From contig JBMFKS010000002.1 of the NCBI GenBank assembly GCA_049972045.1, positions 11,511-75,510 on the forward strand: a stretch of 64,000 nucleotides of DNA. The letters are read 5' to 3'. A program made the translations under genes and the position numbers. Numbering within the stretch: position 1 is the first letter of the stretch; each line of letters begins with the position of its first letter. Below, in pieces: positions 1 to 64,000 of this stretch. The notes beneath the pieces are model-generated. The model saw only the letters and a program-made list of their open reading frames with translations. It searched no databases and was not told where the DNA came from. The DNA comes from Anaerolineae bacterium (GTDB taxonomy: Bacteria; Chloroflexota; Anaerolineae; B4-G1; DUEL01).

Positions 1-653
1 CCATCCGCCGCCTGCGAATGGGGGACCTGGACATCAACCCCTTCCTGGTCCGTCTGCTTTCCAAAGAGTTGGGGTTGAACGATGCCCGCTCCATCGTGCG
101 CTGGCTGGTGAACCAGCGGCTGGAGCGGGGCGCGGTGACCTCTTTCGGCCTCGCGCTTCAGAACGTAGCCAAGGTGTTCTCCGAGGGGACGGGGGTAGAG
201 GGGGCAGATATTCTGAAGACCCGCGGAGGGCGACACTACTATATCCAGGTAAAGAGCGGCCCTAATCCTATCCCCAAAGAGCAGGCAAAGCGGATCGCCG
301 AGTTGCTTCGCTCTGCCCAGCGGCGAAATCGGGGCTCTGTGGCCCTCTTCGGGATGTGCTACGGGAGCCGGGACCAGGTCTCCAGTATCGTCCGGAAGTA
401 CGTGGCAGAAGAAGGCGGCGTGGACTGGCTCGCCGGGCGGGAGTTCTGGGAGTTTATCTCCGGAGACCCGGACTGCGTGGATGAGATTGACGCCATCGCC
501 GCCGAAGTGGGAGAGACCTTCCGCGATGCTCAGGGCCAAACGCTGGCGGAGATTCTGGAAGCCAAACTGGACGAACTGGAGCAGGAGTTTCAGACCCTCT
601 ACGGAGCCAGCGGAGAATGGATGTGGCGTAACCTTCTGAAGCGGAATACATAG
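1..653 (+). CDS. 3' fragment of an upstream gene running off the window edge; putative nuclease-like partner of the adjacent methyltransferase
   Basis: The reading frame is open from position 3 through the TAG at 651-653, so the gene is 5'-truncated by the window. The stop is 12 nt before the methylase start, i.e. an operon arrangement. 'GADILKTRGGRHYYIQVKSG' resembles a PD-(D/E)xK core (D...Q-V-K); this is inference only. Confidence 0.5.
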   Translation, partial: IRRLRMGDLDINPFLVRLLSKELGLNDARSIVRWLVNQRLERGAVTSFGLALQNVAKVFSEGTGVEGADILKTRGGRHYYIQVKSGPNPIPKEQAKRIAELLRSAQRRNRGSVALFGMCYGSRDQVSSIVRKYVAEEGGVDWLAGREFWEFISGDPDCVDEIDAIAAEVGETFRDAQGQTLAEILEAKLDELEQEFQTLYGASGEWMWRNLLKRNT

Positions 654-664
654 TAAGGAACACG

Positions 665-2806
665 ATGCGGTACATAGAGCGCGATTTTCCCGTTGAGCGG
701 CTGAACCCCGTCGCGTTAGCAGAGGGAAATTCCAAGAAGCCCATCTACCAGATGCACAAATGGTGGGCGCGGCGGCTGGGAAGCGTCTTCCGCATGATGA
801 CGCTGGCGGCCTTCGTCCCGGCGGATGTGCCGGAAGACTCCCTCTGGTCCTGGTTTGCGGCGGGCGGGGCCGACCTGGAGGGCAAAATCGTCCTGGACCC
901 CTTTATGGGCGGCGGTACAACCGTTGTGGAAGCCCTCCGGCTGGGCTGCCGCGTCGTCGGCGTGGACATCAACCCCGTCGCCTGGTTTGTGACCAAAAAG
1001 GAGATAGAGCCGGTATCGCTGGAAGACTTGGACCGAGCCTTCCGCTTTCTGGAAGAGACCGCCGGGCAGAAAATCCGCCAGTACTACCGGACGACCTGCC
1101 CCGCCGGACATGAGGCCGATGGGATGTACTACTTCTGGGTCAAGGTGGCGGAGTGTGAGGAGTGCGGCGCGACGGTCCGACTGTGGCCGAATACCGAACT
1201 CTCCCTCCGGGACCACCATCATGTCGTCGTCTGCCCCGAGTGTCTCCAGGTGGTGGAGACGGCCGGGTATGACCCCCACACAGTCTGCCCGGACTGCGGG
1301 GCCGTTTTTGACCCCCGCCGGGGCAATTCGGGCCGGGGCCTCTTCCAGTGTCCGGTCTGCGGCAAGCGGCAACGGCTGATGAATGCTGCCGCGCTCCGGG
1401 ACAAGCCGCTACCGGCCGAACTCCACGCGCTGGAGGGGTACTGCCGGTCCTGCGGTCGTTTCTTCAAGCGGGTGGACGAAGCCGACCTGGCTCTGTGGGA
1501 GCAGGCGCGCGCGGAGTTTGAACGCCGCCAGGAATCCCTGCTCTTCCCCCGTCAGGCCATCCCCACCGAAGGTCGCAGCGACCCCCGTCCGGTCAATCAC
1601 GGCTACACCCACTTCTGGCACATGTTCAACGAGCGCCAGTTGCTCTGCCTTTCCACCTTGCTGGAGGCAATTCTGGAGATTCCCGACCACAACGTCCGGG
1701 AACTGATGCTTCTGGCCTTCTCGGATGCGCTGGATGCCAACAATATGTTCTGCAAGTACGAGACGGCCTGGCACAAGATCTCGGTCTTCTTCGGACTTCA
1801 TGCCTACCACCCCATTGAGCGCCCGACGGAAAACAACGTCTGGGGGACGGCGTTCGGGCGCGGGACCTTCGTGAAGTGCTTTGAGAAAGTCCGGCGGGGA
1901 AAGGCTTACGGCCAGCGCCCCTATGAGCGGATTGACGGCACTCGGTATTATGCCCGGGGGGAGCGGGCGGAAGGTATCCTGGTAGAGGACTTCGCCACGC
2001 TGCAACAGGCGTCCCGGGGCGCCCTGTTGCGCTGTCAGTCCTCCGAAGACCTTTCCTTTATCCCCGACCGGTCCGTGGATGCCGTCATTACAGACCCGCC
2101 GTACTTTGACAATGTCCAGTACTCTGAACTGGCCGATTTCTTCTACGTCTGGCTCCGGCTGGGGCTGAAGGGGGATTACCCCTGGTTTGAGCCGCCCTAC
2201 TCGGAGCGGCCGGAGGAGATTGTACAGAATGAGCGGCGAGGCAAGTCGGCCGATTTCTTCGTGGAGCGGCTGGGACAGGTCTTCGCCGAGTGCCATCGGG
2301 TGCTGAAGGACGATGGCCTGCTGGCCTTCACTTTTCACCACAACCAGGCCTGGGCCTGGGAGGGGGTGGCCCGTCTCCTCCTGCGGGCAGGCTTTTACGT
2401 CTCCGCGGCGCCGATTGTGCGCTCCGAAGGCCGCAGTGGCTTCCACTCCAGCGCCGGGAACATCCGATACGACTGCATCCTGGTCTGCCGGAAAATCCAG
2501 AGCGCACGTCGTCCATCGCAGGACAGGGATGGGTCCACCTTGAAAACCCGCATCCTGGACGATGCCTGCTACTGGATGGAGCGGACCCGAAATTCCGGCC
2601 TTCCGGTCAATCCGGTGGACGTTTTCACCGTTGTCATGGGCAAGACGGTGGAATTCTTCACCCGCGCTGTTGCGGAGGGAATGGTGAACGGTGGGGAGGG
2701 GTTTCTGACAGAATTGATGGAAGAAATGGCAGAAGAAGCACAGGCAATGGGAAAGGCGCTGGCCGAAACCGCCCTTCCCAGAGCCCGCCAACTAGCCCTG
2801 CTCTAA
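665..2806 (+). CDS. N6-adenine/N4-cytosine-type DNA methyltransferase with internal Zn-ribbons (DUF1156 / COG1743 family)
   Basis: The N-terminal 'HKWWARRL' motif is the DUF1156 hallmark as I recall it. AdoMet motif I is 'VLDPFMGGGTT' at ~nt 891-920. Catalytic motif IV is 'TDPPYFDNVQY' at ~nt 2092-2112. The I...IV order gives alpha-class topology. Several CxxC pairs lie in between (CPECLQ..CPDCG, CPVCGKRQ, CRSCGRF). Confidence 0.85.
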   Translation: MRYIERDFPVERLNPVALAEGNSKKPIYQMHKWWARRLGSVFRMMTLAAFVPADVPEDSLWSWFAAGGADLEGKIVLDPFMGGGTTVVEALRLGCRVVGVDINPVAWFVTKKEIEPVSLEDLDRAFRFLEETAGQKIRQYYRTTCPAGHEADGMYYFWVKVAECEECGATVRLWPNTELSLRDHHHVVVCPECLQVVETAGYDPHTVCPDCGAVFDPRRGNSGRGLFQCPVCGKRQRLMNAAALRDKPLPAELHALEGYCRSCGRFFKRVDEADLALWEQARAEFERRQESLLFPRQAIPTEGRSDPRPVNHGYTHFWHMFNERQLLCLSTLLEAILEIPDHNVRELMLLAFSDALDANNMFCKYETAWHKISVFFGLHAYHPIERPTENNVWGTAFGRGTFVKCFEKVRRGKAYGQRPYERIDGTRYYARGERAEGILVEDFATLQQASRGALLRCQSSEDLSFIPDRSVDAVITDPPYFDNVQYSELADFFYVWLRLGLKGDYPWFEPPYSERPEEIVQNERRGKSADFFVERLGQVFAECHRVLKDDGLLAFTFHHNQAWAWEGVARLLLRAGFYVSAAPIVRSEGRSGFHSSAGNIRYDCILVCRKIQSARRPSQDRDGSTLKTRILDDACYWMERTRNSGLPVNPVDVFTVVMGKTVEFFTRAVAEGMVNGGEGFLTELMEEMAEEAQAMGKALAETALPRARQLALL

Positions 2807-2869
2807 TCCACGCATCCCGTTTCACGGAATACACCATCCGGGACACGCCATCCCCGAGGAGGTTCAGCG

Positions 2870-5104
2870 ATGCCCGAACAGGTTGTCGGCAAATCGGTCC
2901 CCCGGGTAGACGCCCGGGATAAAGTCACCGGGAAAGCCCGCTATCCCGGCGATTTCTCCATGCCGGGGATGCTTTATGCCAAGATTCTCTTCGCCGGGCG
3001 GCCCCACGCCCGCATCCTGAGCGTAGACACATCCGAGGCCGAGAAGGTCCCCGGCGTTGTTGCCATCTTCACCGCCAGGGACGTGCCCGTCAACGAGTAC
3101 GGCCTTCAGACCCCCGACCAGCCCGTCCTCTGCGGGCCCGGCTCCGCCAAACCCGGCGCCGACGTCGTCCGCTGGCCGGGCGACCAGGTGGCCCTCATCG
3201 TCGCCGAGACGGAGGAGGCCGCCGCCCGCGCCCGGGACCTCATCCGGGTGGAATACGAGGACCTTCCCGTCATCACCGACCCCTTGGAGGCGATGAAGCC
3301 CGATGCCTATCCCATTCACCCGCCCCGCGCACCCAACCCTGCCCATCCGGAACTTCGGACGGAAGGAAACTGGATCAGCCACCACCAGATCCGTAAGGGG
3401 GACGTGGAGGCCGCCTGGGCCCAGTGCGACGTCATCGTGGAGGCCGAGTACCGGCTCCCCTCTCAGGAGCACGCCTACCTCCAGCCGGAGGCCGGTCTGG
3501 CCTACATAGACGAGGAAGGGAGAGTGACGGTCATCGTCGCCGGGCAGTGGACGTGGGAGGACCAGCAACAGATCGCCCACGCGCTGAACCTTCCCCCAGA
3601 CCAGATACGGGTCATCTATCCGGCCATCGGCGGCGCTTTCGGTGGGCGGGAGGACATGTCCGTCCAGATCGTCCTGGCCCTGGCAGCCTGGAAACTCCGC
3701 CGTCCGGTGAAGATTGTCTGGACCCGGGAGGAGTCCATCATCGGGCACGGCAAGCGGCATCCGGTCTGGGCCCGCTGCCGGTGGGGCGCGACGCGGGAGG
3801 GGAAACTGGTGGCCGCGGAGGTGCGCATCGTCGCCGACGGCGGCGCCTACTGCTACACCACCAACAAAGTCCTGGGGAACATGACGGTCACCTGCACCGG
3901 CCCCTATGAAATTCCCAACGTGAAGGTGGATGTGGACGGGTACTACACCAACAACCCGCCCAGCGCGGCTTTCCGGGGTTTCGGCTCGCCCCAGGGCATC
4001 TTCCTGGCGGAAATGCAGATGAACAAACTGGCCGAGGCGCTGGGGATGGACCCGGTGGAACTGCGGATGCGCAACCTGCTGCGGGAAGGGAGCCTGACCG
4101 CGATGGGCACCCCGCTTCCGGGCGGCGTCAGCCTGGCGGAGGTGGTGGAGCGGTGCGCCATAGCCGCCGGATGGACGAAGACGGAGGCCGGCTGGCGCAA
4201 ACCTGAACTCCCCCAGCCTGCCGGCCCGATCCGCCGGGGGATCGGTTTCGCCGCCGGCTTCAAGAACGTCGGCTTCTCCTTCGGCTACCAGGAGAACTGC
4301 TGGGCGAAGGTGGAACTGCGCGGGGGAGCGGAAATAGAGGAGGCCGTCGTCTACATCGGCAGCGCCGAAGTCGGCCAGGGGGCTCATACTGTCATCGTCC
4401 AAATGGCCGCGGAGGCGCTGGGGATTCCGGTGCAGCGGGTGCGTTTGATCCCCTCCGATACCGCCACCAGCCCCGGCAGTTCCGGCTCCGCCTCCGCCTC
4501 CCGGACGACCTTTATGGCCGGGAACGCCATCCGGGGCGCGGCGGCGGCCGCGCTGGAAAAGTGGCGCACGGAGGAGCGGCCCGCCGTCGCCGAATACACC
4601 TACCTGGCCCCGAAGACCACCCCCTTTGACCCCCAGACAGGCTCCGGCACCCCCAACTTCGCCTACGGCTACGTGGCTGAGGCGGTGGAGGTGGAGGTGG
4701 ACACCGAGACCGGACAGATCCGCATCCCCCGCGTCGTCTGCGCCGACGATATGGGGACGGCCATCAACCCTCAGTTGGTGGAGGGACAGATAGAGGGCGG
4801 AGTGGTGATGGGCCTGGGCTGGGCCACCGTGGAGAACTTCATCGTCCGGGAGGGCCGGGTCCTCACCGACCGGCTCAGCACCTACCTGATCCCCACCGCG
4901 CTGGACGTGCCCGGGCAGGTGGAGTCTATCCTGGTGGAGCGGCCCGACCCGCGCGGGCCCTGGGGCGCGCGGGGGCTGGGAGAGATGCCCCTCATTCCCG
5001 CCGCGCCGGCCCTGGTCGCTGCCGTGCGCGACGCCATCGGCATCTGGTTCCACGAATTCCCGCTGACCCCGGAGCGGGTCTGGCGGGGAATTCAGCGCAG
5101 GTAG
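2870..5104 (+). CDS. xanthine dehydrogenase/aldehyde oxidase/CO dehydrogenase-family molybdopterin-binding large subunit
   Basis: 744 aa. The N-terminus 'VGKSVPRVDARDKVTGKARYPGDF' is typical of CoxL/XdhA-like proteins. No FAD (medium) or 2Fe-2S (small) subunit genes are adjacent. Confidence 0.85.
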   Translation: MPEQVVGKSVPRVDARDKVTGKARYPGDFSMPGMLYAKILFAGRPHARILSVDTSEAEKVPGVVAIFTARDVPVNEYGLQTPDQPVLCGPGSAKPGADVVRWPGDQVALIVAETEEAAARARDLIRVEYEDLPVITDPLEAMKPDAYPIHPPRAPNPAHPELRTEGNWISHHQIRKGDVEAAWAQCDVIVEAEYRLPSQEHAYLQPEAGLAYIDEEGRVTVIVAGQWTWEDQQQIAHALNLPPDQIRVIYPAIGGAFGGREDMSVQIVLALAAWKLRRPVKIVWTREESIIGHGKRHPVWARCRWGATREGKLVAAEVRIVADGGAYCYTTNKVLGNMTVTCTGPYEIPNVKVDVDGYYTNNPPSAAFRGFGSPQGIFLAEMQMNKLAEALGMDPVELRMRNLLREGSLTAMGTPLPGGVSLAEVVERCAIAAGWTKTEAGWRKPELPQPAGPIRRGIGFAAGFKNVGFSFGYQENCWAKVELRGGAEIEEAVVYIGSAEVGQGAHTVIVQMAAEALGIPVQRVRLIPSDTATSPGSSGSASASRTTFMAGNAIRGAAAAALEKWRTEERPAVAEYTYLAPKTTPFDPQTGSGTPNFAYGYVAEAVEVEVDTETGQIRIPRVVCADDMGTAINPQLVEGQIEGGVVMGLGWATVENFIVREGRVLTDRLSTYLIPTALDVPGQVESILVERPDPRGPWGARGLGEMPLIPAAPALVAAVRDAIGIWFHEFPLTPERVWRGIQRR

Positions 5105-5210
5105 GGGCACCCCCTCGGGGCCGAGGGCTCGGGGCGGGGCCCCTACTCTTGCGGTTGCCTCGGGGCAGGGGCAAGCCCCGCCTTCCCGGGGGCGCTCATA
5201 GGGAGTAACG

Positions 5211-5525
5211 ATGGCCAAGAAACCGAAACGCCGCCATCCCCAGCCCCCGATCCAGCGGGGGCCAGGCCTGCAGGAGGTCCTCTCCCGGGCCCGGGCTTTG
5301 CAAGAAGAGGGGAAAGGGAAAACTGAGAGATCGGATCACCGTCCTGAAAACGCTGGCCGAAGTGGGCGAGATAGACCCGGATCAACCGGTGGAACTCTGG
5401 GACGAGGTCCGGCAGGAGGGGCGCATCAACCGCAAACCGTGATGGGCCGTCTCCGGTTATACGGCCTGCTCAGTTCCGTACTCGCCGCCGCAATGGAGGC
5501 ACAATCCCGGGATGATGCGGTTTGA
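5211..5525 (+). CDS. small hypothetical ORF upstream of trmD, possibly frameshifted (see findings)
   Basis: Good SD (GGGAG) 5 nt before the ATG at 5211. After ~37 codons the frame-0 product becomes R/G/P-rich low-complexity. The +1 frame from ~5311 gives a well-behaved peptide ([39 protein letters not shown]). Confidence 0.25.
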
Positions 5526-6270
5526 CGTGCTGACCCTTTTCCCGGAGATGTTCACCGGCCCGCTGCAGGAGAGCATCATCAAGCGGGCGCAGGAGCGCGG
5601 GCTGATTTCCATTTACCTTCACAACATCCGGGACTACGCCACCGGCCGTCACCGCATCACCGACGATGCCCCCTACGGGGGTGGTGGGGGAATGGTGATG
5701 AAACCGGAACCCATTTTCGCCGCCGTGGAGGCGGTGTTGGGGGACGAGAAGGGGGTTCCCGTAATTCTCCTTTCCCCTCAGGGACGATTGTTCACCCACG
5801 CCGTGGCGAAAGAACTCTCCCGCCACCGCCGGCTGGTGCTGATCTGTGGGCGCTACGAGGGAGTGGACGAACGGGTGCGGGAACATCTGGCGACCGATGA
5901 GATTTCCATCGGGGATTACGTCCTCAGCGGTGGTGAACTGGCGGCGATGGTCATTATAGACGCTGTGACCCGCCTCCTGCCGGGAGTCCTGGGCGATCCC
6001 GGGGCAACGTTTGAGGACTCCTATGCCTGGGGGTTGCTGGAGTATCCCCATTACACTCGCCCGGCGGTCTTTCGGGGGTGGGCGGTGCCGGAGGTGCTCC
6101 TTTCGGGCAACCACGCGGCCATTGCCCGCTGGCGGCGGGAGCAGGCATTGCGGCGCACCCTGGAGCGCCGCCCCGACCTGCTGGAGCGGGCCGCTCTGAC
6201 GGAGGAGGACCGGGCCTTCCTGGCCCGTCTGGGCTGGCGCAAGACCGCAGAGGGCGACAAATCTCCATAG
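5512..6270 (+). CDS. trmD: tRNA (guanine37-N1)-methyltransferase
   Basis: '[14 protein letters not shown]...RDYA...[17 protein letters not shown]' is the canonical TrmD sequence. No rpsP/rimM is upstream. Confidence 0.95.
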
Positions 6271-6317
6271 TGGCGGCCGTCGTGGCGCCGCTGGCTGGAA
6301 TCAACCCGGATAAACAC

Positions 6318-6354
6318 AAACGCCCCGCCGCAGGTGTGGGGCGTTTGGGTTTTG
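6318..6354. terminator. bidirectional Rho-independent terminator between trmD (+) and tRNA-Met (-)
   Basis: aaacgcccc-(loop)-ggggcgttt followed by gggtttt on the plus strand. The complement has a T-run on the minus strand. Confidence 0.7.
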
Positions 6355-6370
6355 CAATCGGGCTCCCAGG

Positions 6371-6443
6371 TGGCGACGGAGGGATTCGAACCCCCAACCA
6401 AGGGCTTATGAGTCCCCTGCTCTACCTTTGAGCTACGTCGCCC
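6371..6443 (-). tRNA. tRNA-Met (anticodon CAT); elongator type with a 1G:72C pair (or tRNA-Ile2 if lysidinylated)
   Basis: The reverse complement folds as a cloverleaf. The acceptor is GGCGACG/CGTCGCC+A, the D-arm GCTC..GAGC, the anticodon loop CTCATAA, and the T-arm GGGGG-TTCGAAT-CCCTC. CCA is not encoded. Confidence 0.85.
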
Positions 6444-6450
6444 GTGCTAT

Positions 6451-6478
6451 ATTATAGCGAAAGAATTCCAGTTGTCAA
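6451..6478 (-). promoter_or_regulatory. sigma70-type promoter of tRNA-Met (TTGACA-N16-TATAAT on the minus strand)
   Basis: The minus strand reads ...cttgacaactggaattctttcgctataatatagcac-GGGCGACG(tRNA). Confidence 0.75.
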
Positions 6479-6691
6479 GCCCGCGTCTGAGGTTCGGACA
6501 TCCGTTGGGACACGGGTTCGGACTCGCTTTTTGCGTCGACCGGAAGGGGGCGAGATCTCGGCCCCGAGCCCCGAGGGGCCAGTAGGACAAGGCAGAGCCT
6601 TGTCCTTCCCCGCGAAAACGCCGGGCCTGGCTTGCCTATGTCGGCTTATCTCCCAAATAATTTTTTCAAAGTTCATTCCGTCCGGGCGATC

Positions 6692-7483
6692 TCACGGGTG
6701 TTCACCCAGAAACTCCAGCACCAGGCGATTGAACGCCACCGGCTGGTCGGTCGGCGTGGCATGGCCGGAGCAGGGAATGACGACCAGACGGGCACCGGGG
6801 ATGCCAGCCGCCAGTTCCTCCTTGGCCCGCAGAGGAACCACTGGATCCTCCCGGCCCGCCACGACCAGGGTGGGGGCCCGGATGCGCCCCAGGTCCCGGC
6901 GGCCATCGTAGCGGGCCGCTGCCATCATCGCCGCCCGATAAGCGGCAGGGTCATTAGCGCAGAGTCGGTGGTAGGCCACCTGCCGCAACCCTGCCTGGCC
7001 CGGTCGGGGGAAAAGTTCCTCCGCCTCCAGCCGGGCGTGGAGCGCCAGGTTCACCAGCAGGGCTCCAAAGCGGATCAGGGTCATCCGCCACTCTGCCCAT
7101 CCCTTCGGCCGCAGATAGGCGAAGGTATTGACCAGTACCAGGGAGCGGACCCTCTCCGGATGCCGAACTGCCAGTGCCTGCGCCACCGCGCCACCCAGGG
7201 AGAGTCCGACAATGTGGGCCGAATCCGTCCCCAAAGCCCTCAGGAATCCAGCGATGTCGTCGGCCATCTGGGGAACGGTGTAGGGGCCGGGAGGTTTGTC
7301 GCTCCGGCCGTGGCCGCGCAGGTCCGGCATCAGGACCCGGTACCGCTGGCCCAGGGCCGGCGCCTGCAGCAGGGACCAGTCCTCCGCGCAGGAGCCCAGA
7401 CCGTGGATCAACACCACCGCCGGCCCGTACCCCTGGGCCAGATAGTGCAGCCGCAGACCGTTCACCTGGATGTAGGGCATGCG
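6692..7483 (-). CDS. alpha/beta-fold hydrolase
   Basis: 'HIVGLSLGG' (GxSxG nucleophile elbow) and 'VVLIHGLG' are typical. The start is probably the internal Met 'MPYIQVNGLRLHY' (7483), not 7537. Confidence 0.8.
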   Translation of the reverse strand, partial: RMPYIQVNGLRLHYLAQGYGPAVVLIHGLGSCAEDWSLLQAPALGQRYRVLMPDLRGHGRSDKPPGPYTVPQMADDIAGFLRALGTDSAHIVGLSLGGAVAQALAVRHPERVRSLVLVNTFAYLRPKGWAEWRMTLIRFGALLVNLALHARLEAEELFPRPGQAGLRQVAYHRLCANDPAAYRAAMMAAARYDGRRDLGRIRAPTLVVAGREDPVVPLRAKEELAAGIPGARLVVIPCSGHATPTDQPVAFNRLVLEFLGEHP

Positions 7484-7533
7484 CGCCTCCGGAGCATCAA
7501 AAGGGCCGGGCACTTCCCGAGTGCCTGGCCCTT

Positions 7534-8760
7534 TCACGATTCCCGGGCCGGCACCAGCCGCAGGAAGCCCCGGTTCCCCACCCGCAGAACGGCCTCTTTC
7601 TCCGGCTCAATGACCGTCTCTATACTGGTCACCTTTACCCCGTCCAGCGCGACGCTCCCTTGCTGAATCAGCCGACGGGCGTCGCTCTTGGAACGGGTCA
7701 TCCCGGCGGCGTGGATGAGGTCCACGATGTTGACCGGCTCCCGCAGTTCCCAGACGGGCATATCCGGCGGGAGTTGTCGCTCCTGGAAGACCCGGCGGAA
7801 GTGCTCGGCGGCGGCGTCAGCAGCCTCGCGGCCGTGGAAGATGTCCACAATCTCCCATGCCAGCCGCTTCTTGGCCTCCATCGGGTGGATGGAGCCGTCG
7901 GCGAGGCTTGCCTTGAGGCGGGCAATCTCCTCCGGCGACCAGCGGGTCACCAGGTCAAAGTAGTTGGGCATCGCCTCGTCCGGGATGGACATCACCTTGC
8001 CGTACATCTCCTCTGGCGGCTCATCCACGCCGATGTAGTTGCCCATGCTCTTGGACATCCGCAATTGGCCGTCGGTGCCGACCAGGATGGGGTAGGTGAT
8101 GCAGACCTGAGGGGGCAGGCCGTAGGCCTCCTGAATTTTCCGCCCCACCAGCAGGTTGAAGAGTTGGTCGGTGCCGCCGATCTGGACATCGGCCCGGAGC
8201 ATCACCGCATCGTACCCCTGCGCCAGGGGGTAAAGCAGTTCGTGCAGCCAGATGGCGTCTCCCTCGGCGTACCGTTTGGCGAAGTTCTCCCGCGCCAGGA
8301 ACTGTTGAACCGTCACCTGGGCGGCCAGAAAGATCAACTCCTCGTAGGAAAGTTTGGAAAGCCATTCCCCGTTGTACCGGACCTCCGTCCGTTCCGGGTC
8401 CAGAATCTTGAAGGCCTGCTGGACGTAGGTGCGGGCGTTGGCCTGAACCTGTTCCCGGGTGGGGCGGGGGCGGGCCTTATCGCGGCCCGAGGGGTCACCG
8501 ATGAGCGCGGTGTAGTCCCCGATGACGAAGATGGCCTGATGGCCCAGTTCCTGAAAGAGCCGTAGTTTGCGCATAGTGACGGTATGGCCCAGGTGGAGGT
8601 CGGGGGCCGTTGGGTCGTATCCACAGTAGACCCGCAGGGGACGGCCCTCCTTCAAACGCTCCCGCAGTTCCTGAGTCATCCGTTCTTTGATCTGATCATC
8701 GCCAAATTCGGCCCCGTGCATCACCAGGGCAACCTGTTCGTCTATGGATAACGATTTCAT
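7534..8760 (-). CDS. tyrS: tyrosine--tRNA ligase
   Basis: 'HLGH' class-I motif (PDLHLGHTV), a 'KMSKS'-like motif (RMSKSMGN), and a C-terminal S4-like domain. The start is probably 'MKSLSIDEQ' at 8760 (the longest ORF runs to 8787). Confidence 0.92.
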   Translation of the reverse strand: MKSLSIDEQVALVMHGAEFGDDQIKERMTQELRERLKEGRPLRVYCGYDPTAPDLHLGHTVTMRKLRLFQELGHQAIFVIGDYTALIGDPSGRDKARPRPTREQVQANARTYVQQAFKILDPERTEVRYNGEWLSKLSYEELIFLAAQVTVQQFLARENFAKRYAEGDAIWLHELLYPLAQGYDAVMLRADVQIGGTDQLFNLLVGRKIQEAYGLPPQVCITYPILVGTDGQLRMSKSMGNYIGVDEPPEEMYGKVMSIPDEAMPNYFDLVTRWSPEEIARLKASLADGSIHPMEAKKRLAWEIVDIFHGREAADAAAEHFRRVFQERQLPPDMPVWELREPVNIVDLIHAAGMTRSKSDARRLIQQGSVALDGVKVTSIETVIEPEKEAVLRVGNRGFLRLVPARES

Positions 8761-8787
8761 GGCCGGCTCCTTTGGGAAAGGATACAA

Positions 8788-9000
8788 GGATACAAGGGAT
8801 TAAGGGATGTGAAGCCCAAGGGGCGAGCAGTCAACAGGGGGTGGCAGGCCAGCGGGGGCGGATTGTAGCGCGGCAGGGCCCGCAGGCCCGGAAGGCCGCG
8901 CTACAATCCGCTAACGTAGATGTAGGTGAGCGCTCTCCAGCGGTTCATGCCTCCGGACTACTCAACAGGGCTGTTTTCATGATAGCCCAATTTCTCCAAA
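8788..9000 (-). promoter_or_regulatory. structured 5' leader of tyrS with a perfect 16-bp-stem hairpin (8858-8911); candidate T-box-like or translational control element
   Basis: Minus-strand candidate promoter TTGCAA-N16-TATCAT at ~8960-8990. The leader contains GGAGAGCGCUCACCUACAUCUACG (UAC Tyr codons) and the hairpin GCGGAUUGUAGCGCGG...CCGCGCUACAAUCCGC. Tandem UCCUUGU octamers sit before the SD. Confidence 0.4.
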
Positions 9001-9127
9001 TTGCAAGTCCAGAGGCCCGGTTGCCGGGCGTGGTTGACAAACTCCGCAGGCTGGGTTACCATATCCCTTCAGGAAGGGCCCAAATCCCGCCCTCTTTGTC
9101 CCTGACTCTGACCTTCGGGAGGCAAAA

Positions 9128-10138
9128 TTGGAAGACACCATTCGCATGGGCCACGGCGCGGGGGGACGGATGATGGCGGACCTCATCCAGGAGGTCTTTC
9201 TCCGCCACCTGGATAATCCTCTCCTGCGCCAACTGGCCGATTCCACCGTCCTGGCCCTGGCCGGGAACGGCCGCATTGCCATTTCCACCGATTCCTTTGT
9301 GGTGCGACCGCTCTTTTTCCCAGGGGGAGATATCGGTTCACTGGCCGTCCACGGCACGGTGAACGACCTGGCCATGCGTGGCGCCCGTCCCCTCTGGCTC
9401 GCCGCCGCCTTCATCCTGGAGGAGGGTTTGCCTCTGGAAGACCTCCGGCGGATTGTCCGATCTATGGCCGACGCGGCCCGGCAGGCCGGGGTCGCCGTCG
9501 TCGCCGGGGATACGAAGGTGGTGGAGCGGGGCCACGGGGATGGGGTCTACATCAACACCACCGGCGTCGGGGTGATGCCCGACGGGGTGGATGTGGCCCC
9601 CCACCGCATCCGCCCCGGCGACGTCGTCCTGATCAATGGCACTATCGGCGATCACGGCATCGCCGTGCTCAGTGAGCGAGAAGGGCTGGGCTTTGAGACG
9701 GAACTGGTCTCCGACAGCGCGCCGCTGAACGGACTGGTGGAGGCCCTGCTGACGGCGGCCCCCCACACTCACTGTCTGCGGGACCCGACACGGGGCGGGG
9801 TGGCGGCGGCGCTGAACGAACTGGCCGTCGCGGCCGGGGTGGGGGTGGAACTGGATGAGGCGGCCGTGCCCATCCGTCCGGCCGTTATGGCGGCCTGCGA
9901 GATGCTGGGCTTTGACCCTCTGACGGTCGCCAATGAGGGAAAACTCATTGCGTTTGTCCCGCCGGAGGAGGCAGAGGCCGCTCTGGCGGCTATGCGGGCC
10001 CACCCGCTGGGTCGGAATGCCGCCCGCATCGGCCGGGCGACGGCGGAGCATCCCGGCCTGGTCCTGGCCCGGACCGGCATCGGCGGGCGACGGGTGGTGG
10101 ATATGCCGCTGGGGGAATTGCTCCCGCGCATCTGCTGA
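9128..10138 (+). CDS. hypE: hydrogenase maturation protein HypE (AIR-synthase-related, carbamoyl dehydratase)
   Basis: PurM-like fold with the C-terminal 'PRIC' motif diagnostic of HypE. The start may be Met7 (9146). No hypCDF or hydrogenase genes are in the window. Confidence 0.85.
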   Translation: MEDTIRMGHGAGGRMMADLIQEVFLRHLDNPLLRQLADSTVLALAGNGRIAISTDSFVVRPLFFPGGDIGSLAVHGTVNDLAMRGARPLWLAAAFILEEGLPLEDLRRIVRSMADAARQAGVAVVAGDTKVVERGHGDGVYINTTGVGVMPDGVDVAPHRIRPGDVVLINGTIGDHGIAVLSEREGLGFETELVSDSAPLNGLVEALLTAAPHTHCLRDPTRGGVAAALNELAVAAGVGVELDEAAVPIRPAVMAACEMLGFDPLTVANEGKLIAFVPPEEAEAALAAMRAHPLGRNAARIGRATAEHPGLVLARTGIGGRRVVDMPLGELLPRIC

Positions 10139-10139
10139 C

Positions 10140-10167
10140 TTGTCAGCCCACACAGGTGTGGTATAAT
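10140..10167 (+). promoter_or_regulatory. sigma70-type promoter of tRNA-Thr (TTGTCA-N16-TATAAT)
   Basis: ttgtca at 10140-10145 and tataat at 10162-10167; the tRNA starts 12 nt downstream. Confidence 0.75.
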
Positions 10168-10179
10168 CTCATCCGTGAG

Positions 10180-10252
10180 GCCACCCTAGCTCAATCGGCA
10201 GAGCAGCCGCTTCGTAAGCGGCCGGTTGTCGGTTCAACTCCGACGGGTGGCT
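10180..10252 (+). tRNA. tRNA-Thr (anticodon CGT)
   Basis: Acceptor GCCACCC/GGGTGGC, D-arm GCTC..GAGC, anticodon stem-loop GCCGC-TTCGTAA-GCGGC, T-arm GTCGG-TTCAACT-CCGAC, discriminator T. Confidence 0.88.
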
Positions 10253-10319
10253 CCTGAATCTCCCGGGGGCCCGAATTGGGGACTGTTCCCCTGGCTCCCA
10301 ACATTCCCCCACTCCAACA

Positions 10320-10344
10320 GGCCCCGGAATCCGGGGCCTTTTCT
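10320..10344 (+). terminator. Rho-independent terminator after tRNA-Thr
   Basis: ggccccgg-aat-ccggggcc followed by ttttct. Confidence 0.75.
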
Positions 10345-10346
10345 GT

Positions 10347-11543
10347 ATGACGATGACCGTATCGCCTCCGCACCGACCGGACCCCTGGCGCCGGGCCTGG
10401 CGCACGGCCACGGGGAATATCCCGCTGGCAGTGGGTCTCTTTGTCCTGGCGCTCTACCTCCTGCTCCTGGCATGGATTCCTCAATTCCCTCCCGGCCCGG
10501 CGACAATGGACCGGTGGCTGGTCCAGGCCCGCTTTGGCCCCTGGACCGGCACGATGTACCGACTGGGCCTCTTCTCCCTCGCCAGTTCTCCTGCCATATC
10601 GGTCCTTCTTTCCCTGCTGGCGTTCCTGTTGTTTCTGCGGACTGTAGAGTGGGCGGATACGCTCCGTTCCTGCCTCCGCGACCGGGACCGGCAGGGTCGG
10701 TGGTGGGCCGGGATATTCCCCTTTCTGGCCTATCTGGGCGCGCTGGTTCTGTTGGGGGGACTACTGATCGGTCACCGGTGGGGATGGCGGGAAGAGGGCC
10801 TGGTTGGCCCAGCGACCGTTCCATCTCCGGGCCGTGAGGGAGGGACGCCGAGGACATACCTCATTGGCTTCGGGCCCTCGCTGACCATTCGGGCCACCGA
10901 TGACGCCGGCCATCCCCTGAAACTCCAACAGACCGCCCGCGAGGCCGCGCAAACGGAACTGGTCCTGGATTTGACCCCTTCAACCCCGGAGCGCTCGTTC
11001 GCCATACCGGAGAGCGGTCTGGTGGTCCGGTTGGGGGGCCGGGGCAACCTCTCTGCACAGAGCCCGATTCGGGTGGAAATCTTTCGCGCCCCCGCGGGCG
11101 AGCGAGTCCAGGAAGCGACCATAGAGGACGACCGGCTCTCCCTGACGGTGGACGGGGTCCACCTGGAGATTTCCCGTCAACCCTATCCTCTCCTGGCCCT
11201 CGCCGAGGACCCGGGGCTCTGGCCCAAGTGGGGAGGGTTGATCCTGGCAACCATTGGGCTGGTGGGCACGCTGAGCCTGGGAGGAAAGAAAGGACGAATT
11301 GCGGGCCTGCTCCTCTCTGCCCTCTCTGTACTGGTCGCTGGCATGGCGGGTTACAATTTGGCGACTCGCGGTACACTGGGAGCACGACCCTTCCAGTTGG
11401 AAATGACCGCCCTCTGGCTGGCTGGTCTGATAGCCTGGCTGATCCGGCACAAAGAAGCGTATTTCGGAGTTGACGGCTACCCGACAATACGGTATACTTC
11501 AGACGACAGACCACAAAGGTTAATCCGCGTCCATCCGCGTTGA
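10347..11543 (+). CDS. hypothetical polytopic membrane protein (N- and C-terminal TM segments with a large extracytoplasmic middle)
   Basis: Long ORF with clear hydrophobic helices (LAVGLFVLALYLLLLAW; LILATIGLVGTLSLGG; LLLSALSVLVAGMAGY). No recognisable motif. The true start is uncertain because the ORF begins inside the tRNA terminator. Confidence 0.4.
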   Translation: MTMTVSPPHRPDPWRRAWRTATGNIPLAVGLFVLALYLLLLAWIPQFPPGPATMDRWLVQARFGPWTGTMYRLGLFSLASSPAISVLLSLLAFLLFLRTVEWADTLRSCLRDRDRQGRWWAGIFPFLAYLGALVLLGGLLIGHRWGWREEGLVGPATVPSPGREGGTPRTYLIGFGPSLTIRATDDAGHPLKLQQTAREAAQTELVLDLTPSTPERSFAIPESGLVVRLGGRGNLSAQSPIRVEIFRAPAGERVQEATIEDDRLSLTVDGVHLEISRQPYPLLALAEDPGLWPKWGGLILATIGLVGTLSLGGKKGRIAGLLLSALSVLVAGMAGYNLATRGTLGARPFQLEMTALWLAGLIAWLIRHKEAYFGVDGYPTIRYTSDDRPQRLIRVHPR

Positions 11544-11569
11544 TCCGCGTCCTACAAGGAGGAGCGCCG

Positions 11570-12769
11570 ATGAAGGTTTCTTGCCTGCAGGAGAATCTGG
11601 CTCGCGGACTGAGCGTTGCTGGGCGGGCGGTCTCTGCCCGCTCCGCCCTCCCCATCCTCAGCCACATCCTGTTCACCACCGACGAGGGGCGGCTGCGCCT
11701 CTCCGCCACCAACCTGGAGATGGGCATCCACTGCTGGATCGGCGGGCGGGTGGAGGAGGACGGGGCCATCGCCGTGCCGGCCCGGACCATCATTGATCTG
11801 ATTAACGCCTTCCCGCCGGACCGGGTGGACCTGCGCCAGGAAGTGCGCACGATGACCCTCAACGTTCGCTGCGGGCGGAGTGAGGCCAACATCAAAGGGC
11901 TGGACGCGGTGGATTTTCCGCCTATCCCGACCCCTGAAGAGGGTGTGGCAGATGGCATCTCCGTAGACCCGGAGACATTGCGGACCGCCATCAATCAGGT
12001 CGCTTTTGCGGCTGCCACCGATGAAGCCCGCCCTACCCTGACCGGCGTCCTCCTGCGGTGGGAAGCGACGGCCGCAGGCCCTACCCTGACCCTGGCCGCG
12101 GCTGATGGCTACCGCCTGGCGGTCCGGCGGGTCCCGTTGCCCGGGCGCGAGGTGGTCCGCCCCTTCAGCGTCATCATCCCGGCCCGCACGATGACCGAAT
12201 GGGCCCGCATCTGCGGCGAACTGGCGAAGGGCCGCGAGGAGCGCCCCCCAGTCCACATCACCTTCACCCCCGACGGGAACCGCATCCTCTTCCAGGCCCA
12301 GACCCCGCCCGATGCCCCGGTCCCGATGGAAGTCGTGCTGGTCTCCCAACTGATCCCCGGCGCCTTCCCCGACTACCAGCAACTGATCCCGCGCGATCGG
12401 AACACCCGGCTGGTCGCCGGGACGGCGGAATTGCTGAAGGCCTGTCAGACGGCCCACATCTTCGCCCGTGAGAACACCAATACCCTCCTCTTCCACATCC
12501 ATCCGGGCGCCGACCTGGAGCCGGGGCGGCTGGTCGTTTCCGCCACCTCCGCCGAGACCGGCAGCGACGTGACCGAACTGGACGCGGCCATAGAGGGGGC
12601 GGCCGTGGAAATCGCCTTCAACGTGAAGTTCATCCTGGACGCGCTGGGCGTGGTTAACTCGCCGCAGGTGATGGTGGACATCATCTCCCCCTCCAGCCCG
12701 GGCGTCATCCGCCCCGTCGGTGGGGACGACTTCACCTACGTGGTCATGCCGATGACGCTGGAACGGTAG
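11570..12769 (+). CDS. dnaN: DNA polymerase III beta sliding clamp
   Basis: 'MKVSCLQENLARGLSVAGRAV..RSALPILSHILF' is the typical DnaN N-terminus. It is ~400 aa, three-domain length. RBS aaggagg precedes the ATG at 11570. No dnaA is adjacent. Confidence 0.93.
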   Translation: MKVSCLQENLARGLSVAGRAVSARSALPILSHILFTTDEGRLRLSATNLEMGIHCWIGGRVEEDGAIAVPARTIIDLINAFPPDRVDLRQEVRTMTLNVRCGRSEANIKGLDAVDFPPIPTPEEGVADGISVDPETLRTAINQVAFAAATDEARPTLTGVLLRWEATAAGPTLTLAAADGYRLAVRRVPLPGREVVRPFSVIIPARTMTEWARICGELAKGREERPPVHITFTPDGNRILFQAQTPPDAPVPMEVVLVSQLIPGAFPDYQQLIPRDRNTRLVAGTAELLKACQTAHIFARENTNTLLFHIHPGADLEPGRLVVSATSAETGSDVTELDAAIEGAAVEIAFNVKFILDALGVVNSPQVMVDIISPSSPGVIRPVGGDDFTYVVMPMTLER

Positions 12770-12775
12770 CGGCCC

Positions 12776-13750
12776 ATGGGGGAACTGAAGGGCAAAGGCC
12801 TCTGGCTTTCTTTCTCCGCCGACCTGGACGGAGCGCTGGAGATGGCAGCGGCGGTCGGCGCGACCCACCTCATCTACCGGGTGGGGATGCGGGGCATGTT
12901 CTTCGTGGAAGCCGCCCGGTGGGTGGAGCGCCGTGCCCGTCAGGCCGGACTGGTGCCTCTGGCCTGGGTTGCCCTTTCCCTGGATGATCCCTTCGCCGAG
13001 GCCGCGCTGGTCGCCAAAGCCCGCCATGTCGGCTATGAGGGGGTGATTCTGGACCTGACCGACGCGGCGGCGGGGAAGACCGTTGCCGCCGCCACGCTGG
13101 GGCGGAAACTCATAGAGGTCGGCATAGAACCAGAGCGCCTGTTCTACGCCGCCCCGCCCGACATCTGGCGGCATCCGGAGATCCCCTACCGGGAGATGAA
13201 TGGGTTCTCCCGGGGCGGGTTTATGCCCTGGTGTGCCCTCACCACCCAGCGAACCCCCCGGACGGTGGTGGACAAGTGGGCCTATGGAGAACACGACCGC
13301 TGGCAGAAGGAGTGGGGCGATATGCCACCCCTCTATCCCATCCTGGCCGTCGGGAGGGAGGGGGAAGAGACCCAGCGGCCCGGTGTGCCCCAGTTCCTGG
13401 AGTGGGTCCAGGCGCTGGCGGCCCACAATCCGCCGTTTCTGAGCATTTACGGCATCGGTTCCCTGGACCGGGAACTGTGGCCGATTCTGGCATCGCTGGG
13501 GCCATCGGTGGCGCCACCTCCCGGGCGACCGATTTCTCCTGTGCCCTCTATCCCGGCCGAGGAAGTGCCTGCCCCGGCCACCGCGCAGTTTCATGTCGTG
13601 ACCGTCAACGATACCCTTTGGAGCATCTGCAAGCGGTACAATATTTCTAAGGCGCAGTTCTGGGAATGGAATGGCCACCTCTGGGATGAGCGAGGGCTAC
13701 CGCGAGACGAGGTCTACCTGGAAGAAGGGTGGCGAGTGCGGGTGGGGTGA
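12776..13750 (+). CDS. putative cell-wall glycoside hydrolase-like (GHL-type TIM-barrel) protein with a C-terminal LysM domain
   Basis: The C-terminus 'HVVTVNDTLWSICKRYNISKAQFWEWNGHL...' is LysM-like. The N-terminal ~230 aa is clearly paralogous to the N-terminus of the 28772..31399 product (shared PLYPIL, GG(F/L)MP and W.YG..(D/E)RW blocks). Confidence 0.65.
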   Translation: MGELKGKGLWLSFSADLDGALEMAAAVGATHLIYRVGMRGMFFVEAARWVERRARQAGLVPLAWVALSLDDPFAEAALVAKARHVGYEGVILDLTDAAAGKTVAAATLGRKLIEVGIEPERLFYAAPPDIWRHPEIPYREMNGFSRGGFMPWCALTTQRTPRTVVDKWAYGEHDRWQKEWGDMPPLYPILAVGREGEETQRPGVPQFLEWVQALAAHNPPFLSIYGIGSLDRELWPILASLGPSVAPPPGRPISPVPSIPAEEVPAPATAQFHVVTVNDTLWSICKRYNISKAQFWEWNGHLWDERGLPRDEVYLEEGWRVRVG

Positions 13751-13783
13751 ACGAGCGGAGGCGCGGAGAAGCGGAGGGAAGAG

Positions 13784-14065
13784 ATGCAGGACGATGATTG
13801 GCTGGGGCGCGGGCTACGGCTGCCCGATTTTGAGGCGGAGGACGAGGTCCTGAGCGGAAGGCCGGCGGCAGTACCGGGAGAGGGCCGGAAAAAGCGCCCG
13901 GAGAGACGGCCCTCCGGGTCGTCCTCCGGAGGACTGGCGGGGCTCATCGGGACGCTCTCCCCCTTCCAGCGCTTCGTGCTGGCGCTGCTGCTGTTTCTGA
14001 ACGTCGCGCTTCTGGGCTGTATGTGCCTGGTGATGACCGGGCGGATTGTGCCCTTTTCCCCCTGA
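13784..14065 (+). CDS. small hypothetical protein with a C-terminal transmembrane anchor
   Basis: SD GGAGGG precedes the ATG. The C-terminus is 'FQRFVLALLLFLNVALLGCMCLVMTG'. The N-terminus is acidic and disordered. Confidence 0.35.
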   Translation: MQDDDWLGRGLRLPDFEAEDEVLSGRPAAVPGEGRKKRPERRPSGSSSGGLAGLIGTLSPFQRFVLALLLFLNVALLGCMCLVMTGRIVPFSP

Positions 14066-14070
14066 GATTG

Positions 14071-14234
14071 AGAGCTTGTCTGAAAAGTCACCGGATTCTG
14101 TCATTGCGAGGAGGCCGCAGGCCGACGAAGCAATCTCCTGGCCGTGGTAGAGATTGCTTCGCTCCTTCGGGGCTCGCAATGACATTCCCACGATACAAGT
14201 CATAGCAGGGCTTGCCATTTTTAAGACAAGCTCT
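14071..14234. repeat. ~165-bp element with three nested inverted repeats in a convergent intergenic region
   Basis: Outer IR agagcttgtctgaaaa / ttttaagacaagctct (16 bp, 1 mismatch). Middle IR tgtcattgcgag / ctcgcaatgaca (12/12, 14099-14110 and 14173-14184). Inner IR cgaagcaatctc / gagattgcttcg (12/12, 14126-14137 and 14150-14161). Confidence 0.7.
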
Positions 14235-14274
14235 GAAGGGAGCGATATTTCTTCTCTGGGGGCGATGGCCCCCC

Positions 14275-15399
14275 TCAACCGGCTGTGCCCTTCGGCACCG
14301 ACGTCTTCTCCAGTTCGGCCGCCAGATGAGCCACTGCCCGCGCCAGAGGGGAGTCCGGGGCGCTCAGCGCCAGGGGTTTGCCCTGGGCTAACGCCCGTGC
14401 CTGGGACGGGTCAAAAGGAACGATCCCGGAGATGGGATGCTTAAGGACCCGCTGGAGGGCATCCACCGGTGGCATCGGCTCCGGCCCCGCCTGGTTCAGG
14501 ATCAGCCGGACCTTGAAAGCATAGGGCTTTAAGACCTGAAGAGTCCCCACAGTGGTCTGGAGCGTTGGGGGGTCGGCGGCCGTCACCAGGAGGATCGCAT
14601 CCGCGCGCTCCAGCACGGCCATCACTCCTTCTGTGAGCACCGCGGGAAGGTCCGCCACCACGTACAGGAAACTCTCCCTCAGCGCGGCCAGGACTGCCCG
14701 GATCATTTCCGGGGATAACCCTCCCCCCACGACGGGGACGAAAGGTGAAGCGAGCAGATGGACGCCGGAGGGATGGGTCAGAAGATAATTCCGGATGGTT
14801 GCTGAGCCGGGCCCAGGGGTCAGGAGGGCCAGAGCAGACCAGTTGGGGTCAGGCCGGAGCCCCAACTGAAGCGCGTCGTGCCCGGAAGAAGGGGAGAGGT
14901 CCACCAGGCAGACCTGATTCGGCGAGGAGCGGGCCAGGGTGATGGCCAGATTGACAGCCAGCGTGGTCGTTCCCACCCCTCCGCGCAGGCTCAATACAGC
15001 CATCGTCCCTCCCGCTGCGCGGCGGACCACCTTGCGGGTCAGCAGGCGGTTGACCCGCTCCAGGAGTTCCGCCATGGTGACCGGCTTGGCGATGTACTCG
15101 TCGGCCCCGGCTGCCAGGGCGGTCTCCCGGTCCACCGGCTGACCGCGGGCCGTGAGGATAATGATGGGGATCTGGGCAGTGGCCGGGTTTTGCCGTAACT
15201 GGCGACAGACCTCGTAGCCGTTCATCCCCGGCATCATCACATCTATGATGGCCAGGTCCGGTGGGTTCGCGCGGGCTTTTGCCAGACCGTCCTCCCCTTC
15301 GGCGCTCAGCATCACTTCATGCCCGCCCCGCTCCTCCAGCAGCATCCGGATCATCTGGAGCAGGTCGGCATTGTCGTCCACGACCAGAATACGGGCCAT
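14275..15399 (-). CDS. response-regulator receiver domain fused to a CpaE/TadZ-like (ParA/MinD superfamily) ATPase domain with a degenerate Walker A
   Basis: REC: 'ILVVDDNADLL...DLAIIDVMMPGMNGYEV...IIILTA...ADEYIAKP'. ATPase-like: 'LSLRGGVGTTTLAVNLA' (canonical KGGVGKTT has lost both lysines). The start is at 15399, with SD ggagg upstream. Confidence 0.8.
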   Translation of the reverse strand: MARILVVDDNADLLQMIRMLLEERGGHEVMLSAEGEDGLAKARANPPDLAIIDVMMPGMNGYEVCRQLRQNPATAQIPIIILTARGQPVDRETALAAGADEYIAKPVTMAELLERVNRLLTRKVVRRAAGGTMAVLSLRGGVGTTTLAVNLAITLARSSPNQVCLVDLSPSSGHDALQLGLRPDPNWSALALLTPGPGSATIRNYLLTHPSGVHLLASPFVPVVGGGLSPEMIRAVLAALRESFLYVVADLPAVLTEGVMAVLERADAILLVTAADPPTLQTTVGTLQVLKPYAFKVRLILNQAGPEPMPPVDALQRVLKHPISGIVPFDPSQARALAQGKPLALSAPDSPLARAVAHLAAELEKTSVPKGTAG

Positions 15400-15507
15400 G
15401 TCCGTCCTCCTCCCCCACAACGCTCATGGCGATATTATACCCCTAATTTGGCGATTTCACAATGGGCAAGGCGTGTCCCCACCGTGTCGGAGGAAGGGAA
15501 TAGTCCA

Positions 15508-15583
15508 CCAGTAGGGCAACTGCGAGCAGTTGCCCTACTGGAGGGCGCAGAGACCCACAAAAGGGCTGTTGACAAACCAGTAG
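15508..15583. repeat. copy A of a ~75-bp repeated element containing a perfect 16-bp-arm palindrome and a TTGACA box
   Basis: ccagtagggcaactgc-gag-gcagttgccctactgg followed by agggcgcagagacccacaaaagggctgttgacaaacc. It is ~90% identical to the reverse complement of 56803..56875. Confidence 0.8.
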
Positions 15584-15612
15584 TTGCGTTTTTTGCAGAG
15601 TTGTGCTACAAT
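15584..15612 (+). promoter_or_regulatory. candidate promoter (TTGCGT-N17-TACAAT) for the LysM/M23 peptidase gene
   Basis: ttgcgt at 15584-89 and tacaat at 15607-12. Confidence 0.45.
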
Positions 15613-15687
15613 CTACCACGCGGTTTTCCGTTCCCTGCGGGACGTTGAAAACGGAGCCGACTTTGGAAACGCTTGGGGAAACTGAAA

Positions 15688-15712
15688 GGAACGTTCCTGA
15701 GGGAAACGTTCC
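15688..15712 (+). promoter_or_regulatory. two adjacent palindromes GGAACGTTCC and GGAAACGTTCC in the 5' UTR; candidate operator
   Basis: A perfect 10-bp palindrome and a near-perfect 11-bp palindrome 14 bp apart. They lie downstream of the candidate -10 and upstream of the likely TTG start at 15738. Confidence 0.45.
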
Positions 15713-15737
15713 ACCGAAATCGCAGAACAGGGGCGGG

Positions 15738-16850
15738 TTGAACTCCGCCATCCACTGGCGGGATGAGGTCCTGCCCCGCCACTTGGCCCGTCTGGCGGTC
15801 TCCTGGTGGCAGTGGAGCAGTGACCGACAGGCGTTCTGGCCGTTGCTGAGCCGCACCTCGGCGCATCTCGCGCTGGTGATCGCGGCCTGTCTGGCCCTCC
15901 TGCTGAGCACCATCCGTATCCCCGTCTGGGCCGCCCGTTCGCTGACCCCCGCGGCAGACCTCTTCGCTTCCCAGAACAATATCAGTGCCACTCAGGCCAC
16001 ACCGGCCGGAATGACTGCCCGCAGGGGGCATGCTCTCAAGCCGGACCCCTGGGCTCCGATCGCCCTGCGGGCCGATCCCCACACGGAAATCCCCAAACGC
16101 CCGCGCCTGGGCGTGATCACCTACACAGTCCAGTTAGGGGATACCGTGCAGGCGATCGCAGCCCAGTTTGACCTGCAACCCACCACCATTATGTGGGCAA
16201 ACCCCGCCGTGGAGGATGCCCCAGACCTGCTGCGCATCGGGCAGGAACTGGTCATTCTGCCCGTGGACGGAGTGTACCACACCGTCAAAGAGGGCGAGAC
16301 GCTGGAATCCATCGCCAAAAAATACAAGGTGGAAGTGGAAGCGATCACTTCCTGCCCGTATAACTCCCTCCAGCCCCCCGATTTCGCCATTGAGCCGGGG
16401 ATGAAACTGATCATCCCCGGCGGTGAGAAGCCCTGGGTGCCGAAAGTGGTGACCAGTTACACTGGGCCCATCCCCGAAGGGGCCCGGGGGACCGGCCTGT
16501 TCCAGTGGCCGGTGCTGGGCTATATCACCCAGGGATACTGGTACGGCCACCGGGCCATAGACATCGGCGTCCCGGTGGGCACGGCGGTCCACGCGGCCGA
16601 CGGCGGCTTCGTCAGTTTTGCCGGATGGACCGATGTCGGCTACGGTTACCTGATCGTTATTGACCACGCCAACGGTTTCGCCACCTACTACGCTCACCTG
16701 AGCAACTTCTACGTGATGGCCGGGCAGAAAGTGGAACGGGGCCAGGTCATCGGCGCCACCGGCAACACCGGCTGGTCCACCGGCCCGCATCTCCACTTTG
16801 AGATCCGCTACCTCGGCGTACCCCAGAACCCCCGCGCGTATCTCCCGTAG
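15738..16850 (+). CDS. M23-family (LytM-type) metallopeptidase with two LysM domains and an N-terminal membrane anchor
   Basis: LysM x2 ('YTVQLGDTVQAIAAQF...', 'YHTVKEGETLESIAKKY'). M23: 'HRAIDIG..GTAVHAADGG...GYGYLIVIDHANGFATYYAHL...GATGNTGWSTGPHLHFEIR'. The longest ORF starts at 15603, but the TTG at 15738 (after GGGGCGGG) fits the promoter/UTR better. Confidence 0.85.
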   Translation: MNSAIHWRDEVLPRHLARLAVSWWQWSSDRQAFWPLLSRTSAHLALVIAACLALLLSTIRIPVWAARSLTPAADLFASQNNISATQATPAGMTARRGHALKPDPWAPIALRADPHTEIPKRPRLGVITYTVQLGDTVQAIAAQFDLQPTTIMWANPAVEDAPDLLRIGQELVILPVDGVYHTVKEGETLESIAKKYKVEVEAITSCPYNSLQPPDFAIEPGMKLIIPGGEKPWVPKVVTSYTGPIPEGARGTGLFQWPVLGYITQGYWYGHRAIDIGVPVGTAVHAADGGFVSFAGWTDVGYGYLIVIDHANGFATYYAHLSNFYVMAGQKVERGQVIGATGNTGWSTGPHLHFEIRYLGVPQNPRAYLP

Positions 16851-16866
16851 GGGAATCACAGGAGGA

Positions 16867-16910
16867 AGAGGGGGTTGGGGGCTCTGTGGCCCCTGACCCC
16901 CTCTTTTCTT
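16867..16910 (+). terminator. Rho-independent terminator after the M23 peptidase gene
   Basis: agagggggt..accccctct followed by tttctt. Confidence 0.7.
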
Positions 16911-16937
16911 GACGCGGCAGGCCTTATCGGGTAGAAT
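16909..16937 (+). promoter_or_regulatory. sigma70-type promoter of mtnP (TTGACG-N17-TAGAAT)
   Basis: ttgacg at 16909-14 and tagaat at 16932-37. Confidence 0.6.
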
Positions 16938-16998
16938 ATCGCCAAAGGATTCCCGGAATCGGCCGTCATTCACCTGATCCGACAAAGGAGTGAGAACT

Positions 16999-17871
16999 AT
17001 GGCGGATATCCCCATTCGCATCGGCGTCATCGGCGGCTCCGGCCTCTACCAGATGGAAGGGCTGAGCGACGTGGAAGAGCGACGCATTTCCACCCCCTTC
17101 GGCGACCCGTCGGACGTCATCGTCACTGGGAGCCTGGAGGGGGTACGGGTGGCTTTCCTGGCCCGCCACGGGCGGGGCCACCGCATCATGCCCACCGAGG
17201 TCAACTACCGCGCCAACATCTATGCCCTCAAGACTCTGGGCGTGGAGTGGGTGGTCTCTATCTCTGCCTGTGGCTCCCTGCGGGAGCACATCCACCCGGG
17301 CGAAATCGTCATCCCCGACCAGTTGTTTGACTTCACCAAAAAGCGGGCCTACACGTTCTTCGGCAATGGACTGGTGGCCCACATCGGCGTCGCCGACCCC
17401 TTCTGCCCCAATCTCTCGGCCATGCTGGCCGACGCGGTGGAGACGGCGGGCGGCCGGGTCCATCGGGGCGGACGGTTCATCACCATTGAGGGGCCCCGTT
17501 TCTCCACCAGAGGGGAGAGTTTCACCTACCGCGCCTGGGGAATGGATATCATCGGTATGACCACCAGCCCGGAGGCGTTCCTGGCGCGGGAGGCGGAGAT
17601 GTGCTACGCGGTCATGGCCCACGTTACCGACTACGACGTCTGGCATGAGACGGAGGAGCCGGTGAATGTGGAGATGTTGCTCTCTACCCTGGCGGCCAAC
17701 GCCCAACTGGCCCAGCGGGCCATCCGCATCCTGGTCCCCCGCCTGGCCGCCGCCGAACGGGCCTGCGAGTGCGGCTCCACCCTTGCCACCGCGCTCATCA
17801 CCCAGCCCGACCTGGTCCCCGAAAGCCTCAAGCGGGACCTGGCGCCCCTCATCGGGAAGTACCTGAAGTGA
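16999..17871 (+). CDS. mtnP: S-methyl-5'-thioadenosine phosphorylase
   Basis: 'IGVIGGSGLY...FLARHGRGH...' matches the PNP/MTAP family. The start is the ATG at 16999 after GGAGTGAG. Confidence 0.9.
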   Translation: MADIPIRIGVIGGSGLYQMEGLSDVEERRISTPFGDPSDVIVTGSLEGVRVAFLARHGRGHRIMPTEVNYRANIYALKTLGVEWVVSISACGSLREHIHPGEIVIPDQLFDFTKKRAYTFFGNGLVAHIGVADPFCPNLSAMLADAVETAGGRVHRGGRFITIEGPRFSTRGESFTYRAWGMDIIGMTTSPEAFLAREAEMCYAVMAHVTDYDVWHETEEPVNVEMLLSTLAANAQLAQRAIRILVPRLAAAERACECGSTLATALITQPDLVPESLKRDLAPLIGKYLK

Positions 17872-17872
17872 T

Positions 17873-18376
17873 ATGTCGCCCGCCGCTCTTGTCGCCCGCA
17901 CCCGTCTTTTCCTGCGGACGAACCGGAAGGAAGTGGTCCGCTTCCTGAAGTTCTCCGTCGTCGGCACCATCGGCGCGGTGGTGGATTTCGGCACCCTCTA
18001 CCTCCTCCATGTGGTCGTCGGGCTCCCCATCGTCCTGGCCAACACCTGCTCCTTCACCGCCGCCGTCCTCAGCAACTTCACCTGGAACCGGTATTGGACG
18101 TACCCGGACTCCCGCTCCAAGCCCATCCGCATCCAACTGGCCCAGTTCTTCGTCGTCAACGTCGCCGGGTGGGGGATCAACACGGGCATCCTGGTCCTGC
18201 TGCGCTACCCCTGCGTTTCGCTGGTGGGGACGGCCACCCGCGCCCTGGCGCTCAGCCTGACCCCGGAAACCCTCTACAAACTGGGCTACAACCTGGCGAA
18301 GGCGATCGCGACCGGCGTCGTCCTCTTCTGGAATTTCTTCGTCAACCGCTTCTGGACTTACTCCGATGTCTCCTGA
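17873..18376 (+). CDS. GtrA-family membrane protein
   Basis: 'RFLKFSVVGTIGAVVDFGTLYLL...ANTCSFTAAVLSNFTWNRYWTY' is the GtrA signature. It has four TM helices. Confidence 0.85.
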   Translation: MSPAALVARTRLFLRTNRKEVVRFLKFSVVGTIGAVVDFGTLYLLHVVVGLPIVLANTCSFTAAVLSNFTWNRYWTYPDSRSKPIRIQLAQFFVVNVAGWGINTGILVLLRYPCVSLVGTATRALALSLTPETLYKLGYNLAKAIATGVVLFWNFFVNRFWTYSDVS

Positions 18377-18782
18377 AGGTCGGCCCGTCATCCGGATTCT
18401 CTTTGACGGCGGGAGCCGGGGGAACCCCGGGCCGGGCTACGGGAGTTACCACATCCAGTTTCCGGACGGGCGCGGAGAGACGGTCCGGCGGGACTTCGGG
18501 CGCCGGATGACGAACAACGAGGCGGAGTACCATACCCTGCTGGCGGCTCTGGAGGACCTGGCGGGCCGCCTGCGGAAGGAAGGGTGGGATCCGGCGGAGG
18601 TGACGGTGGACATCCGGGGCGACTCCGCGCTGGTTATCTCCCAACTGGTAGGCGAGTGGAAGGCCCGCCACCCGCGCATGCGGGCCCTGCGGGACCGGGC
18701 GCGGGCGTTGCTGGGAATCTTCGGGGGCTACCACCTGGAGCGGGTACCGCGCGCGGTCGCGCTCCGGCATCTGGGGCATTAG
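18366..18782 (+). CDS. rnhA: ribonuclease HI
   Basis: 'ILFDGGSRGNPGPGYGSY...TNNEAEYHTLLAAL...GDSALVISQ..G.WKA' carries the RNase H catalytic DEDD motifs. Confidence 0.88.
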   Translation: MSPEGRPVIRILFDGGSRGNPGPGYGSYHIQFPDGRGETVRRDFGRRMTNNEAEYHTLLAALEDLAGRLRKEGWDPAEVTVDIRGDSALVISQLVGEWKARHPRMRALRDRARALLGIFGGYHLERVPRAVALRHLGH

Positions 18783-18796
18783 CGGGGACGGTCGGG

Positions 18797-18838
18797 CTTG
18801 GCGGGGCGGCGCAGCCGCCCCGCCAAGCCCCTTTTCTA
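18797..18838 (+). terminator. Rho-independent terminator after rnhA
   Basis: cttggcggggcggc-gcag-gccgccccgccaag (14-bp perfect stem) followed by ccccttttct. Confidence 0.8.
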
Positions 18839-18861
18839 ACGCGTTTCTTGCGTCCGATTTC

Positions 18862-18890
18862 TTGATTTCCGCCGCCGGGTGTGGTAAAAT
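18862..18890 (+). promoter_or_regulatory. promoter of the YHS-copA copper module (TTGATT-N17-TGgTAAAAT, extended -10)
   Basis: ttgatt at 18862-67 and tggtaaaat at 18882-90. Confidence 0.6.
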
Positions 18891-18954
18891 AGATGACGAT
18901 CAACCAAATCGGGCGCCCCTCCGGCGGGCCCGAGCATCCTGTGGAGGTGATGAT

Positions 18955-19131
18955 ATGGCCGTGGACCCGGTCTGCAAAATGGAAGTGGATCCCGAGACCG
19001 CTCCGGCGAAGACGGTCTACAAGGGGCAGACGTACTATTTCTGCGCCACCGGTTGCAAAGTAGCCTTTGAGAAGGACCCGGAGAAGTACCTGCGGGAGAC
19101 CGAAAAGGCCGAAGGACACCATGCCCGGTAA
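18955..19131 (+). CDS. YHS/TRASH-domain metal-binding protein
   Basis: 'DPVCKMEVDPETA...YKGQTYYFCATGCKVAFEKDPEKY'. SD GGAGGTGA precedes the ATG at 18955. The longest ORF (from 18862) is rejected. Confidence 0.8.
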   Translation: MAVDPVCKMEVDPETAPAKTVYKGQTYYFCATGCKVAFEKDPEKYLRETEKAEGHHAR

Positions 19132-19220
19132 GCTCTCTCAACGGCAGAGACGATAGGAGTTCCCGTGGTGAGGGAATACGCCCCGCCGGCAGGCCGCCGG
19201 TTGGAGTGCAGGCCGCCAGC

Positions 19221-19352
19221 GCCGCTGCTCGTGTTGCGGCACGGAACGAAGTGAAGTGCCGCCGCTGCTGCTGCTCGTAGTGCGGCACGAAACGGAGTGA
19301 AGTGCCGCCGCTGCCGCTGCTCGTAGTGCGGCACGAAACGGAGTGAAGTGCC
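19221..19352. repeat. three tandem 40/46/46-bp repeats, each containing a hairpin (CGGCAC-N13-GTGCCG), between the YHS gene and copA
   Basis: Unit: gccgctgc(tgc)tgctcgtagtgcggcacgaaacggagtgaagtgcc. Units 2 and 3 differ by 1 nt. Confidence 0.85.
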
Positions 19353-19540
19353 GCTTCCGGCGCCACTCCGCTTCGCCCTCGGCCCAAGGCCTCGGCGCGA
19401 GCGAACCTCCTCGACCTGAGGCCGTCGCCCCGATGGGGCTCGCCCCGAGGGGCCGACGCCCGGCGCGACGCGCCCAGGGAGGCCGATTTCCCATCGGCGA
19501 AGTTTCTGCATCCTTCGGGTCTCCGGGATAAAGGAGCACT

Positions 19541-22003
19541 ATGGCTGAACAACGTATTTCCATCCCCGTTCGGGGCATGACCTGCGCTTCGTGCGTCGCC
19601 CATGTGGAGGGGGCCCTGCGCGGCGTGGATGGCGTGGAGGAAGTCGCCGTGAACCTGGCCACCGAGCGGGCCACCCTCCGCTTTGACCCCCGGGCCGTCC
19701 GCATGGCCGACCTGGTCCGCGCTGTGCAGGAGACCGGCTACGAGGTCCCCACCGAGACGGTGGTCCTCCCCATCGGCGGGATGACCTGCGCGGCTTGCGT
19801 CGCCCACGTGGAGGAAGCCCTGCGCGGGCTCCCGGGTGTCGTCTCCGCCTCGGTCAACCTGGCCACGGAGAAGGCGACGGTCACCTTCATCCCCGGCGTG
19901 GTGGGCATCCCCGACTTCCAGCGGGCGGTGGCGGAGGCCGGGTACGAAGTGCTGGAGGCCCCTGCCGAAAGGGCGGTGGCCGAAGAGGACGAGGCCGAGC
20001 GCAAAATGCGTGAGAGCCGCTTCCGCATGCGTGTCGCCTGGGCGTTCACCGTCCCCATCATCCTCTGGATGCTCCCCGAGATGCTCTGGGGGGTGATGTG
20101 GCCCAGCCACCTGGTCTTCCATCTGGGGATGATCCTCCTGGCCGCGCCCGTCCTCTTCTGGGTGGGCCGCCGGACCTACCGCAGTGGCCTCTCCGCCGCC
20201 CTGCACGGTTTCGCCAACATGGACACCCTCATCACCCTGGGCACGGGCGTCTCCTTCCTCACCGGCCCGGCGTCCTTCTTCTTCCCCGTCGCCAACTACG
20301 CCGGGGTGGCGGCGATGATTATGGCTTTCCACCTCACCGGCCGGTACGTGGAAGAGACGGCGAAAGGCCGCGCCTCCCAGGCCATCCGCAAACTCCTGGA
20401 ACTGGGCGCCAAAACGGCGCGCGTCGTCCGGGACGGGATAGAGGTGGAAGTGCCCATTGAGGAAGTCCAGGTGGGGGACCTGATGGTCGTCCGTCCGGGC
20501 GAGAAAATCCCCACCGACGGCGTCGTCCTGGAGGGGGAAAGCGCTGTGGACGAATCTATGGCCACCGGCGAGTCCATGCCCGTGGAGAAGCGCCCCGGCG
20601 ACGAGGTCATCGGCGCCACCGTCAACCAGGACGGACTCCTGAAGGTGCGGGCCACCCGGGTGGGGCGGGACACCTTCCTGGCCCAGGTCATCCGGCTGGT
20701 GGAGGAGGCGCAGGGCTCCAAAGTCCCCATCCAGGCCTTCGCCGACCGGGTAACCGCCGTCTTTGTGCCGATCGTGCTGGGGATCGCGCTTCTCACTCTG
20801 GTAGCCTGGCTGGCGTTTCCGGATTTGATGCGGACCCTGGTGACGGCCGGCTCCTTTTTGCCCTGGGTGAATCCGAACCTGGGGACCGTCACCTTGGCCA
20901 TCATCTCCACCGTCGCCGTCCTGGTGATTGCCTGTCCCTGCGCGCTGGGCCTGGCGACGCCCACCGCGCTCATGGTGGGAAGCGCCCGGGGCGCCGAGCG
21001 CGGCATCCTCATCCGCTCCGGCGAGGCCATCCAGACCCTCAAGGATGTGCGGGTGGTGGTTTTTGATAAGACGGGGACCCTCACGAAAGGGAAGCCCGCC
21101 GTGACCGACATCGTACCGGCCGAAGGGATGAGCGAAGAGGAACTCCTCTACCTGGCCGGGTCGGCGGAACGGGGGTCAGAGCATCCCCTGGGGCGGGCGG
21201 TGGTGGAGGGGGCCCTCGCCCGGGGCCTGGCGCTGGCGGACCCCGCCGAATTCCAGGCCCTGCGCGGCCGCGGGGTCGCGGCAACGGTGGACGGGAAACG
21301 GGTCCTGGTGGGCTCTCGGCGGCTCATGGAGGAGGCGGGGCTCCCCCCGGCCCTGCTGGAGGAGACCCTGCGCCGGCTGGAGGCGGAGGCAAAGACGGCC
21401 ATTCTGGTGGCGGTGGACGGCCGCCTGGGCGGAGTCCTGGCGGTGGCCGACCCGCTGAAGGAGGACGCCGTCGCTGCCGTGGAGGCCTTGCACCGGCTTG
21501 GCCTGCGGACGGCGATGCTCACCGGCGATAACCGCCGGACCGCGGAGGCTATCGCCCGGCGGGTGGGCATAGACGAAGTGCGGGCCGAGGTCCTCCCTGA
21601 AGGCAAAGTGGCGGAGGTCCGCCGCCTGCAGGAGCAGTACGGTCGGGTAGCCTTTGTGGGCGACGGCATCAACGACGCTCCCGCTCTCAAGGGAGCGGAC
21701 GTGGGTATCGCCATCGGGACGGGCACCGACATCGCCATTGAGGCCGGGGACGTGACCCTGGTGCGCGGGGAACTTTCGGGCGTCGTGGAGGCGATCCACC
21801 TTAGCCGGGCCACCTTCCGCAAAATCCGCCAGAACCTTTTCTGGGCCTTTTTCTATAACGTGGTGATGATCCCCCTGGCAGGGATGGGGTGGATGCATCC
21901 CGTGCTGGCGGAGATCGCCATGGCGACTTCTTCGGTAACGGTGGTGACCAACGCCAACACCCTGCGGCGGGTGGACATCCGGATGAATCCTGATTCGGGG
22001 TAA
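19541..22003 (+). CDS. copA: copper-translocating P1B-type ATPase with two N-terminal HMA domains
   Basis: [12 protein letters not shown] and [12 protein letters not shown] (HMA x2), [18 protein letters not shown]. Confidence 0.95.
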
Positions 22004-22011
22004 AAAGAACT

Positions 22012-22051
22012 CGTTGCGGCGGTGAAGCCGCCGCAACGAAAAACAATTTTT
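22012..22051 (+). terminator. Rho-independent terminator after copA
   Basis: cgttgcggcgg-tgaa-gccgccgcaacg followed by aaaaacaattttt. Confidence 0.8.
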
Positions 22052-22058
22052 GGGGGGC

Positions 22059-22104
22059 GGATGGGCAATCCGACCTACCCGGAAGCCGGATGGGCAATCC
22101 GACC
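22059..22104 (+). promoter_or_regulatory. 17-bp direct repeat x2 (GGATGGGCAATCCGACC) upstream of the FHA/OmpR-type regulator gene
   Basis: Copies at 22059-22075 and 22088-22104, identical, with 29-bp start-to-start spacing. Confidence 0.5.
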
Positions 22105-22242
22105 CGGGGAGGGTGGGCCATTACCGCCCTTAGCGGAGCGCGGGCGGGGAGCCAACATTGGCCTGGCGGCCCGCACTCCATTGGTAAGTGCGGAAGTTCC
22201 GTCCATCGTCAGCCACGAAGCGGGCGAGTTCTGTTCGTTGGT

Positions 22243-22900
22243 GATGGGAGATATGGAGGAGACGAGTGTCCCTATGCTGGTCGTCCTGGAAGGGGAGACG
22301 GTCGGGCAGCGGTGGCTGATCCAGGAAGACCAGGTGCTCATCGGCCGGGGTTCGGATTGCGACATCATCCTCCCGGAACGGCAGATTTCCCGCCATCACG
22401 CCCGTATTGAGCGGACGGCCGACGGTCGCTATCTCCTCTATGACCTGGGCAGCAAAAACGGCACCTGGGTGAACGGGGAGGAGGTGCGGGATACCCCCCG
22501 TCTGCTGCAGGACGGGGATGAGATTCAGTTCGCCCTCTGCGTAAGGATGACCTTCGTCGGCTCGGACGCGACGCTCCCGCTGGGCGGGGAGGGGCCGGTG
22601 CGGGGGATTCGGGTGGACCGGGCCGGACGACGGGTGTTTGTCGGCGGGCGAGAACTCTCTCCGCCCCTCTCTCCGGCCCAGTACCGGTTGCTGACCACCC
22701 TCTTAGATGCTCAAGGGCAGGTCGTCTCCCGGGATGACATCGTCCGCGCCGTCTGGCCCGATGAAGACGTCCGGGGCATCTCCGAGCAGGCCATAGACGC
22801 CCTGGTCCGCCGGCTGCGGGAACGGCTGGCGGAACTGGACCCCCAGCACGAGTACATTGTCACCTTGCGCGGGCACGGATTCCGGTTGGAAAACCGGTAG
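22243..22900 (+). CDS. FHA-domain protein with a C-terminal OmpR/PhoB-type winged-helix DNA-binding domain
   Basis: FHA: 'LIGRGSDCDIILPERQISRHHARIE..DGRYLLYDLGSKNGTWVNG'. wHTH: 'LSPAQYRLLTTLL...VVSRDDIVRAVW...ALVRRLRERL...IVTLRGHGFRL'. The start is uncertain; the ORF extends to 22022, but that stretch is low-complexity and contains the direct repeats. Confidence 0.75.
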
Positions 22901-22942
22901 CGGACCGGACGACAGACCACTGACCACAGACGACGAGCGACT

Positions 22943-23566
22943 ATGCACCGCTGGATACCGGGGTTGATCACGCTGGGGGCTCTGCTGGGGCTGGTGGGCG
23001 CGGTGGCTCCCTGGATTCCCCACCGGGCCGCCGCGCTCCGGCTGACCGCGCTGGACCTGTTTGTCGTCGTCCGGCTGCTGCCGCCGGTGCGGGACGGGGT
23101 GGTTCCGATTGCCCGCGAGTTGTTCCTCCTTCCCCTCCTGGCCCCGGCGGTAGTGCTGGCGCTGGCCCCGACCTTCTACATCCGGCCGCCCGGACTTTTC
23201 CGCTCCGCAGGCCCGCTGGTCGGAGCCGCCCTGGCGCTGACCATGCTCCCGCCCTATCCGCCCATCCTCATCGCCTGGCGCGATCCCCTCTACCGTGGCC
23301 AACTGTTTCTGGTGCTGGCGGCCTTCGTTCTGGCGCTGGCGGCGCTCTGGGCGCGGCGCATGCCAGAGCCGGTACGGGGCGGGCTGGCTGCCGTTTTGGC
23401 TCTGGGAGGCTGGCTACTCCCGTTTCTGGCCTTCCTCCGGGTACAGCCTCTCTTCGCCGCACTCTATGGGGCCCCGGTGGGCATCGGCTCGGGGGTCATC
23501 TGGAGCGCGCTGGGGGCCGGATTGGTCATGGTGGCCGGTATAGGGGCGGCGCTCCCCAACCGCTGA
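22943..23566 (+). CDS. hypothetical integral membrane protein
   Basis: Six or so hydrophobic helices. No motif recognised. Confidence 0.45.
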   Translation: MHRWIPGLITLGALLGLVGAVAPWIPHRAAALRLTALDLFVVVRLLPPVRDGVVPIARELFLLPLLAPAVVLALAPTFYIRPPGLFRSAGPLVGAALALTMLPPYPPILIAWRDPLYRGQLFLVLAAFVLALAALWARRMPEPVRGGLAAVLALGGWLLPFLAFLRVQPLFAALYGAPVGIGSGVIWSALGAGLVMVAGIGAALPNR

Positions 23567-23581
23567 TTGCCAATCCCCCCT

Positions 23582-23610
23582 TTGACACCCCTCCCATCCG
23601 ATGCTATAAT
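23582..23610 (+). promoter_or_regulatory. consensus sigma70 promoter TTGACA-N17-TATAAT upstream of the Lon-like protease gene
   Basis: ttgaca at 23582-87 and tataat at 23605-10. Confidence 0.7.
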
Positions 23611-23702
23611 CCCTATCAACCTTGCAATCTCGCAGTCGGGCCCTTTCTTCGCGCTCGCCGCATCCTCTGCGGTTCAGGTGAATCATCCGGGAGGTCCAGA
23701 CC

Positions 23703-26093
23703 ATGCCCAACGAACTGCCGCCCGAACAACTCCGTCGTACCTGCGACCCGCAGCAGTTTTCCTTTGAGACCACCGCCGAACTCCCCCTGATCCCGGACAT
23801 CATTGGTCAACCCCGGGCCACCCGGGCCATTGAGTTCGGGCTGGATATGGAGGCGCCCGGCTACAACATCTTCGTCCTGGGGCCGGGGGGGACGGGCCGC
23901 ACCACCACCATCCAGCGCTTCCTGGCCCAGCGGGCCGCCCAGGAGCCTACGCCCGACGACTGGATTTACGTCCACAACTTCTCCCAGCCCCGTAGCCCCC
24001 GGGCTATCCGTCTCCCCCCCGGCCTGGGTGCCCGTTTCCGGGACGACATGGCCGCGTTGGTGGCCCAACTCCGCCAGACCATCCCCCGGGCCTTTGAAAG
24101 CGAGACCTATCAGGAGGCCCGCCGTCAAATTGAACAGCGGTTCCAGGAAGCGCAGGAATCGCTTCTGAAGGAACTGGATGCCCAGGCCCGACAGCGTTCC
24201 TTCGCGGTGGTGCGCGCCCCCTCCGGCCTGGCCATCGTCCCGCTCAAGGACGGCCGTCCCCTCCCCCAGGAGGCCTTCCAGGCCCTACCGGAAGAGGAAC
24301 AGGGACGGTATGCCGCCCAGTACCGGGAACTGGAGCCCCTGGCGGAGGAGACGGTCCAACGATTGCGGGAGCAGGAACAGATTGCGCGAGAGGCTCTCCA
24401 GAAACTGGACCAGGAGGTGGCCGCCGCAACGGTGGGCCACGCGGTGGATGAACTGAAGGCCCGCTACGCCGAATACGAGGAGGTCGGTGAGTACCTGGAA
24501 GAAGTCCGCGCCGACATCATCCGGCGGGCGGAAGAATTCAAGCGGACGGAGCAATCCACCCCGGAGGCCCCCGGTGCGCCCCCCGCTCCGCCCTTCGGGC
24601 GGTACCTGGTCAACCTGCTGGTGGATAACAGCCAGCAACAGGGCGCGCCGGTGGTGGTGGAGACCAACCCGACCTATGCCAACCTGATCGGACGGACGGA
24701 GTACGAAATCCGCATGGGGGTCCCCGTCACCGATTTCACCCTTCTGCGCGCAGGGGCGCTGCACCGGGCCAACGGCGGCTACCTGGTCCTGCAGGCCCGG
24801 GACGTCCTGGCAGAGCCCCTGGCCTGGCAAGCGCTCAAGCGCGCCCTCTCCGAAGGCGTCATTCGCATAGAGGACCGCGCGGCCAGCCCGATCTCCGTTG
24901 TCAGCCTGGACCCGGAGCCGATTCCGCTGGACGTGAAGGTCATCCTCATGGGCAGCCCGTACCTCTACTATCTCCTCTATGCCCTGGACGAGGAGTTCCG
25001 GGAACTCTTCAAGGTCAAGGCCGACTTCTCCACCGAAATGGACCGGACACCGGAGAATGAGCACCTCTACGCCCTCTTCATCCGGGCCCGCTGTGAGGAG
25101 GAGGGACTGCGCCCCTTTGACCGAACCGGGGTGGCGCGGGTGGTGGAATACGGCTCCCGGCTGGCCGAGGACCAGAACCGCCTCTCCATCCGCTTCGGCG
25201 AGGTGACCGACCTCCTGCGGGAGGCTCACTACTGGGCCGGCAAGGCCGGACGGAACCGGGTGACGGGCGAGGATGTGGAGCGGGCCGTCGCCGAGCGCAC
25301 CTACCGGGCCAACCGGGTGGAGGAGGAACTCCGCCGCGTCATCACCGAGGGCACCCTGTGGATCCAGACCGAAGGGGCCGTGGTGGGACAGGTCAACGGG
25401 CTGAGCATCCACATGGTCGGCGATCACATGTTTGGCCGGCCCACCCGCATCACCGCCCGCGCCTACGTGGGCCGCAGCGGCGTGGTGGACATCCAGCGGG
25501 AGGTCAAACTGAGCGGCCCCACCCACGGCAAGGGGGTGCTCACTCTGGCGGCCTACCTGGGCGGCCAGTACGCCACCGACCAGCCCCTCACCCTCTCCGC
25601 CAGCCTCAGTTTTGAGCAGACCTACGACGAGGTCCACGGCGACAGCGCTTCCCTGGCCGAACTCTACGCCCTGCTCTCCGTCCTGGCGGACGCTCCCCTG
25701 CGCCAGGGCATCGCGGTCACCGGCTCGGTGGACCAGCAGGGGCGGGTCCAGCCCGTCGGCGGCGTGACCCACAAGGTGGAGGGCTTCTTCCGGGTCTGCA
25801 AGGAGCGGGGGCTGACGGGGGACCAGGGTGTCATCATCCCGGCGGCCAACGTCCGCAACCTGATGCTGGACCCCGAGGTCGTCCAGGCGGTAGCGGAGGG
25901 GAAGTTCCACATCTACCCGGTGGCGACCGTGGATGAGGGAATTGAACTCCTGACGGGCATCCCGGCGGGCGCGCGGGACGAGAAGGGAGAGTTCCCGGAG
26001 GGGACGCTGCACGCGCGGGTGCTGGCCCGGCTGAAAGAGTTAGCGGCGCGGCTGGAGAAGGGCGGAGAGGAGAAATCCCAGCAGAAGGCATAA
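23703..26093 (+). CDS. Lon-like serine protease with a degenerate AAA+ module and a helical insertion (LonC-like)
   Basis: P-loop-like 'GPGGTGRTT' (Lys replaced by Arg). A long coiled insertion. C-terminal Lon S16 domain 'GDSASLAELYALLSVLA...VTGSVDQQGRVQPVGGVTHKVEGFF' (Ser-Lys dyad). Confidence 0.8.
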   Translation: MPNELPPEQLRRTCDPQQFSFETTAELPLIPDIIGQPRATRAIEFGLDMEAPGYNIFVLGPGGTGRTTTIQRFLAQRAAQEPTPDDWIYVHNFSQPRSPRAIRLPPGLGARFRDDMAALVAQLRQTIPRAFESETYQEARRQIEQRFQEAQESLLKELDAQARQRSFAVVRAPSGLAIVPLKDGRPLPQEAFQALPEEEQGRYAAQYRELEPLAEETVQRLREQEQIAREALQKLDQEVAAATVGHAVDELKARYAEYEEVGEYLEEVRADIIRRAEEFKRTEQSTPEAPGAPPAPPFGRYLVNLLVDNSQQQGAPVVVETNPTYANLIGRTEYEIRMGVPVTDFTLLRAGALHRANGGYLVLQARDVLAEPLAWQALKRALSEGVIRIEDRAASPISVVSLDPEPIPLDVKVILMGSPYLYYLLYALDEEFRELFKVKADFSTEMDRTPENEHLYALFIRARCEEEGLRPFDRTGVARVVEYGSRLAEDQNRLSIRFGEVTDLLREAHYWAGKAGRNRVTGEDVERAVAERTYRANRVEEELRRVITEGTLWIQTEGAVVGQVNGLSIHMVGDHMFGRPTRITARAYVGRSGVVDIQREVKLSGPTHGKGVLTLAAYLGGQYATDQPLTLSASLSFEQTYDEVHGDSASLAELYALLSVLADAPLRQGIAVTGSVDQQGRVQPVGGVTHKVEGFFRVCKERGLTGDQGVIIPAANVRNLMLDPEVVQAVAEGKFHIYPVATVDEGIELLTGIPAGARDEKGEFPEGTLHARVLARLKELAARLEKGGEEKSQQKA

Positions 26094-26194
26094 GGACCTT
26101 CGGCCCGAGGGCCTCGGCCCGAGGGCTTCGGGTCGTGACCCTCGCGGTGCCCTTCCCACCCGGTGGTCCGCCTATTTCCCTGCAGGAGGCAAAC

Positions 26195-27529
26195 ATGCTG
26201 ATCACTCATGCCCGTCTGGCCACCCTGGGGGATGCCCCCCAACTGATCGAAGACGGCGCCCTGCGGATAGAGGGCGAGATCATCACCGACATCGGCACCA
26301 CCGTTGACCTGACCCAGCGCTACCCCGAAGAGGAGCGCTGGGACGCCGACGGTCAACTGGTGATGCCTGCCGCCATCTGCGGGCACACCCACTTCTACGG
26401 CGCCTTCGCCCGGGGCATGGCCATTCCGGGCGAGCCGCCGGCCAACTTCCCCCAGATTCTGGAGTCCCTGTGGTGGCGGCTGGATAAGGCCCTCACCCTG
26501 GAGGACGTCCGCTATTCCGCCCTGGTCTGTCTGATAGACGCCATCCGGCACGGCACCACCACCCTCATAGACCATCATGCCAGCCCCAACGCCATTGAGG
26601 GGAGCCTGGACGCCATTGCGGAGGCGGTGGAGGAGGCCGGCCTGCGGGCCTCTCTTTGCTACGAGGTCACCGACCGCGATGGCCCGGAGCGCGCACGGGC
26701 CGGCATAGAAGAGAACCTCCGCTTCGCTCGTTCGCTGACGCCGGACCGACGGCGGCGCCTGGCCGCCTCTTTCGGCCTGCACGCATCCCTCACGCTCTCC
26801 GACGAGACGCTGGCCGATTGCGTCGCCGCCGCGCGGGACCTGGGCCTGGGCTTCCACGTCCACGTGGCCGAGGATGCCGCCGACCAGGAGGACAGTCTCC
26901 GCAAGAGCGGCAGGCGGGTCGTCCACCGCCTGGGGGACGCCGGGGTCCTGGGCCCGCAGACGATTGCCGTCCACTGCGTCCATGTGGATTGGGGCGAAAT
27001 CGTCCGCCTGGCAGAAACCGGCACCTGGGTCACCCACCAGCCCCGGTCCAACATGAACAATGGCGTCGGTGTGGCGCCGGTGGAAGAGATGCTGAAGGCA
27101 GGGGTGCGGGTGGCCCTGGGCAACGACGGCTTCTCCAACAACATGTTCGCCGAGATGAAGGCAGCCTACCTGGTGCACAAACTGGCCCGTCGGGACCCCC
27201 GGGCTATGCCCGGCGACGGGGTGATGCGGCTGGCCTACGAGAACAACGCCGCCCTGGCCCGCGTCTTCTGGCCCGACCTGCGCCTGGGAGAACTGGCCCC
27301 CGGCGCGGCGGCGGACCTGGTCTTTCTGGATTACCACCCCACCACGCCGCTGACGGCGGGAAACCTGCCCTGGCACATCCTCTTCGGTGTGGAGGCGTCT
27401 ATGGTGACGGCCACCCTCTGCGCGGGGCGGGTGCTGATGCGGGACCGGAAGTTGCTGACGCTGGACGAGGAGGCCATCACCGCGCGCTCCCGCGAACGGG
27501 CCGCACGGGTCTGGGGGCGGGTGGGGTAG
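26195..27529 (+). CDS. metal-dependent amidohydrolase (chlorohydrolase/aminohydrolase, SsnA-like)
   Basis: 'PAAICGHTHFYG' (HxH metal site), TIM-barrel amidohydrolase length. The start is the ATG at 26195 after GGAGG. Confidence 0.8.
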   Translation: MLITHARLATLGDAPQLIEDGALRIEGEIITDIGTTVDLTQRYPEEERWDADGQLVMPAAICGHTHFYGAFARGMAIPGEPPANFPQILESLWWRLDKALTLEDVRYSALVCLIDAIRHGTTTLIDHHASPNAIEGSLDAIAEAVEEAGLRASLCYEVTDRDGPERARAGIEENLRFARSLTPDRRRRLAASFGLHASLTLSDETLADCVAAARDLGLGFHVHVAEDAADQEDSLRKSGRRVVHRLGDAGVLGPQTIAVHCVHVDWGEIVRLAETGTWVTHQPRSNMNNGVGVAPVEEMLKAGVRVALGNDGFSNNMFAEMKAAYLVHKLARRDPRAMPGDGVMRLAYENNAALARVFWPDLRLGELAPGAAADLVFLDYHPTTPLTAGNLPWHILFGVEASMVTATLCAGRVLMRDRKLLTLDEEAITARSRERAARVWGRVG

Positions 27530-27894
27530 TGCAAAAGACCCCCGGGTGCAAACGTAGACGCTGCAACACGACAAAGGCGAGGAGGACCAGAGCCCCATGG
27601 CGAACCGTCGCCTGGTCCACCCGGCACGGGCACGCCCCCAGGCCGTTTAACTGTTTGGCGTCCCGAAAGAGCGTCGCCCCTGACCAGCGCGTCCGCTTCC
27701 GCCGGACAAGGGTGGTCAAATCGGTGCCCGGTCATTCGTTGTCAGCACCTCCTCCTCTGGTGCGTCGGACCTGGGCTCCCAAAGCGGACTTGCCGGGAGA
27801 TGCCCTGCGGGACGTCCTGTCGGAGATACGAGCCAGAATTGCCGGAACGGCTCGCAGGGAAGTTACCCGATCCCGATTGATCAGGAGGTCCATC

Positions 27895-28326
27895 ATGAAA
27901 CTCGCATCCTTGGAATACCTGGAAGAGGTCCGACGGCGCTCCAACGCTGACCCCCAGTACCTGGAACTGGCAAAGGGCCACAACGCGTCCTACACAATGG
28001 TCCTGGAAGCCGAACCCTCAAAGGGCGTCACCGAGACGGTCGTCATCGGCTTCACCAACGTGGACGGGAAAATCGGCGAGGTCTGGGTCGGCAAGCGGCC
28101 CACCGACTTCACCCTCAGCGCCCCCTACGGCGTCTGGGTGGACATCCTGCGGGGGAAACTGGGCGCCACCCAGGCCATCGCCTCCCGCAAACTGAAGACC
28201 CAGGGGCCGTTCCTGCAACTCCTGCAGGGTGCCAACCGCATCCTCCGCTGGGTGGAGATTCTGCGCACCATCCCCACCGAGTTTGAGGGAGACTACGCCC
28301 AGTATAACCTGCCGGGGAGGCCGTAA
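27895..28326 (+). CDS. SCP2 (sterol-carrier-protein-2-like) domain protein
   Basis: '...GEVWVGKRPTDFTLSAPYGVWVDILRGKLGATQAIASRKLKTQGPFLQLL'. SD CAGGAGG precedes the ATG at 27895. The 556-aa read-through ORF from 26656 is rejected. Confidence 0.7.
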   Translation: MKLASLEYLEEVRRRSNADPQYLELAKGHNASYTMVLEAEPSKGVTETVVIGFTNVDGKIGEVWVGKRPTDFTLSAPYGVWVDILRGKLGATQAIASRKLKTQGPFLQLLQGANRILRWVEILRTIPTEFEGDYAQYNLPGRP

Positions 28327-28347
28327 CCTTCTCCGGGGAGGTCGGAG

Positions 28348-28728
28348 ATGTCCGATTGGCTGCGCCATTTTAAATGGACTGCTCTGCTGATCTGGCTGGC
28401 TCTCCTGGGCGCGATGCTCTTCACCTCCTATGTGGCTCTCTCCGCTGCCACGGCCAGCGGACTGCTCTCTTCGTTCTTCGTATCTCTTTTCCGGTTTGAA
28501 ACCCTGAGCCAGCCCGGCGAGGAGCAGAACGAGGAGAGCACCCTCTTCTCGGATTGGTTGATTTTTCGGCCCCGAGCCGATGAATCGGCCGCGGAGGAGC
28601 CGGACCTGGACGAAGCCGAACAGACGCTGGTCAGCGCTGTCTTGCGGTACCTCGCCTTTGCCTGGATCGTGATCCTGATTTCGCCGCCTGTGGTGATGCT
28701 GGTCAACATACTGCTGGCGAACGGGTAG
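28348..28728 (+). CDS. small hypothetical membrane protein
   Basis: SD GGAGG precedes the ATG. Two TM helices flank an acidic loop. Confidence 0.45.
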   Translation: MSDWLRHFKWTALLIWLALLGAMLFTSYVALSAATASGLLSSFFVSLFRFETLSQPGEEQNEESTLFSDWLIFRPRADESAAEEPDLDEAEQTLVSAVLRYLAFAWIVILISPPVVMLVNILLANG

Positions 28729-28771
28729 AATTTTACAGGTACGTCGCACCTTGCCTGGAAAAGGAGGCCCC

Positions 28772-31399
28772 ATGAGCAGTTCATCTCCTCTGCGCGGCAA
28801 GGGCATCTGGGCCTGGGCCCGGTCCGGCGACGAACTGGGCCGGGCCATCCAGATCGCTCATCAGACCGGCGGAACCCATATCCTCTACAAGGTCGGGCAG
28901 GCGGGGACGTACTACGACGACTCCGCCCCGGCGGCCCGCCGCATCGCCGAGGCCGGTTTCGTCCCCTTTGCCTGGACCTGGCTCACCCTGGATAACCCCG
29001 AAAGGGAGGCTCAGGTCGTCATCCAGGCTTTCCAGGACGGCTATCAGGGCTTTGTCTTTGATATGGAAGCCCCCTGCCGCCGGAAATGGGAGGCCGCGCG
29101 GCGACTGGTCCGCACCCTCAAAAGCGCGCCGGTCAACCCTGAGGCCCTTTACCTCTCCTCCTTCCCCAACATCTCCGCCCACACCGACCTTCCCTACCCG
29201 GAGATGCTGGAAATCTGCCGGGGCGGATTGATGCCTATGGCCTACGGCTCCTTCTTCGCCCCGGGCAATCCTACCCCCTGGGACGTCCAGGCCCGCCGGG
29301 TGATAGACGAATGGACCTACGGCGACTACGAGAGATGGTGCCTCCAGTGGGGCTTCCGCCCGCCCCTCTACCCCATCCTGGGCCCCTATCATGATGAGTA
29401 CGGCCGCGCGCCGATGTCGCCGGAGGAGTTCCGGGTCTGGCTGGACCGGCTGGCCGCCTACGGACCGACCTTTGTCAGTTTCTTCACCACCCGCGCTATC
29501 CCCGACGCGCTGGTCCCGCTGATCCGGGACTTCGCCCCGGTGGAGGCGCCGGCGGAGATGCCCATCCCCGCTGCCGTCTGGGTGGCCCCCCTGGAGGGGG
29601 CGGTCCTCTACGCCGCGCCGGATTTTTCTGCCCAGCGGACGCGCGCGCTGGTCTACCGGGGCACCGCTGAGGGGAGGGCGTGGCGCCGCGGGAGCGACGG
29701 CCGCCGCTGGCTCCAGGTCCGCACCGCCGACGGCGCGCTGGGCTGGCTCCCCGAACAGCGGGCCGACGGCTCCGCCGCCTTCGCGCTCACCGACCCCGGC
29801 GCACCCCCCACGCTTCCCGCCCCGCCCCCCGCTCCGCCCGGCCACCTGACCCACGTGTGGACCACCCAGGAGGTCAACTTCCGCAGCCAGCCCGCCGTGC
29901 GTCCGGATACCCTCCTCGGGCGGCTCTACCCCGGCGCTCGCCTGAAGGTCATAGAAGACCCCGCGCTGGCCCGACAGAAACTGGGCACTTACCAGTGGCT
30001 CAACGTCCAGTTGGAGCCCGAGGGACCGGAAGGGTGGATCGCTGCCTGGTACGTCACGGACCACCCGCCGGTGGCGGAGGCCCCTCCTCTGCCCACTCTC
30101 CTGCGCGTCCAGAGCCCCCAGGTGGGCTATCTGAACATTCGCCAGGGGCCAGGGACGGATACTCCCATCGTCTGGCGTGTCCCCGACGGGACGATTCTGG
30201 AGATTCGGGAGAACCCGCAGGAAGCCGCCGCGAAGGTCGGGCAGGAGGGGCAGTGGATCCGGGTGCGCACGCCCAGCCTGCACGAGGGCTATGCTGCCGC
30301 CTGGTACCTGGCCGCCGACGTCCCTCCGGATAACCGCCGTCCGGTAGAGGATGCCCCTCTCCCCTTCGGGGAGTGCGCCTGGATTTTCGGCATCCACGGC
30401 GCCGGCGCCGCCGAAACGGAGGACTTCCGCCACCTGTTCCAGGGGACTGGCCGACGGGGCTGGGTGCTCTTCACCGAATCCATCGGCCGCCATCCGGACA
30501 ACCTGCCGCCCAACGAGGCGTTGCGGCAGAAACTCTGGGACTGGGCCCGCAGCGGCTTCGGCGTGATCATCCGCCTCAACTACGGCTACGAACCGGCGGG
30601 GACTCTGCCCGAATCCCCGTACTACGGCGACTTCGCGGCCACCTGCCGGCGCTGGGTGGAACTCTACCTGAAGCGTCCGGAGGTCCCCCCGTCTCACTAC
30701 ACCTGGATCATCACCATCGGGAACGAGCAGAACAATGTCCGGGAGCACCCCGGCGGGCTGGCGGACCCCCGGGAGCACATCACGCCCCAACTCTACGCCC
30801 GCGCCTTCAACCTCGTCTACCGGGCCATCAAGGAAGTCCTGCCCAACGCGACGGTGATACCAGGGGCCGTGGACCCCTACAACACCACCCCCTGGGTTCG
30901 GCTGGGCGGCATCCGCTACCGCCCGTTGACGTACTTCAAGGAGATGCTGGACGGGATCGTTGCGCTGGACGGCTTCGCGCTCCACACCTACACCCATGGC
31001 CCGGTGGTGGATTACATCACCCACCTGCGGCCCTTCACCGACTGGCCCCTGGTCCCCGGCACGGAGCACGAGCACTACTACGACTTCCAGGCCTACCGCC
31101 CGTTTATTGAGGCCATCCCCGCCAAGTGGCGGGATAAACCTGTCTACATCACCGAGACCAACCACTGGACGGTGAATCCGGACGGGACAGGGCCCAACGG
31201 CTGGATCAACCGCAACATCGGCTGGGTGCAGGCCGCCTACGCGGAGATTCATCGCTGGAACAGCACTCCCCACGCCCAGCAGATTCACTGTCTGCTCCTC
31301 TACCGCTGGCAGGGGGACGAGTGGGAGATTCGGACGAAGGACCAGATTCAGGAGGACTTCCGCCAGGCGCTGCGGAACGATTACCGGTGGCGGAAATGA
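28772..31399 (+). CDS. multidomain secreted glycoside hydrolase: N-terminal GHL-type TIM-barrel, three SH3b-like repeats, C-terminal clan GH-A (GH5-like) domain
   Basis: The N-terminus is paralogous to 12776..13750. Three ~65-aa repeats ('W..V....G..W....Y') are SH3b-like. The C-terminus has 'IGNEQN' (acid/base NE) and 'VYITETN' (nucleophile ITE), the clan GH-A signatures. SD AAGGAGG precedes the ATG at 28772. Confidence 0.75.
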   Translation: MSSSSPLRGKGIWAWARSGDELGRAIQIAHQTGGTHILYKVGQAGTYYDDSAPAARRIAEAGFVPFAWTWLTLDNPEREAQVVIQAFQDGYQGFVFDMEAPCRRKWEAARRLVRTLKSAPVNPEALYLSSFPNISAHTDLPYPEMLEICRGGLMPMAYGSFFAPGNPTPWDVQARRVIDEWTYGDYERWCLQWGFRPPLYPILGPYHDEYGRAPMSPEEFRVWLDRLAAYGPTFVSFFTTRAIPDALVPLIRDFAPVEAPAEMPIPAAVWVAPLEGAVLYAAPDFSAQRTRALVYRGTAEGRAWRRGSDGRRWLQVRTADGALGWLPEQRADGSAAFALTDPGAPPTLPAPPPAPPGHLTHVWTTQEVNFRSQPAVRPDTLLGRLYPGARLKVIEDPALARQKLGTYQWLNVQLEPEGPEGWIAAWYVTDHPPVAEAPPLPTLLRVQSPQVGYLNIRQGPGTDTPIVWRVPDGTILEIRENPQEAAAKVGQEGQWIRVRTPSLHEGYAAAWYLAADVPPDNRRPVEDAPLPFGECAWIFGIHGAGAAETEDFRHLFQGTGRRGWVLFTESIGRHPDNLPPNEALRQKLWDWARSGFGVIIRLNYGYEPAGTLPESPYYGDFAATCRRWVELYLKRPEVPPSHYTWIITIGNEQNNVREHPGGLADPREHITPQLYARAFNLVYRAIKEVLPNATVIPGAVDPYNTTPWVRLGGIRYRPLTYFKEMLDGIVALDGFALHTYTHGPVVDYITHLRPFTDWPLVPGTEHEHYYDFQAYRPFIEAIPAKWRDKPVYITETNHWTVNPDGTGPNGWINRNIGWVQAAYAEIHRWNSTPHAQQIHCLLLYRWQGDEWEIRTKDQIQEDFRQALRNDYRWRK

Positions 31400-31626
31400 G
31401 GAGAACGGGCAGGGAGTGGCGGTATCCTTGCCGCTCCCTGTTCTCACCAGTCGTCTCCCCGCTCTGAGGGGAGCAAAAAGACGCAATACCGCAAAAGTCA
31501 CCCTGTGGGGGTGCCGATTTCCCCCCCGCTGCCGCTGCGCGGCGCGGGGGAGACCTTCTCCCCTTTTCCTCATTGGCGCCCCCGGCGGCAAGAGGGCCTG
31601 TCCCCGATCGCAGATCGCGCTGGCTT

Positions 31627-31655
31627 TTGACAAATTCGCCCTTTGGTGCTATACT
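31627..31655 (+). promoter_or_regulatory. consensus sigma70 promoter TTGACA-N17-TATACT of rpoB
   Basis: ttgaca at 31627-32 and tatact at 31650-55. Confidence 0.7.
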
Positions 31656-31690
31656 ATAAGTTCGCGGTTTATTTCTCCAGGGGGAGTAGA

Positions 31691-35620
<3,930 letters not shown>

Positions 35621-35963
35621 ATTCACAACCTGTGGTAAAATGCCCGCTCGTCAGACGGACGGCAGCCAGAGCCCCTGCCGTGCACGAAAGGACTCGTGAA
35701 GGCGGAAGGAGGCCATCGGTTGGCACAGATGGCCTTCTTCGCGGAATCTGAGAGATCGTCTGAAAATCTACCCCAAAGGACACGAAGGACACAAAGCCCT
35801 CGGCCCGAAGGGAAATGCCCGAAGGCGGCGTCGCCCCGAGCCCCTCGGCGCGTGGCGCGGCGTGGCCGAGGGGGCTTCTCGGCCCGGGGGGATGGAAGCA
35901 CACCAGTCTTCGTGTTCTTGGTGTCCTTCGTGGTGTTCAGACAATCTCTGAGGGAGAGAAACC

Positions 35964-36434
35964 GTGCCCACGATCAATCAACTGGTTCGTAAAGGACGGA
36001 AGCCGAAAGAGAAGAAGACCAAGGCGCCGGCGCTGCAGTACATCTTCAACTCGTACAAGCAGCGGCGTTTCCGGATGCCGAAGGGCGCACCGCAGAAGCG
36101 GGGGGTCTGCACCCAGGTACGGACGATGACGCCGAAGAAGCCCAACTCCGCGCTGCGCAAAATCGCCCGCGTCCGGCTGACCAACGGCATTGAGATCACG
36201 GCCTACATCCCCGGCGAGGGGCACAACTTGCAGGAGCACTCGGTGGTGCTGGTGCGCGGTGGCCGCGTGAAAGACCTGCCCGGCGTCCGCTATCACATCA
36301 TCCGGGGTGCGCTGGACGCCGCGGGCGTGGAGGGGCGGGCCCAGCAGCGCTCCAAGTACGGCACCAAGGCCGGCAAGGGCGGCAAGCCCGGCAAGCCCGG
36401 CGCTAAGCCCGCCGCCAAATCGGGAAAGAAATAG
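35964..36434 (+). CDS. rpsL: 30S ribosomal protein S12 with a Lys/Gly-rich C-terminal extension
   Basis: '[11 protein letters not shown]...[10 protein letters not shown]'. GTG start. The C-terminal tail is '[22 protein letters not shown]'. Confidence 0.95.
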
Positions 36435-36622
36435 CAAGGCTCCTCTGGGGGCTCAAAGAGCCCAAAGGGCCACGCCCCGCCCTGGCTCGCCCCGGGGGGC
36501 TTCGCTGGATGAGCCCGGACGTTTTGCACCAAGAATTTTCCAGAGATGCCCCAACGGTGCCTGAAGCCCCGATTGGAGGCGACGCCGACAGCATTTTCTG
36601 AACCAGCCGACTGAGAGGTCGT

Positions 36623-37093
36623 ATGCCCAGACGATACCGTCCACCAAAACGGGAAATTGAGCCGGACCTGCGCTACAACAGCGTCCTGGTCGCCAAATTT
36701 ATCAACAAAATCATGAAAGACGGCAAGAAGAGCCTGGCGACGCGGATTATGTACCAGGCGATGGACATCCTGCAAGAGCGGACCCGGCGACCGGCGCTGG
36801 AGGTGCTGGAGGAGGCGGTGCGCAACGTCTCCCCCATCCTGGAGGTCAAGCCCCGGCGCGTCGGCGGGGCGACCTACCAGGTGCCGGTGGAGGTGCCGCC
36901 CCATCGCCAGACCAGCCTGGCCATCCGCTGGATTCTGGAGGCCGCGCGCAATCGCTCCGGACGCTCTATGGCCGAGAAACTGGCGGCCGAACTGATGGAC
37001 GCGGTCAACAAGACCGGTGCCGCCATCAAGAAGCGGGAAGACACCCACAGGATGGCCGAGGCCAACCAGGCGTTTGCCCATTACCGGTGGTAG
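36623..37093 (+). CDS. rpsG: 30S ribosomal protein S7
   Basis: '[15 protein letters not shown]...' is S7. Confidence 0.95.
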
Positions 37094-37138
37094 CGCCTGC
37101 TCTGGTGGGAGCCCGGGCGACCCGGAGGGACAGAGGCG

Positions 37139-39214
37139 ATGGCATGGCCACTGGAGCGGGTTCGCAATATCGGGATTATCGCCCACATAGACGCGGGGAA
37201 AACCACTACCACCGAGCGGATTCTCTTTTACACGGGAAGAACTCACCGTATGGGGACGGTGGACGACGGGACCACCGTCACCGACTGGATGGTCCAGGAG
37301 CGGGAACGGGGCATCACCATCACCGCCGCCGCCGTCACCTGCTTCTGGCGCGACCATCAGATTAACATCATAGATACGCCGGGGCACATAGACTTCACCG
37401 CCGAAGTGCAGCGCAGCCTGCGCGTCCTGGATGGCGCCGTAGTGGTCTTTGACGGCGTGGCCGGAGTGGAGCCCCAGTCGGAGACCGTCTGGCGGCAGGC
37501 CCGCTCCTTCGGCGTCCCCCTCATCGCTTTCATTAACAAAATGGACAAACTGGGCGCCGACTTCGCCCACGCCACCGGGACCATCCGGGAGCGGCTGGGC
37601 GCCAACCCGGTGATGCTCCAGTGGCCCATCGGCCGGGAACTCTCTTTCCGGGGCGTGGTGGACCTGCTGGAGATGCGCGCGGTCACCTGGGTGGACGAGT
37701 TGGGCAAGGAGCCGGTGATAGAGCCCGTCCCCCCGGAACTGGCCGACGAGGTACAGGCGCTGCGGGAGCAGGTCCTGGAGCAGATTGTGGAGACCGACGA
37801 CGACCTGATGGCCCGCTACCTGGAGGGTGAGGAGATTCCAGCGGCGGACCTGCGGCGGGCCCTGCGGCGGGCCACCATCGCCGGGACCCTGGTCCCGGTG
37901 CTCTGCGGCTCCGCGCTGCGCAACAAAGGGGTGCAGCCTCTGCTGGATGCCATTGTGGACTACCTGCCCTCCCCTCTGGATATTCCGCCCGTGGTGGGAG
38001 AGAATCCCCGCACCGGGGAGCCGGAGACCCGCCCCGCTGACGTCAATGCCCCGCTGGCGGCCCTGGCCTTCAAGGTGGCCAGCGACCCCTACGTGGGCCG
38101 TCTGGTCTACGTGCGGGTTTACTCCGGCAAACTCCAGGTCGGCTCCTCCGTCTACAACCCCGGCAAGGGGCAGACGGAGCGCGTCGGCAAACTCCTGCGC
38201 ATATTCGCCCGGGACCGGGAGGAGATCACCGAACTGACGGCCGGAGACATCGGCGGCGTGGTCGGTCTCAAGGCCACCTTCACCGGCGACACGCTCTGCC
38301 CCCCGACGGCTCCGATCATCCTGGAGCCCATCGTCTTCCCGGAGCCGGTGGTCTTCGTGGCGATTGAGCCGAAGACGGCGGCGGACCAGGAGCAGTTGCA
38401 TCAGGCCCTGCGGCGGCTGGCGGAGGAAGACCCCACCTTTGTCGTCCGCACCGACGAGAACACCGGGCAGACCATCCTGGCCGGGATGGGAGAACTGCAC
38501 CTGGAGATTCTGGTAGACCGGTTGGTGCGGGAGTTCCGCGTGGAGGGACGGGTAGGGCGCCCCCGGGTGGCCTACCGGGAAACGGTGACCACCCGTGCGG
38601 AAGCAGAGGCCGTGTTTGACCGGCCCATCAGCGGGAATCCCCAGTACGCCCGGGTGCGCCTGGCGGTGGAGCCGCTGCCCTCGGGAGGAGGGTTTCGGTT
38701 TCAGGACCTCAGTCGGGGGAAACTCCTGCCGCCCCCTTTCGTCAAGGCGGTGGAGGAGGGATGTCGCGAGGCCATGGAGAGCGGTGTCCTGGCCGGTTAC
38801 CCCCTGGTGGATGTGCAGGTCACTCTGCTGGACGGGTCCTGGGACGCGGAGACCTCCACCGAACTGGCTTTCAAAGTGGCCGGGTCTATGGCCTTCAAGC
38901 GGGCGGTGGAGGAGGCGAAGCCGGTGTTGCTGGAACCGGTGATGCGGACGGAGGTGGTGGTGCCCGAAGCGTCCCTGGGGGAGGTCATCGGTGACCTGAA
39001 CAGTCGGGGCGCGACCATTGAGGGGATGGAACAGCGGCCGGGCGGCGTGCGCGCCATCCGGGCGATGGTGCCCCTCGCCCGAATGTTTGGCTATGCGACC
39101 GATGTCCGTTCCCTGACCCAGGGGCGAGGCACGTTTACGATGGAATTCCACCACTATGCACCGGTGGATAAAGAGCAGATGGAGGCCATTTTATATGGTG
39201 GTCGTGGCTGGTAG
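37139..39214 (+). CDS. fusA: elongation factor G
   Basis: '[20 protein letters not shown]' G-domain. 691 aa. Confidence 0.97.
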
Positions 39215-39253
39215 AAGACGCTCTCATAAATTGGGAGTTGTTCTCCAGTGCCG

Positions 39254-39290
39254 TTCGGGCCGGGGGATAACTCCGGCCCGAATTATTTCA
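39254..39290 (+). terminator. Rho-independent terminator after fusA
   Basis: cgggccgg..ccggcccg followed by aattatttca. Confidence 0.6.
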
Positions 39291-39702
39291 CAAAAAGATC
39301 GCCCAGACGGTTACGTCCTGGCTCAGAACGCGAAGCCCCCTCGGGGCGTGGCCCTTCGGCCCGAGGGCGTCGCCCCGACGGGGCTCGCCCCAAGGGGCTC
39401 GGCGTGGCCCTTCCGTCGGTGCAGAACGGCCTATTCCAGCCTACAAGTTTCTGGGGAGCCCGGCGCAGCAATCGGGAGACGCCGTCCGGGTGGTTGATGA
39501 ACTCCTTATGAAAGGGAAGTGGTGATATTGCCCAATTTTTGCCGTTTAGGTGGATGATGTCCTCGTTTTGGCACCATTGCGGCAAATGTCAAATTCTTGC
39601 AGTTTAGGTGGACGGTTGCCAGATATAGGCTATTACACGGCGATCGTCAACCTAATCCCATGTTGGGCGGCTCTACCATAGTTCTCGAACCGGAGGTGAG
39701 AA

Positions 39703-40941
39703 ATGAAACGCTTGATCAATGCCATTAGTCTTATAATAGGGCTACTTATTCTTGGGCTCTTCACAACAGTCCTCGTTTCAACATTCCAAAAGCCAACAGG
39801 GTTTGATTCTCCAGGGGCTGGCTTTACTTCTGTTCCTCCTGCTACTCCTACACCTTACTATATACCTTCTACCGAAATTCCGCCTATCACTCCAACTCCA
39901 ACTTCGGAATTAGTGCCCTTGCCTTGGCCTTCTCCAACCCCGTTGCCTCCTATTCCTTCCGAGAAACGAATAGGGTTCTGGACTGAGAATTTATTGTTTG
40001 GCTCTCCACAACCCTTTGCTAAGGGACTTAAAGATCCATTTGGTCAAATTGCCTGGTCACCAGACGGCAGCCAACTTGCGATTAGCCTCTTTACGGGGGA
40101 ATTTATTCGGGATGAGATAGGACAACCTGCGTGGGAACTCACTTGGATTGCACTGATGGATCCATCCGGTTCCTCAGTCACCCCGCTGGTCAGAGGCTTT
40201 CTCCCCTTCTGGTCTCCAGATGGACGCTATATTGCTTATCTCTTGTATTCAGATGGCTTGTCTCCACTGCATCTTCAGCTTTTTGATCTTGAAGATAAGC
40301 GAGTGATTGAAGTAGTGCCGTTTGTGAAGGGCGAGATCTTCCCAAAGATAGCTTGGCTCTCGGCTTCGGAGTTGGCTTTTTACAAAGGAGAACCAACCAT
40401 CTTCAACTTACAGGCTCAACAGATTCGGCCTCTGTTGGGGAGGGATCTTGCTTCCCAGCTGGATACAGCCGTTCCTATGGAATATATAACGGCAGCTCCA
40501 GCAGCAAAGATCTTCGCCTTAGGTTCTTCTCAGAAAATTTGGCTGATGAAATGGGAAGATGGCAAAGCACAACTCTTTCGTCAGGTAGATGATGGCTTAG
40601 ATCACGCCTATTGGGCACTCTCACCAGACGGGAACTTTTTGGCGTATGTCTCTGTCTTAAGCCGCCAGGTAAAAATTATCCGCGTTGACGATCCAACTAT
40701 CTCTGTTGAGGTTCCCGCGCAAGGACGGGGTAGCCCCCTTATTGAAGGCTGGTCACCGGATAGCACAGCGCTACTTTATGTGGATTCTGAGGGCCTGAAG
40801 ATAGTAAACCGGGATGGGTCGGGACTTTACCCTATCACCGGAGAGATTAGCCACGCCCGTTGGCTCCCGGACGGGATGCGAATTCTTGGCACAGATCTCA
40901 ATGGGCAATTGTGGGAAATAGCAGTCACTCAAAAACCATAA
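39703..40941 (+). CDS. secreted or membrane-anchored TolB-like beta-propeller protein with a Pro/Thr-rich linker
   Basis: N-terminal TM/signal 'LIIGLLILGLFTTVLV', PT-rich linker, and repeated 'WSPDG' (PD40-like) blades. Low GC. Confidence 0.7.
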   Translation: MKRLINAISLIIGLLILGLFTTVLVSTFQKPTGFDSPGAGFTSVPPATPTPYYIPSTEIPPITPTPTSELVPLPWPSPTPLPPIPSEKRIGFWTENLLFGSPQPFAKGLKDPFGQIAWSPDGSQLAISLFTGEFIRDEIGQPAWELTWIALMDPSGSSVTPLVRGFLPFWSPDGRYIAYLLYSDGLSPLHLQLFDLEDKRVIEVVPFVKGEIFPKIAWLSASELAFYKGEPTIFNLQAQQIRPLLGRDLASQLDTAVPMEYITAAPAAKIFALGSSQKIWLMKWEDGKAQLFRQVDDGLDHAYWALSPDGNFLAYVSVLSRQVKIIRVDDPTISVEVPAQGRGSPLIEGWSPDSTALLYVDSEGLKIVNRDGSGLYPITGEISHARWLPDGMRILGTDLNGQLWEIAVTQKP

Positions 40942-40955
40942 GAGAGGGGTGAACT

Positions 40956-42539
40956 ATGAGGCTTTATCACTTGATGATCAAGATATGGGTAATCCTGGCT
41001 ATAACAAGTATATGGTCTACCTTCATTATTGGTCAAGTTTATGCACAAGGGTCGTCAGGCACAAACCCCCAATGCCCCATCCCGCCCCAATCTATTCTCG
41101 TTTATTTGAACTCCTTCTACAATGAATGGCCCTCTGGCTCAAGTCGTTACCAAACACCGGCCTTTGAGAATTATGTATGGGGTGTTGTAATGGGCGAATT
41201 AGGAACTGTAGTGCCGCAAGGCCCATATCAGGGGCAAGCCTGGGATGATGAAGTCCTGCGTGCTCAAGCCGTTGCTGCACGAACTTGGGGGGCTTATTGG
41301 TGCCGAAAACGCACGTTACCTGATGGACGGCGCGGTGTCTACGATGGCGCAGGGGATCAGGTTTATCGCCCTTACTACGCTGGATTCCCTTTGGCTACCA
41401 AGATCAGGTATCAGAACGTATCCCTTGAAACAAAGGGGGTGTACATTAGCTGGGATGGATTATTGTTACAATCGCCCTATAATGGAGTATTGTTAGATGC
41501 CCAGTATCGTCGTGATGTAGGTAATCCTTCTATGACAACTTCCGAGCAACAAACTTGGAGTGCTTATCAATACCTGAAGAGCGTTAACAACCCTTACAAT
41601 GTCAACAATATTGATGACGGTGTGGGATGGGGGCAACTTCCCTCTCAAGGTTGGCGGAATACCCCAGCCCAAGGTGCTGGTTACCCCCAACTTCTTCACC
41701 AATACTATACCGGCATTTATCTGCAAAATCAGGGTTACATAACCTTTACTGAAAGGTTTTGGAACAACACAAGTTGCAGTGGAACACCAGCCTGGCAGGG
41801 GAACAGTAATAGTATTAACTACGATTGGAGCACAGGATCTCCCCGATCAGGTGTGAATAGCGATTACTTCTGTGCAGAGTGGCAGGCAAATGTACCTTTT
41901 GATGCGAGTGATTGGTACACGTTTTACCTCATAGTGGATGATGGGGTGAGACTTTATGTGGATGGAGTGCTGGTCTTGGATCGCTGGGTTGTGCAAGCTC
42001 CGACTATTTATAGCATTTCGCTCTATCTTACAAGCGGTAGTCACTCTATTCGGATGCGCTATTATGAAAATACAGGCCTGGCGGTGGCTCGTCTATCTTG
42101 GCTACGGGGGATCGGCATGATCGGGGAATATTATGATTCCATCATTAACCGCACAGGAGATCCTGGTGCGCCCGTTATCATGCTACGTCCTGATGTGCCC
42201 ATTCGATTTGACTGGCATGTTTATTCACCTCTTGACACGCGGCAACAAGGAGTTCCACGGATTTATGAAGACACCTTCTCAGCACGGTGGCAGGGACGGA
42301 TTTACATTGACCAGTGTAGGTGGATCAATTTTAGGGTGAGGTCAGATGATGGGATTATCTTGAAGATTTTCCATGATCCTTACGGGGGTGGTGAGGAAGT
42401 GTTAATTGATCAATGGCGCGACCAGCCGCCAACGAATTATAACTATTGGCGCTGGTTATGTCCGGGAACCTACCGTTTGGAGGCCCGATATTATGAAAAC
42501 GGTGGAGGAGCAGTCATTAACATCTGGTGGGAAAGATAG
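40956..42539 (+). CDS. secreted SpoIID/LytB-like domain protein with two C-terminal PA14 domains
   Basis: Signal peptide. 'LRAQAVAARTWGAYW' is the SpoIID/LytB motif. Two PA14-like modules ('YFCAEWQANVPF...IRMRYYENTGLAVARLSW'; 'FSARWQGRIYI...LEARYYENGGGAVINIWW'). Low GC. Confidence 0.7.
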   Translation: MRLYHLMIKIWVILAITSIWSTFIIGQVYAQGSSGTNPQCPIPPQSILVYLNSFYNEWPSGSSRYQTPAFENYVWGVVMGELGTVVPQGPYQGQAWDDEVLRAQAVAARTWGAYWCRKRTLPDGRRGVYDGAGDQVYRPYYAGFPLATKIRYQNVSLETKGVYISWDGLLLQSPYNGVLLDAQYRRDVGNPSMTTSEQQTWSAYQYLKSVNNPYNVNNIDDGVGWGQLPSQGWRNTPAQGAGYPQLLHQYYTGIYLQNQGYITFTERFWNNTSCSGTPAWQGNSNSINYDWSTGSPRSGVNSDYFCAEWQANVPFDASDWYTFYLIVDDGVRLYVDGVLVLDRWVVQAPTIYSISLYLTSGSHSIRMRYYENTGLAVARLSWLRGIGMIGEYYDSIINRTGDPGAPVIMLRPDVPIRFDWHVYSPLDTRQQGVPRIYEDTFSARWQGRIYIDQCRWINFRVRSDDGIILKIFHDPYGGGEEVLIDQWRDQPPTNYNYWRWLCPGTYRLEARYYENGGGAVINIWWER

Positions 42540-42715
42540 CGAAGGTGAAACGAAGAAGAACCGCCCAACCTGCGGCTGGAGCCGACCTCGCTGCGCTCGG
42601 CTGCTCAGCCGCATCTCGTTAGGCGGCTTTGCCGGTGGCTGAAGAGGGTGCGTCACCCATTGAAGAGCACAAGCAAAAGGCAGGTCTGACCCAAATTGGC
42701 ACATGAGTATGATGG

Positions 42716-42835
42716 ATGCCAAGATTCAAGATTCTCAGCGAGATCAGGGACATTGAGACCATTGCATCGGGCCGAGGTGTGTACATCCGACGCTATCTGG
42801 AGCGCACTACGGCCGAGGACATTGGCGGAAAATGA
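42716..42835 (+). CDS. mini-ORF 1 (39 aa) of an overlapping three-gene cassette in the low-GC island
   Basis: MPRFKILSEIRDIETIASGRGVYIRRYLERTTAEDIGGK. Its stop overlaps the next start (ATGA). Confidence 0.3.
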   Translation: MPRFKILSEIRDIETIASGRGVYIRRYLERTTAEDIGGK

Positions 42836-42951
42836 AAGGCATAGCCACCGTGGAACTGGCGGACGGTACAATATGTGAGGCCGAGATACATTGGTATGAA
42901 GCACACGGTATAGGCCGTAGGGATTTCAAGATCAAGAGGGTGATACGATGA
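42832..42951 (+). CDS. mini-ORF 2 (39 aa)
   Basis: MKGIATVELADGTICEAEIHWYEAHGIGRRDFKIKRVIR. ATGA overlaps on both sides. Confidence 0.3.
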   Translation: MKGIATVELADGTICEAEIHWYEAHGIGRRDFKIKRVIR

Positions 42952-43175
42952 GCGAATTTGTGATCTGCATCAACAATGACAGCAATCCGGCCAGCCTGAT
43001 TGTCGGTAAGGTGTACCGTAGATTGTCGGATCCAGAAGCTGAGTCGCACAATATGCTTCGCATTATAGATGAAGATCTATCAGAGCTTGGCGGGTATCTC
43101 TATCCGGCCTCCATGTTTGTACCTGTGGAACTACCGGAGGAAGCAAAGCAAGTGTTGATAGCGGTGGGAAGCTAA
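42948..43175 (+). CDS. mini-ORF 3 (75 aa), hypothetical
   Basis: MSEFVICINNDSNPASLIVGKVYRRLSDPEAESHNMLRIIDEDL...; AT-rich codon usage consistent with the island. Confidence 0.35.
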   Translation: MSEFVICINNDSNPASLIVGKVYRRLSDPEAESHNMLRIIDEDLSELGGYLYPASMFVPVELPEEAKQVLIAVGS

Positions 43176-43479
43176 GCGATAGGCGTACTTATTGAGGCCA
43201 TCTGGAGAGGTTGTCCACGCATGAAGAAGCCGCCTAACACCCGCTGCAGCCGACCCGTCTCCGCTGGCGCTCCGGCGGGCGGTTGAGCTTTATCGTTGGG
43301 TGCAGATGGTCCGAACGGTTACTTGGGGGTGTTTGCTGCTGGCTTTTGTACCCTCCTTGCTAACGTAAACTTGGACACCGTCTTTGCACTTTCCCGGGAG
43401 CGCGCCACCCTCCGTTGGGGGGTAAAGCGAAGGTGAACCTCTGAATCAGTGAATTATCTGACGAAAGGAGAGAAGAGAG

Positions 43480-44697
<1,218 letters not shown>

Positions 44698-44734
44698 CGC
44701 CCAGTACCGGTTTACCCATTCCCCATCTACCACC

Positions 44735-45043
44735 ATGGCGAAGCAGAGAATCCGTATCCGGCTGAAAGCCTACGACCATCGCGTGCTGGATGAGTCCGCC
44801 CGGCGCATCGTGGAGGCGGCCGAGCGCACGGGAGCGACGGTGGTCGGCCCCATCCCGCTGCCGACCCAGATAGAGCGCTTCACCGTGCGCCGGTCCACCT
44901 TCATTGACAAGGACTCCCACGAGCACTTTGAAATCCGGACCCACAAGCGGCTGATTGACGTCCTGGAGCCGGACAACAAAACCATAGATGCGCTGATGCG
45001 CCTCAACCTGCCCGCGGGCGTGGACATAGAAATTAAGTTGTAG
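44735..45043 (+). CDS. rpsJ: 30S ribosomal protein S10
   Basis: '[16 protein letters not shown]'. Confidence 0.95.
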
Positions 45044-45045
45044 TA

Positions 45046-45132
45046 GACAAGTAGACAAGGGGGAGCGAGGCTCTTGGTGCCCCTGCATCCCTGTATCCTT
45101 GTCTCCTTGTCTCCTTGTCTCCTTGTATCCTG
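45046..45132. repeat. tandem octamer repeats (gtagacaa x2; (a/c)tcc(c/t)tgt x6) forming an imperfect inverted repeat in the rpsJ-rplC spacer
   Basis: tagtagacaagtagacaaggggg...atccctgtatccttgtctccttgtctccttgtctccttgtatcctg. The same ATCCTTGT octamers occur in the tyrS leader (8793-8815). Confidence 0.7.
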
Positions 45133-45190
45133 ACCACCGGGATGATGCGGCCTGTCCCAGGGCCGGCAGTCCCATGGAGGAGTGAGCATC

Positions 45191-45880
45191 GTGAAGGGAA
45201 TTCTGGGGAAAAAAGTGGGAATGACCACCCTGTTTACCGCCGAGGGCGAGGCGATCCCGGTCACGGTGATTGAGGCCGGACCCTGCTGGGTCACTCAGGT
45301 CAAGACGCCGGAGCGGGACGGCTACAGCGCGGTCCAGTTGGGCTTTGAGCCGGTGAAGCCCTCCCGCCTGACGCGCGGGCAACTGGGCCACCTGGGCCTG
45401 CTGAAGACCGACTCCGTCCACCCGCGCCGGCGGGTGCTGAAGGGGATACCGGGGCCGCTGCGCCGTCTGCGGGAGTTCCGCGTCAAGCCGGAGGAGGCAC
45501 CCGCCGAGGGCGAGAAAATCACCGTGGATGTCTTCCAGGTCGGTGACCGGGTGGATGTGGTGGGCACATCCAAAGGGCGCGGGTTCGCTGGCGGTATCAA
45601 GCGCTACGGCTTCCACCGCCAGCCTAAGACCCACGGCCAGTCGGACCGGGAACGCCGCCACGGCTCCATCGGCGCCACCACGACGCCCGGCCGGGTGTTG
45701 AAGGGACTGCGGATGCCCGGCCGTATGGGCGGCGTTCGGGTGACCGTGCAGAACCTGGAAGTGGTCATGGTGGACCCGGAGCGGAATCTGCTGGCGGTGC
45801 GGGGGGCCGTCCCGGGCCACCGGGGAAGTCTGGTGATGATCAAGCAGGCCCGAAAGACGAAGGAACGGCGCAGGGAGTAA
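45191..45880 (+). CDS. rplC: 50S ribosomal protein L3
   Basis: 'KGILGKKVGMTTLFT'. GGAGG lies 9 nt before the GTG at 45191 (the ORF track starts at 45182). Confidence 0.93.
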   Translation: MKGILGKKVGMTTLFTAEGEAIPVTVIEAGPCWVTQVKTPERDGYSAVQLGFEPVKPSRLTRGQLGHLGLLKTDSVHPRRRVLKGIPGPLRRLREFRVKPEEAPAEGEKITVDVFQVGDRVDVVGTSKGRGFAGGIKRYGFHRQPKTHGQSDRERRHGSIGATTTPGRVLKGLRMPGRMGGVRVTVQNLEVVMVDPERNLLAVRGAVPGHRGSLVMIKQARKTKERRRE

Positions 45881-45905
45881 CGGAGTAAGGAGTAGGGGGT
45901 AGAAG

Positions 45906-46526
45906 ATGAGAGTTCCCGTCTGGAACATGAGCGGGCAGCAGGTGGATGAGATAGAGTTGCGGCCCGACATCTTTGAAGCGCCGGTCAACGTGCCGTTGAT
46001 GCACCAGGCGCTGGTGCGGCAACTGGCTAACGCCCGCCTGGGTACCCACAAGACCAAGACGCGCGGCGAGGTGAACCGGACGACCCGGAAGTGGTACCGG
46101 CAGAAGGGGACGGGCCGGGCCCGCCACGGCAGCCGGAACGCGCCGATCTTCGTCGGCGGCGGCATCGCCCATGGGCCCAAGCCGCGCAGTTACGAACAGC
46201 GGATGCCCAAGAAGATGCGCCGGGCCGCCCTGCGCAGCGCTCTCAGCGTGAAGGCCGGCCAGCAACAGATCGTGGTGGTGGACCGGCTGGAGTTGCCCGA
46301 ACCGAAGACGCGGGAAATGCGCGCGGTCCTTTCCCGGCTCAACGTGGGGGAGGATGCCCTGATTCTCCTGCCCGGCCGCAACGAGACGGTGGAGAAGTCG
46401 GTGCGCAACATGCCGAAGGTGAAGGCGCTCCACGCCAGTTACCTGAACATCCGCGACCTGTTGCAGTACGAGAAAGTGGTCATGCCGCTGGGCGCCCTGC
46501 AGGTGATAGAGTCCATTCTGGGGTAG
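45906..46526 (+). CDS. rplD: 50S ribosomal protein L4
   Basis: L4 family, 206 aa. Confidence 0.93.
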   Translation: MRVPVWNMSGQQVDEIELRPDIFEAPVNVPLMHQALVRQLANARLGTHKTKTRGEVNRTTRKWYRQKGTGRARHGSRNAPIFVGGGIAHGPKPRSYEQRMPKKMRRAALRSALSVKAGQQQIVVVDRLELPEPKTREMRAVLSRLNVGEDALILLPGRNETVEKSVRNMPKVKALHASYLNIRDLLQYEKVVMPLGALQVIESILG

Positions 46527-46530
46527 GGCC

Positions 46531-46833
46531 ATGCATCTGTACGAAGTCATCAAACGTCCGGTTTTGACGGAAAAGAGCCAGCGGGCCACCTCGCTCCGTC
46601 GGCGGCAGTACACCTTTGAGGTGGACCGGCGGGCGAACAAGGCCCTGGTCAAACAGGCGGTGGAGACGATCTATCGGGTCCATGTGGAGGCGGTGAACAT
46701 CGCCAACATGCCGGCCAAGGCCGTCCGACGGTGGGGACGCCGCCGGGTGGTGCGGATTCCGGCCTGGAAGAAGGCGGTAGTCACGCTCGCCGAAGGGGAG
46801 CGAATCCCGGAACTGGAAGTGCTGGAGGGATAA
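46531..46833 (+). CDS. rplW: 50S ribosomal protein L23
   Basis: '[16 protein letters not shown]'. Confidence 0.93.
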
Positions 46834-46834
46834 G

Positions 46835-47671
46835 GTGGCGATCAAGGTCTACAAGCCGACATCTCCCGGACGACGGGGGATGACCGGCTCGCTGTTTGAG
46901 GAAATCACGAAGACGGAGCCGGAGCGAAGCCTGGTTGTTCCCTTGCGGAAGAAGGGCGGGCGAAACGTCCAGGGGCGGATTACCATTCGCCATCGGGGCG
47001 GCGGCCACAAGCGGCTGTACCGGCTGATTGACTTTAAGCGGGATAAGCACGGCATCCCGGCTCGCGTGGCCGCGATAGAGTACGACCCCAACCGCTCGGC
47101 GCGTATCGCCCTGCTGGTCTACGCGGACGGCGAGAAGCGGTACATCCTGGCCCCCCTGGGCCTGAAGGTCGGGGATACGGTGATGAGCGGCCCGACCGCC
47201 GAGGTCCGGGTGGGGAACGCGTTGCCGCTGGAGCGCATCCCGTTGGGGACGACGGTCCACAACATTGAGTTGTACCCCGGACGGGGCGGACAGTTGGTCC
47301 GTTCGGCGGGCTGTGCGGCCCAGGTGCTGGCGAAGGAAGGGGACTACGTGACGGTCCGGCTGCCCAGCGGCGAGATGCGGCTGATCCGCAAAGAGTGCAT
47401 GGCGACGGTCGGGCAGGTCGGGAACGAGGAGCACGCCAACATCCAGTTGGGCAAGGCGGGCCGCAAGCGCTGGTTAGGGCGGCGTCCCCATGTGCGCGGG
47501 TCGGCAATGAGCCCGCGCGACCACCCGCACGGGGGTGGCGAAGGGCGCTCTCCCATCGGCATGCCCGGCCCGAAGACGCCGTGGGGCAAGCCGACCCTGG
47601 GCAAGAAGACCCGCCGCAACAAGAAGACAGATAAGTACATCGTCCGCCGCCGGGGCAAGCGCCGGCAGTAA
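46835..47671 (+). CDS. rplB: 50S ribosomal protein L2
   Basis: '[13 protein letters not shown]', 'HPHGGGEG'. Confidence 0.96.
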
Positions 47672-47703
47672 GCGGACGGAATACGCAGGACGGAGTAGAG
47701 AAT

Positions 47704-47994
47704 ATGGGACGCTCGCTGAAAAAGGGCCCGTACGTAGACCTGAAGTTGCTGCGGAAAATTGAGGAACTGAACCGGGCCGGGGAGAAACGGGTCATCCGGA
47801 CCTGGTCCCGGGCTTCCACCATCTTCCCGCAGATGGTGGGCCATACCATTGCCGTTCACGACGGGCGGCGGCACGTGCCCATCTACATCACCGAGAATAT
47901 GGTCGGTCACAAATTGGGGGAGTTCGCTCCGACCCGGACCTATCGGGGGCACGTCACCAAAGAAAAGAAGGGTGAAGTGCGGCGGAAGAAGTAG
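47704..47994 (+). CDS. rpsS: 30S ribosomal protein S19
   Basis: '[11 protein letters not shown]'. Confidence 0.95.
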
Positions 47995-48023
47995 CAGGGA
48001 ATACGGAGTACGGAGTAAGAGTT

Positions 48024-48380
48024 ATGGAGGTCCGTGCACAGGCGAAGCATATACCGATGTCGGCGCGCAAGGTGCGCCGGGTGATTGACCAGGTGCGGGG
48101 AATGGACGTGGTGGGAGCGCTGGAAGTGTTGCGCATGATGCCCCACGCCGCGGCGCGCCCGGTGGAGAAACTGATCCGCTCGGCCGTCGCCAACGCGGAG
48201 GAGAACATCGGCCTCTCCCGGGACAACCTGTATATCGCCCATATTGTGGCCGACGAGGGGCCAGGGGTGGCGCCGGGCAAGGGAGTGCGGCCGCGCTTCG
48301 CCGCCCGGGGGCGGTATCGCCCCATCCGCCGCCGCTCCTCCCACATCACCGTCGTCCTGGATGAGTTTGAGGAGGAGTGA
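48024..48380 (+). CDS. rplV: 50S ribosomal protein L22
   Basis: 'MEVRAQAKHIPMSARKVRRV'. Confidence 0.95.
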   Translation: MEVRAQAKHIPMSARKVRRVIDQVRGMDVVGALEVLRMMPHAAARPVEKLIRSAVANAEENIGLSRDNLYIAHIVADEGPGVAPGKGVRPRFAARGRYRPIRRRSSHITVVLDEFEEE

Positions 48381-48451
48381 TCTTACCCCGAAGACACAAA
48401 GACACTCGTGTCTGGGTGTCTTGGTGGTTATATCCTGAACGGAGGAGCATT

Positions 48452-49132
48452 TTGGGACGCAAGGTACATCCCTACGGCTTTCGGTTGAAGATTCTGCGGG
48501 ATTGGAAGGCCCGCTGGTATGCCGACGGCAAGGCCTACCGGGACCTGCTGCAGGAGGACCTGCGCATTCGGGAGTACATAGAGCGGGAACTGGCCCCGGC
48601 GGGGGTCTCCCGGGTGGAGATTGAGCGCTTCCCGAACCAGGTGCAGGTAACCATCTGGACAGCCCGACCGGGCATTGTGATCGGGCGGAAGGGCGGCGCG
48701 GTGAAGGTGCTCCGCCAGGAATTGGAGGAGATGACCGGCAAGCGGGTGCACGTGGATGTGCGGGAAGTGGAGCAGCCGGAACTGGACGCCCGGCTGGTGG
48801 CCCAGAACATCGTGGCCCAACTGGAGCGCCGGATTTCCCACGGCCGGGCGATGAAACGAGCCATCCAGCAGGCCATGCGGGCTGGAGCCCAGGGGGTCTG
48901 GATTGTCTGCAAGGGCCGCATCGGCGGCGCCGAAATGGCCCGCCCGGTGGCGATGCGGGAGGGCCGGGTGCCTCGCCAGACCCTGCGCGCCGATATTGAC
49001 TTCGCCCGCGCCGAGGCCTACACCACCTATGGCCGCATCGGCGTCAAGGTCTGGATTTATAAGGGGGACGTCCTCTCTCCCGAGAAGAAACCCGAGACCA
49101 TAGAGGAGCAACCGCAGCCGTTTGTGGTGTGA
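48452..49132 (+). CDS. rpsC: 30S ribosomal protein S3
   Basis: 'GRKVHPYGFRL'. TTG start after GGAGGAG; the longer ORF from 48377 is rejected. Confidence 0.93.
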   Translation: MGRKVHPYGFRLKILRDWKARWYADGKAYRDLLQEDLRIREYIERELAPAGVSRVEIERFPNQVQVTIWTARPGIVIGRKGGAVKVLRQELEEMTGKRVHVDVREVEQPELDARLVAQNIVAQLERRISHGRAMKRAIQQAMRAGAQGVWIVCKGRIGGAEMARPVAMREGRVPRQTLRADIDFARAEAYTTYGRIGVKVWIYKGDVLSPEKKPETIEEQPQPFVV

Positions 49133-49153
49133 GGCCCGGGCAGTACTTTTAGC

Positions 49154-49387
49154 ATGGAGTTCAAGCCGTCCGTTCATAAAGACTTCCGTCATTTGCCCAG
49201 ATCGGGGGTTGAGCGCGCGCTGAGACGGATTGAGGAATTGCGGGAAAACCTTTTCCTCCAGGGGTGGAGAAATTGGATATAGGCTTCGTCTGGGCGATGA
49301 TCGCGTCGTGGATGAGGTGATACACGGGCAAGGCGAAACCCAGTCATATATGTTCGCCATCGCCTGGAGGTATACCGAGCGCTTTAA
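49154..49387 (+). pseudogene. RelE/ParE-family toxin pseudogene (at least two frameshifts) inserted between rpsC and rplP
   Basis: Frame A: MEFKPSVHKDFRHLPRSGVERALRRIEELRENLFLQG. Frame B: ..GGEIGYRLRLGDDRVVDEV. Frame C: ..NPVIYVRHRLEVYRAL*. Together these reproduce the RelE/ParE consensus (...L.G.L.G.YRLRVGDYRviYeV....v.ilrIgHRkdvY). Confidence 0.7.
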
Positions 49388-49411
49388 TGATCCAGCAGGG
49401 GAGTGAAACCG

Positions 49412-49834
49412 ATGTTGATGCCGAAACGGGTGAAATATCGCAAGCAGATGCGCGGGCGGATGAAGGGCCGCGAGAGCCGGGGCACCGAGGTCGCCTTTGG
49501 CGAATACGGCCTGCAGGCGTTGGAGCCGGCCTGGATCACCAGCCGTCAGATTGAGGCTGCCCGGCGGGCCATCGTCCGCTTCGTCCGTCGGCGCGGAAAG
49601 TACTGGATTCGGATTTTTCCTGATAAGCCGGTCACGGCCAAGCCCGCCGAGACCCGCATGGGGAAGGGAAAGGGCGCCGTGGACCACTGGGTGGCGGTGG
49701 TGCGGCCCGGCCGCATCCTCTTTGAACTGGCGGGCTTGCCCGAAGAACAGGCCCGGGAAGCCATGCGGCTGGCGGCCAACAAACTGCCCATCAAATGTCA
49801 GTTTGTCACCCGAGAAAAACTGGTGGGGGAGTAG
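49412..49834 (+). CDS. rplP: 50S ribosomal protein L16
   Basis: '[19 protein letters not shown]'. Confidence 0.95.
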
Positions 49835-49835
49835 C

Positions 49836-50051
49836 ATGCGAGCCAGAGAACTCCGGATGTTGACGGACGCCGAACTGCGGGCCCGATTGGAAGAGGCCTA
49901 TCGGGAACTGTTCGTCCTGCGGCAGGACTGGTTTATGAACCGCCTGCAGGATAATAACCGTATCACCGCCACGAAGCGGGATATTGCCCGCATCAAGACC
50001 ATCCTGCGGGAGCGGGAGTTGGCCCGGATGTTGCAGGAGGCGACGCAATGA
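49836..50051 (+). CDS. rpmC: 50S ribosomal protein L29
   Basis: '[26 protein letters not shown]'. Confidence 0.93.
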
Positions 50052-50320
50052 GAGAGCGGCGGAAACGGCTGGTTGGGCGCGTCGTCAGCGACAAGATGCA
50101 GAAGACGGTGGTGGTACAGGTAGAGCGGACCCGCCGCCACCCGCTCTACGGCAAGGTGGTGCGGGTGCGGAAAAAGTACTACGCCCACGATGAGGAAAAC
50201 GCTTGCCGCACGGGCGACTTGGTGCGGATTGTAGAGTCCCGGCCCCTCAGCCGGCTCAAACGGTGGGTGGTGGAGGAGATTCTGGAACGGTCTGAGCGTC
50301 CTGAGGAGGTGGCGGCATGA
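50048..50320 (+). CDS. rpsQ: 30S ribosomal protein S17
   Basis: '[20 protein letters not shown]'. Confidence 0.95.
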
Positions 50321-50688
50321 TCCAGCAGGAAACCCGTCTGACAGTGGCAGATAACACTGGAGCAAAGGAACTGCTCTGTATTCGCGTGATGGGAGGCTCC
50401 AAACGGCGGTACGGCTACGTCGGGGACGTCATCGTGGCGACGGTCAAACAGGCTACGCCCAACGCGTCGGTGAAGAAAGGGGACGTGGTCAAGGCCGTCA
50501 TCGTCCGCACGGCCAAGGAGTACCGGCGCCCCGACGGCTCCACTATCCGCTTTGACGACAACGCGGCAGTCCTTCTGGATGCCACGGGCGTCAATCCGCG
50601 CGGCACCCGCATTTTCGGGCCGGTCGCCCGGGAGTTGCGGGATAAGGGGTTTATGAAGATCATCTCGCTGGCACCGGAGGTGCTATAG
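50317..50688 (+). CDS. rplN: 50S ribosomal protein L14
   Basis: '[18 protein letters not shown]'. Confidence 0.96.
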
Positions 50689-50750
50689 CGGCATGCGCCG
50701 TACGGGCTGTATTCCGTACGCCGGATGGTTTTTGTGGAACGAGGTGAAGA

Positions 50751-51074
50751 ATGGGCATTCGGGTCAAGAAAGGAGATACGGTGGAGGTCATCGCGGGGGA
50801 TGACCGGGGGAAGCGCGGAGAAGTCCGGCAAGTGCTTCCGAAAGAGAATCGGGTGGTGGTGGCGGGGGTCAATCTGGTCACCAAGCATCAGCGCCCGATG
50901 CGTGCGGGCCGGGGACAGATTCAGCCTGGGCGAATTCAGTTTGAGGCGCCCATCCACCTTTCTAACGTCATGCCGGTCTGCCCGCACTGCAAGGAGGCCA
51001 CGCGGGTGGGCTTTGAGCGCCAGGAGGACGGGCGCAAAGTGCGGATTTGCAAGCGATGCGGACAATCCTTCTGA
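50751..51074 (+). CDS. rplX: 50S ribosomal protein L24 with a C-terminal Zn-ribbon extension
   Basis: KOW '[18 protein letters not shown]'. The C-terminus is 'CPHCKEAT...CKRCGQSF'. Confidence 0.93.
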
Positions 51075-51106
51075 TGGAATCCGCATGGGAATTTGCAATC
51101 TAAAGG

Positions 51107-51658
51107 GTGAATCCAATGCAGCGGTTACAGGCTTTGTATCGGGAACAGATTCGGCCGACCCTCATGCGGGAGTTTGGCTATCGCAATATCATGGAAGTCC
51201 CGCGACTGCAGAAAATCGTCATCAACATTGGCATGGGGGAGGCGCTGGACAACCCCAAGTCGCTGGATTTCGCCGTCCAGGACCTAGCGACGATCACCGG
51301 TCAGCGGCCTGTGATCACCAAGGCGCGCAAGTCTGTGGCCAGTTTCAAGTTGCGGGCCGGCCGGGCCATCGGGGTGAAGGTGACGCTGCGGGGCGAGCGC
51401 ATGTGGGCGTTCTTGGACCGGCTCTGCAACGTGGCGCTCCCCCGGCAGCGGGACTTCCGGGGCGTTTCTCCTTCGGCCTTTGACGGGCGGGGCAACTACA
51501 CCCTGGGGCTGCGCGAACAGTTGATTTTCCCGGAGATCAACTACGATAAGATTGACAAAATTCGCGGGATGGAAATCACCATTGTGACCACCGCGAAGAC
51601 GGATGAGGAGGCCCGGCGGCTGCTGGAACTGCTGGGGATGCCGTTCCGGCGGCGGTAA
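51107..51658 (+). CDS. rplE: 50S ribosomal protein L5
   Basis: L5 family; 'VINIGMGEA'. Confidence 0.95.
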
Positions 51659-51670
51659 TATGGAGGAAGT

Positions 51671-51853
51671 ATGGCAAGAAAATGCATGCCCTATCGGGAA
51701 ATGCGACGGAAGTATAAGGTGCAGGTGCGGAATCGTTGCCAGCGCTGTGGCCGCCCGCGCGGCTATTACCGCCGCTTCGGCCTCTGCCGCATCTGCCTGC
51801 GGGAACTGGCCCTGGAGGGGCTCATTCCCGGACTGACCAAGTCCAGTTGGTGA
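51671..51853 (+). CDS. rpsZ: 30S ribosomal protein S14 type Z (zinc-binding)
   Basis: 61 aa; '[20 protein letters not shown]'. Confidence 0.95.
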
Positions 51854-51866
51854 GGGTGACGGACCG

Positions 51867-52280
51867 ATGACGGTGACAGATCCGATTGCCGATATGTTGA
51901 CCCGCATGCGCAATGCGATCGCGGTGGGGCATCCCACCGTGGAGATGCCCTCTTCCAAAATGAAAGTTGCCATTGCCCGTATCCTGAAGGAAGAGGGGTA
52001 TATTGAGGACTACCGGGTGGTGGAGTCGCCGGAGCAACCGCGCTATCGCCTGGTCATTCGCCTGAAGTATATTGGGGAACGGCGGAAGCGGCGGTCTGTC
52101 ATCCAGGGACTGCAACGGGTCAGCAAGCCGGGCCGCCGGATTTATACCCGCGCGTCGGAGATTCCCTGGGTGAAAAGTGGTATGGGCATTGCCATCCTCT
52201 CCACTCCGAAGGGAATCCTCACCGGCGAACAGGCCCGACGGCTGCGGGTGGGCGGCGAGGTCATCTGCTACGTGTGGTAG
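51867..52280 (+). CDS. rpsH: 30S ribosomal protein S8
   Basis: '[13 protein letters not shown]'. Confidence 0.95.
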
Positions 52281-52290
52281 GGAGGACGGG

Positions 52291-52860
52291 ATGTCGCGGA
52301 TTGGTCGGATGCCGATTCCTTTGCCCCCCGGGGTGAAGGTGGAAATTCAGGGCAGCCAGGTCACCGTGAGCGGCCCAAAGGGGACGCTGACGCGTACCTT
52401 TGACCCGGCGATGCAAATTGTGAAAGAAGATAACACCCTGCGGGTCTACCGGCCTACCGATGCCCGGCAACACCGGGCGTTGCACGGGCTGACCCGCGCG
52501 CTGCTGGCGAATATGGTGGAAGGGGTCTCCCAGGGATTTCAGAAGCAACTGGAGATTCGCGGCGTGGGGTACCGCGCCGAGCGCCAGCCCGACGGGACGC
52601 TGGTGATGCACCTGGGCTTCTCCCACCCGGTCCGTGTCCGCCCGCCGGAGGGTATCACCTTTGAGGTGGACCCCAAAGCGGGCATCATCACCGTCCGGGG
52701 CGCGGATAAGGAGACGGTGGGACGGGTTGCCGCCGAGATCCGCGCCTGGCGCCCGGCCGACCCGTACCTGGGGAAAGGGCTCCGCTACCTGGGCGAGCAG
52801 ATCCGCCAGAAGGCCGGGAAGGCCGGCAAGGGTAAGGGCAAGGGTAAAGGGAAGAAGTAA
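52291..52860 (+). CDS. rplF: 50S ribosomal protein L6 with a Lys/Gly-rich C-terminal tail
   Basis: 'MSRIGRMPIPLPPGVKVEI'. The tail is 'KAGKAGKGKGKGKGKK'. The ATG at 52291 follows GGAGGACGGG. Confidence 0.93.
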   Translation: MSRIGRMPIPLPPGVKVEIQGSQVTVSGPKGTLTRTFDPAMQIVKEDNTLRVYRPTDARQHRALHGLTRALLANMVEGVSQGFQKQLEIRGVGYRAERQPDGTLVMHLGFSHPVRVRPPEGITFEVDPKAGIITVRGADKETVGRVAAEIRAWRPADPYLGKGLRYLGEQIRQKAGKAGKGKGKGKGKK

Positions 52861-52898
52861 GGAGTAGGGATTGGAGGAGGGATTAAGGAGGAGGGATT

Positions 52899-53264
52899 AT
52901 GGTGGAGAAAGATCGCCGGTTGGGACGATTGCGCCGACGCAAACATGTGCGCAAAAAGGTGTTTGGCACGCCTGAGCGTCCGCGCCTGAACGTTTTCCGC
53001 AGTCTGCGGCATATCTACGCCCAGGTGATTGATGATACAGTGGGCCACACGCTGGTCTCCGCTTCCACTCTGGACCCGGAGGTCCGCGAGCAGATTGCCG
53101 GGCTGAAGAAGACGGAGCAGGCCCGGGTGGTGGGGAAGGTCCTGGCGGCCCGCGCCTTGGCCCGGGGAGTAACGAAGGTGGCCTTTGACCGGGCGGGATA
53201 CAAGTACCACGGCCGGGTGAAGGCCCTGGCCGACGCCGCCCGCGAGGGGGGGCTGGACTTCTAA
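52899..53264 (+). CDS. rplR: 50S ribosomal protein L18
   Basis: L18 family, 121 aa. Confidence 0.92.
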
Positions 53265-53283
53265 TTACACGGAGGGCAAGGGA

Positions 53284-53820
53284 ATGGACCTGGATCAAGA
53301 ATTTGAACTGGAGCCTACGGCGCCCGTAGAGTTAGACGAGCGGGTCGTGGAGATCAAGCGGGTCGCTAAGGTCATCAAGGGCGGGCGCCGGTTCGCCTTT
53401 CGGGTAACCGCCGTCGTCGGCGACCACAACGGCCGCGTCGGCATCGGCGTGGGCAAAGCGCGCGCCGTCCCGGACGCCATCCGCAAGGCCACGGAGCGAG
53501 CGCGGGCTTCTATGATCACCATCCCTCTGGTGGGGCGGACCATCCCGCACGATGCCATTGGCGAATGTAGCGGCGCCCGGGTGCTGATCAAGCCCGCCTC
53601 GCCAGGTACCGGCGTCATCGCGGGCGGCGGCGTGCGCGCCATACTGGAGGCCGCGGGCATCCACGACGTGCTGACCAAATCTATGGGGAGTTCCAGCATG
53701 CTTAACGTGGTGAAGGCGACCATGGAGGCCCTGAAGCAACTGCGCTCCTACGAAGAACTGGCGCGGGAACGGGGCCTGCCGGAGACCCGGGTGATGCCGT
53801 TCTGGATGCGGGGGCGGTAG
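53284..53820 (+). CDS. rpsE: 30S ribosomal protein S5
   Basis: '[17 protein letters not shown]'. Confidence 0.95.
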
Positions 53821-53869
53821 TGCCGGTAGATGGTATCTGGTAACGGGTAGTCGGGAGAGAGTCAGACCA

Positions 53870-54064
53870 ATGGAAACGCAAAAAGTGCTTCGTATCACCC
53901 TGGTTCGCAGCCCGATCGGGTATTCCAAAGACCAGAAGGCGACCGTTCGGGCGCTGGGCCTGCGCCGTCTCCACCAGACGGTGGAGAAGGCCGATACGCC
54001 AGCCATCCGGGGTATGGTGGCCAAGGTCCAGCATATGCTGAAGGTAGAAGAGGTTGAGGGATGA
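53870..54064 (+). CDS. rpmD: 50S ribosomal protein L30
   Basis: '[27 protein letters not shown]'. Confidence 0.93.
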
Positions 54065-54540
54065 AACTGCACGAGTTGCAACCGGCGGAGGGTTCCAAGA
54101 AGCGCCGCAAGCGCAAGGGTATCGGTATCGCGGCCGGTCAGGGGAAGACCAGCGGGCGTGGGACGAAGGGGCAGAAGGCCCGCAGCGGGGGCAGCATCCC
54201 CCCGTACTTTGAGGGCGGGCAATTGCCGCTGGTTCGCAAACTGCCCTTTGCCCGGGGTGTCGGTTTCCGGAATCCCTGGCGGGTCCGCTTCACACCGGTC
54301 AACGTGGACCGGCTGGCCCGATTCGCGCCGGGGAGCGTGGTGACGCCGGAGGAACTGGCGGATGCCGGCCTGATCCGGGATGCCGATGAGTGGGTGGTCA
54401 TCCTGGGGCGGGGGGAGTTGAACATCCCGCTGACCGTGAAGGCCCATCGCTTCTCCGCCAGCGCGCGGGCCAAAATTGAGGCCGCTGGCGGCACCGTGGA
54501 GGAGTTGCCCTGGGAGCGGGGCGGCTACCGGACGCGGTAA
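54061..54540 (+). CDS. rplO: 50S ribosomal protein L15
   Basis: '[18 protein letters not shown]'. Confidence 0.95.
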
Positions 54541-54543
54541 AAC

Positions 54544-54855
54544 ATGAAGCCGATACGTCTTTCAGGGCATGCTCGGGAGCAGTTGCGGTATCGGGGAGTG
54601 ACTGAGGGAGAAGTAGTAGAGGCGATTCGTACCGCGTCCTGGTGTCCTGCGGAACGAGGACGGCTGGAGTGCCGGAAGAACTTTCCCTTTGGGCAGGAGT
54701 GGAACGGCAAATTTTACGCCACCAAACAGGTGCGACCTGTATTCGTCGAAGAGGCCGATGAAATTGTCGTATCTTGGAGACGACTGTCACCACGAAGCAC
54801 CTGGATGAGGGAATCGCAGCCGACTACGATGCCGAGGGACGTCTGGCGGGAATAG
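54544..54855 (+). CDS. DUF4258-like small toxin-type protein (HA..R...RG.TE.EV motif) with an atypical extended C-terminus
   Basis: 'MKPIRLSGHAREQLRYRGVTEGEVVEAI...RKNFPFGQEWNGKFYATKQVRPVFVEEADEIVV'. It begins 4 nt after rplO. The tail overlaps the next gene in another frame. Confidence 0.55.
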   Translation: MKPIRLSGHAREQLRYRGVTEGEVVEAIRTASWCPAERGRLECRKNFPFGQEWNGKFYATKQVRPVFVEEADEIVVSWRRLSPRSTWMRESQPTTMPRDVWRE

Positions 54856-54971
54856 AAATTCGGGATGCCCTGAAGCGGTTTGGGCGGGATGACGTTATGC
54901 GCCAGGTTATCCTGGAAAATGTGGCGCTGATACCGGTTCATCGGGATGTACCGGAAGAAATACCTGCATAA
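54770..54971 (+). CDS. DUF2283-like small antitoxin-type protein; possibly frameshifted near the 5' end, or using the TTG at 54774
   Basis: '...IAADYDAEGRLAGIEIRDALKRFG' matches the DUF2283 core (..DYD.dGrlvGIEIl.as). ATG-AAA-TTG-TCG-TAT (MKLSY) at 54770 is in a different frame from the body. Confidence 0.5.
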
Positions 54972-54980
54972 GGAGTGAGG

Positions 54981-56300
54981 ATGATCCAGGCTGTCCGTGA
55001 TGCCCTGAGGCTTCCTGACCTGCGGCGGCGGTTATTCTACACCCTGCTGATTCTGGTCATCTTCCGCGCGGCCTCTCACGTGCCGGTGCCGGGCATTGAC
55101 CGGGAGGCCCTGCGCAGCCTGACCGGTGGAGCGGCCCAACTGGTCAACATTCTGGACCTGCTCTCCGGCGGCGCGGTGGCGGAGTACTCCGTGCTGGCCA
55201 ACGGGGTCTATCCGTACATCAACGCATCCATCATCATCCAGTTGCTGGTCCCGGTCATCCCGGCGCTGAAGCGGCTGGCGGAGGAGGAAGGGGAAGCCGG
55301 ACGGCGAAAACTGAACCAGTGGACGTACTACCTGACCATTCCCCTGGGGATGTTGCAGGCGTGGGGTCAGGCCCAGTTGTTCAACGCCGCGGCGGTGCGC
55401 CCGGTCCTGCCCAACTTTGGCTTTGATCAGCCCGCCCACGTCCTGCCTACCATCTCCGTACTGATCGCGATGACGGCGGGCACAATGTTCGCCATCTGGC
55501 TGGGTGAGTTAATCTCCGAGCAGGGCATCGGCAACGGCCTTTCGCTGATTATCTTTGGCGGCATCGTTGCCCGGACGCCGGCCAATGTGGCGCGGATTTA
55601 CACCACTGACGGGTTCCTGGGCATTCTCTTCTTTTTGATTATCACCGCGCTGGTGGTTTTCGTCATCGTCTACGTCCAGGAGGGGGAGCGGCGCATCCCA
55701 GTGCAATACGGCAAACGGGTGCGGGGCCGGCGGATGTACGGCGGCGGCAGCACCTACATCCCGCTGCGGGTCAATATGGCGGGGATGATCCCGCTCATCT
55801 TCGCTCAGTCCATTCTCACTTTCCCGGCAGTCATCGCCCAGTTCTTTGCCAATTCGTCCAACGCGAGCGTGGCGAGGGCGGCGGCAGACATTATGAATTT
55901 CTTCAGCGGGCACACAGTGGAGTGGTACACCACTCTCTTCTATGCGCTGCTCTACTTCGCCGCCGTGGTCGGCTTCACCTATTTCTACACCTTCGTGCTG
56001 GTGGAGCAACAGAATCTGCCGGAGAATCTGCAGAAGTATGGCGGGTTCATCCCGGGCATCCGTCCTGGCAAGCAGACAGCGGATTACATTAACGGGATTT
56101 ACAAGCGCATCACCCTGTTCGGGGCGCTGTTCCTGGGCGGTGTGGCGGTCCTGCCCTTCATCGTCCAGTTGGTGATGAACACCCGGGTCCTGCTCATCAC
56201 CTCGGCGGGGCTGCTCATCGTTGTCGGCGTCGTGGTGGATACCATGCGGCAACTGGAGGCCCAGTTGTTGATGCGGCACTATGAGGGGTTCATCCGGTGA
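54981..56300 (+). CDS. secY: preprotein translocase subunit SecY
   Basis: 10-TM SecY family. AAGGAG lies 5 nt before the ATG at 54981. Confidence 0.96.
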   Translation: MIQAVRDALRLPDLRRRLFYTLLILVIFRAASHVPVPGIDREALRSLTGGAAQLVNILDLLSGGAVAEYSVLANGVYPYINASIIIQLLVPVIPALKRLAEEEGEAGRRKLNQWTYYLTIPLGMLQAWGQAQLFNAAAVRPVLPNFGFDQPAHVLPTISVLIAMTAGTMFAIWLGELISEQGIGNGLSLIIFGGIVARTPANVARIYTTDGFLGILFFLIITALVVFVIVYVQEGERRIPVQYGKRVRGRRMYGGGSTYIPLRVNMAGMIPLIFAQSILTFPAVIAQFFANSSNASVARAAADIMNFFSGHTVEWYTTLFYALLYFAAVVGFTYFYTFVLVEQQNLPENLQKYGGFIPGIRPGKQTADYINGIYKRITLFGALFLGGVAVLPFIVQLVMNTRVLLITSAGLLIVVGVVVDTMRQLEAQLLMRHYEGFIR

Positions 56301-56305
56301 ACACC

Positions 56306-56629
56306 ATGCCGATTCCCATCCGGGAGATCGCCGAATTCTGTCAGCGCTGAAGGATTTGCGCATTGGCCCTCTTGGGCTCCGCACCGCGGGATGACTTTTC
56401 CCCCGATAGCGACTGGGATTTTCTGGTTGACTTTGAGCGGGATGCCGATTGGGGTCTCTTAGAACACGTCCAGATGCAACAGGAATTGCAAAGCCTTTTT
56501 CAGCGCGGGGTTGATCTGATTACCAAACGGGCCCTGCTCCGGAGTCCCAATCGGTTGCGGTGTCGGGAAATTCTGGGAACGGCCCGGGTCCTTTTCTCCA
56601 GACCTGAGGAGAGGAATGCGGCGGGATGA
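56306..56629 (+). pseudogene. MNT-type nucleotidyltransferase (antitoxin) gene with an in-frame TGA
   Basis: MPIPIREIAEFCQR-TGA(56348)-RICALALLGSAPRDDFSPDSDWDFLVDFE... reproduces the ..L.LFGS.ARGE...SD.DLLVEF nucleotidyltransferase motif across the stop codon. Confidence 0.65.
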
Positions 56630-56805
56630 GGTTACCCTGCTGGATATTGCCCGTGCAGCCGTCTCATAGCGTCTTTCGTCACTGGTTAGACGAAGGCGGA
56701 ATTCCTGGACGACGTGAAGACCCAATCGGCTGTGCTGTACCAGTTGCTGGTCATCGGAGAGGCCGTCAAGCAGCTTTCGGGGGCATTTCGGGCTCAGCAC
56801 AATGA
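56616..56805 (+). pseudogene. HepT/DUF86 (HEPN toxin) remnant: premature TAG, frameshift, and 3' truncation by repeat copy B
   Basis: MRRDEVTLLDIARAAVS* then, in the +1 frame, ..FLDDVKTQSAVLYQLLVIGEAVKQLSGAFRAQHNEVP* (compare the HepT '..IGEA.K.LS.E....hPEIPW'). The repeat starts at the conserved P|W. Confidence 0.6.
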
Positions 56806-56875
56806 GGTGCCCTAGTGGTTTGTCAACAGCACTTTTGTGGGTCTTTGCGCCCTCCAGTAGGGCAACTGTGAGCAG
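56803..56875. repeat. copy B (inverted orientation) of the ~75-bp palindrome-containing repeat
   Basis: Its reverse complement is cgtaggcaactgctcacagttgccctactggagggcgcaaagacccacaaaagtgctgttgacaaaccactagg, ~90% identical to 15508..15583. Confidence 0.8.
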
Positions 56876-57006
56876 TTGCCTACGCCTTGTGGCCTGCATG
56901 GGCCCCTGGCCGCGTCAGCAATTCGGACCCATAAGTATAAACTTGACTAACCACTCGTCGCTGATTGCGGGGAGGATAGAACCGCTGCTTCCTTCGGAGT
57001 AATCTG

Positions 57007-57669
57007 ATGGGCTGCCGGATCGTACTGTTGGGAATGCCTGGAGCGGGCAAGGGAACCCAGGCGGAGCAACTGGCTCAGGCGCTGGGTGTCCCGCATGTGG
57101 CCAGTGGAGACCTGTTCCGGGAGCACCTGGATCAGGGGACGGAACTGGGCCGCCAGGCGCGGGCCTATATGGAGCGGGGCGACCTGGTGCCCGATGAGGT
57201 GACCATCGGCATGGTCGCCGAGCGGATCGCCCGTCCGGATTGCACTGGCGGCTTCATCCTGGACGGCTTCCCGCGCACCGTCGCGCAGGCGGAGGCGCTG
57301 GAGCGGCTCCTGCGGGGGAACGGGACCGCGCTGGATATGGTCGCGTTCATCCGGGTGCGGGAAGAAGTGGCCCTGGCCCGCCTGGCGGGCCGCTGGACCT
57401 GCCGGAACTGCGGGGCCGTCTACCACACCCTGTTTCATCCGCCGAAGCAGGCGGGGGTATGCGACGCCTGCGGGGGCGAACTCTATCAGCGTCCCGACGA
57501 GACGGAGGAAGCCCACCGCCGCCGCCTGAAGGTCTACCAGGAGCAAACGGCGCCGCTGGTGGACTACTACCGCCGGGCCGGCCTGCTGGTGGAAATAGAC
57601 GGCGAGCAGTCCATTGAAGACGTCCAGGCCGACTTGCGGACGGCGGTGGAGGTGGCCTGCGGCCGATGA
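57007..57669 (+). CDS. adk: adenylate kinase (Zn-lid type)
   Basis: 'ILLGMPGAGKGTQA'; LID cysteines CRNC...CDAC. Confidence 0.96.
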   Translation: MGCRIVLLGMPGAGKGTQAEQLAQALGVPHVASGDLFREHLDQGTELGRQARAYMERGDLVPDEVTIGMVAERIARPDCTGGFILDGFPRTVAQAEALERLLRGNGTALDMVAFIRVREEVALARLAGRWTCRNCGAVYHTLFHPPKQAGVCDACGGELYQRPDETEEAHRRRLKVYQEQTAPLVDYYRRAGLLVEIDGEQSIEDVQADLRTAVEVACGR

Positions 57670-58451
57670 TCCACCTCAAGTCGGCGGGCGAGATTGAAAA
57701 AATGCGCCGGGCCGGGCGGATTGTCGCCGAGGTCCTGGAGCGGATGCGGGAGTGGGTGGCGCCCGGCGTCACCACGGCGGAACTGAACCAGAAGGCGGAG
57801 GAACTGATCCGGCGCCGGGGCGGCATCCCGTCCTTCCTGGGCTATCCGCCGGGCAGTCCGCATCCTTTTCCGGCCGCGATCTGTACGTCCATCAACGAAG
57901 AACTGGTCCACGGCATCCCCGGCCCCCGGGTACTGAAAGAGGGGGACATTATCAGCATAGACGTCGGGGCCATCTACGACGGCTATCACGGCGACGCGGG
58001 CATCACCCTGCCGGTGGGGGAGGTGAGCCCGGAGGCCCGGCGGCTGTTAGAGGTGACGGAGGGTGCCCTCTATGCCGGTATCGCCCAGGCCCGGGCCGGG
58101 AACCGCGTCGGCGACATCTCTGCCGCCATCCAGACCTTCGTGGAGTCCCGGGGCTATAATGTGGTCCGGGGGTACACCGGGCACGGCATTGGCCGGCAGA
58201 TGCATGAGCCGCCGCCGATTCCCAACCACGGAGAGCCGGGGCAGGGCCCGCTGCTGCGGTCGGGAATGACCGTCGCTATAGAGACCATGGTCCTGGCGGG
58301 CGACTACCGGGTGCGGACCCTGCCCGACCACTGGACCGTTGTCTCCGTGGACGGCAAACTGACGGCCTACTTTGAACACACCGTCCTGATCCGGGACGGA
58401 GAGGCGGAGATACTGACTCCGTGGCATATTGCTACTGTCAGCGGGGTATGA
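57666..58451 (+). CDS. map: type I methionine aminopeptidase
   Basis: 'MIHLKSAGEIEKMRRAGRIVAEV' plus metal-ligand blocks. Confidence 0.95.
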   Translation: MIHLKSAGEIEKMRRAGRIVAEVLERMREWVAPGVTTAELNQKAEELIRRRGGIPSFLGYPPGSPHPFPAAICTSINEELVHGIPGPRVLKEGDIISIDVGAIYDGYHGDAGITLPVGEVSPEARRLLEVTEGALYAGIAQARAGNRVGDISAAIQTFVESRGYNVVRGYTGHGIGRQMHEPPPIPNHGEPGQGPLLRSGMTVAIETMVLAGDYRVRTLPDHWTVVSVDGKLTAYFEHTVLIRDGEAEILTPWHIATVSGV

Positions 58452-58682
<231 letters not shown>

Positions 58683-58690
58683 TATAGTGA

Positions 58691-59074
58691 ATGGATCCGT
58701 CTCCCTGCTTTAAAGTTGACGAGAATTTGCCCGTTGAGGTGGCAGAATATCTGCAGCAAGCGGGGTATGATGCCAGGACTGTATGGGAAGAGGGAGTTAG
58801 CGGGGTATCGGATGCCGTCATCGCCGACATCTGCCTTAGGGAAAAGCGGGTGCTTCTGACTTTGGATACCGATTTCGCTGATATTCGCAGGTACCCGTCT
58901 GAAGATTATCCCGGCTTGGTGGTTCTGCGATTGAGGAGGCAAGAAAAGCCTTACGTGTTGAGGGTGGTGTCTCGTTTGCTTCCTATGTTCAGGGTAGAAC
59001 CTGTTAAGGGGCGGCTTTGGGTTGTAGAAGAAGAACGCGTCAGGATCCAGGATCAGAGCAGGAGGATAAAGTGA
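58691..59074 (+). CDS. DUF5615-family PIN-like (Mut7-C-like) protein (putative toxin)
   Basis: '[25 protein letters not shown]...[25 protein letters not shown]...GLVVLRL'. Its stop overlaps the rpmJ GTG. Confidence 0.75.
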
Positions 59075-59184
59075 AAGTTTCACCGTCCGTCAAACGGCGC
59101 TGTCCCAAGTGCAAAATCATCCGGCGCAAGGGCGTGATTCGGGTCATCTGCGAGAACCCGAAGCACAAACAGCGACAGGGCTAA
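59071..59184 (+). CDS. rpmJ: 50S ribosomal protein L36
   Basis: [40 protein letters not shown] start after GGAGGA. Not in the ORF track (<60 aa). Confidence 0.9.
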
Positions 59185-59213
59185 TCTGCTATTTGCAATC
59201 TGCTGGAGGACGT

Positions 59214-59603
59214 ATGGCTCGTATTGCCGGTGTAGACCTGCCCAGAGACAAACGGGTGGAGATTGGTCTGACCTATATCTACGGCATCGGGCGCAGCCTG
59301 AGCAATCAGATTCTGCGCAAGGCCGGCGTGGACCCGGATAAACGGGTGAAAGACCTCAGCGAGGCCGAGGTGGCCCGCTTGCGCGAGATTATTGACCGCG
59401 AGTACAAGGTGGAGGGCGACCTGCGGCGCGAGGTACAGATGAACATCAAGCGCCTGATAGAGATCGGGTGCTATCGGGGGCTGCGCCACCGGATGAACCT
59501 GCCCGTGCGCGGTCAGCGCACGCGGACGAACGCGCGCACTAAGCGAGGGCCCCGCAAGACCGTTCCCGGTCGTGGCCGTCGCCGGGGCGCCAAGAAGAAG
59601 TAA
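59214..59603 (+). CDS. rpsM: 30S ribosomal protein S13
   Basis: '[26 protein letters not shown]'. Confidence 0.95.
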
Positions 59604-59633
59604 TCTCACGTTTCACGTTTCACGGAGTGGACT

Positions 59634-60029
59634 ATGTCTCGTGCTCAACGCCGTCGGAGAGTTACCCAGCGGGTGCGCCGCGCGATCCCGCGCGGGGTGG
59701 CCCACATTCACGCCAGTTTCAACAACACCATCATCACCATCACCGACCCTCAGGGGAACGTCATTAACTGGGCCAGTGCGGGGCTGGTGGGCTTCAAGGG
59801 CTCCCGCAAGAGCACGCCCTTTGCGGCCCGCCAGGCCGCCCAGCGCGCGGCCAAAGATGCCCTGGATGCAGGGGTGACCGAGGTAGATGTGCTGGTCAAG
59901 GGGCCAGGCCCGGGGCGGGAGGCGGCTATCCGCTCCCTGCAGGCCTCGGGGCTGAAAATCCGGTCCATCACCGATGTGACCCCTATCCCGCACAATGGGT
60001 GCCGGCCGCCGAAGAAGCGCAGGGTGTAG
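59634..60029 (+). CDS. rpsK: 30S ribosomal protein S11
   Basis: '[18 protein letters not shown]'. Confidence 0.95.
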
Positions 60030-60066
60030 GTGGGATTAGAAGTAAGGATTAGGGGGTAAGAGGAAT

Positions 60067-60705
60067 ATGGCCAGATACACAGGCCCGGTTTGTCGGCTGT
60101 GTCGTCGGGAAGGACAGAAGTTGTTCCTGAAAGGTGCGCGCTGCACGTCGCCCAAGTGTGCCCTGGAGCGCCGGGATTACCCGCCCGGACAGCACGGGCA
60201 AATGGCCCGCTTCCGGCGGGGGCAGCCCACGGACTACTTCCGCCAGTTGCGGGAAAAGCAGAAGGTCAAGCGGGTCTACGGCATTATGGAGCGGCAGTTC
60301 CGCCGGTACTTCCGGGAGGCGTTGCGGACGCCCGGCCTGACCGGTGAGAACCTGCTCATCCTGCTGGAGCGCCGCCTGGACAACGTAGTCTACCGCCTGG
60401 GCTTCGCCGATTCGCGCGCCCAGGCCCGCCAACTGGTTCAGCATGGCCACTTCACCGTCAACGGTCGCCGGGTCACCATCCCGTCCTATCTGGTGCGGCC
60501 GGGGGACCGGATCGCCGTACGGGAAGGAAGCCGCCGGCGACCGTACTTCCAGGAGCGCGCGGAGATGCTGGATGAGATGAGGGTTCCCGATTGGCTCTCC
60601 CTGGACGCGGCGGACCTCTCCGCCCGGGTCCTGGGCATGCCCAGGCGGGAGCATGTGGATATACCCATCAACGAACAACTGGTGGTGGAGTACTACTCTC
60701 GGTAG
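60067..60705 (+). CDS. rpsD: 30S ribosomal protein S4
   Basis: '[23 protein letters not shown]'. Confidence 0.95.
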
Positions 60706-61719
60706 GTGGCGATGACTGCACAGAGGGAACCCCGATTTGCCGCACCGGTTTTGCCGAAAATTGAAAAAGAGGTGCTGACCCAGCAGTACGGCCGGTTTGT
60801 CATCGGCCCGCTGGAGAGTGGCTATGGGATCACGCTGGGGAACGCGCTGCGGCGGGTCCTGCTCTCCTCCCTTCCCGGGGCGGCCGTCACCTCTGTCCGC
60901 ATCTACGACGTCCCGCATGAATTTGCGACCATCCCACATGTGCGAGAGGACGTGATGCAAATCCTCCTTCAGGTGAAGCAACTGCGCCTGAAGATGGACG
61001 GCGATGGCCCGATGCGCATGGCGCTCTCCGTCCGGGGGGATGGCGTGGTGACGGCCGGGGACATCCAGGCACCGCCAGAGATAGAAATTCTCAACCCGGA
61101 CCTCTATCTCTTCACCACTGACTCCTCTGAGGCAGTGGTGGAGATGGAGTTCACCGTGGAACGGGGACGGGGATACTCTCCCGCCGAGGAGCGGGAGCGC
61201 CGAGCCATCGGCGAACTTCCGGTGGATGCCCTCTTCAGTCCCGTCCGGCGGGTCGCGTTCAACGTGGAGCGGGCTCGGGTCGCCCAGCGGACCAACTACG
61301 ACCGGCTGAACATGGAAATCTGGACCGACGGTCGCATCGGACCGCTGGAGGCTCTCAAGGAAGCCGCCGGGATTCTGGTCAAGCACTTCCGCCTGATCGC
61401 CGGGATTGCGGAGGAGCCGGAGTTGGTGGGGGAGGAAGAGCGAGGAATCCCGGCCCGGATTTATGAAATCCCGATAGAAACTCTGGGACTGACCGCGCGC
61501 GTCTACAACGCCCTGAAGCGGGCAGGAATCTCGCGCGTCGGAGAGGTCCTGGAGGTCCTGAGCCGGGGCGACGAGGCGGTCCGGACCATCCGCAACTTTG
61601 GCGATAAGTCTATGGCGGAGTTGATGGAAAAACTGGGCGCGGCCGGGTACCTGGCCTACTTGCCTCAGCTAGCGGGAAGAGGAGAAGACGAAGAGTCCTC
61701 CGGAGCCTTGGAAGAGTAA
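60706..61719 (+). CDS. rpoA: DNA-directed RNA polymerase subunit alpha
   Basis: N-terminal dimerisation domain plus the C-terminal alphaCTD 'ELLGLTARVYNALKRAGI'. Confidence 0.95.
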   Translation: MAMTAQREPRFAAPVLPKIEKEVLTQQYGRFVIGPLESGYGITLGNALRRVLLSSLPGAAVTSVRIYDVPHEFATIPHVREDVMQILLQVKQLRLKMDGDGPMRMALSVRGDGVVTAGDIQAPPEIEILNPDLYLFTTDSSEAVVEMEFTVERGRGYSPAEERERRAIGELPVDALFSPVRRVAFNVERARVAQRTNYDRLNMEIWTDGRIGPLEALKEAAGILVKHFRLIAGIAEEPELVGEEERGIPARIYEIPIETLGLTARVYNALKRAGISRVGEVLEVLSRGDEAVRTIRNFGDKSMAELMEKLGAAGYLAYLPQLAGRGEDEESSGALEE

Positions 61720-61733
61720 GAAACAGGACTTAC

Positions 61734-61830
61734 GCAGTTCACGAGAAATGTAGCGCAGGCTGTTAGCCTGCAAATACCGGCCTGGCGGCCTGCGCTACAT
61801 AAGCAAGTGCGTAAGTCCTGTAAGAAATTC
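61734..61830. repeat. 97-nt triple-nested perfect hairpin in the rpoA-rplQ spacer
   Basis: Outer caggacttacgca/tgcgtaagtcctg (13/13). Middle tgtagcgcaggc/gcctgcgctaca (12/12). Inner gcaggc-tgtta-gcctgc. It shares a TGTAGCGC...GCGCTACA core with the tyrS-leader hairpin. Confidence 0.8.
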
Positions 61831-61855
61831 GTGTCACATGGGATGGAGGAACGGG

Positions 61856-62257
61856 ATGCGACATCGGGTTGCGGGAAAGAAACTGAATCGTTCCAGCGGC
61901 CATCGCCGGGCCCTGTTTCGGAATCTGGTCTCGGCGCTCATTTACCACGAGCGGATAGAGACGACGGAAGCGAAGGCGGAGGCCATTCGCCGGCATGCGG
62001 AGAAACTCATCACCCTGGCCAAGCGGGGGCTGGCGGCCGGTGATCCGGCCTATGGCGTCCATGCCCGTCGTCTGGCGGCAGCCCGCCTGAACCGCTGGGT
62101 CGTCACCCCTGAGGGGGAGCGGGTGGACTTGGTCAAGAAACTCTTTGAGGAGATCGCTCCGCGCTACCAGAACCGGCCCGGCGGGTACACCCGTATCACC
62201 CAACTGGGCCCGCGCAAGGGCGACGCCGCCCCCATGGTGATCCTGGAACTGGTCTAA
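61856..62257 (+). CDS. rplQ: 50S ribosomal protein L17
   Basis: '[24 protein letters not shown]'. The start is at 61856, not 61838. Confidence 0.94.
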
Positions 62258-62281
62258 TTAGCCATCACGAATCAGCGTCGC

Positions 62282-63028
62282 ATGCGCGTTCGGGCGGTCG
62301 TGGCCTATGACGGCACCAACTACCAGGGCTTCCAGCGACAGACGAACGGACCCACCGTCCAGGGAGTCCTGGAGCGGGCGCTGGAGCGGGTGACGGGAGA
62401 GCCCATCACCATCCTGGCGGCCGGCCGCACCGATACGGGCGTCCACGCTGAAGGACAGGTCATCGCCTTTGATACGGAGTGGAAGCATCCGCTGATGGCG
62501 CTCCTGCGGGCGCTGAACGCGGTGCTTCCGCCCGATGTGGCGGTCCGGGAGGTGGCCCCGGCCCGGCCGGACTTCCACCCCCGGTACGATGCGCTCAGCC
62601 GGTACTACCGATACACCATTTACAACCATCCGGTCCGTTCGCCGCTGGCCCGCCGGACCAGTTTTTATGTCGCCTGGCCGCTGGACGTGGAGGCGATGCA
62701 GGCGGCGGCGGCTCTGCTGGTCGGCGAGCACGACTTCGCTGCCTTCGGCACGCCACCGAAGGGGGAGAACACGATCCGGCGGGTGCTGCGGGCCCAGTGG
62801 CAGGCCGACCCGCCATGGCTGTATTTTGATATAGAGGCCAACGCCTTTCTCTACCGCATGGTCCGTACCCTGGTCGGCACAATGATTCGGGTTGGCCTGG
62901 GGCGGCTTTCGGTGGAGGAGGTCCGCGAAATCCTGGTCTCCGGCGACCGCCGCCGGGCCGGGCCGGCAGTACCCCCCCACGGCCTCTGTCTGATGGCGGT
63001 GAGGTATCCAGAATCAGGAGATTCTTGA
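62282..63028 (+). CDS. truA: tRNA pseudouridine(38-40) synthase
   Basis: 'VAYDGTNYQGFQRQ...AAGRTDTGVHA'. Confidence 0.93.
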   Translation: MRVRAVVAYDGTNYQGFQRQTNGPTVQGVLERALERVTGEPITILAAGRTDTGVHAEGQVIAFDTEWKHPLMALLRALNAVLPPDVAVREVAPARPDFHPRYDALSRYYRYTIYNHPVRSPLARRTSFYVAWPLDVEAMQAAAALLVGEHDFAAFGTPPKGENTIRRVLRAQWQADPPWLYFDIEANAFLYRMVRTLVGTMIRVGLGRLSVEEVREILVSGDRRRAGPAVPPHGLCLMAVRYPESGDS

Positions 63029-63034
63029 GAAGGA

Positions 63035-63472
63035 GTGATGAGGGTGAAGACATACGTCACCAAACCCGAGGAAGTGGAGCGGGAATGGTTCGTTGTGGAC
63101 GCTAGCGGGAAGACGCTGGGGCGTCTGGCAACGGAAGTGGCCCGCATTCTGCGCGGCAAGCACAAGCCCATCTACTCCCCGATGATAGATGTGGGGGATT
63201 ACGTGATTGTGGTCAATGCCGAGAAGATCCGGGTCACGGGCCGCAAACTGACCCAGAAGTTCTACTACCGCCATTCCGGCTACCCGGGCGGCTTCAAACA
63301 GGTCAGTCTGCGGGACATGCTGGCCCGTCATCCCACGCGCGTCATTGAGTACGCCGTCTGGGGCATGCTCCCCAAGAACGCGCTGGGTCGGCGGATGTTC
63401 AAGAAACTGAAGGTGTACGCCGGGCCCGACCATCCTCATCAGGCCCAGAACCCGAAACCGCTGGAGTTGTAG
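63035..63472 (+). CDS. rplM: 50S ribosomal protein L13
   Basis: '[19 protein letters not shown]'. Confidence 0.95.
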
Positions 63473-63491
63473 GGGGACGAGGAGAGAACCG

Positions 63492-63893
63492 ATGGCAGAA
63501 CAGCAACAGTATTACGAGGGTGTGGGACGTCGCAAGGAGGCCACCGCGCGGGTACGGCTCTACCCCGGCGGCGATGGGAAGTTCGTCGTCAATGACCGCC
63601 CCCTTCAGGAATACTTCGTTCGCGAAACGGATGTGATGCGCCTGATGGAGCCGTTGAAGGTCGCCGGAATGGACGGTCGCTTCAACGTCTCCGTGCAGGT
63701 GAGGGGCGGCGGGATCAGCGGCCAAGCCGGGGCGGTCCGACTGGGCCTGGCGCGGGCGTTGCTCCAGGTGGACCCCCAATTGCGGCCGCTTCTGCGCCAG
63801 AAGGGGCTGTTGACCTGCGACGCGCGGGTCAAGGAGCGCAAGAAGCCCGGCCTCAAGCGCGCCCGCAAGGCCCCGCAGTACACCAAACGGTAG
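63492..63893 (+). CDS. rpsI: 30S ribosomal protein S9
   Basis: Ends '[18 protein letters not shown]'. Confidence 0.95.
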
Positions 63894-63925
63894 CGCGAAG
63901 AACACGAAGGGCGCGAAAGACGCCG

Positions 63926-63972
63926 AAAAAGGCCCTCCCGCGGGTTTCCATCCTGCGGGAGGGCCTTTTATT
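63926..63972 (+). terminator. Rho-independent terminator after rpsI
   Basis: aaaaaggccctcccgc..gcgggagggcc followed by ttttatt. Confidence 0.85.
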
Positions 63973-64000
63973 GACGGGACTTACGCAATCGGGGGATTGC

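Follow-up and report, generated by a model that had tools for sequence, protein, structure and literature searches.

The 64-kb stretch of Anaerolineae DNA analyzed here (the window) opens with what is, with high confidence, a Type II restriction-modification system complete in just two genes, in which an endonuclease gene is transcribed first, followed by the gene of a large DUF1156-type DNA methyltransferase. The two genes are separate neighbors on one strand with 11 nt between them (stop codon TAG at 651-653, start codon ATG at 665; the initial annotation of this DNA had counted 12 nt), so that the architecture of a Type II restriction-modification system is present. The methylase is not an orphan enzyme, as its start is preceded, at a distance of 11 nt, by an endonuclease ORF that looks intact. 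A restriction-modification-like defence module, as initially proposed for this edge of the window, is supported in the form of a restriction-modification pair. Its features, all on the forward strand of the window, are as follows.

3-653 (+): 3' part of the endonuclease gene (EcoO109I/PmeII-family Type II), residues 25-240 of 240, clipped by the window edge
123-254 (+): residues predicted to be catalytic in the endonuclease, E65 (nt 123-125), D93 (nt 207-209) and Q106-V-K108 (nt 246-254)
654-664 (+): intergenic spacer between endonuclease and methylase, 11 nt, with a Shine-Dalgarno-like AAGGAA at 655-660 (direct sequence reading)
665-2806 (+): DNA methyltransferase gene, 713 aa, with a DUF1156-type head, alpha-type motif order and a Zn-ribbon insert; predicted to be N6-adenine specific
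755-778 (+): DUF1156 signature HKWWARRL, residues 31-38, nearly invariant in alignment A1
902-922 (+): AdoMet-binding motif I FMGGGTT, residues 80-86, with F80-T85 invariant
1097-1453 (+): cysteine-rich part of the insert, residues 145-263, with Cys4 ribbons C164/167/190/193 and C208/211/229/232
2093-2104 (+): catalytic motif IV DPPY, residues 477-480, invariant

A promoter and terminator scan of the operon found no sigma-70-like promoter, and the terminator-like matches are weak 5-bp stems inside genes; such a scan is uninformative for this phylum.

The identity of the first gene rests on a combination of profile, fold and residue conservation evidence. Its ORF is open from base 3, with the 216 last codons visible in the window; it had been described as running off the edge, and indeed the complete gene, encoding 240 aa, is found on contigs carrying an identical methylase (at L001:9267-9989). 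The window fragment alone matches the Pfam family PF14511 (RE_EcoO109I) with 60.6 bits (E=2.3e-16, cutoff 22.5), the same family is annotated on the full-length gene in five contigs, and the identical protein is labeled by NCBI as a "PmeII family type II restriction endonuclease"; homologs of this protein number 370. No match to it was obtained in the PADLOC and NCBIfam profile libraries. An AF2 model of the endonuclease (pLDDT 87.7) predicts that its 240 residues form a nuclease fold only, and a Foldseek search of the PDB with this model returned EcoO109I (1wte/1wtd) as the sole significant fold match (for 1wte, probability 1.00, E=7e-8, TM 0.73/0.65; next-best match E=0.09), the higher TM value referring to the predicted whole-chain similarity to DNA-bound EcoO109I. 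The two proteins have in common INPF and (T/S)xFG in the N-terminal helices and GxEFW near the C-terminus, and the HMM alignment between them covers the N- and C-terminal helices, with the catalytic strands lying outside the alignment. Judged by its profile match and predicted fold, the upstream ORF is thus the PD-(D/E)xK restriction component of the defence module, a role that had been suggested for it from a possible D...QVK arrangement. The residues of that arrangement (D93 and Q106-V-K108) and also E65 are invariant across 25 homologs; we predict them to be catalytic from this conservation and by analogy with AvaII, which carries a D...QxK variant of the PD-(D/E)XK motif (E123/D147/Q161-x-K163; PMC7337904). 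The predicted metal-ligand position is occupied by Q (QVK), as in AvaII and unlike EcoO109I.

In common with EcoO109I, PmeII and TdeIII, the endonuclease is small (240 aa vs. 272 aa for EcoO109I) and comes without an ATPase. It is 17-18% identical to EcoO109I and 24-31% identical to plasmid-borne members of the PmeII family. Both close and distant relatives are named "PmeII family" or "TdeIII family" by NCBI, and the former name tells little about specificity because it is applied to relatives down to 24% identity.

The second gene encodes a methylase in which all elements listed by the initial annotation are present, i.e., the HKWWARRL signature, FMGGGTT, an insert of about 390 aa between motif I and DPPY, the CxxC pairs and DPPY itself. 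The CxxC pairs are five in number (C164/167, C190/193, C208/211, C229/232, C260/263) and, together with the conserved C145/H149, are invariant across 25 homologs in alignment A1; weak Pfam zinc-ribbon matches are also observed in the insert, and the sequence pattern suggests C145/H149/C260/C263 as a possible third zinc site. The Pfam DUF1156 profile (PF06634) scores 23.4 bits, slightly below its cutoff of 24, and the NCBI label for the identical protein is "DUF1156 domain-containing protein"; more than 7,800 homologs of the methylase were found. With so many homologs of both proteins, a chance origin of the described features can be dismissed. Two invariant loops of the methylase, residues 303-314 and 361-389, are modeled by AF2 with low confidence. 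The Pfam N6_N4_Mtase profile matches it in two stretches in permuted order (residues 72-104 aligning to profile positions 181-213), which supports the alpha-type topology assigned to this enzyme from the outset. Its motif I and DPPY align to solved beta-class N6/N4 methylases in the PDB, the best sequence matches (E=1e-5 to 4e-4), which are also local Foldseek matches, including TTHA0409/M.TthHB8I and CcrM. The Rossmann core and the sequences of motifs I and IV are common to these enzymes and the locus methylase, whereas the motif order is IV...I in the beta class and circularly permuted (I...IV) in the latter, and the approximately 500 extra residues of the locus methylase (head, Zn-ribbon insert and helical tail) lack any counterpart among solved structures.

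Such a methylase is an unusual partner for an endonuclease of this family. The methylase accompanying plasmid-borne PmeII-family members is either a C5 enzyme or a small one of the SPPY kind, vs. the 713-aa alpha-type DPPY enzyme at this locus; the partners of other PmeII-family endonucleases are m4C-type (TSPPY) or C5 methylases, and PmeII of P. mendocina is protected by m5C methylation at GGWCC. Methylase partner swapping is normal among Type II systems, and, apart from the kind of its methylase, the locus is an ordinary Type II system.

The association of these two genes is conserved well beyond the window. A genome scan of 80 related loci (methylase identity by tblastn) revealed that, where upstream DNA was available, methylases at least 55% identical to that of the window (57-72% set) nearly always have the endonuclease directly upstream. 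The pair was found in 18 further loci (L006-L016, L018, L019, L021, L022, L025, L028, L033). Endonuclease and methylase matches also share contigs and carry adjacent locus tags (e.g., M1136_04195 and M1136_04200). The endonuclease was absent in all 52 loci L034-L085 as well as in L027, L029 and L030, whose methylases are 34-47% identical. In a neighbor-joining tree, the endonuclease-linked methylases form a single clade adjoining the methylases from BREX-related operons; this clade has spread horizontally, with representatives in Chloroflexota, Bacillota, Nitrospirota, Actinomycetota, Deltaproteobacteria and some archaea, and all carriers found are metagenome-assembled genomes. The exceptions among close methylase homologs are L020 and L024, which lack the endonuclease, implying that the methylase can persist alone. 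A hidden divergent endonuclease in the L024 upstream ORF or in the 227-aa N-terminal extension was considered and rejected (hhalign probability <=0.1).

These exceptions bear on a different reading of the locus, according to which the pair is decaying, so that the methylase is effectively solitary and serves in regulation or protection, whereas the window strain has an endonuclease that is inactive or attenuated. Besides L020 and L024, it could draw on L009 and L025, where the endonuclease matches are only partial, and on residue 187 of the window endonuclease, which is D at a nearly invariant position held by Y in at least 90% of homologs, including the sister contigs L001, L004 and L005. To judge from the sequence, the window copy could be attenuated through this substitution. 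Nevertheless, the endonuclease frame is open over all 216 visible codons with the predicted catalytic residues intact, the D187 allele recurs in L002 and L003, i.e., in two or more metagenomes that are independent of each other, and the predicted structure places residue 187 in a C-terminal helix, at a distance from the catalytic motif. As for L009 and L025, their partial matches may result from errors of assembly or from artefactual frameshifts, the metagenome-assembled genomes being drafts. We therefore regard decay of the pair in the window strain as very improbable.

An entirely different context for the methylase is suggested by its relatives. In the searched literature, every COG1743/DUF1156 methylase described belongs to a multi-gene defence system of the ATPase/helicase-nuclease kind, and the link with DUF499, DUF3780 and helicase genes that the initial annotation had named for this family is documented, but holds only for other family members (PMC7641849, PMC12839542, MANTIS preprint). 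The BREX-related operons in question encode a DUF499 (ORC/Cdc6-type AAA+) ATPase and a SF2/SNF2 helicase, usually nuclease-fused, with DUF3780 in type 2 and PglZ in type 3. The locus methylase shares with HmaB, MtsC and the Type-3 BREX PglXI both the DUF1156-type N-terminal head and the group-alpha order, in which motif I comes first and DPPY last, with a target-recognition insert placed between them after core strand 2; its best PADLOC match is HmaB (98 bits), and many of its relatives at 39-47% identity adjoin HmaC/DUF499-like ATPases, PglZ-like proteins and BrxH-like SNF2 helicases. Likeness of architecture, the PADLOC match, the neighborhoods of these relatives and the literature all speak for the methylase being one component of a multi-gene BREX-related system (DUF499/DUF3780/helicase-nuclease; Hma, Gao_RL, MANTIS), the other genes of which would lie upstream of the window.

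This expectation is largely refuted by the upstream DNA itself. Five longer contigs carry the identical methylase and extend beyond the window edge, and the gene order on all of them (YceG, a HepT/MNT toxin-antitoxin pair, a FAD oxidoreductase, a class V FBPase, endonuclease, methylase; RuvX is also among the upstream genes) comprises housekeeping genes in place of the anticipated partners, Pfam annotation of these contigs revealing no DUF499 ATPase, DUF3780 or helicase gene. A tblastn search with DUF499/HmaC-like, PglZ-like, SNF2 and NOV_C proteins was likewise negative, both for the 64-kb window and for all endonuclease-linked loci, and no ATPase or helicase gene is found within about 8-10 kb in the latter. 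The sequence covered amounts to 64 kb plus about 10 kb, and this absence may not hold for the rest of the genome. Thus, unlike the BREX-related methylases, the one at this locus has no DUF499 ATPase, no DUF3780 or PglZ and no SF2/SNF2 helicase or helicase-nuclease beside it, and its score against the NCBIfam equivalog NF042963 ("anti-phage-associated DUF1156") is 130 bits vs. a cutoff of 1000. In the scanned loci, the BREX-operon relatives at 39-47% identity do keep both Cys4 ribbons and all core motifs of the locus methylase, whereas its C-terminal tail, of approximately 104 aa, is shorter by about 120 aa than in operon-embedded relatives (221-241 aa). Its immediate neighbor on the upstream side, finally, is the full gene of an endonuclease of the classical Type II kind. 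The probability that we leave to a multi-gene system with its remaining genes upstream is exceedingly small: the methylase lineage of this compact Type II pair is shared with BREX-related systems, but over the sequence covered it is not a multi-gene system. With partner genes absent and a classical Type II architecture in place, the initial statements that the enzyme is not a classical Type II methylase and that the mechanism of such systems is unknown do not apply to this locus; the multi-gene relatives have, moreover, since been characterized as MANTIS.

As to the specificity of the two-gene Type II system, the sites of characterized relatives and analogs of the endonuclease are RG^GNCCY for EcoO109I (PDB 1wtd/1wte), GGWCC for PmeII, GGNCC for TdeIII and GGWCC for AvaII. 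This family precedent points to a site of the G^GNCC type, cleaved with a 3-nt 5' overhang. A k-mer depletion analysis yielded no site-specific signal, the observed/expected ratio for GGWCC being 0.73 in endonuclease-linked vs. 0.74 in bacterial control loci. Accordingly, GGWCC as a site deduced from depletion (0.73 vs. 0.88 for GGSCC) was discarded, as taxon-matched loci without the endonuclease give 0.74 and 0.89. The host genome is also characterized by extreme avoidance of TCGA, CTAG and AGCT; these were rejected as candidate sites of the system, as pooled endonuclease-linked loci show no TCGA depletion (observed/expected 0.91), and we treat this avoidance as a separate property of the host genome.

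With respect to the methylated base, motif IV is DPPY, and by this rule of thumb N6-methyladenine is most likely the mark. The same two-gene pair might instead include a methylase producing N4-methylcytosine in a GGNCC-type site, a variant that we consider unlikely, yet one to be taken seriously. Indeed, m4C enzymes occur within the N6_N4_Mtase family, enterobacterial plasmids carry a PmeII-family endonuclease whose partner is a TSPPY (m4C-type) methylase, and the known family sites GGNCC and RGGNCCY need no adenine; in addition, m4C is common in thermophilic organisms, and the carrier hosts look thermophilic. Against this variant, the motif is an invariant DPPY and not SPPY/F, and the characterized relative MtsC, likewise a DPPY enzyme of alpha-class topology, makes m6A.

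In the proposed mechanism of the Type II pair, the endonuclease, probably acting as a homodimer, would cleave foreign DNA lacking the methyl mark, its target being a short site that is roughly palindromic, and the methylase would mark the same site on host DNA so that cleavage is blocked. The AdoMet-binding and catalytic halves of the methylase would flank a 280-390-aa zinc-ribbon insert serving in target recognition. The BREX-related (Hma/MANTIS) relatives depend on a DUF499 ATPase for DNA loading, whereas the endonuclease-linked clade would have to act alone. In the one case characterized, methylation by MtsC of the MANTIS system (Gao_RL) requires MtsA, MtsB and ATP. No such factor is encoded near the locus methylase, from which we infer that this methylase is autonomous. 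The existence of a widespread clade paired with a 240-aa endonuclease alone implies that the methylase core may be able to recognize and modify DNA unaided.

In its most specific form, this line of thought would present the clade as a "minimal" BREX-type methylation module, in which a loader-free monomeric alpha-type DUF1156 methylase modifies a single adenine of a quasi-palindromic GGWCC-type site and the cognate endonuclease is homodimeric and EcoO109I-like. We offer this as a speculative and quite unlikely extension, under which methylation of a Type IIP target would be obligately confined to one strand. Were it to hold, the clade would bridge, in evolutionary terms, the gap from classical Type II restriction-modification to BREX-related/MANTIS defence, and would be a simple model for DNA reading by large DUF1156-type methylases.

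Overall, the compact pair described here makes it far easier to approach experimentally how BREX-related methylases recognize their targets, and it is an example of modules being exchanged between classical restriction-modification and BREX-like systems. When genomes are annotated, a DUF1156 methylase alone is no evidence of a Hma or MANTIS system.

The best-supported reading of the two co-directional genes at the window edge is a classical Type II restriction-modification (R-M) system. A nuclease-only endonuclease, complete as a gene, lies next to a methylase whose cofactor and catalytic motifs are intact; the two genes share one direction and are co-inherited across phyla. The spacer between them contains AAGGAA.

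3-653, + strand: endonuclease ORF, 3' part, open from base 3, with its TAG stop (651-653) 11 nt before the methylase ATG
665-2806, + strand: methylase ORF, 713 aa
methylase residues 31-38: HKWWARRL (alignment of 25 homologs)
methylase residues 80-86: FMGGGTT (same alignment)
methylase residues 477-480: DPPY (same alignment)

The suggestion of the initial annotation that the upstream ORF is the restriction component is borne out by a match of the truncated window ORF to Pfam RE_EcoO109I (PF14511; E=2.3e-16, 60.6 bits vs. a cutoff of 22.5) and by its fold. An AlphaFold2 model built with 25 homologs (mean pLDDT 87.7) found EcoO109I, free and DNA-bound, as the sole significant PDB matches (E=2e-8 to 7e-8; TM 0.73/0.65 vs. 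1wte; next match E=0.09), these values describing a predicted model and not a solved structure. Exact look-up of the methylase yielded five longer contigs (L001-L005: two from Anaerolineae MAGs, two from JGI metagenomes, one Logan assembly); the full endonuclease is 240 aa in all five, so that 24 codons at its 5' end lie outside the window. Residues E65, D93 and Q106-V-K108, including the "D...QVK" noted earlier, are invariant in the homolog alignment. The profile alignment to EcoO109I covers the terminal helices alone. AvaII, a GGWCC relative of EcoO109I with a solved structure, displays E123, D147 and Q161-x-K163, a glutamine carbonyl serving as metal ligand (PMC7337904). Since AvaII has this E/D/QxK arrangement, D...QVK is a plausible active site, and conservation together with the AvaII analogy points to E65/D93/Q106-V-K108 as predicted catalytic residues. 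At residue 187 (window 489-491), the window allele, identical to that of L002 and L003, has Asp vs. Tyr in L001, L004 and L005 and in at least 90% of homologs.

The methylase features described from the raw sequence were all found in the 665-2806 ORF, with five CxxC pairs between FMGGGTT and DPPY plus a conserved C145/H149; the head, motifs, CxxC pairs and C145/H149 are invariant or nearly so among 25 homologs (62-89% identical). Pfam N6_N4_Mtase matches in two permuted segments, the N-terminal motif I aligning to profile positions 181-213, and this permutation confirms the proposed alpha-type topology (AdoMet half, insert, catalytic half). The Pfam DUF1156 match (23.4 bits) is slightly below the 24-bit cutoff. 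Several invariant stretches (residues 303-308 and 361-389) have low model confidence and, speculatively, would fit loops ordering upon DNA contact.

The multi-gene system that the initial annotation linked to this methylase family is absent here: no DUF499, DUF3780 or helicase gene occurs around the pair in the five upstream contigs and the window (~75 kb of genome), and neither the window nor any of the endonuclease-linked loci gave a tblastn match to ATPase, PglZ-like, helicase and NOV_C queries. With the NCBIfam "anti-phage-associated DUF1156" model (cutoff 1000), the methylase obtains 130 bits. The five contigs encode, in order towards the endonuclease, alanyl-tRNA synthetase, a Baseplate_J protein, RuvX, YceG, an MNT/HepT toxin-antitoxin pair, an FAD oxidoreductase and a class V FBPase. 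The MNT/HepT (nucleotidyltransferase/HEPN) pair (L001:5619-6303) precedes the R-M genes by ~3 kb, with the oxidoreductase and FBPase genes in between. Downstream of the methylase, the window encodes a xanthine-dehydrogenase-type molybdopterin subunit, trmD, a tRNA, a hydrolase, tyrS, an AIR-synthase-like gene and dnaN.

A methylase-alignment scan (one genome per species) yielded 80 loci, which were searched by tblastn with the endonuclease. Wherever upstream DNA is present, methylases 57-72% identical to that of the window have the endonuclease immediately upstream (L006-L016, L018, L019, L021, L022, L025, L028, L033), except in L020, where the gene upstream encodes a phosphoribosyltransferase, and L024; the endonuclease is absent from every scanned locus with a methylase ≤47% identical. 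The pairing recurred in independent protein searches as common contigs and adjacent locus tags. Its carriers, all metagenome-derived, include Chloroflexota classes, Bacillota, Deltaproteobacteria, Sumerlaeota, WOR-3, Nitrospirota, Actinomycetota, Poribacteria and some archaea. Across these carriers, the endonuclease and the methylase each keep 60-73% identity, a pattern that indicates horizontal spread as a unit. In L021 (Dehalococcoidia), the methylase (L021:8001-10217) is 66% identical and the adjoining PF14511 endonuclease (L021:7274-7990) 38%, reflecting either a swap for another PF14511 lineage or a much faster divergence of the endonuclease. In L024 (Anaerolineae), the methylase ORF (L024:5172-8027; 55% identical) is open for a further 227 codons before the usual start, either because of an N-terminal fusion or, as an artefact, because the most upstream start codon was picked; no endonuclease is detectable near this methylase.

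Neighbors at the remaining loci were clustered and representatives searched against Pfam and PADLOC. Methylases of 840-900 aa adjoin an HmaC/DUF499-like AAA+ ATPase, a PglZ-like 300-320-aa protein, a 130-150-aa small protein and a BrxH/HmaA-like SNF2 helicase, a BREX-related architecture (PMC12839542). In another group, the methylase is accompanied by a 462-aa protein of no known family, a 627-aa SNF2 protein and a NOV_C protein. This four-gene context recurs in L045, L068, L069 and L075 (e.g., L068:4270-5658, L075:11453-13336, L045:13187-14203) with a ~625-aa helicase and a 406-465-aa protein lacking any Pfam or PADLOC match. In a group of loci from Asgard archaea, the opposite strand encodes a second N6_N4 methylase; at L046, L048, L049, L051-L053, L055 and L057, the first methylase is ~690-705 aa with a GNAT acetyltransferase upstream, and the second is beta-class (383-429 aa), neighbor clustering and Pfam recognizing neither endonuclease nor ATPase. 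The head, core motifs and both Cys4 ribbons are common to all groups; the C-terminal region spans 221-241 aa in operon-embedded vs. ~104-125 aa in endonuclease-linked methylases, which form one clade beside a BREX-related group in a rough neighbor-joining tree (midpoint-rooted, without support values).

Judging from its family, the endonuclease would dimerise and cut a short, roughly symmetric site. As characterized members all have G^GNCC-like sites (EcoO109I RGGNCCY; PmeII and AvaII GGWCC), a GGNCC-type site is the prior for this pair; one distant relative carries the name "TdeIII family", the TdeIII site being GGNCC. GGWCC depletion gave no site information, since the observed/expected ratios in the host window (0.81) and pooled endonuclease-linked loci (0.73) are matched in bacterial loci without the endonuclease (0.74); the R-M genes themselves have 13 GGWCC sites. 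The invariant DPPY and the likeness to MtsC, the alpha-class DPPY adenine methylase of the multi-gene MANTIS system, suggest that the methylase makes m6A. If both m6A and GGWCC hold, the sole adenine of the bare core would be the central one, on one strand only; an m4C activity, or a site extended to include adenine, is equally open. MtsC requires MtsA, MtsB and ATP for methylation, and autonomy of the present methylase is inferred from the lack of any MtsA/MtsB-like factor encoded at the locus.

Three 4-base palindromes are nearly missing from this part of the host genome: TCGA, CTAG and AGCT occur 8, 6 and 19 times vs. ~243 expected each by base composition (window 1-64000 plus L001:1-9200), with maximal-order Markov ratios of 0.05, 0.07 and 0.13 (GATC 0.55). 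This near-absence points to selection exerted over a long time by other restriction systems of TaqI and AluI type; the TCGA depletion is not seen in pooled loci with the pair (0.91). Of the 18 AGCT sites in the window, ten (40277-43286) fall in or just past a low-GC stretch (39700-43300; 0.49-0.55 vs. ~0.65 elsewhere) between fusA (37139-39214) and tuf (43480-44697), possibly a horizontally acquired insert, which codes for a PD40 beta-propeller protein (39703-40941) and a SpoIID/PA14 protein (40956-42539). Two tRNA genes (6371-6442, - strand; 10180-10252, + strand) contain such rare sites at 6386, 6431, 10186 and 10188.

COG1743/DUF1156, the lineage to which the methylase is assigned, is described in the papers searched solely within multi-gene DUF499/helicase-nuclease systems; no description of a two-gene pairing with an endonuclease was found there, and such pairs may already be entered in REBASE as putative Type II systems. 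The endonuclease adds a new, divergent member to a known family (17-18% identical to EcoO109I, 24-31% to plasmid-borne "PmeII family" proteins). Those plasmid-borne relatives are partnered by a 264-aa TSPPY methylase or a C5 methylase, and this variety implies that partner exchange is the norm in the PmeII/EcoO109I family.

Follow-up and report, generated by a model that had tools for sequence, protein, structure and literature searches.

A strain-variable repeat element, probably a TGTC-tagged REP dimer in an inverted-repeat shell, between convergent genes of an Anaerolineae bacterium

Introduction

CGTC-tagged REPs were described by Di Nocera, De Gregorio & Rocco (2013, BMC Genomics 14:522; PMC3733652). 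According to that paper, the published form is a plain 8- to 9-bp stem with a 4- to 5-nt loop, although other loop lengths and bulged units exist. The tag has the variants TGTC and CCTC, and in the stems of CGTC/TGTC-tagged REPs the first pairs are A-T; a 3-nt tail (CCA) comes after the stem. Most of the repeats form HH dimers, which are located 3' of ORFs that are convergent or unidirectional and in some cases are embedded in a longer palindrome. The repeats reach tens to thousands of copies per genome; Novosphingobium aromaticivorans is among the species listed, with CGTC-2.

Two other systems share features with these repeats. Ssn nucleases bind and cleave CGTC-tagged NTS hairpins solely in the form of single-stranded DNA (ssDNA), SsnA cutting about 3 nt upstream of its hairpin, and the NTS loop is dispensable and extendable (PMC11893778; Nat Commun 2025, 16:2388). 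REPINs, for their part, are excised asymmetrically and insert into other REPINs (PMC3116915).

Here we analyze a nested palindrome from an Anaerolineae bacterium, situated in a stretch of 64,000 nucleotides (contig JBMFKS010000002.1) that we refer to as the window. With a probability of roughly 70%, we consider it to be a recent, strain-variable, non-autonomous insert of 163 bp, consisting of a head-to-head TGTC(CGTC)-tagged REP dimer enclosed in an inverted-repeat shell.

Results

The element lies between two convergent genes (Table 1), as an earlier note on this DNA had stated in placing it between a small TM-anchored ORF (+) and a REC-CpaE-like gene (-); the stop codons are 4 and 42 nt away. 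The 93-aa protein matched no Pfam family and is syntenic and 71 to 83% identical in three Thermoflexales relatives (L254, L256, and L257). The other protein matched Pfam Response_reg (1.6e-29) plus CbiA/ParA/AAA_31, and the closest of its 629 homologues are labeled Thermoflexales or Anaerolineae.

Table 1. Features of the element and its surroundings (window positions; the slash marks a junction)
Feature	Position	Strand	Remarks
93-aa protein gene, C-terminal membrane segment	13784-14065	+	stop codon 4 nt before the insertion
Shell left arm (outer inverted repeat I1)	14068-14086	.	TTGAGAGCTTGTCTGAAAA, 17/19 complementary to right arm
Flanking T kept left of both copies	14069	.	maybe a 1-bp ambiguity or duplication
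Mobile unit, 163-bp insertion	14070-14232	.	GAGAGCTTGTCT...AGACAAGCT; block missing in L003, present in L124
Half-unit A	14099-14137	+	matches family consensus; fold computed
Middle inverted-repeat arms	14099-14110 / 14173-14184		12/12 complementary
Inner inverted-repeat arms	14126-14137 / 14150-14161		12/12 complementary
Central spacer (loop) between half-units	14138-14149	.	CTGGCCGTGGTA
Half-unit B	14150-14184	-	TGTC-ATTGCGAG-CCCCGAAGGAG-CGAAGCAAT-CTC
Sole variable site inside the element	14163		T in window, L001, L002; C in L004, L124 copy
Side hairpin, then CCATTTTT	14196-14222	+	CAAGTC-ATAGCAG-GGCTTG (14196-14214); terminator-like
Shell right arm (outer inverted repeat I1)	14219-14237	.	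TTTTAAGACAAGCTCTGAA; last 5 nt are flank
Conserved flank CTGA (TCAG on - strand)	14233-14236	-	retained in empty site
Response-regulator receiver + CpaE/MinD-type ATPase gene	14275-15399	-	stop codon 42 nt beyond the insertion
Predicted circle junction, - strand ends of the element joined			...AAGCTCTC/AGCTTGTCT...

A repeat search bore out the three concentric inverted repeats that had been described (16 bp with one mismatch, 12 bp, and 12 bp), and extended the 16-nt outer repeat to arms of 19 nt that are 89% complementary. Folding both strands as RNA, a check proposed by the note, indicated a real structure, far beyond chance: for positions 14060 to 14245 the folding energy was -79.1 kcal/mol (z = -4.66) on the + strand, which none of 200 shuffles equaled, and -77.5 kcal/mol (z = -5.17) on the - strand, and the locus ranked second among the 1,879 segments of a GC-corrected sliding-window fold of the 64-kb window. 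Compared with a simple terminator, the element is indeed the more elaborate structure. The assertion that it has no U-tracts was incorrect, since T5 is found at 14218-22 (+) and T4 at 14087-14084 (-). By the criteria for intrinsic terminators, the internal hairpin at 14196-14214 with its T5 qualifies on the + strand, while the element as a whole does not. The element is asymmetric in that its left half holds nothing that corresponds to this side hairpin.

The core (14099-14184) is composed of half-units A and B placed head to head, with the TGTC tags outside. In half-unit A, the TGTC tag precedes the ATTGC side of the stem; an internal loop of purines (GAGGA/GACGAA) and an apical mini-hairpin (GGCC-GCA-GGCC) come next, and the GCAAT side of the stem and a CTC tail complete the unit. 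In half-unit B, a C at the variable site restores a perfect CCCC-GAA-GGGG apical hairpin and makes the DNA fold more stable (-8.1 kcal/mol, against -4.2 kcal/mol with T). On inspection, the internal loop did not qualify as a k-turn, the bulge being 1 nt instead of 3 and on the wrong side.

The window does contain several nested palindromes built from recurring modules, as had been proposed. The two singled out as members of a similar family (61734-61830 and 8858-8911) share the nested architecture, but self-BLAST revealed no sequence similarity to the element, and their hairpins are GTAG-headed, unlike the TGTC-headed element. The nested hairpin at 61723-61821 is not polymorphic across six strain contigs. 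Within the 64-kb window, only one dimer was found, and about 60 kb of sequence from relatives held none.

Comparison with a near-identical strain and with an outgroup showed the element to be an insertion. The strain contig L003 lacks exactly 14070-14232, although 14069-14231 is equally possible owing to a 1-nt ambiguity, and its flanks are 99.8 to 99.9% identical (alignment and BLAST); contigs L001, L002, and L004 carry the full element. In the relative L256, whose neighboring protein is 92% identical, the site is uninterrupted (GTTCTGAAGGGGG). That the difference arose instead by deletion in L003, for example through hairpin-stimulated replication slippage, with no insertion in the lineage of the window, seems to us very improbable. 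Long palindromes are deletion prone and there is 1 nt of microhomology (T) at the junction, but the outgroup site is uninterrupted, the missing stretch has, to the base, the same bounds as the stretch in common with a second copy, on contig L124, and a single nt of homology would not suffice for slippage to arrive at these bounds by chance.

This second, essentially identical copy, at an unrelated locus, was shown by alignment: positions 1463-1630 of L124 are 99.4% identical over 168 nt, have different flanks, and match the L004 allele at every position. The contig L124, 2.8 kb long, is binned to an archaeal MAG of mixed GC content and may be chimeric. The empty L003 allele reads CCCTTCAG/AATCTC on the - strand and GAGATT/CTGAAGG on the + strand, while the junctions of the L124 copy read CATCTCAG/element/AGAGGTG. 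At the left junction, ...GAGAT-T/GAGAGC in the window corresponds to ...CACCTC-T/GAGAGC in the reverse complement of L124. Both copies thus read TCAG^element^A on the - strand, with the same ends and the same one-sided flank. Neither the filled/empty comparison nor the L124 copy disclosed a target-site duplication beyond a possible 1 bp (T). From these two contexts (n = 2), the target of insertion is presumed to be 5'-TCAG^A-3'.

Four further contigs end or begin in or beside the element: L006 stops at 14069, L005 (k=31) at 14098, and L007 (k=55 assumed) at 14123, and L247 begins at 14207. All four break points fit a multi-copy block, 14069-14236, that branches the assembly graph.

Searches for additional copies of the composite were negative. 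It was absent from about 60 kb of relatives' sequence and from the viral and metagenome collections searched. Among genome contigs, the pattern AGCTTGTCT-N125-155-AGACAAGCT, which was estimated to be too weak, gave 116 loci, all of them chance matches by BLAST; the degenerate end pattern AGCTTGTCTKAAAARTSRCMRGMY gave one chance match in metagenome contigs and none in viral contigs. Protein searches with six translations of the element matched P0001/L124 alone, a concatenated five-frame query returned nothing useful, and a literature search for raw DNA and spurious-peptide strings of the element brought up nothing relevant. Against plasmids, BLAST of the 96-nt core gave no match, while the canonical 37-mer did match.

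Some of these data bear on the possibility that the element is a classical MITE, with a DDE transposase recognizing the 13- to 19-bp terminal inverted repeats and the REP dimer as passive cargo. The terminal inverted repeats (AGAGCTTGTCTKAAAA, 17/19 complementary), the size of 163 bp, the intergenic position, and the location of the second copy beside an IS1595-family transposase pseudogene would all be in line with a MITE. We nevertheless regard this as unlikely: target-site duplication is absent beyond the possible 1 bp, the junctions are asymmetric to the inverted repeat (3 extra nt at one end, while flanking bases complete the other arm), similarity does not run from the element into the neighboring IS, and scans of viral and metagenome sequences gave no parent IS with these ends.

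The core, unlike the composite, turned out to be widespread. The half-unit consensus is YGTC-ATTGCGAG-(variable mini-hairpin)-CGAAGCAAT-CYM, and the pattern CATTGCGAG-N5-35-CGAAGCAATC had at least 185 matches in at least 120 viral contigs. Among the matches listed, positions outside the pattern are conserved as well: G (98%) and T (97%) at -2/-1 and Y (94%) at -3, and a tail of C, then Y (97%, +1), then C/A (85%). Spacers of 5 nt were CGNAG in 61 of 79 cases, and longer spacers were self-complementary, 25 of 75 being better than all 50 shuffles, again among the matches listed. The motif is also present in plasmids of Alpha- and Gammaproteobacteria and Nostocales, including pNL2 of N. aromaticivorans. 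Head-to-head dimers occupy unannotated plasmid spacers of Methylosinus, Novosphingobium, and other genera, those of Methylosinus and Novosphingobium having CCA as the tail, and the fetched viral and plasmid loci together contained 55 such dimers of 64 to 154 bp. These matches show that the core hairpin, as judged from its motif, belongs to a repeat family which crosses phyla and abounds in viral contigs too.

In viral contigs, 22 single half-units lay on the same strand as the gene and 22 on the opposite strand, so that there was no strand bias by gene calls that are crude, a result that speaks neither for nor against an RNA role. L182 and L185 each have half-units in inverted orientation at a distance of about 600 bp, with no ORF in the interval, and clustering the ORFs of 120 viral loci in search of an associated enzyme found just phage structural proteins to recur. 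Two GIY-YIG homing-endonuclease-like ORFs in viral loci were considered as the associated enzyme and set aside, the link being unconvincing.

In its tag (TGTC at 14099-14102 on the + strand and 14184-14181 on the - strand), its stem (ATTGC...GCAAT in both half-units, with an A-T/T-A opening), its tail (CTC here and C-Y-M in the family, against CCA in the 2013 paper), and its dimeric arrangement (tags outward at 14099 and 14184), the core agrees with the description of CGTC-tagged REPs. Its location just downstream of convergent ORFs, the inclusion of the dimer in a longer palindrome, and the occurrence of the half-unit motif in N. aromaticivorans, a species listed for CGTC in that paper, are further likenesses. 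On this basis the core fits the CGTC-tagged REP superfamily, a placement made by the description of tag, stem, tail, and dimer and not by the four published consensuses; the paper's supplements yielded no match (PMC3733652).

There are also differences. The half-unit stem has 5 Watson-Crick pairs, a tandem G.A pair with a bulge, a 2- to 4-bp apical stem, and a 3-nt loop, whereas the published stem is plain; the commonest form in the family has a 5-nt center, CGNAG, next to the 4- to 5-nt loop of the published CGTC REPs. The host belongs to the Chloroflexota, a phylum that the 2013 paper lists for GTAG REPs and not for CGTC (PMC3733652), and the unit that moved here is the dimer plus its shell. 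We also compared the shell with the palindrome around the CGTC-1 dimers of Halothiobacillus neapolitanus and rejected a match, the left arm being marginal (p about 0.01 to 0.02) and the right arm not significant.

As in REPINs (Bertels & Rainey 2011), a pair of inverted REP-like hairpins may fold each by itself or together into a single long hairpin; genomes differ in whether they carry the element, its ends do not share the symmetry of the repeat, and such elements insert into or beside one another. Unlike REPINs, which have a GTAG head and a cognate RAYT, the element has a TGTC head, and the moved block of 163 bp extends 29 and 48 nt beyond the doublet, so that the doublet alone is not the mobile unit.

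With the NTS/SRM hairpins, the half-unit shares the flanks that give orientation (5' HGTCWY; 3' RNCYNB, with C right after the stem), and as in NTS the stem opens with ATT...AAT and the apical loop tolerates variation or extension, which experiments have shown for NTS. Inside the stem the sequences differ (GCGAG...CGAAGC here versus CCCGCG...CGCGGG). The SRM pattern HGTCWYN(0-2)YYVSBRHN(0-5)WNVSBRGN(0-2)RNCYNB matched nowhere in the window and fitted 0 of the 185 family members listed, whereas the NTS positive control matched. Ssn, moreover, is a demonstrated nuclease and not a transposase (PMC11893778), and the mobile unit reaches 29 and 48 nt beyond the two tags; because SsnA cuts about 3 nt from its hairpin, the core hairpins fail to explain the junctions. 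No ssn-like GIY-YIG small ORF was found in the window or the strain loci (phmmer with an approximate YhbQ query and regex, both weak tests), and for IS200 TnpA and E. coli RAYT a tblastn search of the window had no hit with an E value below 0.8, likewise a weak test with approximate queries.

The lack of target duplication and a hairpin-dependent chemistry would be shared with IS200/IS605 elements and PATEs. A conserved tetranucleotide, TCAG, lies on one side only, 5' of the left end of the minus strand (n = 2 copies), and may correspond to the one-sided target motif of IS200/IS605 elements; the hairpin 14196-14214 begins 19 nt inside that end, the same distance at which the hairpin of IS608 is placed. 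Unlike in IS200/IS605 elements, no matching hairpin is found near the other end of the same strand, and the perfect-palindrome design is atypical. BIMEs, ERIC, and RIME-type repeats are comparable in being modular, intergenic, and strain-variable and in combining smaller palindromic units with linkers, but they have no sequence relationship to the element and were defined in enterobacteria and rhizobia.

Discussion

Because a second copy is found elsewhere and the core belongs to a cross-phylum family of hairpin repeats, the evidence points to strain-variable mobile repeat DNA of the REP/MITE kind and not to a conserved RNA gene or regulatory site. The note had suggested protein-binding palindromes, RNase III or processing sites, or small structured RNAs. 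Neither a conserved RNA of this sort nor an RNase III site nor a palindrome selected at this locus for binding a host protein found support, since L003 and the three Thermoflexales relatives do not have the element. The note had also named a lack of conservation or compensatory changes in relatives as grounds for refutation, and the relatives' spacers proved completely different and devoid of the element.

A small structured RNA gene or cis-regulatory RNA could account for the folding z-scores (-4.7 and -5.2) and for apical hairpins that vary in sequence across the family while keeping their pairing. Such an RNA is nonetheless highly unlikely in our judgment. The covariance search against Rfam advised by the note gave nothing at gathering score and, at E <= 10, a chance match of 12.7 bits as its best hit; no promoter-like site was found at the element; and the element is dispensable between strains and absent in relatives. 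In addition, the commonest apical loop, cGNAg, is known as an ultra-stable DNA mini-hairpin, reportedly a classic one going back to Hirao in 1994 and Yoshizawa in 1997. The related NTS hairpin is not recognized as RNA by its enzyme (PMC11893778).

A host-selected bidirectional terminator, or a hairpin stabilizing the mRNAs of the two convergent genes, appears improbable too, even though the element is situated 4 and 42 nt from the stop codons, folds very stably on both strands, and has an internal hairpin with T5 on the + strand that was flagged as terminator-like. Moreover, the spacer of L257 holds a canonical terminator at the corresponding place, and REPs are reported to adjoin 3' ends, their transcription being presumed (PMC3733652). 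Against this stand the near-identical strain that has both genes but no element, the identical element at an unrelated locus, and the orthologous spacers of L254, L256, and L257, which are unrelated to one another and share neither sequence nor structure with the element. Any terminator effect would therefore be incidental and not the reason for the element, which may act incidentally as a transcript 3' hairpin.

We thus favor the non-autonomous REP-dimer insert, whose shell is a 13- to 19-bp inverted repeat that also carries the small hairpin and T5. Such an element would work as single-stranded DNA once the duplex is unwound. Each unwound strand would then present one correctly oriented tagged hairpin, made up of a stem of 5 bp (ATTGC/GCAAT), tandem G.A pairs, and a mini-hairpin of the cGNAg type. 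Hairpin-specific enzymes that act on ssDNA and are encoded elsewhere in the genome would use the tagged hairpins as substrates; they could be Y1/HUH transposases (IS200/IS605-RAYT kind) or GIY-YIG nucleases of the Ssn type. The composite as a whole would be excised and integrated without duplication beside a short target sequence, the spacer of the convergent genes presumably being a site that tolerates such insertions. Both transcripts would thereby incidentally receive a very stable hairpin at the 3' end, on the + strand as hairpin plus T5.

It is a bolder and rather unlikely proposition that the element actively moves without duplication into TCAG^A by means of an enzyme outside the known transposase families. 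Such an enzyme could be an Ssn-type GIY-YIG single-strand nuclease acting together with a ligation or repair step; another option would be integration into the loops of small target hairpins.

The CGTC-tagged repeats were catalogued in 2013 without a dedicated transposase, and that paper left it open whether copies are still being formed (PMC3733652); the 2025 study dealt with NTS as a single-strand nuclease substrate and did not cover the multiplication of repeats (PMC11893778). To these, the present locus adds a filled/empty allele pair in near-identical strains, an empty outgroup, and a second identical copy, which together define the ends, the presumed TCAG^A target, and the lack of duplication to the base. 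It also extends the range of the motif to Chloroflexota, cyanobacterial plasmids, and many viral contigs. On the practical side, such elements fragment short-read assemblies and create spurious ORFs, such as P0001. If the element does move actively into TCAG^A, the orphan CGTC/TGTC-tagged repeats, possibly spread by phages and gene-transfer-agent-like particles, in which the motif abounds, would constitute a distinct cross-phylum class of mobile DNA.

Structure of the element

A repeat search of the window recovered the three concentric inverted repeats that an earlier note had described at this locus (see the table). As RNA, the element region gave fold energies of -79.1 (+ strand) and -77.5 (- strand) kcal/mol; this folding of both strands, proposed in the note, gave z-scores of -4.7 and -5.2, respectively, with no shuffle equaling either value. 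A GC-corrected sliding-window fold, run across the whole window, placed the element second of 1,879 positions by structure and the locus near 61.7 kb, also singled out by the note, third. GC content is 49 to 59% inside the element versus 64 to 73% in the flanking genes. The note's statement that U-tracts are absent did not hold, since T-runs exist, e.g., CCATTTTT after a small hairpin at 14196-14214 on the + strand, an arrangement flagged as terminator-like. Rfam returned no family matching the element, either at the gathering score or at E <= 10.

Coordinates and dimensions of the features (window positions unless a contig is named)
Feature	Position	Detail	Basis
Outer inverted-repeat arms	14068-14086 / 14219-14237	19 nt, 89%	repeat search
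Middle inverted-repeat arms	14099-14110 / 14173-14184	12/12	repeat search
Inner inverted-repeat arms	14126-14137 / 14150-14161	12/12	repeat search
Convergent spacer, relative L254		93 bp	
Convergent spacer, relative L257		108 bp, includes textbook terminator	
Convergent spacer, relative L256	L256 11126-11493	368 bp, occupied by other GTAG-headed hairpins	
Strain contig L005 (Logan, k = 31)	ends at 14098		
Contig L247, partner of L005	begins at 14207		
Strain contig L007 (SPAdes-style name; k = 55 assumed)	ends at 14123		
Strain contig L006	ends at 14069		
Consensus fold, part 1		5-bp stem ATTGC/GCAAT	folding and inspection
Consensus fold, part 2		tandem G.A pairs, one bulged A	folding and inspection
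Consensus fold, part 3		G-C pair	folding and inspection
Consensus fold, part 4		apical mini-hairpin; in the element, GGCC-GCA-GGCC on one strand, CC(C/T)C-GAA-GGGG on the other	folding and inspection

Filled and empty sites

The organism belongs to a lineage of Anaerolineae/Thermoflexales MAGs, and seven near-identical strain contigs were gathered through an exact match to the LysM protein encoded at 12776-13750. Contigs L001, L002 and L004 carry the element. In L003 (GCA_049720595.1), exactly 163 bp, corresponding to window 14070-14232, are missing, leaving the junction ...CCCCCTGAGATT|CTGAAGGGAG... between flanks that are 99.8 to 99.9% identical to the window. We then compared three Thermoflexales relatives (L254, L256 and L257), whose neighboring CpaE-like protein is 89 to 92% identical. 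All three retain the two convergent genes, with spacers wholly dissimilar to that of the window; this comparison, called for by the earlier note, found the element in none of them. Since the insertion point is unbroken in L256 (GTTCTGAAGGGGG), the empty site is the ancestral state, and the element is an insertion that varies among strains. It starts 4 nt past the stop codon of the small upstream ORF, which is a real conserved gene. In L256, GTAG-headed hairpins in tandem (TGTAGGTCGGATTGCCAATCCGAC...) and one module of the CACAAAGGACACGA type have enlarged the spacer, and the convergent spacer is therefore a hotspot of palindromic insertions.

A second copy and the ends of the element

A protein-space search, with the sole open reading frame of the element as the query, gave a single match, a spurious 69-aa "protein" (P0001) on contig L124. 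The element copy on this contig is 99.4% identical over 168 nt and lies in flanks unrelated to the window, with an AT-rich ORF on one side and a frameshifted IS1595-family transposase on the other. The sole difference from the window is at position 14163, the base that also separates L004 from the window, so the L124 copy is identical to one allele of the window locus. In L124 (1-2846), a 449-aa ORF of 35 to 40% GC, for which Pfam gave no match, lies between GC-rich DNA, the element and the frameshifted IS1595/ISXO2 transposase. The contig is labeled as a Methanomassiliicoccales MAG; it is probably a misbinned member of the Anaerolineae population, or else a mobile-DNA hotspot.

The minus-strand form of the two copies is TCAG|AGCTTGTCTT...CAGACAAGCTCTC|A; on that strand, an empty site reads TCAG|A. 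No target-site duplication was found on comparing filled with empty sites and the L124 junctions, the ambiguity being at most 1 bp. The junctions are asymmetric relative to the inverted repeat, and the conserved flank completes part of one arm. By inspection, the L124 insertion point falls in a 6-bp palindrome, inside its 3-nt loop (CATCTC-AG^A-GAGGTG), and the window target falls within a weaker CCCT...AGGG palindrome.

Contig ends back these bounds independently. Assuming that unitigs terminate k-2 (or k-1) bases inside a shared block, and with k partly assumed, the ends of L005, L247 and L007 would put the block edges at 14069 and 14236. That block, T + 163 bp + CTGA, is common to the window and L124, and the end of L006 coincides with the point where filled and empty alleles diverge.

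The core hairpin and its relatives

The core (14099-14184) contains one copy per strand of TGTC-ATTGCGAG-spacer-CGAAGCAAT-CTC. Scanning viral contigs with the pattern CATTGCGAG-N5-35-CGAAGCAATC gave at least 185 matches on at least 120 contigs. Positions outside the pattern were nearly invariant among the matches listed (upstream Y 94%, G 98% and T 97%; downstream Y 97%), and the viral matches are therefore true relatives of the core half-unit. Among the same matches, 5-nt spacers were CGNAG in 61 of 79 cases, cGNAg being a classic ultra-stable DNA mini-hairpin, and longer spacers were mostly self-complementary (mean DNA fold, -5.4 versus -3.2 kcal/mol for shuffled sequences), 25 of 75 beating all 50 shuffles.

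At the loci listed, the motif was single in 127 instances and had an inverted partner within 75 nt in 58; a looser search of the retrieved loci found 55 head-to-head dimers of 64 to 154 bp. Among related phage contigs, some have the motif in their intergenic spacers and others lack it there. In phage-like contigs (L127, e.g., 7064-7093, L130, L141, L153, L161 and L175), single TGTC/CGTC half-units often lie directly 5' of a Shine-Dalgarno sequence and ATG; a Shine-Dalgarno sequence and start codon were within 45 nt for 28 of the 127 single half-units among the matches listed, versus 13 in a control window. Some phage-like contigs hold five or six copies on one strand.

A canonical 37-mer also matches unannotated plasmid spacers in Methylosinus, Methylocystis, Novosphingobium, Halomonas, Legionella, Calothrix, Tolypothrix, Aulosira and Trichormus. 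Full dimers (CGTCATTGCGAG...AAGCAATCCAG...CTGGATTGCTTCG...CTCGCAATGACG) occur in Methylosinus and N. aromaticivorans plasmids, the Methylosinus dimer lying between convergent genes. The motif had no match in unrelated bacterial loci totaling 0.84 Mb, and its distribution is sporadic.

CGTC-tagged REPs, defined by Di Nocera et al. in 2013, carry the tag CGTC, TGTC or CCTC, a stem opened by A-T pairs and a 3-nt tail; they are found mostly as head-to-head dimers and mostly in Alphaproteobacteria, 3' of convergent or unidirectional ORFs and at times nested inside longer palindromes, and "apparently lack a dedicated transposase" (PMC3733652). Matched by description, the half-unit of the element fits in tag, stem start, tail, dimer and location, while its stem/loop geometry is atypical. 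REPINs (REP doublets), asymmetric excision products and nested insertion were described by Bertels and Rainey in 2011 (PMC3116915). The CGTC-tagged hairpin NTS of Neisseria is bound and cut, as ssDNA only, by the 94-aa GIY-YIG nuclease SsnA; the three bases 5' of the stem and the C that follows it are decisive, and the loop tolerates replacement or extension (PMC11893778, 2025). The half-unit has the same flanks (HGTCWY...RNCYNB) and a freely varying loop but differs in the interior of the stem, and for this reason its family fails the published SRM pattern (0 of the 185 matches listed; the control matches).

Other palindromic modules in the window

The nested loci that the earlier note had grouped into a family share an architectural kind, but their modules differ. 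At 61723-61821, the rpoA-rplQ spacer, a shell (AGGACTTACGCA/TGCGTAAGTCCT) surrounds a GTAG-tagged REP dimer (TGTAGCGCAGGC...GCCTGCGCTACA). The shell arms also enclose unrelated cargo in two viral contigs (L249 1973-2071 and L250 2099-2200), and the dimer recurs at three viral loci on two contigs (L251-L253) and, repeated three times in tandem, in L256 (14779-14976). All six strain contigs examined have the nested palindrome, which is fixed in them. The hairpin at 8858-8911 has a 17-bp stem and separates the divergently oriented tyrS and AIRS-domain genes. It shows 93% conservation at the orthologous L254 site (16475-16544), where the neighboring protein is 89% identical; unlike the element, it appears fixed and may be functional. 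At 35781-35932, directly upstream of an apparent rpsL (S12), is a nested inverted repeat whose arms are CACGAAGGACACAAAG; this arm motif also appears in the spacer of L256, and in viral contig L146 it flanks a CGTC dimer. Tagged palindromic modules, mobile in some cases and fixed in others, thus form a mosaic in the genome.

Further repeats were seen. Adjoining a tRNA (6371-6442), a strain-variable block at 6546-6605 consists in the window and L002 of a GGGGGCGAGATCTCGGCCCC palindrome and a GTAG-headed hairpin (CCAGTAGGACAAGGCAGAGCCTTGTCC); L001 and L004 have another version, 34 bp shorter, and the block falls in N gaps in L003 and L006. Dispersed over two sites (15505-15583 and, on the - strand, 56812-56883; 91% identity), a repeat of about 70 bp comprises a GTAG-headed hairpin (CCAGTAGGGCAACTGC..GCAGTTGCCCTACTGG) and a conserved TTGACA-containing tail. 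In the 15.5-kb copy, TTGACA is followed after 17 nt by TGCTACAAT, and the repeat may therefore supply the LysM/M23 peptidase gene with an upstream promoter. At 19203-19354 and 19563-19950 are imperfect direct repeats, tandem or close together (about 60 nt, 85%, and about 184 nt, 68% identity), and these are the site of alternative alignments in strain contigs L001-L003.

Movement of the element

The data show that filled and empty sites coexist among strains, that a second copy has identical ends, that the conserved flank is one-sided with no duplication, and that the core belongs to a family. We propose that the element would be selfish DNA, processed as single-stranded hairpins by a candidate enzyme encoded elsewhere and integrated adjoining TCAG without duplication. 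Such integration is the signature of IS200/IS605/RAYT-type chemistry and is not known of any DDE family. RAYT, IS200 and GIY-YIG genes were not found within the 64-kb window by weak tests. At the TCAG-proximal end, 19 nt separate the terminus from a small hairpin, the same spacing as in IS608; this stays a lead only, because no partner hairpin was found at the opposite end. Distances of 29 and 48 nt separate the TGTC tags from the junctions outside them, and tag-adjacent cutting in the manner of SsnA is therefore insufficient by itself to account for these junctions. The recognition signals for movement must reside in the shell; the dimer may be cargo, or it may have inserted earlier as a nested unit.

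An effect on the host is plausible, with a hairpin at both mRNA 3' ends plus a hairpin and T5 on the + strand; since the element is dispensable, this effect would be incidental. The element is a well-explained real feature, a CGTC/TGTC-type composite of a known kind of repeat, and its main interest is that it has been caught mid-movement, with its ends and target defined.

Follow-up and report, generated by a model that had tools for sequence, protein, structure and literature searches.

The 64-kb stretch of DNA analysed here (the window) holds two short look-alike sequences in inverted orientation, one in the spacer between a LysM/M23 gene and a REC-CpaE-like gene (copy A), and the other beside a remnant of a HepT toxin gene (copy B). 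What kind of genetic unit do they represent? An earlier note on this DNA described them as a ~75-bp palindrome-bearing element and offered three readings: a MITE-like mobile element, a portable promoter or operator, or a small structured RNA. The similarity is genuine and close to the ~90% identity estimated there, as blastn aligned window positions 15583-15515 with 56812-56880 at 91.3% identity over 69 nt. Furthermore, two long sub-patterns, a 23-mer (CAGTTGCCCTACTGGAGGGCGCA) and a 27-mer (GACCCACAAAAGKGCTGTTGACAAACC), were each found exactly twice in the window and in none of 100 shuffles. No further copies beyond A and B were detected within the 64 kb.

The window copies belong to a longer element

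The ~75-bp unit turned out to be only the left arm and hairpin of a longer, non-coding element that measures 142–176 bp (~145–175 bp) in the full copies. Copy B (56812–56955, plus strand; positions 1–160 of the nhmmer profile) is a complete element of 144 bp composed of left arm, hairpin and right arm. It runs on to 56955, and the stretch shared with copy A starts at 56812, not at 56803 as first proposed. Copy A (15502–15583, minus strand; profile positions 1–100) consists of 82 nt comprising the left arm and central hairpin, and its right arm is missing. The minus strand of copy A reads CTAC-TGGTTTGTCAAC...GTAGGGCAACTG-CTCG-CAGTTGCCCTAC-TGGTGG.

The palindrome of copy A, which is assigned to neither strand, occupies 15508–15541 (16+2+16 = 34 nt) with a core GTAG...CTAC hairpin at 15511–15538. 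It is perfect, as had been claimed, and reads CCAGTAGGGCAACTGC-GA-GCAGTTGCCCTACTGG, although the string originally written for it had one G too many. In copy B, the central GTAG hairpin (56857–56883, likewise unstranded) is GTAGGGCAACTG-TGAG-CAGTTGCC-TAC. One nucleotide is deleted in its 3′ arm, and pairing is limited to GTAGGGCAACTG/CAGTTGCC-TAC, leaving a 12/11-nt stem. The spurious peptides attributed to the element were located in three ORFs, 15319–15648 (+), 15443–15991 (−) and 56459–56899 (−).

A dispersed repeat family in one uncultured species

Further copies were retrieved by using the six-frame peptides of the element as queries in a protein search, followed by blastn and the nhmmer profile on the fetched contigs. 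The protein search returned four called proteins from Anaerolineae MAGs (P0001–P0004), the tails or middles of which are translated element. Including the window pair, the family comprises eight loci (A–H) plus fragments, all in one species-level MAG group, and the host is one uncultured Anaerolineae/Thermoflexales-like (Chloroflexota) species. Copies C (L010 10518–10659) and F (L023 4189–4364) are complete, copy E (L019 3930–4034) consists of the hairpin and right arm, and copy H (L016 19025–19162) is decayed at both ends. Copy D (L016 10362–10522) lies in frame inside an MNT/HEPN-like ORF, and copy G (L016 12637–12801) in the spacer before a Fer4 gene. The other contexts are the secY-adk gap, an hdr-like cluster, a response regulator/kinase spacer, the tail of a NapC gene, and the inside of a hypothetical ORF.

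In blastn alignments, copy A is 92.7% identical to copy C over 82 nt, and copy B is 89.6% identical to copy C in L010 over 144 nt. Copy B is identical in contigs L001, L042 and L043. One MAG, GCA_049700735.1, alone carries copies B, D, G, E and F. Contigs L002, L040, L045 and L046 begin or stop inside the element, and coordinate arithmetic places the end of L018 within copy H; such breaks in short-read contigs are expected of a multi-copy repeat. A divergent subfamily in L019 has the right terminus AAACTTGACAAACCACTAC in common with the element. As a rough extrapolation and not a count, two copies per 64-kb window would correspond to ~100 copies per genome. An apparent deletion beside copy G in L017 proved to be a scaffold gap of Ns.

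We found no full element in ~290 kb from relatives. A scan of a genome collection that does not include the source species, made with the pattern GCCCTACTGGAGGGCGCA, which misses copy C by one base, gave seven single matches in unrelated taxa that we take as chance. With CCTCCAGTAGGGCAACTG, a scan of JGI metagenomes returned three chance matches and a scan of viral contigs returned zero. Plasmid records searched by blastn contained zero matches to the element.

The element has sharp ends and imperfect terminal inverted repeats

Read in the direction of the flanking genes, the element begins with (C)TA(C/G), continues with TGGTTTGTCAAC-AGCACTTTTGTGGGTCTTTGCGCCC, an optional 18-nt module (ACAATCTCGGCAATTCGG, present in copies D, G, H and F) and the hairpin, and closes with the right arm, TGGCCTGCATGGGCCCCTGGCCGCGTCGGCCATTCGGACCCATAAGTATAAACTTGACT(A/G)ACCA then CTAC. 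The end of this arm is GTTGACT(A/G)ACCA. All copies contain the central palindrome with its 12-bp stem, GTAGGGCAACTG-N4-CAGTTGCCCTAC. On the forward strand, two of three reading frames run open through the entire element; on the reverse strand, each of the three contains stops. The ORFs called over the element are solely read-through tails of neighboring genes.

Similarity between copies stops at common limits. On the left, the limit is (C)TA(C/G)TGGTTTGTCA in copies A, B, C, D, G and F; on the right, it is TTGACT(A/G)ACCACTA(C/T) in copies C, D, G, F and E, and ...ACCACT in copy B. The two ends form imperfect terminal inverted repeats (TGGTTTGTCAAC... / ...GTTGACTAACCA). In copy B, the left repeat arm (56814–56843) pairs with the right repeat arm (56926–56955), which ends ...GTATAAACTTGACTAACCACT, over 30 nt at 70% complementarity, neither arm being assigned a strand. 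The 15-mer at the core of the left arm, TAGTGGTTTGTCAAC, matches the reverse complement of the right end of copy B. The core of the repeats is TGGTT(T/A)GTCAA, TAGTGGTTTGTCAA matches GTAGTGGTTAGTCAA, and the repeats are short and imperfect throughout.

Outside these repeats, CTAC usually stands on both sides of the element. Copies C, G and F are flanked by CTAC...CTAC, and TA...TA also flanks copies A and D; the complete flanks do not match in copy B (CTAG...CTCG) or copy D (ATAG...CTAC). CTAC in this position forms a direct repeat around the inverted repeats, an arrangement like that left by target-site duplication where CTAC or TA is the preferred target. The duplication is ambiguous, because the flanks are nearly constant and could belong to the element itself.

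Two relatives lack copy A at the orthologous locus

Two promoter-like sites lie outside copy A in its spacer. Directly beyond the element on the plus strand is the candidate promoter of the LysM/M23 gene (15584–15612, TTGCGT-17-TACAAT), which was read from the sequence and is missed by the consensus scan because its −35 hexamer matches at 3/6 positions. The REC-CpaE promoter-like site is on the minus strand (15434–15462, TTGTGA-17-TATAAT) and is conserved in L034, L035, L037 and L041. In L034, the LysM/M23 site is kept as TTGCGC-17-TACAAT without the element. Presence/absence variation, which the earlier note had proposed to look for at orthologous loci, was observed at this locus. L034 and L041, in which the REC-CpaE protein is 92% and 93% identical to that of the window, respectively, retain the two genes together with their native promoter-like sites (TTGCGy-17-TACAAT and TTGTGA-17-TATAAT) and lack copy A, which is present in L039 and L040. 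The site of copy A is taken by 18 nt in L034 and by ~170 nt of unrelated DNA in L041; owing to this hypervariability of the spacer, the exact insertion point cannot be read.

Two other features of this region are worth recording. At the copy A site, L041 (~1590–1680) carries the 7-nt tandem repeats GTATCGC / GAATCGC / AGATCGC, followed by a GGCGGCGAAGCCCGCCGC hairpin. In the window, the leader of the LysM/M23 gene (15688–15712, plus strand) contains a palindrome with a 10-bp stem, GGAACGTTCC TGAGG GAAACGTTCC, which is conserved in L034 despite differing nearby bases. This palindrome may be a regulatory site for the LysM/M23 gene.

The element as promoter or cis-acting RNA

The left terminus of copy A (CTAC plus TGGTTTGTCAAC; 15568–15583, minus strand) holds TTGACA on the plus strand at 15569–15574, and the earlier note took this for a −35 hexamer. 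A perfect TTGACA is indeed present in copies A and B, but its role as a −35 hexamer did not survive closer inspection. TTGACA is matched by a mirrored TTGACT at the right end and thus belongs to the inverted repeat; neither copy A nor copy B has a −10 hexamer at 16–18 nt; and TTGACA is unconserved, copy C reading GGTGACA. In copies B, C, D, G and F, TTGACA faces backwards into the upstream gene. Promoter and terminator scans called nothing at the element in either window copy, and at locus A the native promoters are located beyond the element and are conserved in relatives that lack it. That the element acts as a portable promoter is accordingly hard to credit, and the operator variant of the proposal fares no better on these observations. 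We also considered outward hybrid promoters built from the terminal TTGACA/TTGACT and rejected them on reading the sequence, as copies A, B, C and G have no −10 hexamer at the right distance. A different functional reading is that of a host-selected cis-acting element, either a protein-binding or operator site, or a transcribed RNA hairpin with a role in stabilizing, processing or insulating operon mRNAs. Wherever orientation can be read, the copies run in the direction of the flanking genes, and several are located 20–100 nt upstream of a start codon in strings of same-direction genes. The predicted fold is very stable (z-scores of about −3.6 to −7.7), and in L041 a solo GTAG hairpin occupies the position of the terminator-like hairpin seen in the window and in L034. 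However, the orientation count is small and biased by ascertainment, since a protein-based search favors co-oriented copies when two forward frames are open and the three reverse frames contain stops. Moreover, both strands fold about equally, no U-tract follows the element hairpin, and no terminator or promoter is called. None of the 46 predicted pairs shows compensatory change, the covariation term is positive, and Rfam 15 gave a single chance-level match (E = 5.8). These results do not favor the structured RNA suggested earlier. Copies also reside inside decayed ORFs, and close relatives without copy A keep both promoters. We therefore regard a selected cis-acting function as quite improbable.

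Copies B and D replace segments of toxin-type genes

The HepT remnant adjoining copy B (56690–56812, plus strand) is of interest here only as context; it matches the Pfam HepT-like family with E = 8.4e-6 at profile positions 16–48 of 120. Consistent with the initial description, copy B abuts this remnant exactly, and the frame ...AQHNEVP stops at a TAG made by the junction (CC|CTAGTGG). The accompanying suggestion of an insertion into the HepT gene is nevertheless too simple, because the missing C-terminal half of HepT was not found downstream of copy B, which points to replacement, or to insertion plus deletion. The remnant carries an independent frameshift besides copy B. Among relatives with identical S13, no empty site for copy B was found: between secY and adk they contain a different MNT/HepT allele, other cassettes or nothing, and homology resumes at the adk start codon. 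All same-species contigs have an identical copy B.

Copy D was considered as a clean insertion and rejected, because comparison with P0002 homologues revealed that the element stands in place of ~70 residues of the HEPN-like core. Empty sites came to light for none of the full-length copies; copies B and D were looked at, and both replace gene segments. Overall, nucleotidyltransferase or HEPN-type toxin genes are hit at 3/8 loci.

The GTAG hairpin is a separable module

In every copy the hairpin opens with GTAG, which is mirrored by CTAC inside the stem, and each end of the element, like each foot of the hairpin, carries CTAC or GTAG. The left boundary of half-copy E is GTAG, and half-copy A ends 6 nt past the 3′ CTAC of the hairpin. 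More distant relatives contain the hairpin alone, without arms, in the form GTAGGACAACTG-N4-CAGTTGTCCTAC, which differs from the element hairpin by a compensatory G>A / C>T change. Such solo hairpins occur in the S3-L16 spacer of L024, L032 and L033, at L037 18170, L016 8890 and L023 5010, and at L041 276–310, amounting to ~7 per ~0.5 Mb of fetched DNA. Among copies, the loops form reverse-complement pairs (CTCG/CGAG and TGAG/CTCA). The loop of copy A (15522–15525) is CTCG in the window vs TGAG in L039, the two sequences being otherwise identical over ~340 nt aligned. These differences suggest loop flipping or gene conversion between copies.

The solo palindrome of L041 (GTAGGACAACTG-CTCG-CAGTTCTCCTAC) is situated downstream of the LysM/M23 gene, and the same place in the window (16870–16912) and in L034 is occupied by a G+C-rich hairpin followed by a T-run, resembling a terminator. 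A related GTAG palindrome with another inner stem, CCAGTAGGACAAGGC-AGA-GCCTTGTCCTTC, is present at window positions 6582–6608, ~140 nt from a tRNA-Met gene (6369–6442), and may be a member of a second hairpin subfamily.

A probable MITE-like element with a nested REP-like palindrome

The MITE-like reading gains support from at least eight loci in unrelated contexts, sharp common ends, terminal inverted repeats, the absence of copy A from the orthologous locus in two relatives, and assemblies that break inside the element. We estimate a probability of about 60% that the sequences form a lineage-specific family of small, non-coding, MITE-like dispersed repeats carrying a nested REP-like GTAG palindrome. 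Mobility driven by a transposase, the type of that enzyme and the meaning of the CTAC flanks are what we infer beyond these observations. A transposase encoded elsewhere in the genome would bind the inverted ends and insert the element, moved or copied, into spacers between genes and into dispensable genes; in the fetched DNA, we saw no transposase gene flanked by such ends. Subsequent decay would have produced the half-copies A (left arm and hairpin) and E (hairpin and right arm), as well as the adjacent deletions in HepT at copy B and in the HEPN-like gene at copy D. The central palindrome would be a separable REP-like module that also stands solo in the wider lineage. The element would then be an ordinary kind of selfish element, with no demonstrated host function.

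The main rival is that a tyrosine HUH transposase (RAYT or TIRYT) moves the element as a REP-type repeat, and not as a DDE-type MITE, since GTAG palindromes are a hallmark of REPs, which are thought to be RAYT-moved. In REPs, GTAG serves as both tag and cleavage motif. GTAG REPs have been reported in Chloroflexi, and RAYT-like genes flanked by long inverted repeats, as well as moderately abundant families of these repeats, have been described (PMC3733652). An enzyme of this kind would recognize, as single-stranded DNA, the hairpin with its GTAG tag and cleave at GTAG/CTAC, and the arms would be passengers joined at these tetranucleotides. Such a mechanism fits the GTAG start of the hairpin in every copy, the solo hairpins of arm-less relatives with their compensatory changes, the CTAC/GTAG at the element ends and hairpin feet, and the boundary of half-copy E on GTAG. 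It fits less well with a GTAG that is inside the stem and mirrored by CTAC, as classical REPs carry the tag at one end only. The clear terminal inverted repeats of 13–30 nt also speak against it, such repeats not being a feature of IS200/IS605-type ends. Moreover, the similarity between copies A and C extends 6 nt past the hairpin CTAC, making the module boundary inexact, and no RAYT-like ORF was detected in the window or fetched loci (<0.6 Mb) by the weak test of tblastn with an approximate query and an HUH motif scan. On balance, we consider the HUH mechanism possible though unlikely. Clearly unlikely, in our assessment, is a new composite REP type in Chloroflexota, whose modular elements would be put together and moved by a RAYT/TIRYT-like enzyme that cuts and joins single-stranded DNA at GTAG. 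In its favor, GTAG/CTAC marks the ends and hairpin feet and recurs near half-copy boundaries, and the loop flips between copies, even in near-identical strains. In addition, hairpins or elements land in or replace other hairpins (the L041 terminator) and nucleotidyltransferase/HEPN-type toxin genes (3/8 loci).

The preferred MITE-like reading is consistent with what is known of bacterial MITEs such as Correia/NEMIS of Neisseria, Nezha of cyanobacteria, ERIC and RUP. These are likewise 70–300 bp long and non-coding, with terminal inverted repeats, strong hairpin folding, many dispersed copies beside or inside genes, variable presence among related genomes, and flanking direct repeats that contain TA. 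The element differs from them in having no sequence similarity to Correia/NEMIS, Nezha, ERIC or RUP, and in its short imperfect inverted repeats, nearly constant CTAC flanks and nested GTAG palindrome. With the GTAG REPs, BIMEs and REPINs associated with RAYT (PMC3733652, PMC2817692), it shares a G+C-rich central palindrome of 28 nt starting with GTAG, which is found solo in intergenic spacers of relatives, sometimes directly after a stop codon, and a mosaic, modular construction. Unlike these repeats, it bears the tag on both strands, its hairpin sits between arms ending in inverted repeats, and no RAYT gene was found. Rickettsia palindromic elements (RPE) are similar in that copies occur inside called ORFs, as copy D does in frame, and two of the three forward frames of the element are open. 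However, the genes interrupted here are decayed and toxin-type with deleted segments, and not functional proteins with an extra peptide, and RPE carry a CGTC tag vs GTAG in the element (PMC3733652).

The practical weight of the element lies mostly in annotation and assembly: it gives rise to spurious ORFs and fused gene calls, exemplified by a 146-aa ORF over copy B and by P0001–P0004, and it makes short-read contigs of this lineage break at predictable places. The regulation of the neighboring genes at locus A is to be read as before; the LysM/M23 and REC-CpaE promoters are native and outside the element. The small-repeat family is an undescribed one, from an uncultured Chloroflexota lineage in which toxin-antitoxin insertions crowd the conserved operons. 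It is also a small lead on mobilization in Chloroflexota, in that it lets one ask if a single machinery mobilizes both GTAG palindromes and inverted-repeat elements.

Variable spacers in conserved operons

The S3-L16 spacer of the window (49154–49340) contains what appears by eye to be a frameshifted RelE/ParE-type toxin remnant (...GYRLRLGDDRVV...), short pieces of which gave no match in Pfam; in relatives, a solo GTAG hairpin takes its place. Within the ribosomal-protein operon, the secY-adk gap (window 56300–57007) varies widely among relatives with identical S13. It is empty in L024, holds an intact MNT+HepT pair ending 3 nt before adk in L029 and L033, two MNT genes and one HepT gene in L030, and an MNT gene with an AAA_15 ATPase/DUF3226 pair in L025, L027, L028 and L031. 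The MNT/HepT allele of the window differs from those of the relatives. Small toxin-antitoxin-type genes are also wedged between housekeeping genes, both within the ribosomal operons and within an hdr-like redox cluster (window 58455–59070; L010 and L024–L033), and belong to the families DUF433/DUF5615, DUF2283, DUF4258, DUF4160/DUF2442, PemK, BrnT/CopG and PIN. The lineage seems unusually tolerant of toxin-antitoxin insertions in conserved operons.

Follow-up and report, generated by a model that had tools for sequence, protein, structure and literature searches.

The fusA-tuf locus

The question raised by this locus is how 4265 nt of partly low-GC DNA came to separate fusA (stop at 39214) from tuf (start at 43480), the gene ends being defined by ORFs and Pfam domains. 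The window, i.e. the whole 64,000-nt stretch of DNA that was analysed, is derived from a hot-spring Anaerolineae bacterium. With a probability of about 0.9, the island is an integron from which the integrase gene is missing: an attI site and, after it, two gene cassettes without promoters, both of which end in an attC site of their own. It is an already known type of gene-capture element, found in an unusual place.

The left host flank is fusA (37139-39214, + strand), a 691-aa ORF with the GTP_EFTU, EFG_III, EFG_IV and EFG_C domains of EF-G, 94-97% identical to proteins of Thermoflexales/Anaerolineae MAGs. The right host flank is tuf (43480-44697, + strand), a 405-aa ORF with GTP_EFTU, D2 and D3 domains, whose EF-Tu product has 96-99% identity to those of the closest relatives. 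In 300-nt windows, GC content dropped from 0.60-0.70 to 0.44-0.57 at about 39500-43300; all other 1-kb bins of the 64 kb had a GC of at least 0.577. GC3 was 0.44-0.46 in the two large island genes, versus 0.76-0.90 in host genes. The low-GC island splitting fusA from tuf, proposed by an earlier sequence-only reading, was thereby reproduced by sliding-window GC, together with its bounding gene ends, and the profile was non-uniform (44-57% in the island against 60-70% in the rest of the window).

Identical junctions were found at 99.7-99.9% identity in JGI 3300041917, JGI 3300041911 and ENA ERZ3623746, and the left junction was also spanned by one NCBI MAG contig. Since at least three independent assemblies share the same junctions, the island is not an assembly artefact. 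All assemblies of the window lineage carried the same two cassettes, with no turnover seen at the locus, and neither an empty-site nor an alternative-cassette version of it was found.

A short fusA-tuf gap is indeed ordinary, although the range of 0-150 nt given previously was too narrow: spacers measured 34-378 nt in all 36 other Chloroflexota loci that carry both genes. In the closest relatives (EF-G 94-97% identical) the spacers were 225-314 nt long and free of island genes, and no island gene was present in any of the 80 fetched loci. Comparison of the junction in related genomes therefore did not yield the same genes at native GC. The DNA is foreign to its position, as had been claimed: relatives' spacers lack the island genes, and cassette 1 is ~95% identical at the nucleotide level in unrelated contigs.

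The foreign span begins at about 39498, and not at 39215 as first read; the interval 39215-39497 is host-like, with 60-63% GC, a hairpin and REP-like repeats. The hairpin, host-native and terminator-like, lies 3' of fusA (39253-39291, + strand) and comprises a 13-bp GC stem and a U-rich tail (UUAUUUCAC), with an RNA fold of -28.1 kcal/mol (z -2.95); its sequence is kept in three relatives (L007, L008 and L015) as far as window position 39293. It is followed by a GC-rich host-type spacer (39294-39497) with REP-like palindromic repeats at 39330-39415, further copies of which are found between genes at 19418-19453 (92% over 36 nt) and at 26097-26122. Among all fetched loci, neither the spacers of relatives nor any integron locus had homology to this stretch, within which L002 showed a 15-bp length polymorphism. 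On the right, a spacer of about 52% GC (43302-43404), for which no homologous sequence was seen in relatives or in the fetched loci, could be original DNA downstream of attI or a lineage-specific spacer. The conserved, host-native tuf leader (43405-43479, + strand) aligns with the same three relatives, from about 43405 by eye and from about 43435-43446 by BLAST.

The attI element

The left part of the island is an attI site without an integrase gene (39498-39668, + strand), with its crossover at G39662|T39663 within GTTGGGC. This ~165-bp element (window 39495-39672) had 80-86% identity to 15 metagenome contigs. CCCATG|TT was the exact limit of conservation, and the cassettes beyond it differed: across 17 copies, identity was 0.89 at positions -60 to -24 and 0.34 past +4, where six different TTRRRY half-sites were present. 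In two contigs, unlike in the window, the element adjoins a divergent integron-integrase gene. One of these genes (L105) encodes a 317-aa integrase scoring 499.9 bits with TIGR02249 (cut-off 265), the other (L116) the same IntI N-terminus, and the cluster of this IntI type is annotated in Anaerolineae MAGs. The platform is a member of an integron class from high-GC hot-spring Anaerolineae, in which intI has 65% GC and attI is intrinsically AT-rich (43% GC). On the reverse strand, the window attI keeps the ribosome-binding site of intI, AAGGAG, at about 39503-39508. No recombination signature is seen at 39497/39498, where the attI homology ends on the left.

Two 17-bp repeats had been noticed at this border and regarded as possible terminal or operator repeats. 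The repeats are real, the first starting at 39540 rather than 39541 and the second at 39598, 58 nt apart; the motif extends to 26 nt with 85% identity, and both copies are kept in all full attI copies. They are neither terminal nor operator repeats, and correspond to paired direct repeats within attI (DR2, 39529-39554; DR1, 39587-39612; shared core TGYNGTTTAGGTGGA), candidate IntI-binding sites placed like DR1/DR2 of attI1 in class 1 integrons, the comparison used for repeat placement (PMC8946536).

Cassette boundaries and attC sites

Both cassettes lie on the + strand. Cassette 1 (39663-42618, 2956 bp) starts with G|TTGGGC, which complements the inner core GCCCAAC of its own attC (42563-42624; outer core GTTAGGC). 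Cassette 2 (42619-43295, 677 bp) starts with G|TTAGGC and complements the inner core GCCTAAC of its attC (43232-43301; outer core GTTGGGT; crossover G43295|T43296). In both, the inner core and the first bases of the cassette are exact reverse complements (7/7), as they are in 15/19 cassettes of related arrays. The cassette junctions have the form that insertion by IntI at the attI G|TT is expected to produce.

RYYYAAC-N40-150-GTTRRRY pairs occurred twice only in the 64 kb, both times in the island. The sites were scored with a covariance model (R1) of 12 attCs, all from outside the window; in its alignment 90% of cells pair and 11 pairs show compensatory changes, values reached by 0/500 shuffles. 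The attC of cassette 1 scored 51.9 bits (E 2.9e-12) on the + strand and only 15.6 bits on the reverse strand, that of cassette 2 scored 43.1 bits (E 1e-9, + strand), and the next best match in the window reached 16.6 bits. The L box of the first attC covaries with that of its copy in L087 (GCT/AGC versus GAT/ATC). Its central stem is degenerate (a mismatch or a 3-nt bulge), and in its minimum-energy fold the bases that bulge out are not on the side where they would be expected; the second attC, taken alone, folds no better than shuffled sequence, so that neither site stands out when folded as a single sequence. GTTGAGC at 43282 was considered as the outer core of the second attC and rejected, as it sits within the stem.

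Each cassette was also found elsewhere. Cassette 1 recurs in two contigs (L087 and L088) at 94.6-95.4% identity, the homology covering window 39662-42625; there it lies inside arrays, after a DNA-methylase cassette, and is preceded by a different attC. Cassette 2 is 90% homologous to four contigs (L118-L121) from 42616 to 43209, with a common left boundary. In these contigs it is circularly permuted, with attC upstream and homology ending at 43209, which counts against a simple cassette model, since such a model does not predict permutation.

In integron recombination, the bottom strand of the attC of a circular cassette is folded by IntI and recombined with attI; the outcome is a cassette that starts with TTRRRY and ends in an attC whose inner core complements that start. 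The earlier statement that no integrase, transposase or tRNA target is visible was correct, whereas the mechanism it called unclear can now, for the cassettes, be assigned to IntI recombination at attI. With no integrase gene or pseudogene adjacent, we infer the recombination itself from its products.

Cassette genes

Cassette 1 encodes two large proteins, both as predicted from the sequence alone. The first (39703-40941, + strand, 412 aa) is a membrane-anchored PD40/TolB-like beta-propeller protein with PD40 matches (E 2e-12), an N-terminal hydrophobic anchor and a Pro/Thr linker; its homologues always adjoin a SpoIID/PA14 gene. The second (40956-42539, + strand, 527 aa) is a secreted SpoIID/LytB-like protein with two PA14 domains (Pfam SpoIID and PA14). 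Its SpoIID domain scored 25.6 bits (cut-off 23), and the two PA14 domains were recognised from an internal repeat (E 2e-16) and from two stretches matching the tandem PA14 of PDB 6qe7. Homologues of the pair were also seen within the pyrH-frr and nuo operons of another organism (L092 and L093), a hint that cargo of this type repeatedly finds its place in housekeeping operons.

Cassette 2 had been described as carrying three overlapping mini-ORFs, arranged like an addiction or regulatory cassette. It holds two genes, of which the first is a pseudogene: a 79-codon gene (42716-42951, + strand) with one T missing after 42808, read previously as two 39-aa ORFs, and whose third frame reads ...HYGRGHWRKMKGIATVEL. 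Once rejoined, the 78-aa sequence had 3432 protein matches; identity reached 95% across 99% of the query in the best, and the majority of those listed were 79 aa long. The intact partner (42948-43175, + strand, 75 aa) had 1086 homologues (E<=0.001) and is always found 3' of the 79-aa gene, with an ATGA overlap. Neither gene matched a toxin-antitoxin, defence or Pfam family: no match reached the family cut-off in Pfam, NCBIfam, PADLOC or PHROGs, and an AlphaFold model (pLDDT 79.6) had no PDB fold match (best E 0.16). A type II toxin-antitoxin pair was also considered and rejected for want of family homology, the two-gene ATGA-overlap layout being the only resemblance.

Expression of the cassettes would depend on upstream transcription, because their leaders are only ~40 nt long with a ribosome-binding site; it may come from fusA read-through past the hairpin, or from an unrecognised promoter in attI. 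The strong constitutive expression previously suggested is not supported: the conserved hairpin lies 3' of fusA, island codon usage is far from that of the host, and in one population variant (L001) a 1-nt deletion at 41236 frameshifts the SpoIID/PA14 gene.

Origin of the platform and rival explanations

The island is not a complete integron, which has intI within a few kb of attI/attC. No intI was found within 39 kb upstream or 20 kb downstream of the array: tblastn of the window with the L105 integrase gave a best E of 0.21, and Pfam scans recovered no tyrosine recombinase among candidate ORFs. The loading integrase may once have been adjacent and then lost, or may be encoded elsewhere in the genome and act in trans. 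How the attI platform reached the fusA-tuf spacer is not explained by the integron model, and two scenarios were weighed.

According to the first, to which we give slightly less than even odds, a complete integron, its intI reading towards fusA, was established in the spacer and intI was later deleted in place. Such loss is directly seen in the same integron class, where two loci (L102 and L106) keep only codons 300-317 of intI, joined to its ribosome-binding site at a CACC microhomology; that ribosome-binding site is likewise preserved in the window, as far as 39498. However, no intI remnant lies left of 39498, where host REP-like repeats are found instead, and the first arrival of the whole integron in the spacer would still need an explanation.

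The second scenario, which we consider possible rather than probable, is that attI and its cassettes were moved from an integron elsewhere in the genome by illegitimate or repeat-mediated recombination and are served in trans by the integrase of the original locus. Members of the attI family have at least three kinds of upstream context, unrelated to one another, and REP-like repeats border the island on its left. At three loci (L104, L108 and L112) the upstream DNA is 97-99.5% identical and devoid of intI for 5.9 kb, yet each has a first cassette unrelated to the other two, which implies turnover without an adjacent integrase. Against translocation, no donor locus, target duplication or matching right-end repeat was found, and the lineage assemblies show no cassette turnover at this locus. 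The same three loci support a broader proposal, which we hold to be less likely than not: that attIs of these hot-spring Anaerolineae may be 'satellite' docking sites away from intI, loaded in trans by an integrase encoded elsewhere, and that the fusA-tuf copy would use str transcription instead of Pc.

It is very improbable that the cassettes were inserted by IntI at an attG site (consensus GWT) in the spacer, forming a small CALIN with no platform. Efficient cassette insertion at GWT sites has been reported, and 1362/2961 CALINs hold two cassettes (Loot et al.); in the window, both junctions are G|TT and intI is not nearby. Yet the 165 bp left of cassette 1 form a conserved element that adjoins intI in two contigs (L105, L116) and is followed by many different cassettes in others. 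With a conserved attI-type element and not native spacer or ordinary genomic DNA as their 5' flank, the cassettes sit at a classical attI, and secondary-site insertion of the attG/SALIN type is largely refuted.

A horizontally acquired island of generic type, carried by a phage, ICE or transposon, is scarcely credible, and so is a native locus that evolves fast or a chimera created in assembly: low GC without mobility genes would fit many decayed islands, but neither integrase, transposase, tRNA target nor terminal repeat is present, the junctions are identical in the independent assemblies and the att-site evidence accounts for every boundary. A tRNA-targeted or transposon-borne genomic island was likewise rejected, as there were no mobility genes, tRNA target or terminal repeats, and the only tRNAs in the window are at 6369 and 10180.

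Comparison with known systems

[quoted passage not shown] 2016, PMC4889954). It has two same-strand attCs, co-oriented cassettes, no intI and cargo unrelated to antibiotic resistance. It differs in that attI is still present and identifiable, and in that the array lies within the str operon. Whether a CALIN has an attI can rarely be assessed.

This integron class shares several features with the chromosomal integrons of environmental bacteria, Chloroflexi among them (PMC4889954), and with attI1: the divergent intI beside attI (in the reference copies), a crossover located at the G|TT in the GTTRRRY core and two direct repeats upstream of the core. As is usual for attCs, those of the window have inner and outer cores, L boxes and bulged bases. 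The differences are that the window attI has no sequence similarity to attI1, that its repeats are 58 bp apart, that intI is missing and that the hosts are thermophilic Anaerolineae.

Insertion at attG yields SALINs and small CALINs (Loot et al., bioRxiv 10.1101/2022.09.11.507474), which resemble the island in having promoterless cassettes far from an integrase, G|TT junctions and a host promoter that could drive expression; the receiving site here is a classical attI, and not a bare GWT in host DNA. Finally, the delta-attI-type cassettes of mobile integrons (PMC12901181) find a likeness in three contigs (L110, L114 and L115) that carry only the last 35-75 bp of this attI within arrays, whereas the window copy is full-length and heads its array.

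The fusA-tuf island and its host

The fusA-tuf junction is among the most conserved gene junctions of bacteria. In the window, fusA (37139-39214) and tuf (43480-44697), both assigned by ORF and Pfam, were separated by 4265 nt. GC content in 300-nt windows fell from 0.60-0.70 to 0.44-0.57 between ~39500 and 43300, the sole such dip within the 64 kb, which confirms the sequence-only reading of a low-GC island splitting the two genes. GC3 was 0.44-0.46 in the two large island genes and 0.76-0.90 in host genes. An assembly artefact is excluded, since the same junctions (99.7-99.9% identity) were present in contigs of JGI 3300041917, JGI 3300041911 and ENA ERZ3623746, and the left junction was also spanned by an NCBI MAG contig.

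EF-G placed the window in the Thermoflexales/Anaerolineae (Chloroflexota), with the genomes L007 (97%), L015 (95%) and L008 (94%) as closest relatives. Comparison of the junction in relatives, proposed with the sequence-only reading, bore that reading out: fusA-tuf spacers measured 225-314 nt in these three genomes and 34-378 nt in 33 other Chloroflexota loci having both genes, and the island proteins were encoded in none of the 80 loci examined. Homology to the relatives ended at 39293, directly past a terminator-like hairpin that follows fusA and is conserved in them (13-bp stem, -28.1 kcal/mol), and restarted at ~43405-43441 in the tuf leader. The GC-rich segment 39294-39497 is host-type DNA, because it bears REP-like repeats that recur in two further intergenic stretches of the window (GC-rich palindromes at 39330-39415, 19418-19453 and 26097-26122). 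No match to the host-like flanks 39290-39500 and 43283-43445 was found in any fetched locus.

In assembly L002 the REP-like copy beside the island varied in length by 15 bp (39370-39384). An imperfect 19-nt direct repeat (15/19), possibly due to chance, was located at 39296-39314 (AGATCGCCCAGACGGTTAC), just past the left end of the relatives' homology, and at 43304-43322 (AGATGGTCCGAACGGTTAC), just past the outer core of the second attC. Elsewhere in the window (31643-36434), rpsL came directly after rpoB with no rpoC in between; its product has 156 aa and a C-terminal extension rich in Lys, Gly and Pro.

attC sites and cassette boundaries

The 64 kb were searched for the pattern RYYYAAC-N40-150-GTTRRRY, which returned two sites only, both within the island. 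A covariance model for attC (R1) was built from 12 attC sites, all from contigs other than the window. In its alignment 90% of the cells paired, with compensatory changes at 11 pairs; the observed values were reached by 0 of 500 shuffles, and slid controls paired at 24-40%. With filters off, R1 scored attC1 (42563-42624, + strand) at 51.9 bits (E 2.9e-12) and attC2 (43232-43301, + strand) at 43.1 bits (E 1e-9), while its third-best match in the window scored 16.6 bits. The outer core of attC2 is GTTGGGT (43295-43301); GTTGAGC at 43282 was dropped as a candidate after alignment to the model. The opposite attC orientation, suggested by the bulged bases, was rejected: homologous attCs in related arrays (L087, L089) were canonical on the + strand, and R1 scored just 15.6 bits on the - strand.

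The inner core of attC1 (GCCCAAC) and the start of its own cassette 1 (G/TTGGGC at 39662) are exact reverse complements, as are the inner core of attC2 (GCCTAAC) and the start of its own cassette 2 (G/TTAGGC at 42618). Both window cassettes thereby carry the signature diagnostic of junctions made by an integrase; in related arrays the complementarity was 7/7 in 15 of 19 cassettes. Copies of cassette 1 (39663-42618) in L087 and L088 had 94.6-95.4% nucleotide identity; homology started exactly at 39662 and stopped at 42625, and in these contigs the copy followed the attC of another, DNA-methylase-carrying cassette; a 71%-identical version was found in a further array (L089-L091). The loci L118-L121 (e.g. 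L118 620-1279) carried an attC, 91% identical to attC2, after an SdpI-family gene and upstream of a 79-aa/75-aa pair. Their homology to the window covered 42616-43209 and then ended, the cassette being circularly permuted compared with the window copy.

The attI site

Metagenomes were scanned with one 23-mer of the AT-rich left flank, which returned 15 contigs, own-lineage contigs not among them, and revealed an attI family. Window positions 39495-39672 were common to the 15 contigs at 77-91% identity (full-length copies, 80-86%). All copies were conserved as far as the terminal AACCTAATCCCATG and then continued with divergent sequences starting TTRRRY, identity being 0.89 at -60..-24 versus 0.34 past +4, with 6 different half-sites. 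In contig L105 the element immediately adjoins a divergent 317-aa integron-integrase gene (TIGR02249, 499.9 bits; cut-off 265), and in L116 the same IntI N-terminus lies at the contig end; the window element is therefore the attI of this integron class. Anaerolineae MAGs have annotated members of this IntI cluster. Since intI of L105 has 65% GC and its attI 43%, the integron platform is native to high-GC hosts and the AT-richness of attI is intrinsic.

Two direct repeats at 39540 and 39598 (extended, 39529-39554 and 39587-39612) had been noticed at the left border and taken for possible terminal or operator repeats. The repeats themselves proved real, and are kept in all full attI copies; their role was revised to that of the paired repeats of attI, positioned like DR1/DR2 of attI1 (PMC8946536). 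The L105 attI had a third repeat copy, from a 58-bp tandem duplication, L114 carried two attI copies 1.3 kb apart, and L110 and L115 held the last 35-75 bp of attI only, resembling delta-attI-type cassettes.

Absence of the integrase gene

No intI was found in the window by tblastn with the L105 IntI (best E 0.21). The reverse strand retains the intI ribosome-binding site (AAGGAGTTCA), and homology stops at 39498. Loss of intI is recurrent in this class: L102 and L106 correspond to the L105 locus minus intI, apart from codons 300-317 just upstream of attI. A CACC microhomology marks the joint between this remnant and the intI ribosome-binding site. Three further loci (L104, L108/L109 and L112) had a common intI-less upstream region (MazF-like gene, tRNAs; 97-99.5% identity), and the first cassettes that follow their attI crossovers (oriented positions 1357, 1061/469 and 5980, respectively) were of three unrelated kinds. 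Such near-identical upstream DNA, followed by unrelated first cassettes, implies that cassettes were turned over without an adjacent integrase (none within 5.9 kb upstream).

Cassette cargo

Cassette 1 encodes a membrane-anchored PD40/TolB-like beta-propeller and a secreted SpoIID/LytB-like protein with two PA14 domains, as the sequence-only reading had described. The two genes were neighbours in every homologous locus, which suggests a putative cell-envelope or carbohydrate-binding role. In the population variant L001, a 1-nt deletion at 41236 cut the called SpoIID/PA14 gene down to 453 aa; both L001 and L003 lacked one G at 39695, around the ribosome-binding site of the beta-propeller gene.

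Homologues of the pair (48% identity) were located in L092 (4670-11003; 75.7-kb contig of JGI 3300036766), where they sit with three ORFs and an attC (53.7 bits) between pyrH and frr of a rpsB-tsf-pyrH-frr-uppS-cdsA operon, a second case of such cargo in a conserved translation-related operon. In L093 (3315-12776), from the same sample, the nuo operon was broken at three points, one occupied by an IS110 transposase, another by an acetyltransferase and one, after nuoF, by a beta-propeller, SpoIID/PA14 and 246-aa module; R1 found no attC in this stretch.

Cassette 2 contains two genes, not the three overlapping mini-ORFs (39, 39 and 75 aa) first described. Both 39-aa ORFs are halves of one 79-codon gene, in which one T is absent after 42808, and the 75-aa ORF stands as a separate gene. 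The rejoined small protein had 3432 protein hits, the best with 95% identity across 99% of its length, and its 75-aa partner had 1086 homologues. Neither small gene had a significant match in Pfam, NCBIfam, PADLOC or PHROGs, and the 79-aa family, modelled with AlphaFold (pLDDT 79.6), had no significant fold match in the PDB. The frameshift was present in every assembly covering it (L001, L002/L006); together with the SpoIID/PA14 deletion in one variant, it is a sign of decay of the island.

In Thermoflexus hugenholtzii and relatives (L096-L101; e.g. L097 7828-8590), a 79-aa and 76/78-aa pair lies within a sugar-acid operon that lacks an attC. In L097-L101 the 5' end of a DUF2442 gene is directly repeated (~100 bp) on either side of the pair, suggesting that the pair may have been inserted there by a different route.

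Origin, expression and relation to known integrons

The island was thus shown to lack intI and to consist of attI and two cassettes whose junctions are of the integrase type. Both cassettes would have been loaded at the window attI by IntI, acting before loss of an adjacent intI or in trans from another locus. An attG site (Loot et al.) as the direct entry point of the cassettes was rejected because a classical attI precedes them, and excision of attI and cassettes as a circle via a GTT beside intI was dropped because intact platforms have no GTT there.

The cassette leaders are just ~40 nt long. Counts from simple scans for promoters and terminators did not exceed those of shuffled sequence, and neither attI nor the region before tuf showed a convincing promoter. 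Rfam at gathering thresholds returned two tRNAs only in the window, and nothing in the island. A tentative and rather unlikely reading is that attI sites detached from intI are loaded in trans and draw on the transcription of host operons.

An unexplained island thereby becomes a defined, testable element, with attI, crossover point, two cassettes and two attCs placed to the base. To our knowledge, the attI sites of most non-clinical integrons are unknown; here attI, paired direct repeats included, is defined for an integron class of thermophilic Anaerolineae. The locus is a natural example of integron cargo within a core translation operon with no adjacent integrase, and it bears on the origins of CALINs and on a possible replacement of Pc by host promoters.

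The island differs from a complete integron by the absence of intI; it fits the definition of a CALIN (PMC4889954) and in addition keeps its attI. Integrons of Chloroflexi are already on record (PMC4889954), and the island is unusual in its location, yet not a new kind of system.
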